Made by a program: the position numbers and the translations under genes. The notes beneath the pieces are model-generated. The model saw nothing but the letters and a program-made list of their open reading frames with translations, was not told the origin of the DNA and did no database searches. A stretch of DNA of 11,810 nucleotides from a bacterium (GTDB lineage Bacteria; Sysuimicrobiota; Sysuimicrobiia; Sysuimicrobiales; Humicultoraceae): positions 1 to 11,810 of the forward strand of contig JBGQGY010000113.1 of the NCBI GenBank assembly GCA_041497675.1, written 5' to 3'. This document shows positions 1-11,810 of this stretch, piece by piece (positions within the stretch are counted from its first letter, which is position 1; each line of letters starts with the position of its first letter).

Positions 1-428
1 CCCATGGGATGGGCGTCGTGGTGGAAGCCGTCCAGGAACTTCTTGATCGATTCGTGGATCATTGTGTGGTGGGTGATCTCGGTGATCCACTCTTCAATCT
101 GGGTCTGCGTCGGTAGCTCGCCGCGCAAGACCAGGTAGGCGGTTTCCAGGTAGCTCGACTTCTCGGCCAGTTGCTCGATCGGGTAACCCCTGTACCGAAG
201 GATCCCCCGCTCACCGTCAACGTGCGTGATGCGGCTCCGGCACGCGGCCGTGTTCCCGAATGAGGGATCGTAGGCCATCAGGCCGAAGTCGTCGGCCGAC
301 GCCTTGATCTGCCTCAAGTCGCTGGCGTTGATCGCCGCCCCGTAGGTGGGATAAGTGCCATACAGGATCGGGAGTTCGTAGGACTTGCCGGTCCGGTTGT
401 CGGTGACCGTCAGGGTGTCCCTGCCCAT
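1..428 (-). CDS. gltA: Citrate synthase, N-terminal ~142 aa (runs off the left edge; absent from the ORF track)
   Basis: Manual translation from ATG at 428: MGRDTLTVTDNRTGKSYELPI...FGLMAYDPSFGNTAACRSRITHVDGERGILRYRGYPIEQLAEKSSYLETAYLVLRGELPT...FHHDAHPM. Contains the citrate synthase motifs YDP.F.NTA.C.S.IT..DG..G.LRYRGYPIEQLA and DAHPM. RBS GAGGAGGG at 442-435. Confidence 0.96.
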   Translation of the reverse strand, partial: MGRDTLTVTDNRTGKSYELPILYGTYPTYGAAINASDLRQIKASADDFGLMAYDPSFGNTAACRSRITHVDGERGILRYRGYPIEQLAEKSSYLETAYLVLRGELPTQTQIEEWITEITHHTMIHESIKKFLDGFHHDAHPM

Positions 429-460
429 CGAAATCCCTCCTCAGCGCCCGTACTTGATTC

Positions 461-466
461 ATTCTA
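461..466 (-). promoter_or_regulatory. Candidate sigma70 -10 box (TAGAAT) upstream of gltA
   Basis: TAGAAT on the minus strand in an AT-rich patch about 30 nt upstream of the ATG. No convincing -35. Confidence 0.3.
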
Positions 467-524
467 GAAGGCACCGTTGGAGGGACGATATCCGGCTGAC
501 GCCCTATCTTCAACCCCTGGGTCG

Positions 525-544
525 GGCGGCCCCGTGGAGCCGCC
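525..544 (-). terminator. GC hairpin after the 561-869 gene (possible weak terminator)
   Basis: Minus strand GGCGGCUC-CACG-GGGCCGCC, 8 bp with one U-G pair, just after the TAG at 561. No U-tract. Confidence 0.25.
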
Positions 545-560
545 GGGATCCGGGCGGGGG

Positions 561-869
561 CTAATAACCGCGCATCTTGTTGTAATGCGCAATCTGGTCG
601 GGACTGAGGACTTCGGCCGTGGCCAGGTGTGCAGCGAGGTGGACCGTCTCGAGGTCACCTCCGTTGAGTTCAGCCGATTTGGCCAGCCCGGCGCCTTCCC
701 CGGCCGCGATCTGTCGAACCTCTTCGGGGCTCAGCGCGCGGATGGGCGCGGACGGCGAGAACTGGCCGGCATACGGTGACCGGGTGTGGTGCGTTTGGGC
801 CAGCACCGTTGTGGTGCCAAGAACCAGGAGCGCCAAAAGAATCAATCTAGGTACCCACCGCACGACCAT
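561..869 (-). CDS. Small exported protein (102 aa), Spy/CpxP-like 'SPYAG...AELNG...HL.AHL...RGY' family, apparently lacking the central region
   Basis: ATG at 869 with RBS GAGGGAAG. Sec signal peptide MVVRWVPRLILLALLVLGTTTVLA. Motifs SPYAGQ, IRALSPEE, GEGAGLAKSAELNG and HLAAHL...LSPDQIAHYNKMRGY. The ORF-track extension to 1628 overlaps the permease gene. Confidence 0.75.
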   Translation of the reverse strand: MVVRWVPRLILLALLVLGTTTVLAQTHHTRSPYAGQFSPSAPIRALSPEEVRQIAAGEGAGLAKSAELNGGDLETVHLAAHLATAEVLSPDQIAHYNKMRGY

Positions 870-907
870 CGGTGCTTCCCTCGTATCTTCGGACGTGGTG
901 ACGCTTA

Positions 908-913
908 ATTGTA
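908..913 (-). promoter_or_regulatory. Candidate -10 box (TACAAT) for the 561-869 gene
   Basis: TACAAT in an AT-rich intergenic patch. Weak -35-like TGGCCT at 936-931 with 17-nt spacing. Confidence 0.3.
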
Positions 914-1706
914 TGCTTTTGGCGCGTGCTAGGCCATCCGCGGGTACAGGTGGGCGGCTATGCCGACGAGAGCGGCTGACGCCCCGATGAGGACGGCGAA
1001 GTCGACCCCGAGCCCGAAGCCACTCGATCCGCCGGAGATCATCAGGGCCCGGAGCGCGTCGACTTCGTAGGACAGTGGATTGGCCACCGAGATCACCCGC
1101 AGCCACTGCGGCATCAGGCTCAACGGATAGATGGCGTTGCTGGCGAAGAACAGCGGCATGGTCAGGACCTGCCCGATGCCCATGAAGCGTTCCCGGGTCT
1201 TCACCAGGCAGGCGATGACGAGCGACAGCATGGAAAAGAGCGCGGATCCGATCACGATCAACACGAGCACCGCCAGGATGTGCATAGGTTGGAAACTCAG
1301 CGCGATTCCCATGGTGAGCGCCAGAAGGTAGACGATCACCGCCTGGGACAGCCCGCGTATGCCCGCCGAGAGTGCTTTCCCTAGCACGAGCGCCTCCCGG
1401 GACGCAGGACTGACCAACAACTTCTGCAGGATGCCGAGGTCCCGCTCCCAGATGGCAGAGATCCCGTAGAAGATCGAGACGAAGAGAGCACTCTGTGCCA
1501 GAACGCCGGGGGTCATGAAGTCCAGGTACCTTAGGCCCCCGGTCGGGACCCCCCGCACGCGGGCCATCACATTGCCGAAGACGACGAGCCACAGCGTAGG
1601 CTGCACCGCCCTGGTGATGAGTTCCCACGGGTCGTGGCGAAGCTTGCGCATCTCGGCATCGGCGATGGCGCGAACGTGGCCTCCGAAACGGAAGAGGCCG
1701 CCGGCG

Positions 1707-2507
<801 letters not shown>

Positions 2508-2526
2508 CCGCGGCCCACTGGTCCCT

Positions 2527-2985
2527 TCACGGAGTGTCCTGCTGACGAACCGTAAGCACGGGGATCCGACTGTACCTCACCAGGTGTTCCGCGACGCTGC
2601 CGATCAGCACATGCCCCAAGCCTGTCCGACCGTGCGTTCCCATGACAATGAGGTCAGCCTTGAGTTCCTGGGCCACGTCCAGGATTATGGATCGCGGCAT
2701 TCCCTCCCGGATGAGAGTTCGCGCGCGCGGCAGGCGGGCTGCCAGTTGTTTCATCGCCGTGTTGGCGTTGTTCTGTATCTCTTGGATCATTGCATCGTCC
2801 ATCCACAGACCGATATCTGGCGAGGAGGCCACGATCGCAGGGGTGACGAGGTCGAGGACATGCAGGAGCACAATCTCGGCCCCTGTTGCCTCTGCGATTC
2901 TCGCGGCCAAACGCAGCGCTGGCTCGGCCCCGGGCGACAGGTCAGTAGGAACCAGAATGAGCTTGAGTTGACTGGCTGCGGCCAT
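2527..2985 (-). CDS. Universal stress protein (UspA family)
   Basis: ILVPTDLS, LLHV and ADLIVMGTHGRTGLGHVLIGSVAEHLVRYSRIPVLTV (G-2X-G-9X-GS ATP-binding motif). RBS GGAGGGG. Confidence 0.96.
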   Translation of the reverse strand: MAAASQLKLILVPTDLSPGAEPALRLAARIAEATGAEIVLLHVLDLVTPAIVASSPDIGLWMDDAMIQEIQNNANTAMKQLAARLPRARTLIREGMPRSIILDVAQELKADLIVMGTHGRTGLGHVLIGSVAEHLVRYSRIPVLTVRQQDTP

Positions 2986-3114
2986 GCTCTTCCCCTCCGA
3001 TGCAATGGATACCAGTCCACACCAATGCTACGACGCGCGGCCACAGACGGGCCATCGGACGCCGGAAGTATTCAGTAATGTGCGCCGGGGGGGTGGCGAG
3101 ACGAGAAGAGGCTG

Positions 3115-4071
3115 TTAGGTCACCGTCGGCGCCGCGTGCGCGGCTGTCGCAGCAGACATCGCCGCCTTGGCTTCCAGGGCCGCCCAGTTCTCTTCCACCC
3201 ATCTCTGCAGGCGCTCAGCCACATCGGGCGCCGCTGCGAGATGCTTGAAGCGGCCCTGCATCGCCAGCCAGTCGGCCACCGGCCGCACGCGCGCCGGTTT
3301 GACGGTGATGCGCCACCGTCCCTTTTCGACCTCGTACAGCGGCCAGTAGTGCGTGTCGACGGCAACCTGCGACAACTCCACCGTGAGGTTCGTGGGATAG
3401 TCCCAGCCCGGCTGGCACGGCGCCAGCACATTGAGGAACGACGGACCCTGCACAGCAAGGGCCTTGGTGATCTTCTTCGCAAGGTCACCCCAATGGCTGA
3501 TGCTGGCCTGCGCCGCGTAGGGGATGTTGTGCGCCGCGACGACTTCGGTGAGGTCCTTCCGAAACTCGACTTTGCCCGGAACCACCCGGCCGGCGGGCGT
3601 CGTGGTCGTGCGGGCCCCGGGCGGGGTTGCGCTGGAGCGCTGGATGCCGGTATTCATGTAGCCTTCGTTGTTGTAGCAGATGTACAGCAGGTCGTGACCG
3701 CGCTCAAGCGCGCCGGAGAGGCTCTGAAGCCCGATGTCGTAGGTGCCGCCGTCGCCGCCGATCGCGACGATCTTCGGCGGCGCATCCAGCCGGCCGCGCC
3801 GGACAAGCGCCCGCACTGCCGCCTCCACACCGGAGGCGGTCGCCGCCGCATTCTCGAACGCGCTGTGCAGATAGGGCACCGGCCAGGCGCTGTAGGGATA
3901 GATCGTGGTCACGACTTCCATGCAGCCCGTCGCGTTGATCACGACCAGCGGTTGCTTCGCGGCCGTCAGCAGCAGGCGAATGATCGTCGGGAAGCCGCAC
4001 CCTGCGCACGCCCGATGACCGGGCGCGAGACCTTCACCGTGCGTCGACAGTTCGCGCAGGTTGAGGCTCAT
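3115..4071 (-). CDS. porB: Pyruvate/2-oxoacid:ferredoxin oxidoreductase beta subunit (TPP-binding)
   Basis: GHRACAGCG, ATGCMEV, FENAAA, TPP motif GGDGGTYDIG...NNEGYMNTGIQRS, PCQPGW. ATGA overlap with the porA stop. Confidence 0.94.
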   Translation of the reverse strand: MSLNLRELSTHGEGLAPGHRACAGCGFPTIIRLLLTAAKQPLVVINATGCMEVVTTIYPYSAWPVPYLHSAFENAAATASGVEAAVRALVRRGRLDAPPKIVAIGGDGGTYDIGLQSLSGALERGHDLLYICYNNEGYMNTGIQRSSATPPGARTTTTPAGRVVPGKVEFRKDLTEVVAAHNIPYAAQASISHWGDLAKKITKALAVQGPSFLNVLAPCQPGWDYPTNLTVELSQVAVDTHYWPLYEVEKGRWRITVKPARVRPVADWLAMQGRFKHLAAAPDVAERLQRWVEENWAALEAKAAMSAATAAHAAPTVT

Positions 4072-5252
4072 GACTCGTCTCCTCGGACGCCCAGATACCC
4101 AACGGGTGGCCCATCGACCTCGCCGAGCAGCAGCGAGGCGACGGCATCGAGATCCTCTGGGCGAAGATCACGGCCGCCCAGCCCGAAGATTCGGTTGAAG
4201 AGCCGCGGGGGGGTCGCGGCTCCGTACAGGGCGGCCGCGGTATCCACGACGAGCGGCCCCCCGAGCGTGCTCAAGGTATCGGCTCGCTCGAGGACGGCCA
4301 CGCGGCTGAAGCGGGTCAAGACCGTGCGTACCGCCATCGCCGGGAACGGCCGGAACAGCCGCAGGCGCACCAGCGCGACCTTGCGGCCCGCATCCGCCCA
4401 GCGTGCCACGGCTTCTGCCGCCACGTCGGCTGTGCTGCCGAGCAGCATGATGGCACACTCGGCATCGTCCGGTCCCATGGTCTCGAGAAGGGGCGGCAAC
4501 GCCCGGCGGAAGTGGCGGTTGAACGCCTCCGTCGCCTCGTCCACCGTATGGATCGCGACCGTCATGGCCTCGGCCTGGGCCCGACGGAACTCCATGTACG
4601 AATCGGGGAGTGCGAGCGGTCCGACGGTAATCGGCGGGCCGGTCAGCACCGAGTATGCCGGCTGTGGTGTCCCGATGAACGCTCGAACTTCATCGTCCTC
4701 GAACACATCAACCGCTTCGAGGCCGTGGCTGAGGGTGAACCCGTCTAGACACACCATCGCTGGGATTCGCGCCGCTTCGGCGATGCGCACGGCCAGGATG
4801 GCTGTTTCGTACGTTTCCTGCACATCACGGCAGTAGAGCTGCATCCAACCCGCGTCCCGCGAGCCCATGGCGTCCGAGTGATCGCCGTGGATATTCAAAG
4901 GCGCCGAGAGCGCGCGGTTCGCCACGGCCATGGTGATGGGCAGGCGGAGTCCGGCGGCGATATAGAGCATCTCGTGCATCAGCGCCAGGCCCTGCGAGGC
5001 AGTCGCGGTCGTCACGCGTGCCCCACCGGCCGCGGCGCCGATGCACGCCGACATCGCCGAGTGCTCCGACTCCACCGGGACGAAGATCGTGCCGACGTCA
5101 CCGTCGGCGACGAACTGCGAGAACTTTTCAACGATCCCGGTCGACGGCGTGATGGGATAGGCGGCGACCACATCGGGGTCGATCTGCCTCCAGGCCATCG
5201 CGACCGCGTCGTTGCCGGTCAACCCAATTCGGCGCCGGGTGGCTATAGCCAT
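4068..5252 (-). CDS. porA: Pyruvate/2-oxoacid:ferredoxin oxidoreductase alpha subunit
   Basis: GNDAVA, AYPITP, VESEHSAMSACIGA, TATASQGL, ANRALSAPLNIHGDHSD, DGFTLSH, RLFRPFP, GLGGRD. Start at ATG 5252 (TGATG coupling to the upstream stop, RBS GGAGG). Confidence 0.94.
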   Translation of the reverse strand: MAIATRRRIGLTGNDAVAMAWRQIDPDVVAAYPITPSTGIVEKFSQFVADGDVGTIFVPVESEHSAMSACIGAAAGGARVTTATASQGLALMHEMLYIAAGLRLPITMAVANRALSAPLNIHGDHSDAMGSRDAGWMQLYCRDVQETYETAILAVRIAEAARIPAMVCLDGFTLSHGLEAVDVFEDDEVRAFIGTPQPAYSVLTGPPITVGPLALPDSYMEFRRAQAEAMTVAIHTVDEATEAFNRHFRRALPPLLETMGPDDAECAIMLLGSTADVAAEAVARWADAGRKVALVRLRLFRPFPAMAVRTVLTRFSRVAVLERADTLSTLGGPLVVDTAAALYGAATPPRLFNRIFGLGGRDLRPEDLDAVASLLLGEVDGPPVGYLGVRGDES

Positions 5253-6178
5253 CAGGTTTCCTCCGGGACCATGACGATCGAGTGCGCGCGTGGCGGGCAC
5301 ACCTCGGCGCAGATGCCGCAGCCCTTGCAGTAGGTCAGGTCGATCTGCGTGATCCGGCCGTCTTTGGTGATGATCGAGGAGTCAGGGCAGTACAGCCAGC
5401 AGAGCATGCAGTGGACGCACGTGCTGAGGTCGAGCCGCGGCTGTTGTTGCCGCCAGTCGCCGGTCTCGAACTGCCGGCTCGTCCCTGCCGGCATGTACGG
5501 GCCCGCCGCCGCATCCTGCCACCGGAGGCCCTCGCGTGCTTGCCGGCGCGGCGGAGCAGCCGTCCCGTCGGTGGTCCGAAGGGGGGTGGGGTTGGGCTGC
5601 CCCGCCAGCGCCGCGAGCACGGTGGTCGCAGCCGCGAGATTGCCCGCGACCACCTCAGGCCTGAACTCCTTGCCGAGCCGCTTCTCTAGCCAGCGCAGGA
5701 ACTCGTCCTGCGGCAGGAGATCGAGAGATGCAACAACTGCCGACAGCATCGGAACGTTGGGCAGGTCGCGACCCAGCGCGTCGCGAGCGGCCGACGATGC
5801 GTCCACGAGGACCAGACGGCCGGGCACGCGAGCCGCGATCGCGGCTCGCGAGTCTGGCGGCGCGTTGACGAACACGATCGTGTCCGGTGTCACGCCGTCC
5901 AGCGTCTGGGGCGCGTCGAGCAGCCCTGGGTCGAGCACCGCGATGGCGTCGGGATTCGTCACCGGGCCTCGCTGTGCGATACGATGATCGGCGATTCGGG
6001 TAAACGCCTGAACGGGCGCTCCCCGGCGCTCCGGGCCGAATTCGGGCGCCGCCTGCGCGTACCCGCCGGCGTCGATGATCGCCTCGGCGAGTAAGATCGC
6101 GGCGGTCTTGGCTCCGTACCCTCCGCGCCCGTGCCACCTGAAGGACAATGCGCGGAGCCCCACCCTGGTTGCGCTCAT
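5252..6178 (-). CDS. porC: Fused gamma-delta subunit of the 2-oxoacid:ferredoxin oxidoreductase (PorC + PorD), 308 aa
   Basis: Gamma motifs RWHGRGGYGAKTAA, PEFGPERRGAPV, PNVPML. A Pro/Thr/Ala linker follows, then delta motifs TGDWR, CVHCMLCWLYCP and CKGCGICAEVCP (2x[4Fe-4S]). ATG 6178 with RBS GAGGAG. Confidence 0.92.
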   Translation of the reverse strand: MSATRVGLRALSFRWHGRGGYGAKTAAILLAEAIIDAGGYAQAAPEFGPERRGAPVQAFTRIADHRIAQRGPVTNPDAIAVLDPGLLDAPQTLDGVTPDTIVFVNAPPDSRAAIAARVPGRLVLVDASSAARDALGRDLPNVPMLSAVVASLDLLPQDEFLRWLEKRLGKEFRPEVVAGNLAAATTVLAALAGQPNPTPLRTTDGTAAPPRRQAREGLRWQDAAAGPYMPAGTSRQFETGDWRQQQPRLDLSTCVHCMLCWLYCPDSSIITKDGRITQIDLTYCKGCGICAEVCPPRAHSIVMVPEET

Positions 6179-6342
6179 GCCGCTCCTCGTCGGCCGGCGG
6201 CTGGACCACCACCCGCCGGTCGGTCTTACGACTCCAGAATCGGCCCGGAGGCTCTCCCGAACAATCGGGCGGCGGCCCGATCTTGGGTCCGGCGCCGGCG
6301 GGCAGGGAGTAAGAACGCCATATCTCTTCGAATACTCCACCC
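6179..6342. promoter_or_regulatory. Divergent intergenic region (por operon vs moeA-mobB) rich in inverted repeats
   Basis: Non-coding gap between divergent starts. Stems at 6191-6200/6213-6222, 6264-6270/6275-6281 and 6224-6235/6306-6314. Confidence 0.5.
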
Positions 6343-8088
6343 GTGCCCAATGACGCGCCCCGCGAGAAGATGCGCCCCCCGAGCGTTGAGGACGCTCTGA
6401 CGATCATCCTGCGGGCGACCGCGAGGGGCGCTGCAGAGGATGTGCGGCTGCCGGAGGCTGCGGGTCGCGTGCTCGCGGCGCGCATCGTGGCGACGGAGGA
6501 TCTCTGGCCGTTCGCACGGGCGGCGATGGATGGCATCGCGGTACGCGGTGCAGATGTGGCCGGGGCGTCAACAGAACACCCCGTACGCCTCCTCGTGACC
6601 GGCGCCGTGTACGCCGGGCAGGCGGCGGATGGCGCGCTGCGGCAGGGGGAGTGCGTGCGCGTGGCCACCGGGGCGCCGGTGCCGACAGGTGCAGATGCGG
6701 TCATCCCGCAGGAATTGTTGCAGATCGACGGCAACGCCGTGTTTGTCTCACAGTCCATCGCATCGGGTCAGCACATCTTCCCCGCCGGTGAGGACGTACG
6801 AGCCGGCGAGCACGTTCTTGAACCAGGCATTCTCCTGCGCGGCGGCCATCTCGGGTTGCTGGCCTCGATGGGTTGTGCCACAGTGCCGGTCGTCCGCCGT
6901 CCGGTGGTCGCGATTCTGACTTGTGGCGACGAGTTGATCGATCCAGGGGAAGCCTTGCGCCCCGGCCTCGTACGCGAAAGTAATGGATACGCACTCTCGG
7001 CCGATGTGAAGGCCGTGGGCGCCCAAGCCGTGATGCTCGACAACGCGCGCGACAATGTGCGCGAGATGGACGACGCTATTCGGCGGGGGCTGGAAGCCGA
7101 TGTGCTCATCACCAGCGGCGGGTTGTCGGTGGGCGAGCGCGACCTCGTGCGGCCGGGCTTGCGGCGGGCGGGCGTCGCGATCGAGTTTGAAACCGTTGCG
7201 ATGAAGCCCGGCGCGCGGGTGGCGTTCGGTCGCATCGGTCACCGTCTGGTCTTTGGTTTGCCCGGCACGCCCAGCGCGTGTCGCGTCGCGTTCGAGATCC
7301 TGGTGGTCCCCGCGCTGCGAACCCTGCTCGGATATCGTGACGCAGTGAGACCGCGTGTGACCGCGCGTCTCACTGCGCCCATCCGGGTCCGGCCCGGCCG
7401 CCGGCGCTACTTGTGGGGTCTGGCTACGCTCGGTGCCGACGGGGTCGCGGTCGCACCGCATTTGGTGCAGAGTACCGCGACGCTGCGCGCGTCGAGCGAC
7501 GCGAATGCCCTCATTGTTCTCGATGGCGAGACCAGCGAACTTCGCGCGGGCGCCCGCGTCTCGGTGCACGTGCCGGACCTGGAGGCCCTAGGGGGCGCCG
7601 CGGCGCCGCGGCAGGACATCATCGGTATCGTCGGCGCGCGGGGCGCGGGGAAAACCAGGCTCATCGAACGGCTGATCCCCGCGCTGGCCCGGCACGGCGT
7701 CAGCGTCGTCGTTGTCAAACATCACGCCCATCAGCTCGCGCTCGATCAAGAGGGATCCGATACGGCACGCGCGGCGTCGGCGGGGGCCGTCCGTACCATC
7801 CTGGCGGGGCCGGGCGGCGTCACAACCCGTGCGCCGTCCGGCGACGATCCTTCGCTGGAGGACGCTCTTGCCCACGCCGGTCGTGCGGATCTCGTGCTTG
7901 TTGAAGGATTCAGTCAGTCCGCAATCCCGAAGATTCTGGTGCTGGGCGGAAGCGCGGGACCTGCAAAGACCCCTCCCGCTGGGCCCATCATCGCCACGGT
8001 GGGTGATGTCGCCGGCGCAGACGCAGACGTGTTTCGTTGGGATCACATCGATCGTTTGGCCCGTTTCGTCCTGACACGCAAGAGATGA
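6343..8088 (+). CDS. moeA: Molybdopterin molybdotransferase MoeA fused to a C-terminal MobB domain
   Basis: MoeA motifs GRVLA, PFARAAMDG, TGAPVPTGADAVI, GEDV, GDEL, ESN, TSGGLSVGERD, MKPG, GLPGTP. From ~7612 MobB motifs IVGARGAGKT (Walker A), VVKHHAH, GSDT, DLVLVEGF, PKI. Start uncertain (GTG 6343 or ATG 6370). Confidence 0.92.
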   Translation: MPNDAPREKMRPPSVEDALTIILRATARGAAEDVRLPEAAGRVLAARIVATEDLWPFARAAMDGIAVRGADVAGASTEHPVRLLVTGAVYAGQAADGALRQGECVRVATGAPVPTGADAVIPQELLQIDGNAVFVSQSIASGQHIFPAGEDVRAGEHVLEPGILLRGGHLGLLASMGCATVPVVRRPVVAILTCGDELIDPGEALRPGLVRESNGYALSADVKAVGAQAVMLDNARDNVREMDDAIRRGLEADVLITSGGLSVGERDLVRPGLRRAGVAIEFETVAMKPGARVAFGRIGHRLVFGLPGTPSACRVAFEILVVPALRTLLGYRDAVRPRVTARLTAPIRVRPGRRRYLWGLATLGADGVAVAPHLVQSTATLRASSDANALIVLDGETSELRAGARVSVHVPDLEALGGAAAPRQDIIGIVGARGAGKTRLIERLIPALARHGVSVVVVKHHAHQLALDQEGSDTARAASAGAVRTILAGPGGVTTRAPSGDDPSLEDALAHAGRADLVLVEGFSQSAIPKILVLGGSAGPAKTPPAGPIIATVGDVAGADADVFRWDHIDRLARFVLTRKR

Positions 8089-8089
8089 A

Positions 8090-8122
8090 GACGCCGGAGG
8101 TCGCCACGTGCCCTCCGGCGTC
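8090..8122. terminator. Hairpin between convergent genes, likely bidirectional terminator
   Basis: Perfect 11-bp inverted repeat GACGCCGGAGG (8090-8100) / CCTCCGGCGTC (8112-8122) with an 11-nt loop, between the moeA stop (8088) and the rhodanese stop (8138). U-tracts are weak. Confidence 0.7.
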
Positions 8123-8137
8123 CTGGTTGAGCCGCGG

Positions 8138-8590
8138 CTATTTGTTGGTGACCGGCAGACCGGCCGCCTTCCAGCCGCCCAGACCGTTGCGGATCGACCG
8201 CACGTTCGTGTAGCCCCAGAGCCGCAGCACCGTCATGGCGATGGCGCCGCGGTGGCCGATCGCGCAGTAGACGACGATGGGGGTGCCCCTGCCGTCCGGC
8301 AGCCTGTCCAGCGCCTTCGGCAGGTCGCGAAGCGGGATATTCACGGCGCCGGCGATGCGCTCGCCCTCGAACTCGGACTTCTCACGCACGTCGAGGATGA
8401 GCGGCTTGGCGGTCTCCATCAGTTTCTGGACCGTGGCCGGGTCGATCAGGAAGAAGTCGGCCGGGAGCGCGGTCAGGAACTTCTCGGTCGTCGTCAGCGT
8501 GTTCTTGTCGATCCAGTCCTGGCTGGTCGCCGGGACCGCGACGGCGAAGGCGAGCATCAGGCCAAGCAGGGCGACTAAGGTCTTTTTCAT
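8138..8590 (-). CDS. Exported single-domain rhodanese (sulfurtransferase), 150 aa
   Basis: Sec signal MKKTLVALLGLMLAFAVAVPA. Motifs LILDVREKSEF, IAGAVNIP, active site VVYCAIGHRG, GGLGGW-like NGLGGWKAAGLP. RBS GAAGGAGG upstream of ATG 8590. Confidence 0.93.
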   Translation of the reverse strand: MKKTLVALLGLMLAFAVAVPATSQDWIDKNTLTTTEKFLTALPADFFLIDPATVQKLMETAKPLILDVREKSEFEGERIAGAVNIPLRDLPKALDRLPDGRGTPIVVYCAIGHRGAIAMTVLRLWGYTNVRSIRNGLGGWKAAGLPVTNK

Positions 8591-8626
8591 CTTGGTTCCC
8601 TCCTTCGTGTGATTGGTCATTCTCCC

Positions 8627-9565
8627 TCACAGCCCGCGCTGCCCGGCGTAGACGAGCACCAGGCGCAGCGCGAGTCCTCCGATCAGGACCAGTGACGCCG
8701 AAAGTCGCGTCAGGCCGAACGTGGCATGACGCGTCTTGACTTCCACGATGCCGAGCGCCAACGGGACGACGATCCCGGCGGCGATCACCACCGGCCAGAA
8801 CGCCCACGCAAAGGTCCCCGTGATCAGCGCCGCGGCTGCGGCCTGTCCGGCCGCGGTGGACGTGGCCAGCCCAATCAGGTAGAGACCGACCAGCGTGAGT
8901 TCGACTGCTTCCACCGCGATCTCGCCGCGGACGAGCAGATGGTGCGCCGGCCCACCGGGGGCAACCATCAGCAGAAGCGCCGCGGCGGCCGACAACCCCG
9001 ACGCCAGGAAGAGTATCGGCAGAATCGGGCTGTTGAGCGCGGGCCGGGCCACCATCGTACCGAGCAGCACGCCGGTGTAGAGGCCAAGCGCCCCGCCCAA
9101 CACCAGGTTGATCCAGGCCAGCCGACGCATCCGCGGGCCGGCCCATCGCTCGACGCGTTGCAGCCACCGATGGAGCCGCGGGAAACGGCACACCCCCACG
9201 CGTGCGCGGATCGATAGGAGGGCGGGAATCGCCGCCAGCGAGGAGGTGAGGAGGATCGCCAGCAGGATCCAGGCCCCCCACGACATCGGGCTGCGCACGC
9301 GCAGGGTCAGGTAGAGCCAGAAGGGCGTCCACTTGCTGCCAAGATCGAGCCACAGCACGATCAGACCCAGGAGGATGGTCGGTGGCGTCAGTAACGTCGC
9401 CGCGCGTACGGCCGGCAAGAGCTCACGACGCCTCCCGGTCAGATGCGCCCACGACGCAAACATCAGCAGGCCGGCGGCCAGCCCGCCCAGGAAGAGGTAG
9501 ACGGCCACCGGCCATCCCCACAGGTGGAGGTGAGCGTTCAGCGCGCCGTCACGCAATTCGAGCAC
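8627..9565 (-). CDS. psrC: NrfD/PsrC-family membrane anchor (quinol-interacting)
   Basis: WGWPVAVYLFLGGLAAG, WLDLG, SPMSWGAW, YTGVLL, LPILFLASGLSAA, GGLALR..LVYAGQ. Many TM segments. GTG start with RBS GGAGGAGGT. Confidence 0.92.
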   Translation of the reverse strand: MLELRDGALNAHLHLWGWPVAVYLFLGGLAAGLLMFASWAHLTGRRRELLPAVRAATLLTPPTILLGLIVLWLDLGSKWTPFWLYLTLRVRSPMSWGAWILLAILLTSSLAAIPALLSIRARVGVCRFPRLHRWLQRVERWAGPRMRRLAWINLVLGGALGLYTGVLLGTMVARPALNSPILPILFLASGLSAAAALLLMVAPGGPAHHLLVRGEIAVEAVELTLVGLYLIGLATSTAAGQAAAAALITGTFAWAFWPVVIAAGIVVPLALGIVEVKTRHATFGLTRLSASLVLIGGLALRLVLVYAGQRGL

Positions 9566-10130
9566 TGCGCACCTCCTCCAGACTCACGGCGCCGTTGAGG
9601 AAGAAGAACTTGGGTTTCGTCCCCAGGTCGGGTCGGTCGACCTCGATCTTCTTGGCCGAGGCGAGCGTCTTGTTGATCGGGCTGTTGGCATCATCGAGGT
9701 CGCCGAAGACCAGCGCACGGGTCGGGCAGACTTCGACGCACGCAGGCTCGCGGCCGCGGGCGATCCGGTGGTCGCACAGCGTGCACTTGTCGACGAACCC
9801 ACGCGGGTGCGGGTAGCGCATGCCGTAGGGGCAGGCCGACACGCAGGCGCGGCAGCCGATGCAGATGTTGTAGTCGACCAGGCAGACCTTGTCATCGTTG
9901 ACATAGGTCGCGCCGGTTGGGCAGACGTCGACGCACGGCGGTTTCTCGCAGTGGTAGCACTGCATGTGCAGAAACATCAGGCGCAGGTTGCCTTCGTCGC
10001 CGACCGCCACCTCGCCGACCCGTCGCCGCAGGTAGCCTTCGGGCACGTCGTTCTCAATCGCGCAGGCAACGGCGCACGCCTCGCACCCGATGCACCGGTC
10101 GAGATCAACCGCCATCCCGTAGCGCGCCAC
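9549..10130 (-). CDS. psrB: 4x[4Fe-4S] electron-transfer subunit (PsrB/NrfC/DmsB family)
   Basis: CIGCEACAVAC, CYHCEKPPCVDVCPTGA, CIGCRACVSACPY, KCTLC, PACVEVCPTRAL.FGDL, GTKP. GTG start, RBS AGGAGG. Confidence 0.95.
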   Translation of the reverse strand: MARYGMAVDLDRCIGCEACAVACAIENDVPEGYLRRRVGEVAVGDEGNLRLMFLHMQCYHCEKPPCVDVCPTGATYVNDDKVCLVDYNICIGCRACVSACPYGMRYPHPRGFVDKCTLCDHRIARGREPACVEVCPTRALVFGDLDDANSPINKTLASAKKIEVDRPDLGTKPKFFFLNGAVSLEEVRSARIA

Positions 10131-10132
10131 GG

Positions 10133-11810
10133 CTAGGCCTCCTGTCCCTGCCGCGCCGATCCGGGACGCGCGCGCCCCGTCGGTTGCAGACGCACGAAGT
10201 TCACCCGCAGGCCGGCACCGCCGCTGATGGGATCCAGCGCGTACCGGGTCTGCAGCGCCGTGTCGCTCGCGCCCTTCTTGTGCGCGCGGCGCATACCCGG
10301 GGCATCGTGGCCAAAGCCGTGCACCAGGTAGACGCAGTCCTTGCGGATGCGCGCGGTAGCGCGGACCTTCACGGGGCCGCTGGCCGCGTTGTCCTGGTTC
10401 ACGAGCATGACGCGGTCCCCGGAGACCAGCCCCAGACGCGCGGCGATCGTCCGGTTGACCCAGACCTCGTTCTCGTCCATGAGACGCGTCAGCACCGGAT
10501 TGTTCTGCGTCCGGCCGAACGTGTGCACCGGCGCGCGGCCGTAGAGCAGGCGGAAGTGGCCCTCGGGCGGTTCGGCGACCGCTGTGTACCGCGGCAGCGG
10601 GTCGTGCCCGGTCTTCGCGAGTTCCTCGCAGTAGATCAGGATCTTGCCGTTTTGGGTCGGGAATGGCGACTTGCCCTTCCAGTCATCGAGATATGGCTTG
10701 CCCTTCTGGATGCTCACCCCGGCCTTCCTCATGTCAGCCAGGTTGAGGCCGACGGAGTTGAGCCGCTGTTCCAGATACTCCTCAATCGTCTTCCAGGGGA
10801 AGTACTGCTCGAGTCCCAGCCGCAGACCGAGTTCGCGCGCGATCCACCAGCCAGGTTTCGTGTCGTACATCGGCCGCACGACCGGCTGGCGCAGGGCGAT
10901 GAATGGTCGCTTGTGCGGGATCACGATCAGATCGTCGTACCGCTCGAGGTACGTGCACTCCGGGAGCACAACATCGGCCCACCGGATGTGGTCCTGCGGC
11001 AAAATGTCGATGGCGACGGAGAAGTCCAGCGCCTGCAGCGCTTTGCGGGTGCGCGCCGGGTTGGGCAGCGAGTGGAACAGGTTGACGGCGTAGGCGACCA
11101 ACCCCTTGATCGGGTACGGCTCGCCGGTGATCATCGGCTCGATCAATTCCTGGATCGCGACCCCACCGCGCAGGAACGTCTTGCGGGCACCGTCGGCCCT
11201 GGGCTTTCTTCCCGCGGGGACCTCCGGACCGGAGGTCGTCGGGCCCGCTCAGCCACCCGCCTCGGACCCGATTGGGAAGGGCGGCAGCGGGTACTCTTCG
11301 ATGTAGGGCGACTCGGCGATGTAGAGGCCGCCTTGCCTTCCCCAGTTACCCAGCAGGATGTTGACGAGGTACACCGCGCGCATCCGCTGCGTGTCGTTGC
11401 CGTACCAGACGACGTGTCTGCCGGGGACCAGCACTGCCCGCGGCCGCACGCGCGCCATCTCCCGTGCGATCTCGGCAATCTCATCGGCCGGGAGTTCCGT
11501 GATCTGCGCGGCCCACTGCGGCGTGAAAGGCTTCACGTGCGCCGCGAGTTTCTCGAACCCGTCCGTGTAACGAGCAATGTATTCGTGGTCATAGAGGTTT
11601 TCGGTAACCAAAACGTGCATCCACGCTAACAACAGTGCTGTGTCGGTGCCCGGTTTGATCGGGAGGTAGTGGTCGGCCTTCGAGGCTACCGTCGAAAACC
11701 GTGGATCCACGACCACGACCTTTGCGCCACGGGCACGCGCCGCCGCGAAGTCCTGCATCATCGTGTTGTGGGCGTTCTCGCCGATGTGCGTGCCCAGCAG
11801 GACGATGTAG
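10133..11810 (-). CDS. psrA: Mo-bisPGD catalytic subunit, PsrA/PhsA/SrrA clade (5'-truncated), read through an in-frame TGA at 11249-11251 as probable selenocysteine
   Basis: ORFs 11249..11761 and 10133..11146 share a frame (offset 615 nt). Continuous translation: YIVLLGTHIGENAHNT...VVDPRFS...IKPGTDTALLL...GNWGRQGG...PPFPIGSEAGG-U-AGPTTSGPEVPAGRKPRADGARKTFLRGGVAIQELIEPMITGEPYPIKG...WADVVLPECTYLER...HTFGRTQNN...HGFGH. These are DMSO-reductase-family motifs and the gene is followed by psrB and psrC. Confidence 0.92.
11214..11248 (-). promoter_or_regulatory. Candidate bacterial SECIS element directly 3' of the in-frame UGA
   Basis: mRNA: UGA GCGGGCCCGAC GACCUCC-GGUCC-GGAGGUC CCCGC. A perfect upper stem (11237-11219) begins after an 11-nt spacer and its loop contains GGUC. 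A lower stem pairs GCGGG (11248-11244) with CCCGC (11218-11214). Confidence 0.8.

Follow-up and report, generated by a model that had tools for sequence, protein, structure and literature searches.

The locus described here raises the question of whether an in-frame TGA within a psrA gene ends the encoded molybdoenzyme subunit or is read as selenocysteine (Sec), and what a Sec at this position, away from the metal, would do. The window, meaning the whole stretch of DNA that was analysed, is the 11,810-nucleotide contig C113 (GCA_041497675.1 JBGQGY010000113.1), which ends inside psrA and belongs to a 272-contig metagenome bin (3.97 Mb, 66% G+C, 98.6% completeness). Its features are collected in Table 1.

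Table 1. Features of the psr locus and of the sequence around the in-frame TGA (positions counted from the first letter of the window).
Feature	Position	Strand	Remarks
psrA, 3' 558 codons, catalytic Mo-bisPGD subunit	10136..11809	-	true stop TAG 10133-10135
In-frame UGA, residue 187 of the partial PsrA, equivalent to Thermus PsrA Cys388	11249..11251	-	
SECIS-like element	11213..11248	-	lower stem GCGGG/CCCGC, 6-nt internal loop, then the upper stem (next row)
Upper stem, 8 bp, GACCUCCG/CGGAGGUC	11219-11237	-	apical loop GUC
psrB, four-cluster ferredoxin subunit	9549..10130	-	stop TGA
psrC, NrfD-type membrane quinol subunit	8627..9565	-	stop TGA
Exported single-domain rhodanese, last gene of the operon	8138..8590	-	signal peptide MKKTLVALLGLMLAFAVAVPATS; active-site loop CAIGHRG
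moeA-mobB fusion, Mo insertion and cofactor guanylylation	6343..8088	+	convergent with the psr operon

The 558-codon psrA frame (11809..10136) contains one internal stop only, the TGA that appears as TCA on the plus strand at 11249-11251, and the protein halves on either side of it match the Pfam families Molybdopterin (PF00384) and Molydop_binding (PF01568) as a single protein. The original prediction, made from the sequence alone, had described just such a single TGA in an otherwise intact gene, and the site peptide that it quoted matches the read-through translation exactly. TGA is also the stop codon of psrB, psrC and moeA-mobB in the window, and the termination of psrB and psrC at TGA argues that the codon has not been reassigned genome-wide. 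The missing 5' part of psrA (approximately 200 codons) lies on a second contig, C68, whose start overlaps the last 136 nt of the window, and it encodes a Tat signal (RRDFL) and a CxxCxxxC...C cluster motif. In the C68 segment FFGH...SVSMCTTPRE, the His and Cys residues align with His145 and Cys173 of Thermus thermophilus PsrA (2vpw_A), the latter of which we take to be the Mo ligand, so that the metal-ligand position here is an ordinary Cys codon. This placed the ligand N-terminal of the window, as had been foreseen, and alignment with the same chain confirmed the further claim that the TGA lies opposite a Cys of the Thermus enzyme, namely Cys388, about 215 residues after the ligand position. 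The ligand type of PsrA is likewise given as Cys in PMC7331816 (Table 1).

Homologs of PsrA carry either Cys or TGA at this column. All of the 120 best homologs (60-83% identity) have Cys there, within the motif [AS]GGC. A psrA ortholog was present in 7 of the 94 genomes searched for the phylum of the window, own genome counted, and five of these seven have TGA at the identical codon (own genome G000, G009, G017, G005 and G029), spanning three genera of one family and a second family; the remaining two (G015 and G023) have TGT. Distant paralogs in related genomes (28-32% identity) showed no Cys at the column. In a scan of a species-genome collection with a degenerate DNA pattern ending in TGA, 70 stretches were returned, 49 of which were rejected as chance matches (stops or unrelated frames) and 21 of which were genuine TGA-type psrA loci, open and conserved to either side of the codon; the 21 include two of the in-phylum genomes again, and two more share one Anaeromyxobacteraceae bin. 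These loci belong to Chloroflexota lineages, Anaeromyxobacteraceae, Ca. Methylomirabilis and Armatimonadota. From metagenome contigs, 70 loci were retained in an alignment-driven scan, and the 64 that cover the column have TGA (24), TGC (20) or TGT (20).

The same codon is visible in protein databases as a recurrent point of truncation. When the first 391 residues of the G009 ortholog were used as the query, within a length range that excludes full-length proteins, 521 matches were found at E <= 1e-30, and 116 of the best 120 of these 521 fragments terminate at ...[AVTS]GG, exactly at the TGA column. Many of the fragments come from long contigs, with labels that include Anaerolineales, Chloroflexi, Methylomirabilis and Anaeromyxobacteraceae. 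For the locus itself, the TGA is crossed by contigs from two further DNA runs, perhaps from related campaigns or the same source sample, and no differences are listed at the site. The codon is also spanned by a 353-nt metatranscriptome contig, from a type of library that can contain DNA; this contig has eight differences elsewhere, seven of them listed, and the listed ones all lie outside the codon and the hairpin described below. Compared with five orthologs, dN/dS was 0.12-0.16 upstream of the TGA and 0.13-0.23 downstream of it; the downstream half of psrA is under purifying selection.

Immediately 3' of the codon, the window holds a candidate bacterial SECIS (bSECIS) element. The stem of its hairpin begins 11 nt after the UGA, with a UGA-to-loop spacing of 19 nt. 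The published bSECIS model calls for an apical loop of 3-9 nt with G in one of its first two positions, an upper stem of 4-16 bp, a UGA-loop distance of 16-37 nt and a minimum free energy <= -7.5 kcal/mol (PMC13188914, Fig. 2 legend), and the element in the window satisfies every one of these constraints. The folding energy is -12.7 kcal/mol for the hairpin by itself, a value equalled by 2 of 200 shuffles, and -22.1 kcal/mol for the 39-nt element (7 of 200). Across the five in-phylum TGA sequences, 39 of the 40 stem cells are paired, the G017 stem having one mismatch, and two stem pairs have changed on both sides: 16-32 (A-U, G-U, G-C, C-G) and 17-31 (C-G, U-A). In slid controls for this stem, pairing was at most 55% in each.

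In TGA genes of the Chloroflexota type the hairpin is another one, (G)GAGGC-loop-GCCUC(C), which lies about 17 nt downstream of the UGA and shows little covariation. In this second SECIS type (n = 19), the third codon positions within the stem are invariant (Glu GAG, Leu xTG and Pro CCT, 19/19 each), whereas fourfold sites outside the stem vary among three or four bases. A stem of at least 6 bp without interruption occurs in 21/21 TGA contexts versus 8/34 Cys contexts, among 55 distinct ones from metagenomes. TGA and Cys contexts could not be told apart by the folding energy of the whole region (mean z -0.67 versus -0.48; Mann-Whitney p = 0.27), and the window's own 111-nt fold does not stand out (z = 0.03). 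The Cys-type ortholog G015 retains the hairpin without having a TGA, which indicates that the SGPE codons themselves account for part of the stem.

The source genome encodes the machinery for Sec insertion. The selA and selB genes are adjacent on contig C24, with tRNA-Sec 2.5 kb further along, and selD is found on C39 with a Sec codon of its own at the canonical site. A selB gene scoring above the cut-off is present in three of the four in-phylum TGA relatives (G009, G017 and G005) and in all five distant TGA genomes, that is, in 8 of the 9 other TGA genomes tested and 9 of 10 with the own genome; selB was not found in G029, a genome that is 72% complete. The Cys-type genome G015 also has selB above the cut-off, so the Cys/Sec state does not track the machinery. 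No formate dehydrogenase gene of the Sec type, with an internal stop, turned up when the source genome was searched for one. The central claim of the original prediction, that psrA is a selenoprotein gene, thus finds support in the Cys/TGA alternation that it had proposed to look for (Cys in 120/120 homologs, TGA in 4 of 6 other in-phylum orthologs), in the SECIS-like hairpin and in the presence of selA, selB, selD and tRNA-Sec. Its expectation that standard pipelines would split the gene holds for the 116 of 120 fragments that stop at the column, and the relaxed selection that it had named as counter-evidence is not seen. Beyond its scope are the confinement of the loop to a Thermus-type clade, the rhodanese in the operon and the wide distribution of the Sec form.

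A tree was built from 48 distinct rows (20 Sec, 28 Cys) of 65 available, after the removal of duplicates and of rows with fewer than 150 residues upstream or fewer than 300 downstream of the column, and it requires at least three Sec/Cys changes. It contains one Sec clade of 17 rows (SH-aLRT 99) with a sister clade of 17 Cys rows, an Armatimonadota-type group in which both states are mixed, and eight Thermus-like rows, all of them Cys.

The residue lies in a loop with the motif P-x-P-P-[FY]-x5-[AS]-G-G-[C/U]...K-x-R-A-D-G, which is present in the window, and it is one of only six conserved Cys positions in the PsrA alignments, the others being four cluster ligands and the Mo-ligand Cys. A search of all 50%-identity cluster representatives returned 150 proteins, 143 of which cover the column; 140 of these have a gap there, and homologs at <= 49% identity do not have the loop. 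Loop carriers among the representatives occur in the top cluster only (P0241 at 59% identity, the fragment P0288 and two truncated forms ending in AGG), and GGC was not found in the loop region of any other representative. As the loop is confined to a clade of at least 59% identity, the insertion defines a Thermus-type clade, and the Cys/Sec residue is therefore not a general feature of PsrA, PhsA or SrrA.

The Thermus-type PsrA clade is almost always encoded beside an exported rhodanese. In the window, the rhodanese frame (8590..8141) encodes a protein of 150 residues with a signal peptide and the CAIGHRG loop. A homologous exported rhodanese directly follows psrC in all five in-phylum relatives, of both Sec and Cys types, and a rhodanese lies beside psrA or psrC in all five distant TGA genomes; at three Chloroflexota-labelled loci the open frames read as tandem double-rhodanese lipoproteins. 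Where a metagenome locus extends for at least 4.5 kb downstream, a rhodanese is adjacent in 8/10 cases of the TGA type and 17/18 of the Cys type, and the three loci that have none possess a short upstream flank, where some relatives carry the gene. At any flank length the counts are 9/24 and 22/40, respectively. This rhodanese family is small (248 database matches at E <= 1e-10, Thermus proteins included). Since the link is equal in Cys-type enzymes, nothing about it is specific to selenium. Homology, together with the rhodanese neighbour, points to polysulfide (or thiosulfate) as the likely substrate of this PsrA.

The explanation that best accounts for these observations jointly, with a probability of about 0.88, is that the TGA is a Sec codon recoded through SelB and the hairpin, and that Sec occupies the position of an invariant, non-ligand Cys in the loop of this clade. 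That the codon specifies Sec and that Sec is inserted is, taken by itself, very probable. In this mechanism, the mRNA hairpin just 3' of the codon would recruit SelB with Sec-tRNA(Sec), and the ribosome would insert Sec to yield the complete PsrA, about 760 residues long and exported by the Tat route, in which Sec would take the place of the Cys that is invariant in the Thermus-type clade and the Mo ligand would stay Cys. The Cys/Sec would then act as a catalytic chalcogen nucleophile, accepting sulfane sulfur, as polysulfide or persulfide, in a Se-S(n) adduct that would be presented or resolved at the Mo centre; the probable donor would be the exported rhodanese encoded alongside, and selenium would allow faster attack on S-S bonds at neutral pH. 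A redox-catalytic role for the residue at the TGA column is reasonably likely. The specific relay of sulfane sulfur from rhodanese through Sec/Cys to Mo is a tentative proposal, made because the clade has both a chalcogen loop and a dedicated exported sulfur carrier. Equally speculative is the broader suggestion that Thermus-type Psr has two catalytic chalcogen sites, with a rhodanese-loaded adduct on Cys388/Sec being reductively cleaved at the Mo centre.

These readings have to be weighed against others, beginning with the codon itself. The window ends where the contig breaks inside psrA, in a fragmented bin of 272 contigs, a setting in which a simple nonsense mutation, a pseudogene or a sequencing error might be suspected. 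Against this, the TGA stands at the same codon in four other in-phylum genomes, 21 species-genome loci and 24 metagenome loci, the downstream dN/dS of 0.13-0.23 is that of a constrained protein, and the contigs of the two further DNA runs keep the TGA; the TGA loci are 60-97% identical, and therefore do not represent one contaminating sequence. With this recurrence the explanation is refuted, and we regard its remaining probability as negligible. Alternatively, the UGA could terminate translation to give two polypeptides, an N-terminal one of about 390 aa and a re-initiated C-terminal one, or be read through without selenium by a near-cognate tRNA (Trp, Cys or Arg). Gene callers and databases do give the halves as separate proteins. 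The nearest in-frame start past the TGA, however, is 34 codons downstream, beyond the conserved KPRADG, so re-initiation would lose conserved residues, and the intervening AGPTT...KPRADG... stretch is conserved and under purifying selection. Both versions must also contend with a column that is otherwise invariant Cys, the classic counterpart of Sec, with a hairpin of the SECIS model that shows compensatory changes after the codon, and with selB in 9/10 genomes that have the TGA form. Together these make termination or selenium-free read-through very improbable.

With Sec insertion as the preferred reading of the codon, there is a choice between functions for the residue. Sec could be inserted and play a structural or regulatory part instead of serving as the nucleophile of a sulfur relay: it could contact the pyranopterin, or it could be a redox or oxygen-protection switch that forms a reversible bond to the Mo-ligand Cys or to the sulfido ligand. 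Thermus and many other carriers are facultative aerobes, which would suit such a switch, and the sole conserved candidate partner Cys is the Mo ligand. By HMMER alignment to 7vw6, the loop also appears to start at the position where formate dehydrogenases have their active-site Arg and a pterin-binding segment. On the other hand, Sec is costly and is usually kept at redox-active catalytic sites, according to the accessible text of PMC13188914 (sections 5 and 7) and PMC1794560. The 17-row Sec clade with its long branches indicates long-term retention, and the conserved rhodanese neighbour points to the handling of sulfane sulfur. We consider a purely structural or regulatory Sec rather unlikely.

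The enzyme closest to the predicted selenoprotein is Thermus thermophilus PsrABC (PDB 2VPW/2VPX/2VPY/2VPZ), with which it shares 64-65% identity, the fold, the Tat signal, the FS0 cluster motif, the equivalents of Cys 173 and His 145, the insertion loop and the PsrB and PsrC partners; a rhodanese homolog lies nearby in Thermus-like metagenome loci. The difference is that Thermus PsrA has Cys388 where UGA, and thus presumably Sec, is found here. In Wolinella succinogenes, the periplasmic rhodanese-type protein Sud feeds sulfane sulfur to the Mo polysulfide reductase Psr, a comparable pairing of carrier and reductase. Here, by comparison, the rhodanese gene is part of the psr operon or adjoins it, and the Cys/Sec loop is absent from homologs at <= 49% identity. 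Like FdhA/FdhF and FwdB, the protein belongs to the Mo/W-bisPGD (DMSO reductase) superfamily and would obtain Sec through UGA and a downstream bacterial SECIS. In FdhA and FwdB, Sec is the metal ligand, within the motif UHxP (PMC13188914 Table 1), whereas the ligand position of this PsrA is Cys and its Sec would fall in a clade-specific loop far beyond it. A functional parallel is offered by Geobacter MccSep/ExtKL, in which a non-ligand Sec takes part in periplasmic, reductive cleavage of polysulfide S-S bonds; according to the accessible text of PMC13510729, these are multihaem cytochromes c, unrelated to the Mo-bisPGD enzyme in fold and cofactor, and they are experimentally proven, while Sec-PsrA is a prediction.

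The recoding mechanism is standard and the enzyme family has been described before; the novelty lies in the occurrence of a selenoprotein form, in the off-metal placement of Sec, in the loop peculiar to the clade and in the link to a rhodanese. A table of 119 prokaryotic selenoprotein families (May 2026) has FdhA and FwdB as its only entries of the DMSO-reductase family and no PsrA-type entry (PMC13188914 Table 1). We found no mention of polysulfide, thiosulfate or Psr in the accessible text of the deep-Sep paper or of the 2022 review, supplements aside. Full-text literature searching found no Sec-PsrA, although supplementary tables of surveys could list one, and no statement of a role for Thermus Cys388 was found in the literature searched.

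If read as proposed, the locus would add a widespread respiratory enzyme to a selenoproteome in which sulfur respiration is represented by very few enzymes, and this would be the first member of the DMSO-reductase family found in the present analysis with Sec away from the metal. It would also correct a systematic annotation error, as hundreds of database entries would be half-genes. Since positions that alternate between Cys and Sec are usually redox-active, the alternation flags Cys388 as an unstudied, probably catalytic residue in a structure known since 2008. The conserved rhodanese partner suggests a testable pathway of sulfur delivery, and the sulfur cycle, as driven by sediment Chloroflexota, Armatimonadota, Methylomirabilis and Anaeromyxobacter, would be linked to selenium supply. 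The more tentative two-site reading, if true, would revise a single-site mechanism drawn from a crystal structure of Thermus Psr that, in the accessible text of a paper on Shewanella Psr, is described as having no substrate bound. In that case, the change of the relay residue to selenium would be an upgrade made by roughly one third of the clade, in what would be the first molybdoenzyme with Sec acting beside the metal and not on it.

Finally, several computed comparisons were made with proteins related to the one in the window. Assignment of the G009 ortholog as a thiosulfate reductase PhsA was rejected, its score of 521 bits being below the cut-off of 694 for the equivalog model NCBIfam NF012032, and no selenoprotein-specific NCBIfam model matched this ortholog. 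A predicted complex between PsrA and rhodanese (database proteins P0004 and P0403, encoded on one contig and modelled with alignments) gave scores of 0.41, 0.00 and 0.00, which speak neither for nor against an interaction. The AlphaFold model of the G009 ortholog, which is 81% identical, has a mean pLDDT of 86 and a long coil at 362-423, with block values of 84 just before Sec, 52 for 391-400 and 71 after. Foldseek aligned this model with 2vpw_A at TM 0.87/0.94. In the 2vpw_A crystal chain, 734 of 765 residues are modelled, which suggests that there is little room for a disordered loop in the crystal.

The psrA gene is split by contig ends, the 3′ part lying in the window and the 5′ part on a second contig of the same genome (C68). 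As window positions 11675-11810 and C68:1-136 share 136 identical bases, the two parts of the gene can be joined. Within the window, 215 bases at 11145-11361 are replaced by 221 other letters in flank-matching contigs from further sequencing, found in a single DNA run and a single run of an RNA library. These contigs probably represent a related psrA in which the loop region has diverged.

The same genome encodes selenocysteine machinery on two other contigs (C24 and C39; see table), and its SelD is itself a selenoprotein. A search of this genome for formate dehydrogenase genes revealed none interrupted by an internal stop, so SelD and PsrA are the only selenoproteins identified in it so far. 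In an in-phylum relative with a TGA-type psrA, selB lies approximately 5 kb upstream of that gene on a single contig (G005:C4, 50122-51987 and 56865-58511). The psrA ortholog of another such relative (L019, G017:C5) has its first ~110 N-terminal codons in a different frame; this part is either apparently frameshifted or affected by an indel in the assembly. Two TGA-type psrA copies (L036 and L061) were found in one Anaeromyxobacteraceae bin, G095; the second copy is located at a contig end and shows two TGA codons in the search table.

Homologs of the psr operon rhodanese were found beside Sec-type and Cys-type PsrA alike, across phyla, and the open frames of the three Chloroflexota-labelled loci (L110, L113 and L114) read as lipoproteins with a tandem double rhodanese. 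A homolog of the MoeA-MobB fusion protein adjoining the operon likewise resides downstream of the psr operon in G015, an in-phylum relative with a Cys-type psrA (L107).

Features of the window and selenocysteine genes on other contigs of the same genome
Feature	Location	Strand	Remarks
Citrate synthase	window 3-428		partial
ABC-2 transporter pair	window 929-2507		
Universal stress protein	window 2527-2985		
2-oxoacid:ferredoxin oxidoreductase	window 3115-6340	-	three genes: gamma/delta with ferredoxin domain, alpha, beta
MoeA-MobB fusion protein	window 6343-8088	+	581 aa; convergent with psr operon
Rhodanese	window 8138-8590	-	exported, single-domain; psr operon gene 4
selD	C39:15011-15934		locus L012; …VACAG-U-ASK…
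selA, selB and tRNA-Sec cluster	C24:23715-29607

Follow-up and report, generated by a model that had tools for sequence, protein, structure and literature searches.

The SECIS of E. coli fdhF (Sec140 of formate dehydrogenase H) lies within the coding region, directly after the UGA codon. In the sequence that we fetched, the UGA is followed by the spacer CACGGCCCAUC (11 nt) and then by GGUUGCA-GGUC-UGCACC. E. coli SelB requires the bulged U of the upper stem. A general description of bacterial elements is given by the bSECISearch model in the form set out by a 2026 review of the selenoproteome (PMC13188914, Fig. 2 legend), in which the loop measures 3-9 nt, the stem 4-16 bp and the spacing from UGA to apical loop 16-37 nt, the free energy is -7.5 kcal/mol or lower, and a G stands at the first or second loop base, in most cases with G or U after it. 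The bulged U is not demanded by this general consensus as the legend words it.

The protein counterpart of the locus described below is PsrA of Thermus thermophilus (PDB 2VPW-2VPZ), which carries the same GG-Cys insert loop and has the same PsrB and PsrC partners. It differs in having a Cys (at about residue 388 of the chain) where our gene has a UGA, and therefore needs no SECIS. Sec in enzymes of the DMSO-reductase family is treated solely as a ligand of Mo or W in the available text of PMC7331816 and PMC10100899. Furthermore, the main texts of the selenoproteome review (PMC13188914) and of the BSepDB description (PMC13326102) contain no mention of polysulfide or thiosulfate reductase, Psr, Phs or PF00384.

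We analyzed one stretch of bacterial DNA (the window), an entire contig of 11,810 nt, in which a psrA-type gene contains an in-frame UGA and, immediately 3' of it and inside the coding region, a stem-loop. This element and the fdhF SECIS agree in their placement within the gene, in the 11 nt that precede the upper stem-loop, in the G23 and U24 of the loop, and in a spacer that forms a lower helix with downstream sequence. They differ in that fdhF has a 4-nt GGUC loop, a shorter stem and the bulged U, whereas the psrA element has a perfect stem of 8 bp capped by GUC and no bulge; the host genes are also different, and the Sec of psrA is not a Mo ligand. Judged strictly as an fdhF-type element, the hairpin thus has the 11-nt start and G23/U24 but lacks the bulged U in its upper stem.

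An initial reading of the DNA without database searches (the sequence-only reading) had drawn the comparison with fdhF, and both the 11-nt spacing and the position of GU in the loop agree with the fetched sequence. It had also likened the two spacers. The fdhF spacer that it gave was right, but the resemblance (6 of 11 positions in common) we treat as coincidence, since the psrA spacer is variable among orthologs. Its suggestion that an element without the bulged U might be a lineage-specific SECIS fared similarly: the bulge is indeed absent, but a separate class is unnecessary because the element lies within every limit stated in the legend of the review (a 3-nt GUC loop, which is near the lower size limit, an 8-bp stem, 19 nt from UGA to loop, and -12.7 to -25.5 kcal/mol), where no bulge is needed. 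As an RNA element, judged from its sequence, the hairpin is almost certainly an ordinary bacterial SECIS of textbook shape.

Host gene and fold of the hairpin

With the TGA read through, psrA translates into the 558-residue C-terminal part of a molybdopterin oxidoreductase, in which Pfam recognizes the Molybdopterin and Molydop_binding domains (coordinates are collected in Table 1). The best NCBIfam match of this product was PhsA, at 371 bits and below the cut-off of 694, and its residues 1-549 aligned with residues 202-749 of PDB 2VPW chain A (E 1.5e-251). The missing N-terminus was found at the start of another contig of the same genome (C68), which overlaps the end of the window and whose translation contains a Tat signal (TRRDFL), an N-terminal CxxCxxxC and an SMCTTPRE Cys motif. 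We take the Cys of this last motif to be the Mo ligand; since it sits in the N-terminal part, the TGA is not at the Mo-ligand position. The presence of psrB and psrC 3' of psrA indicates a psrABC-type operon, and the gene product answers to a Thermus-type PsrA, that is, a predicted subunit A of a polysulfide or thiosulfate reductase, accompanied by PsrB and PsrC. The 120 matches listed from the protein database bore generic names only (e.g., 'molybdopterin-dependent oxidoreductase' and 'thiosulfate reductase/polysulfide reductase chain A') and no selenoprotein flag.

Table 1. Positions of the psr genes and of the parts of the psrA hairpin in the window.
Feature	Position	Strand	Evidence or remark
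psrA/phsA-type Mo-bisPGD catalytic subunit	10133..11809	-	5'-truncated at contig end; single in-frame TGA; stop TAG 10135-10133
psrB, 4Fe-4S ferredoxin subunit	9549..10130	-	Pfam Fer4_11 and related families
psrC, NrfD-type membrane subunit	8627..9565	-	Pfam NrfD, 5.2e-38
UGA read as Sec (predicted), residue 187 of partial protein	11249..11251	-	alignment with Cys/TGA homologs; Sec machinery present
SECIS lower stem, 5' arm GCGGG	11244..11248	-	RNAfold; ortholog pairing
Unpaired 5' internal loop CCCGAC, remainder of 11-nt spacer	11238..11243	-	sequence, fold
SECIS upper stem, 5' arm GACCUCCG	11230..11237	-	fold; ortholog pairing
Apical loop GUC	11227..11229	-	sequence, fold; GU at nt 23-24, numbered from the first base of UGA
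SECIS upper stem, 3' arm CGGAGGUC	11219..11226	-	fold; ortholog pairing
SECIS lower stem, 3' arm CCCGC	11214..11218	-	fold; ortholog pairing

Read along the minus strand, the element consists of TGA (11251-11249), the spacer GCGGGCCCGAC (11248-11238), GACCTCCG (11237-11230), GTC (11229-11227), CGGAGGTC (11226-11219) and CCCGC (11218-11214). It folds into a perfect stem of 8 bp with the 3-nt GUC loop and a lower stem of 5 bp, in which the first five bases of the spacer (GCGGG) pair with CCCGC. RNAfold, applied to 55 nt, returned this structure as both minimum free energy fold and centroid, with -25.5 kcal/mol and an ensemble frequency of 0.79; the upper stem-loop alone gave -12.7 kcal/mol and a 41-nt segment -22.1 kcal/mol. 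The palindrome of two nine-base halves around a single base, the GCGGG/CCCGC lower stem and the span from 11214 to 11248, all proposed in the sequence-only reading, proved exact to the base.

The fold was then set against the background of the genome, which has 66% G+C. Folding-energy z-scores obtained from shuffled sequences were -0.56 and -0.83 and not significant. The genuine fdhF SECIS scored +0.32 in the same test; consequently, the energy z-score does not discriminate and was dropped as a test of significance. A screen of the 104,958 TGA triplets of the genome, allowing stems to start 5-25 nt downstream and loops of 3-8 nt, found a stem of at least 6 bp after 28.2% of them (5.6% with GT in the loop) and a stem of at least 8 bp after 5.6% (1.17% with GT in the loop, or 1,232 triplets). 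Given this last rate, the hairpin by itself is only modestly unlikely, and it is conservation across homologs that places it above chance. Scanning the region against Rfam at E values up to 10 yielded two chance-level matches only (E 0.96 and 6.6), in a collection where short bacterial SECIS elements may be unmodelled. The palindrome did not recur elsewhere in the genome at up to one mismatch. Two matches with two mismatches, on contigs C95 and C198, were considered as members of a repeat family and rejected, being copies of an unrelated and non-palindromic repeat.

Sec, Cys and the hairpin among PsrA homologs

The UGA aligns, between conserved flanks, with a clade-invariant Cys in the GG[C/U] insert loop of Thermus-type PsrA. 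Among 61 related genomes searched, seven (the genome of the window included) carried an ortholog at 76-100% identity, with TGA at the codon in five and TGT in two. A scan of reference genomes kept 80 loci, 42 with an insert loop of about 25-30 residues and the invariant GG[C/U] and 38 without it; TGA occupied the position in 14 of the loop-bearing loci and Cys in 28. The 80 loci kept from a scan of metagenomes comprised 20 with TGA, 29 with Cys, 30 without the loop and one that did not cover the site. In alignment, the UGA of psrA matched Cys in 29 genome-derived and 29 metagenome-derived homologs and TGA in 15 and 20 others, respectively. The solved T. thermophilus protein (2VPW) is one of the loop-bearing proteins, and its residue at the aligned position is Cys.

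In a quick maximum-likelihood tree of 51 rows, the loop-bearing proteins formed a single clade (SH-aLRT 100), within which Sec appeared in two sub-clades, an Armatimonadota-like one that includes the window (5 Sec, 2 Cys) and a Chloroflexota-like one (11 Sec, 3 Cys). The tree requires at least five changes between Sec and Cys, three of them forced by well-supported branches. Note that the Chloroflexota-like sub-clade includes one Anaeromyxobacteraceae contig. The Cys form is not confined to genomes without Sec machinery, as selB was present in all five relatives tested, whether they had Sec or Cys.

We compared the distinct 63-nt segments downstream of the codon (32 with TGA and 49 with Cys). 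Unbroken stems of 6 bp or more occurred in 31 TGA segments and in 11 Cys segments. When GT in the loop was also demanded, the numbers became 29 of 32 and 1 of 49, the TGA exceptions being L027, in which one mismatch breaks the stem, and L057 and L168, which have the loop CGGGCU. The Cys segments carry hairpins at a rate that matches the background of the genome (28% and 5.6%). The hairpin is neither equally present in Cys homologs nor absent from other TGA homologs, and the proposal that it provides independent support for Sec recoding held on all three computational counts on which it could have failed. The raw counts for TGA and Cys are inflated by close relatives. A test of independent pairs found three contrasts between Sec and Cys, with the hairpin following Sec in a mean of 1.7, the opposite in 0 and no difference in 1.3; since there are only three such contrasts, a sign test cannot reach significance and the raw counts overstate the evidence.

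Base pairing is maintained within each clade. In the seven TGA sequences of the window's clade, 94.5% of cells were paired as against 35-56% when partners were slid by 1-3 columns, with 98.2% for the upper stem and 88.6% for the lower stem. Four pairs were changed on both sides in the whole hairpin, two of them in the lower stem, and in one ortholog (L084) the stem is almost entirely different (CGCUCUCCG-GUG-CGGAGAGCG). The 25 sequences of the Chloroflexota-type clade have another hairpin, GGAGGC(N4-6)GCCUCC, that starts 16-18 nt after the UGA and has loops of GGUC, CGGGUU, CGUGUU or AGUU; 84.9% of its cells were paired versus 31-72% for slid partners, and two pairs show swaps from GC to AU. 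Several of the changes that keep base pairs are non-synonymous. For example, a Thr-to-Pro change in one arm of L026 is matched by Val to Gly in the opposite arm, and L146 and L191 combine Ala to Thr with Pro to Ser. Because these compensatory changes are non-synonymous on both arms, the RNA appears to constrain the peptide of the loop, which supports the earlier suggestion that TTSGPEV is shaped by RNA structure.

Sec machinery and other selenoprotein genes

The genome encodes selA (536.6 bits), selB (361.5 bits, with SelB-wing_2 and wing_3 domains) and a tRNA-Sec with anticodon TCA, all together on contig C24, while selD lies on contig C39 and has an in-frame TGA of its own (Sec-type). With selA, selB, selC and selD all present, the gene content indicates that the organism uses Sec.

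A screen of the genome for TGA triplets with a hairpin downstream (7 bp or more in the stem, GT in the loop) retained 2,707, of which 311 had open frames on both sides and 18 also showed coding-type G+C by codon position before and after the TGA. These 18 comprised psrA, SelD, three genes in which TGA stands where a catalytic or redox Cys is known, and 13 others; the latter were rejected, being neighboring genes joined across a genuine stop or sequences without a family. The three genes encode a CTP-synthase-C-terminal-related (seleno)protein (NF004836, 331 bits against a cut-off of 260; motif GT-U-GGFQ; 9 bp, loop GGU, start at +11), a ResA-like protein (W-U-GC; 7 bp, GUC, +14) and a PrxQ-like protein (W-U-PYC; 7 bp, GUG, +14). 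The hairpin of SelD (G-U-ASK) has 7 bp, the loop CGUGU and a start at +25.

As the sequence-only reading had proposed, comparison with these genes revealed hairpins of like shape. All four resemble the psrA element in their G+C-rich stems of 7-9 bp, their GU-containing loops and their distance of 19-32 nt from UGA to loop; they differ from it in being of unrelated sequence and, for SelD, in lying farther downstream. The presence of hairpins in three of the four is partly by construction, since the screen required one, and only SelD was found independently. The shape common to these genes is what a single SelB would be expected to read.

Proposed function and alternative readings

The observations can be stated together: the structure is present, fits the consensus and persists in TGA homologs, the genome encodes the Sec machinery, and similar hairpins occur in its other selenoprotein genes. 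The hairpin is very probably a functional bacterial SECIS of a Sec-containing, Thermus-type PsrA, as far as comparison of sequences can tell. As the ribosome nears the UGA at 11251-11249, the downstream mRNA would fold into the G+C-rich stem of 8 bp with its GUC cap and short lower helix. SelB, loaded with GTP and Sec-tRNA(Sec), would then use its C-terminal winged-helix domains to bind the apical stem-loop at the exposed G and U, and the complex, tethered some 20 nt 3' of the A site, would allow Sec to be inserted with no termination. This mechanism is modelled on the SelB-SECIS interactions of E. coli and Moorella. Since the element lies within the coding sequence, it would at the same time constrain the peptide of the variable insert loop (TTSGPEV).

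One could suppose instead that coding produces the hairpin as a by-product, the Ser-Gly-Pro-Glu codons TCC GGT CCG GAG being palindromic by accident, and that Sec insertion, if any, depends on something elsewhere. The frequency with which stems of at least 6 bp follow TGA in this genome (28%) fits such an account, as does a close Cys ortholog group (L020, L123 and L196) that retains a perfect hairpin together with the ASGPEA peptide, SGPE included, from which it follows that coding or recent ancestry alone can maintain the hairpin for a while. Three other Cys lineages of the same clade (L028, L122 and L124) have, however, lost it. Moreover, the same place holds hairpins made of other sequences and peptides (SGA in L084, EEAGLP in the Chloroflexota type), and the non-synonymous changes noted above occur in pairs that preserve pairing. 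The U of the loop occupies the third position of a GGT codon for Gly, a minority choice in psrA (8 of 47 Gly codons), yet all 7 TGA orthologs of the window's clade retain this apical GGT. We therefore regard the by-product account as improbable.

Still less probable is that the TGA is a true stop in a broken or split gene, with a hairpin that is either irrelevant or acts as a pause or terminator element between the halves. Gene callers would indeed split psrA at this codon, but the frame stays open for 371 further codons, G+C by codon position is of coding type before and after the TGA, no T-run follows the stem on its 3' side, and the genome has a complete Sec machinery. Furthermore, 35 other homologs (60-96% identity) retain the TGA, and the rest have Cys. 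A role of the palindrome as a DNA site, for the binding of a protein or for recombination, is scarcely credible. A perfect palindrome of 19 bp is symmetric on both strands, as such a site might be, but this one has no second copy in the genome, is located within a gene at a set distance from the UGA, and is conserved across clades in its base pairing and not in its sequence.

With the SECIS reading preferred over these alternatives, a wider one can be sketched, which we put forward tentatively and consider rather doubtful as a whole. It holds that the PsrA insert loop harbors two sequence-unrelated SECIS solutions in a widespread and undescribed selenoprotein family with Sec as a possible carrier of sulfur chains. 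One solution would be that of the Armatimonadota-like clade (UGA+11, with a CCUCCG-GUC-CGGAGG core) and the other that of the Chloroflexota-like clade (UGA+16-18, with GGAGGC-N4-6-GCCUCC). Under this tentative scheme Sec would replace the clade-invariant Cys and not a Mo ligand. The Sec residue may carry the sulfur chain, as a perselenide/persulfide, to or from the Mo site, and such a carrier residue may be the built-in counterpart of a separate sulfur-transfer protein.

The value of the SECIS is that it constitutes independent evidence for Sec at the UGA of psrA, and the Sec-containing host protein, which is unlisted in the main texts of PMC13188914 and PMC13326102, is of greater interest than the element itself. 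Because gene callers split genes of this kind, surveys of the sulfur cycle will under-count or mis-call them. The solved structure of the Cys form (2VPW) makes the role of the loop residue directly testable. With Sec supported at the UGA, Thermus-type PsrA becomes a predicted selenoprotein in at least two bacterial clades, with Sec at a residue other than the metal ligand.

The interrupted psrA gene and its surroundings

The psrA gene is interrupted by a break in the assembly, the regions concerned being positions 11683-11809 of the window and positions 1-~800 of C68, another contig of this genome. Read on the minus strand, the start of C68 encodes the N-terminal ~270 residues of the protein, including the Tat signal, the Fe-S motif, and the Mo-ligand Cys motif, and it overlaps the last ~40 codons of the window, with which it is identical. 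The psrABC genes are adjoined by a gene for a MoeA-MobB fusion, an arrangement consistent with the Mo-bisPGD cofactor being supplied locally. In a relative (genome G005, contig C4), selB lies ~5 kb upstream of a Sec-type psrA on the same strand (the two loci being 50122-51987 and 56865-58511).

Selenoprotein genes elsewhere in the genome

The genome holds four more selenoprotein genes, each with TGA at a catalytic or redox Cys position, the screen of genomic TGA triplets being blind to selenoproteins that have no stem of 7 bp or more with GU in its loop.

Neighbouring genes in the window and selenoprotein genes on other contigs of the same genome (C15 to C39)
Feature	Location	Strand	Locus	Remark
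Citrate synthase gene	window 3-428	-		start only
ABC-2 exporter pair	window 929-2507	-
2-Oxoacid:ferredoxin oxidoreductase, three genes	window 3115-6340	-		POR gamma with ferredoxin domain; POR_N/PFOR_II; TPP-binding subunit
Fused MoeA-MobB gene	window 6343-8088	+		molybdopterin molybdenumtransferase and MGD-synthesis protein B domain
CTP-synthase-C-terminal-related (seleno)protein	C18:17798-18607		L202	NF004836, above cut-off
ResA-like W-U-GC protein	C15:38886-39995		L200
PrxQ-like W-U-PYC protein	C19:25602-26636		L203	fused to DsbD_N-like domain
Sec-type SelD	C39:14954-16033

Two further contigs (C95:~2900-3040 and C198:~1230-1370) carry near-identical copies of a ~140-nt stretch that holds a strong terminator-like palindrome (GTGGCCCGCC..GGCGGGCCAC). 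These stretches, which match the psrA palindrome with two mismatches, were rejected as its kin and are unrelated.

A second hairpin type in Chloroflexota-type PsrA

Among Chloroflexota-type PsrA loci (L040-L062 and L130-L191; L057, L162, and L164), the same UGA is served by a second hairpin type, GGAGGC-N4-6-GCCUCC, which is located 16-18 nt after the UGA and is unrelated in sequence to that of the window. Since one Anaeromyxobacteraceae contig has a Chloroflexota-type Sec psrA gene, lateral transfer of this gene is suggested.
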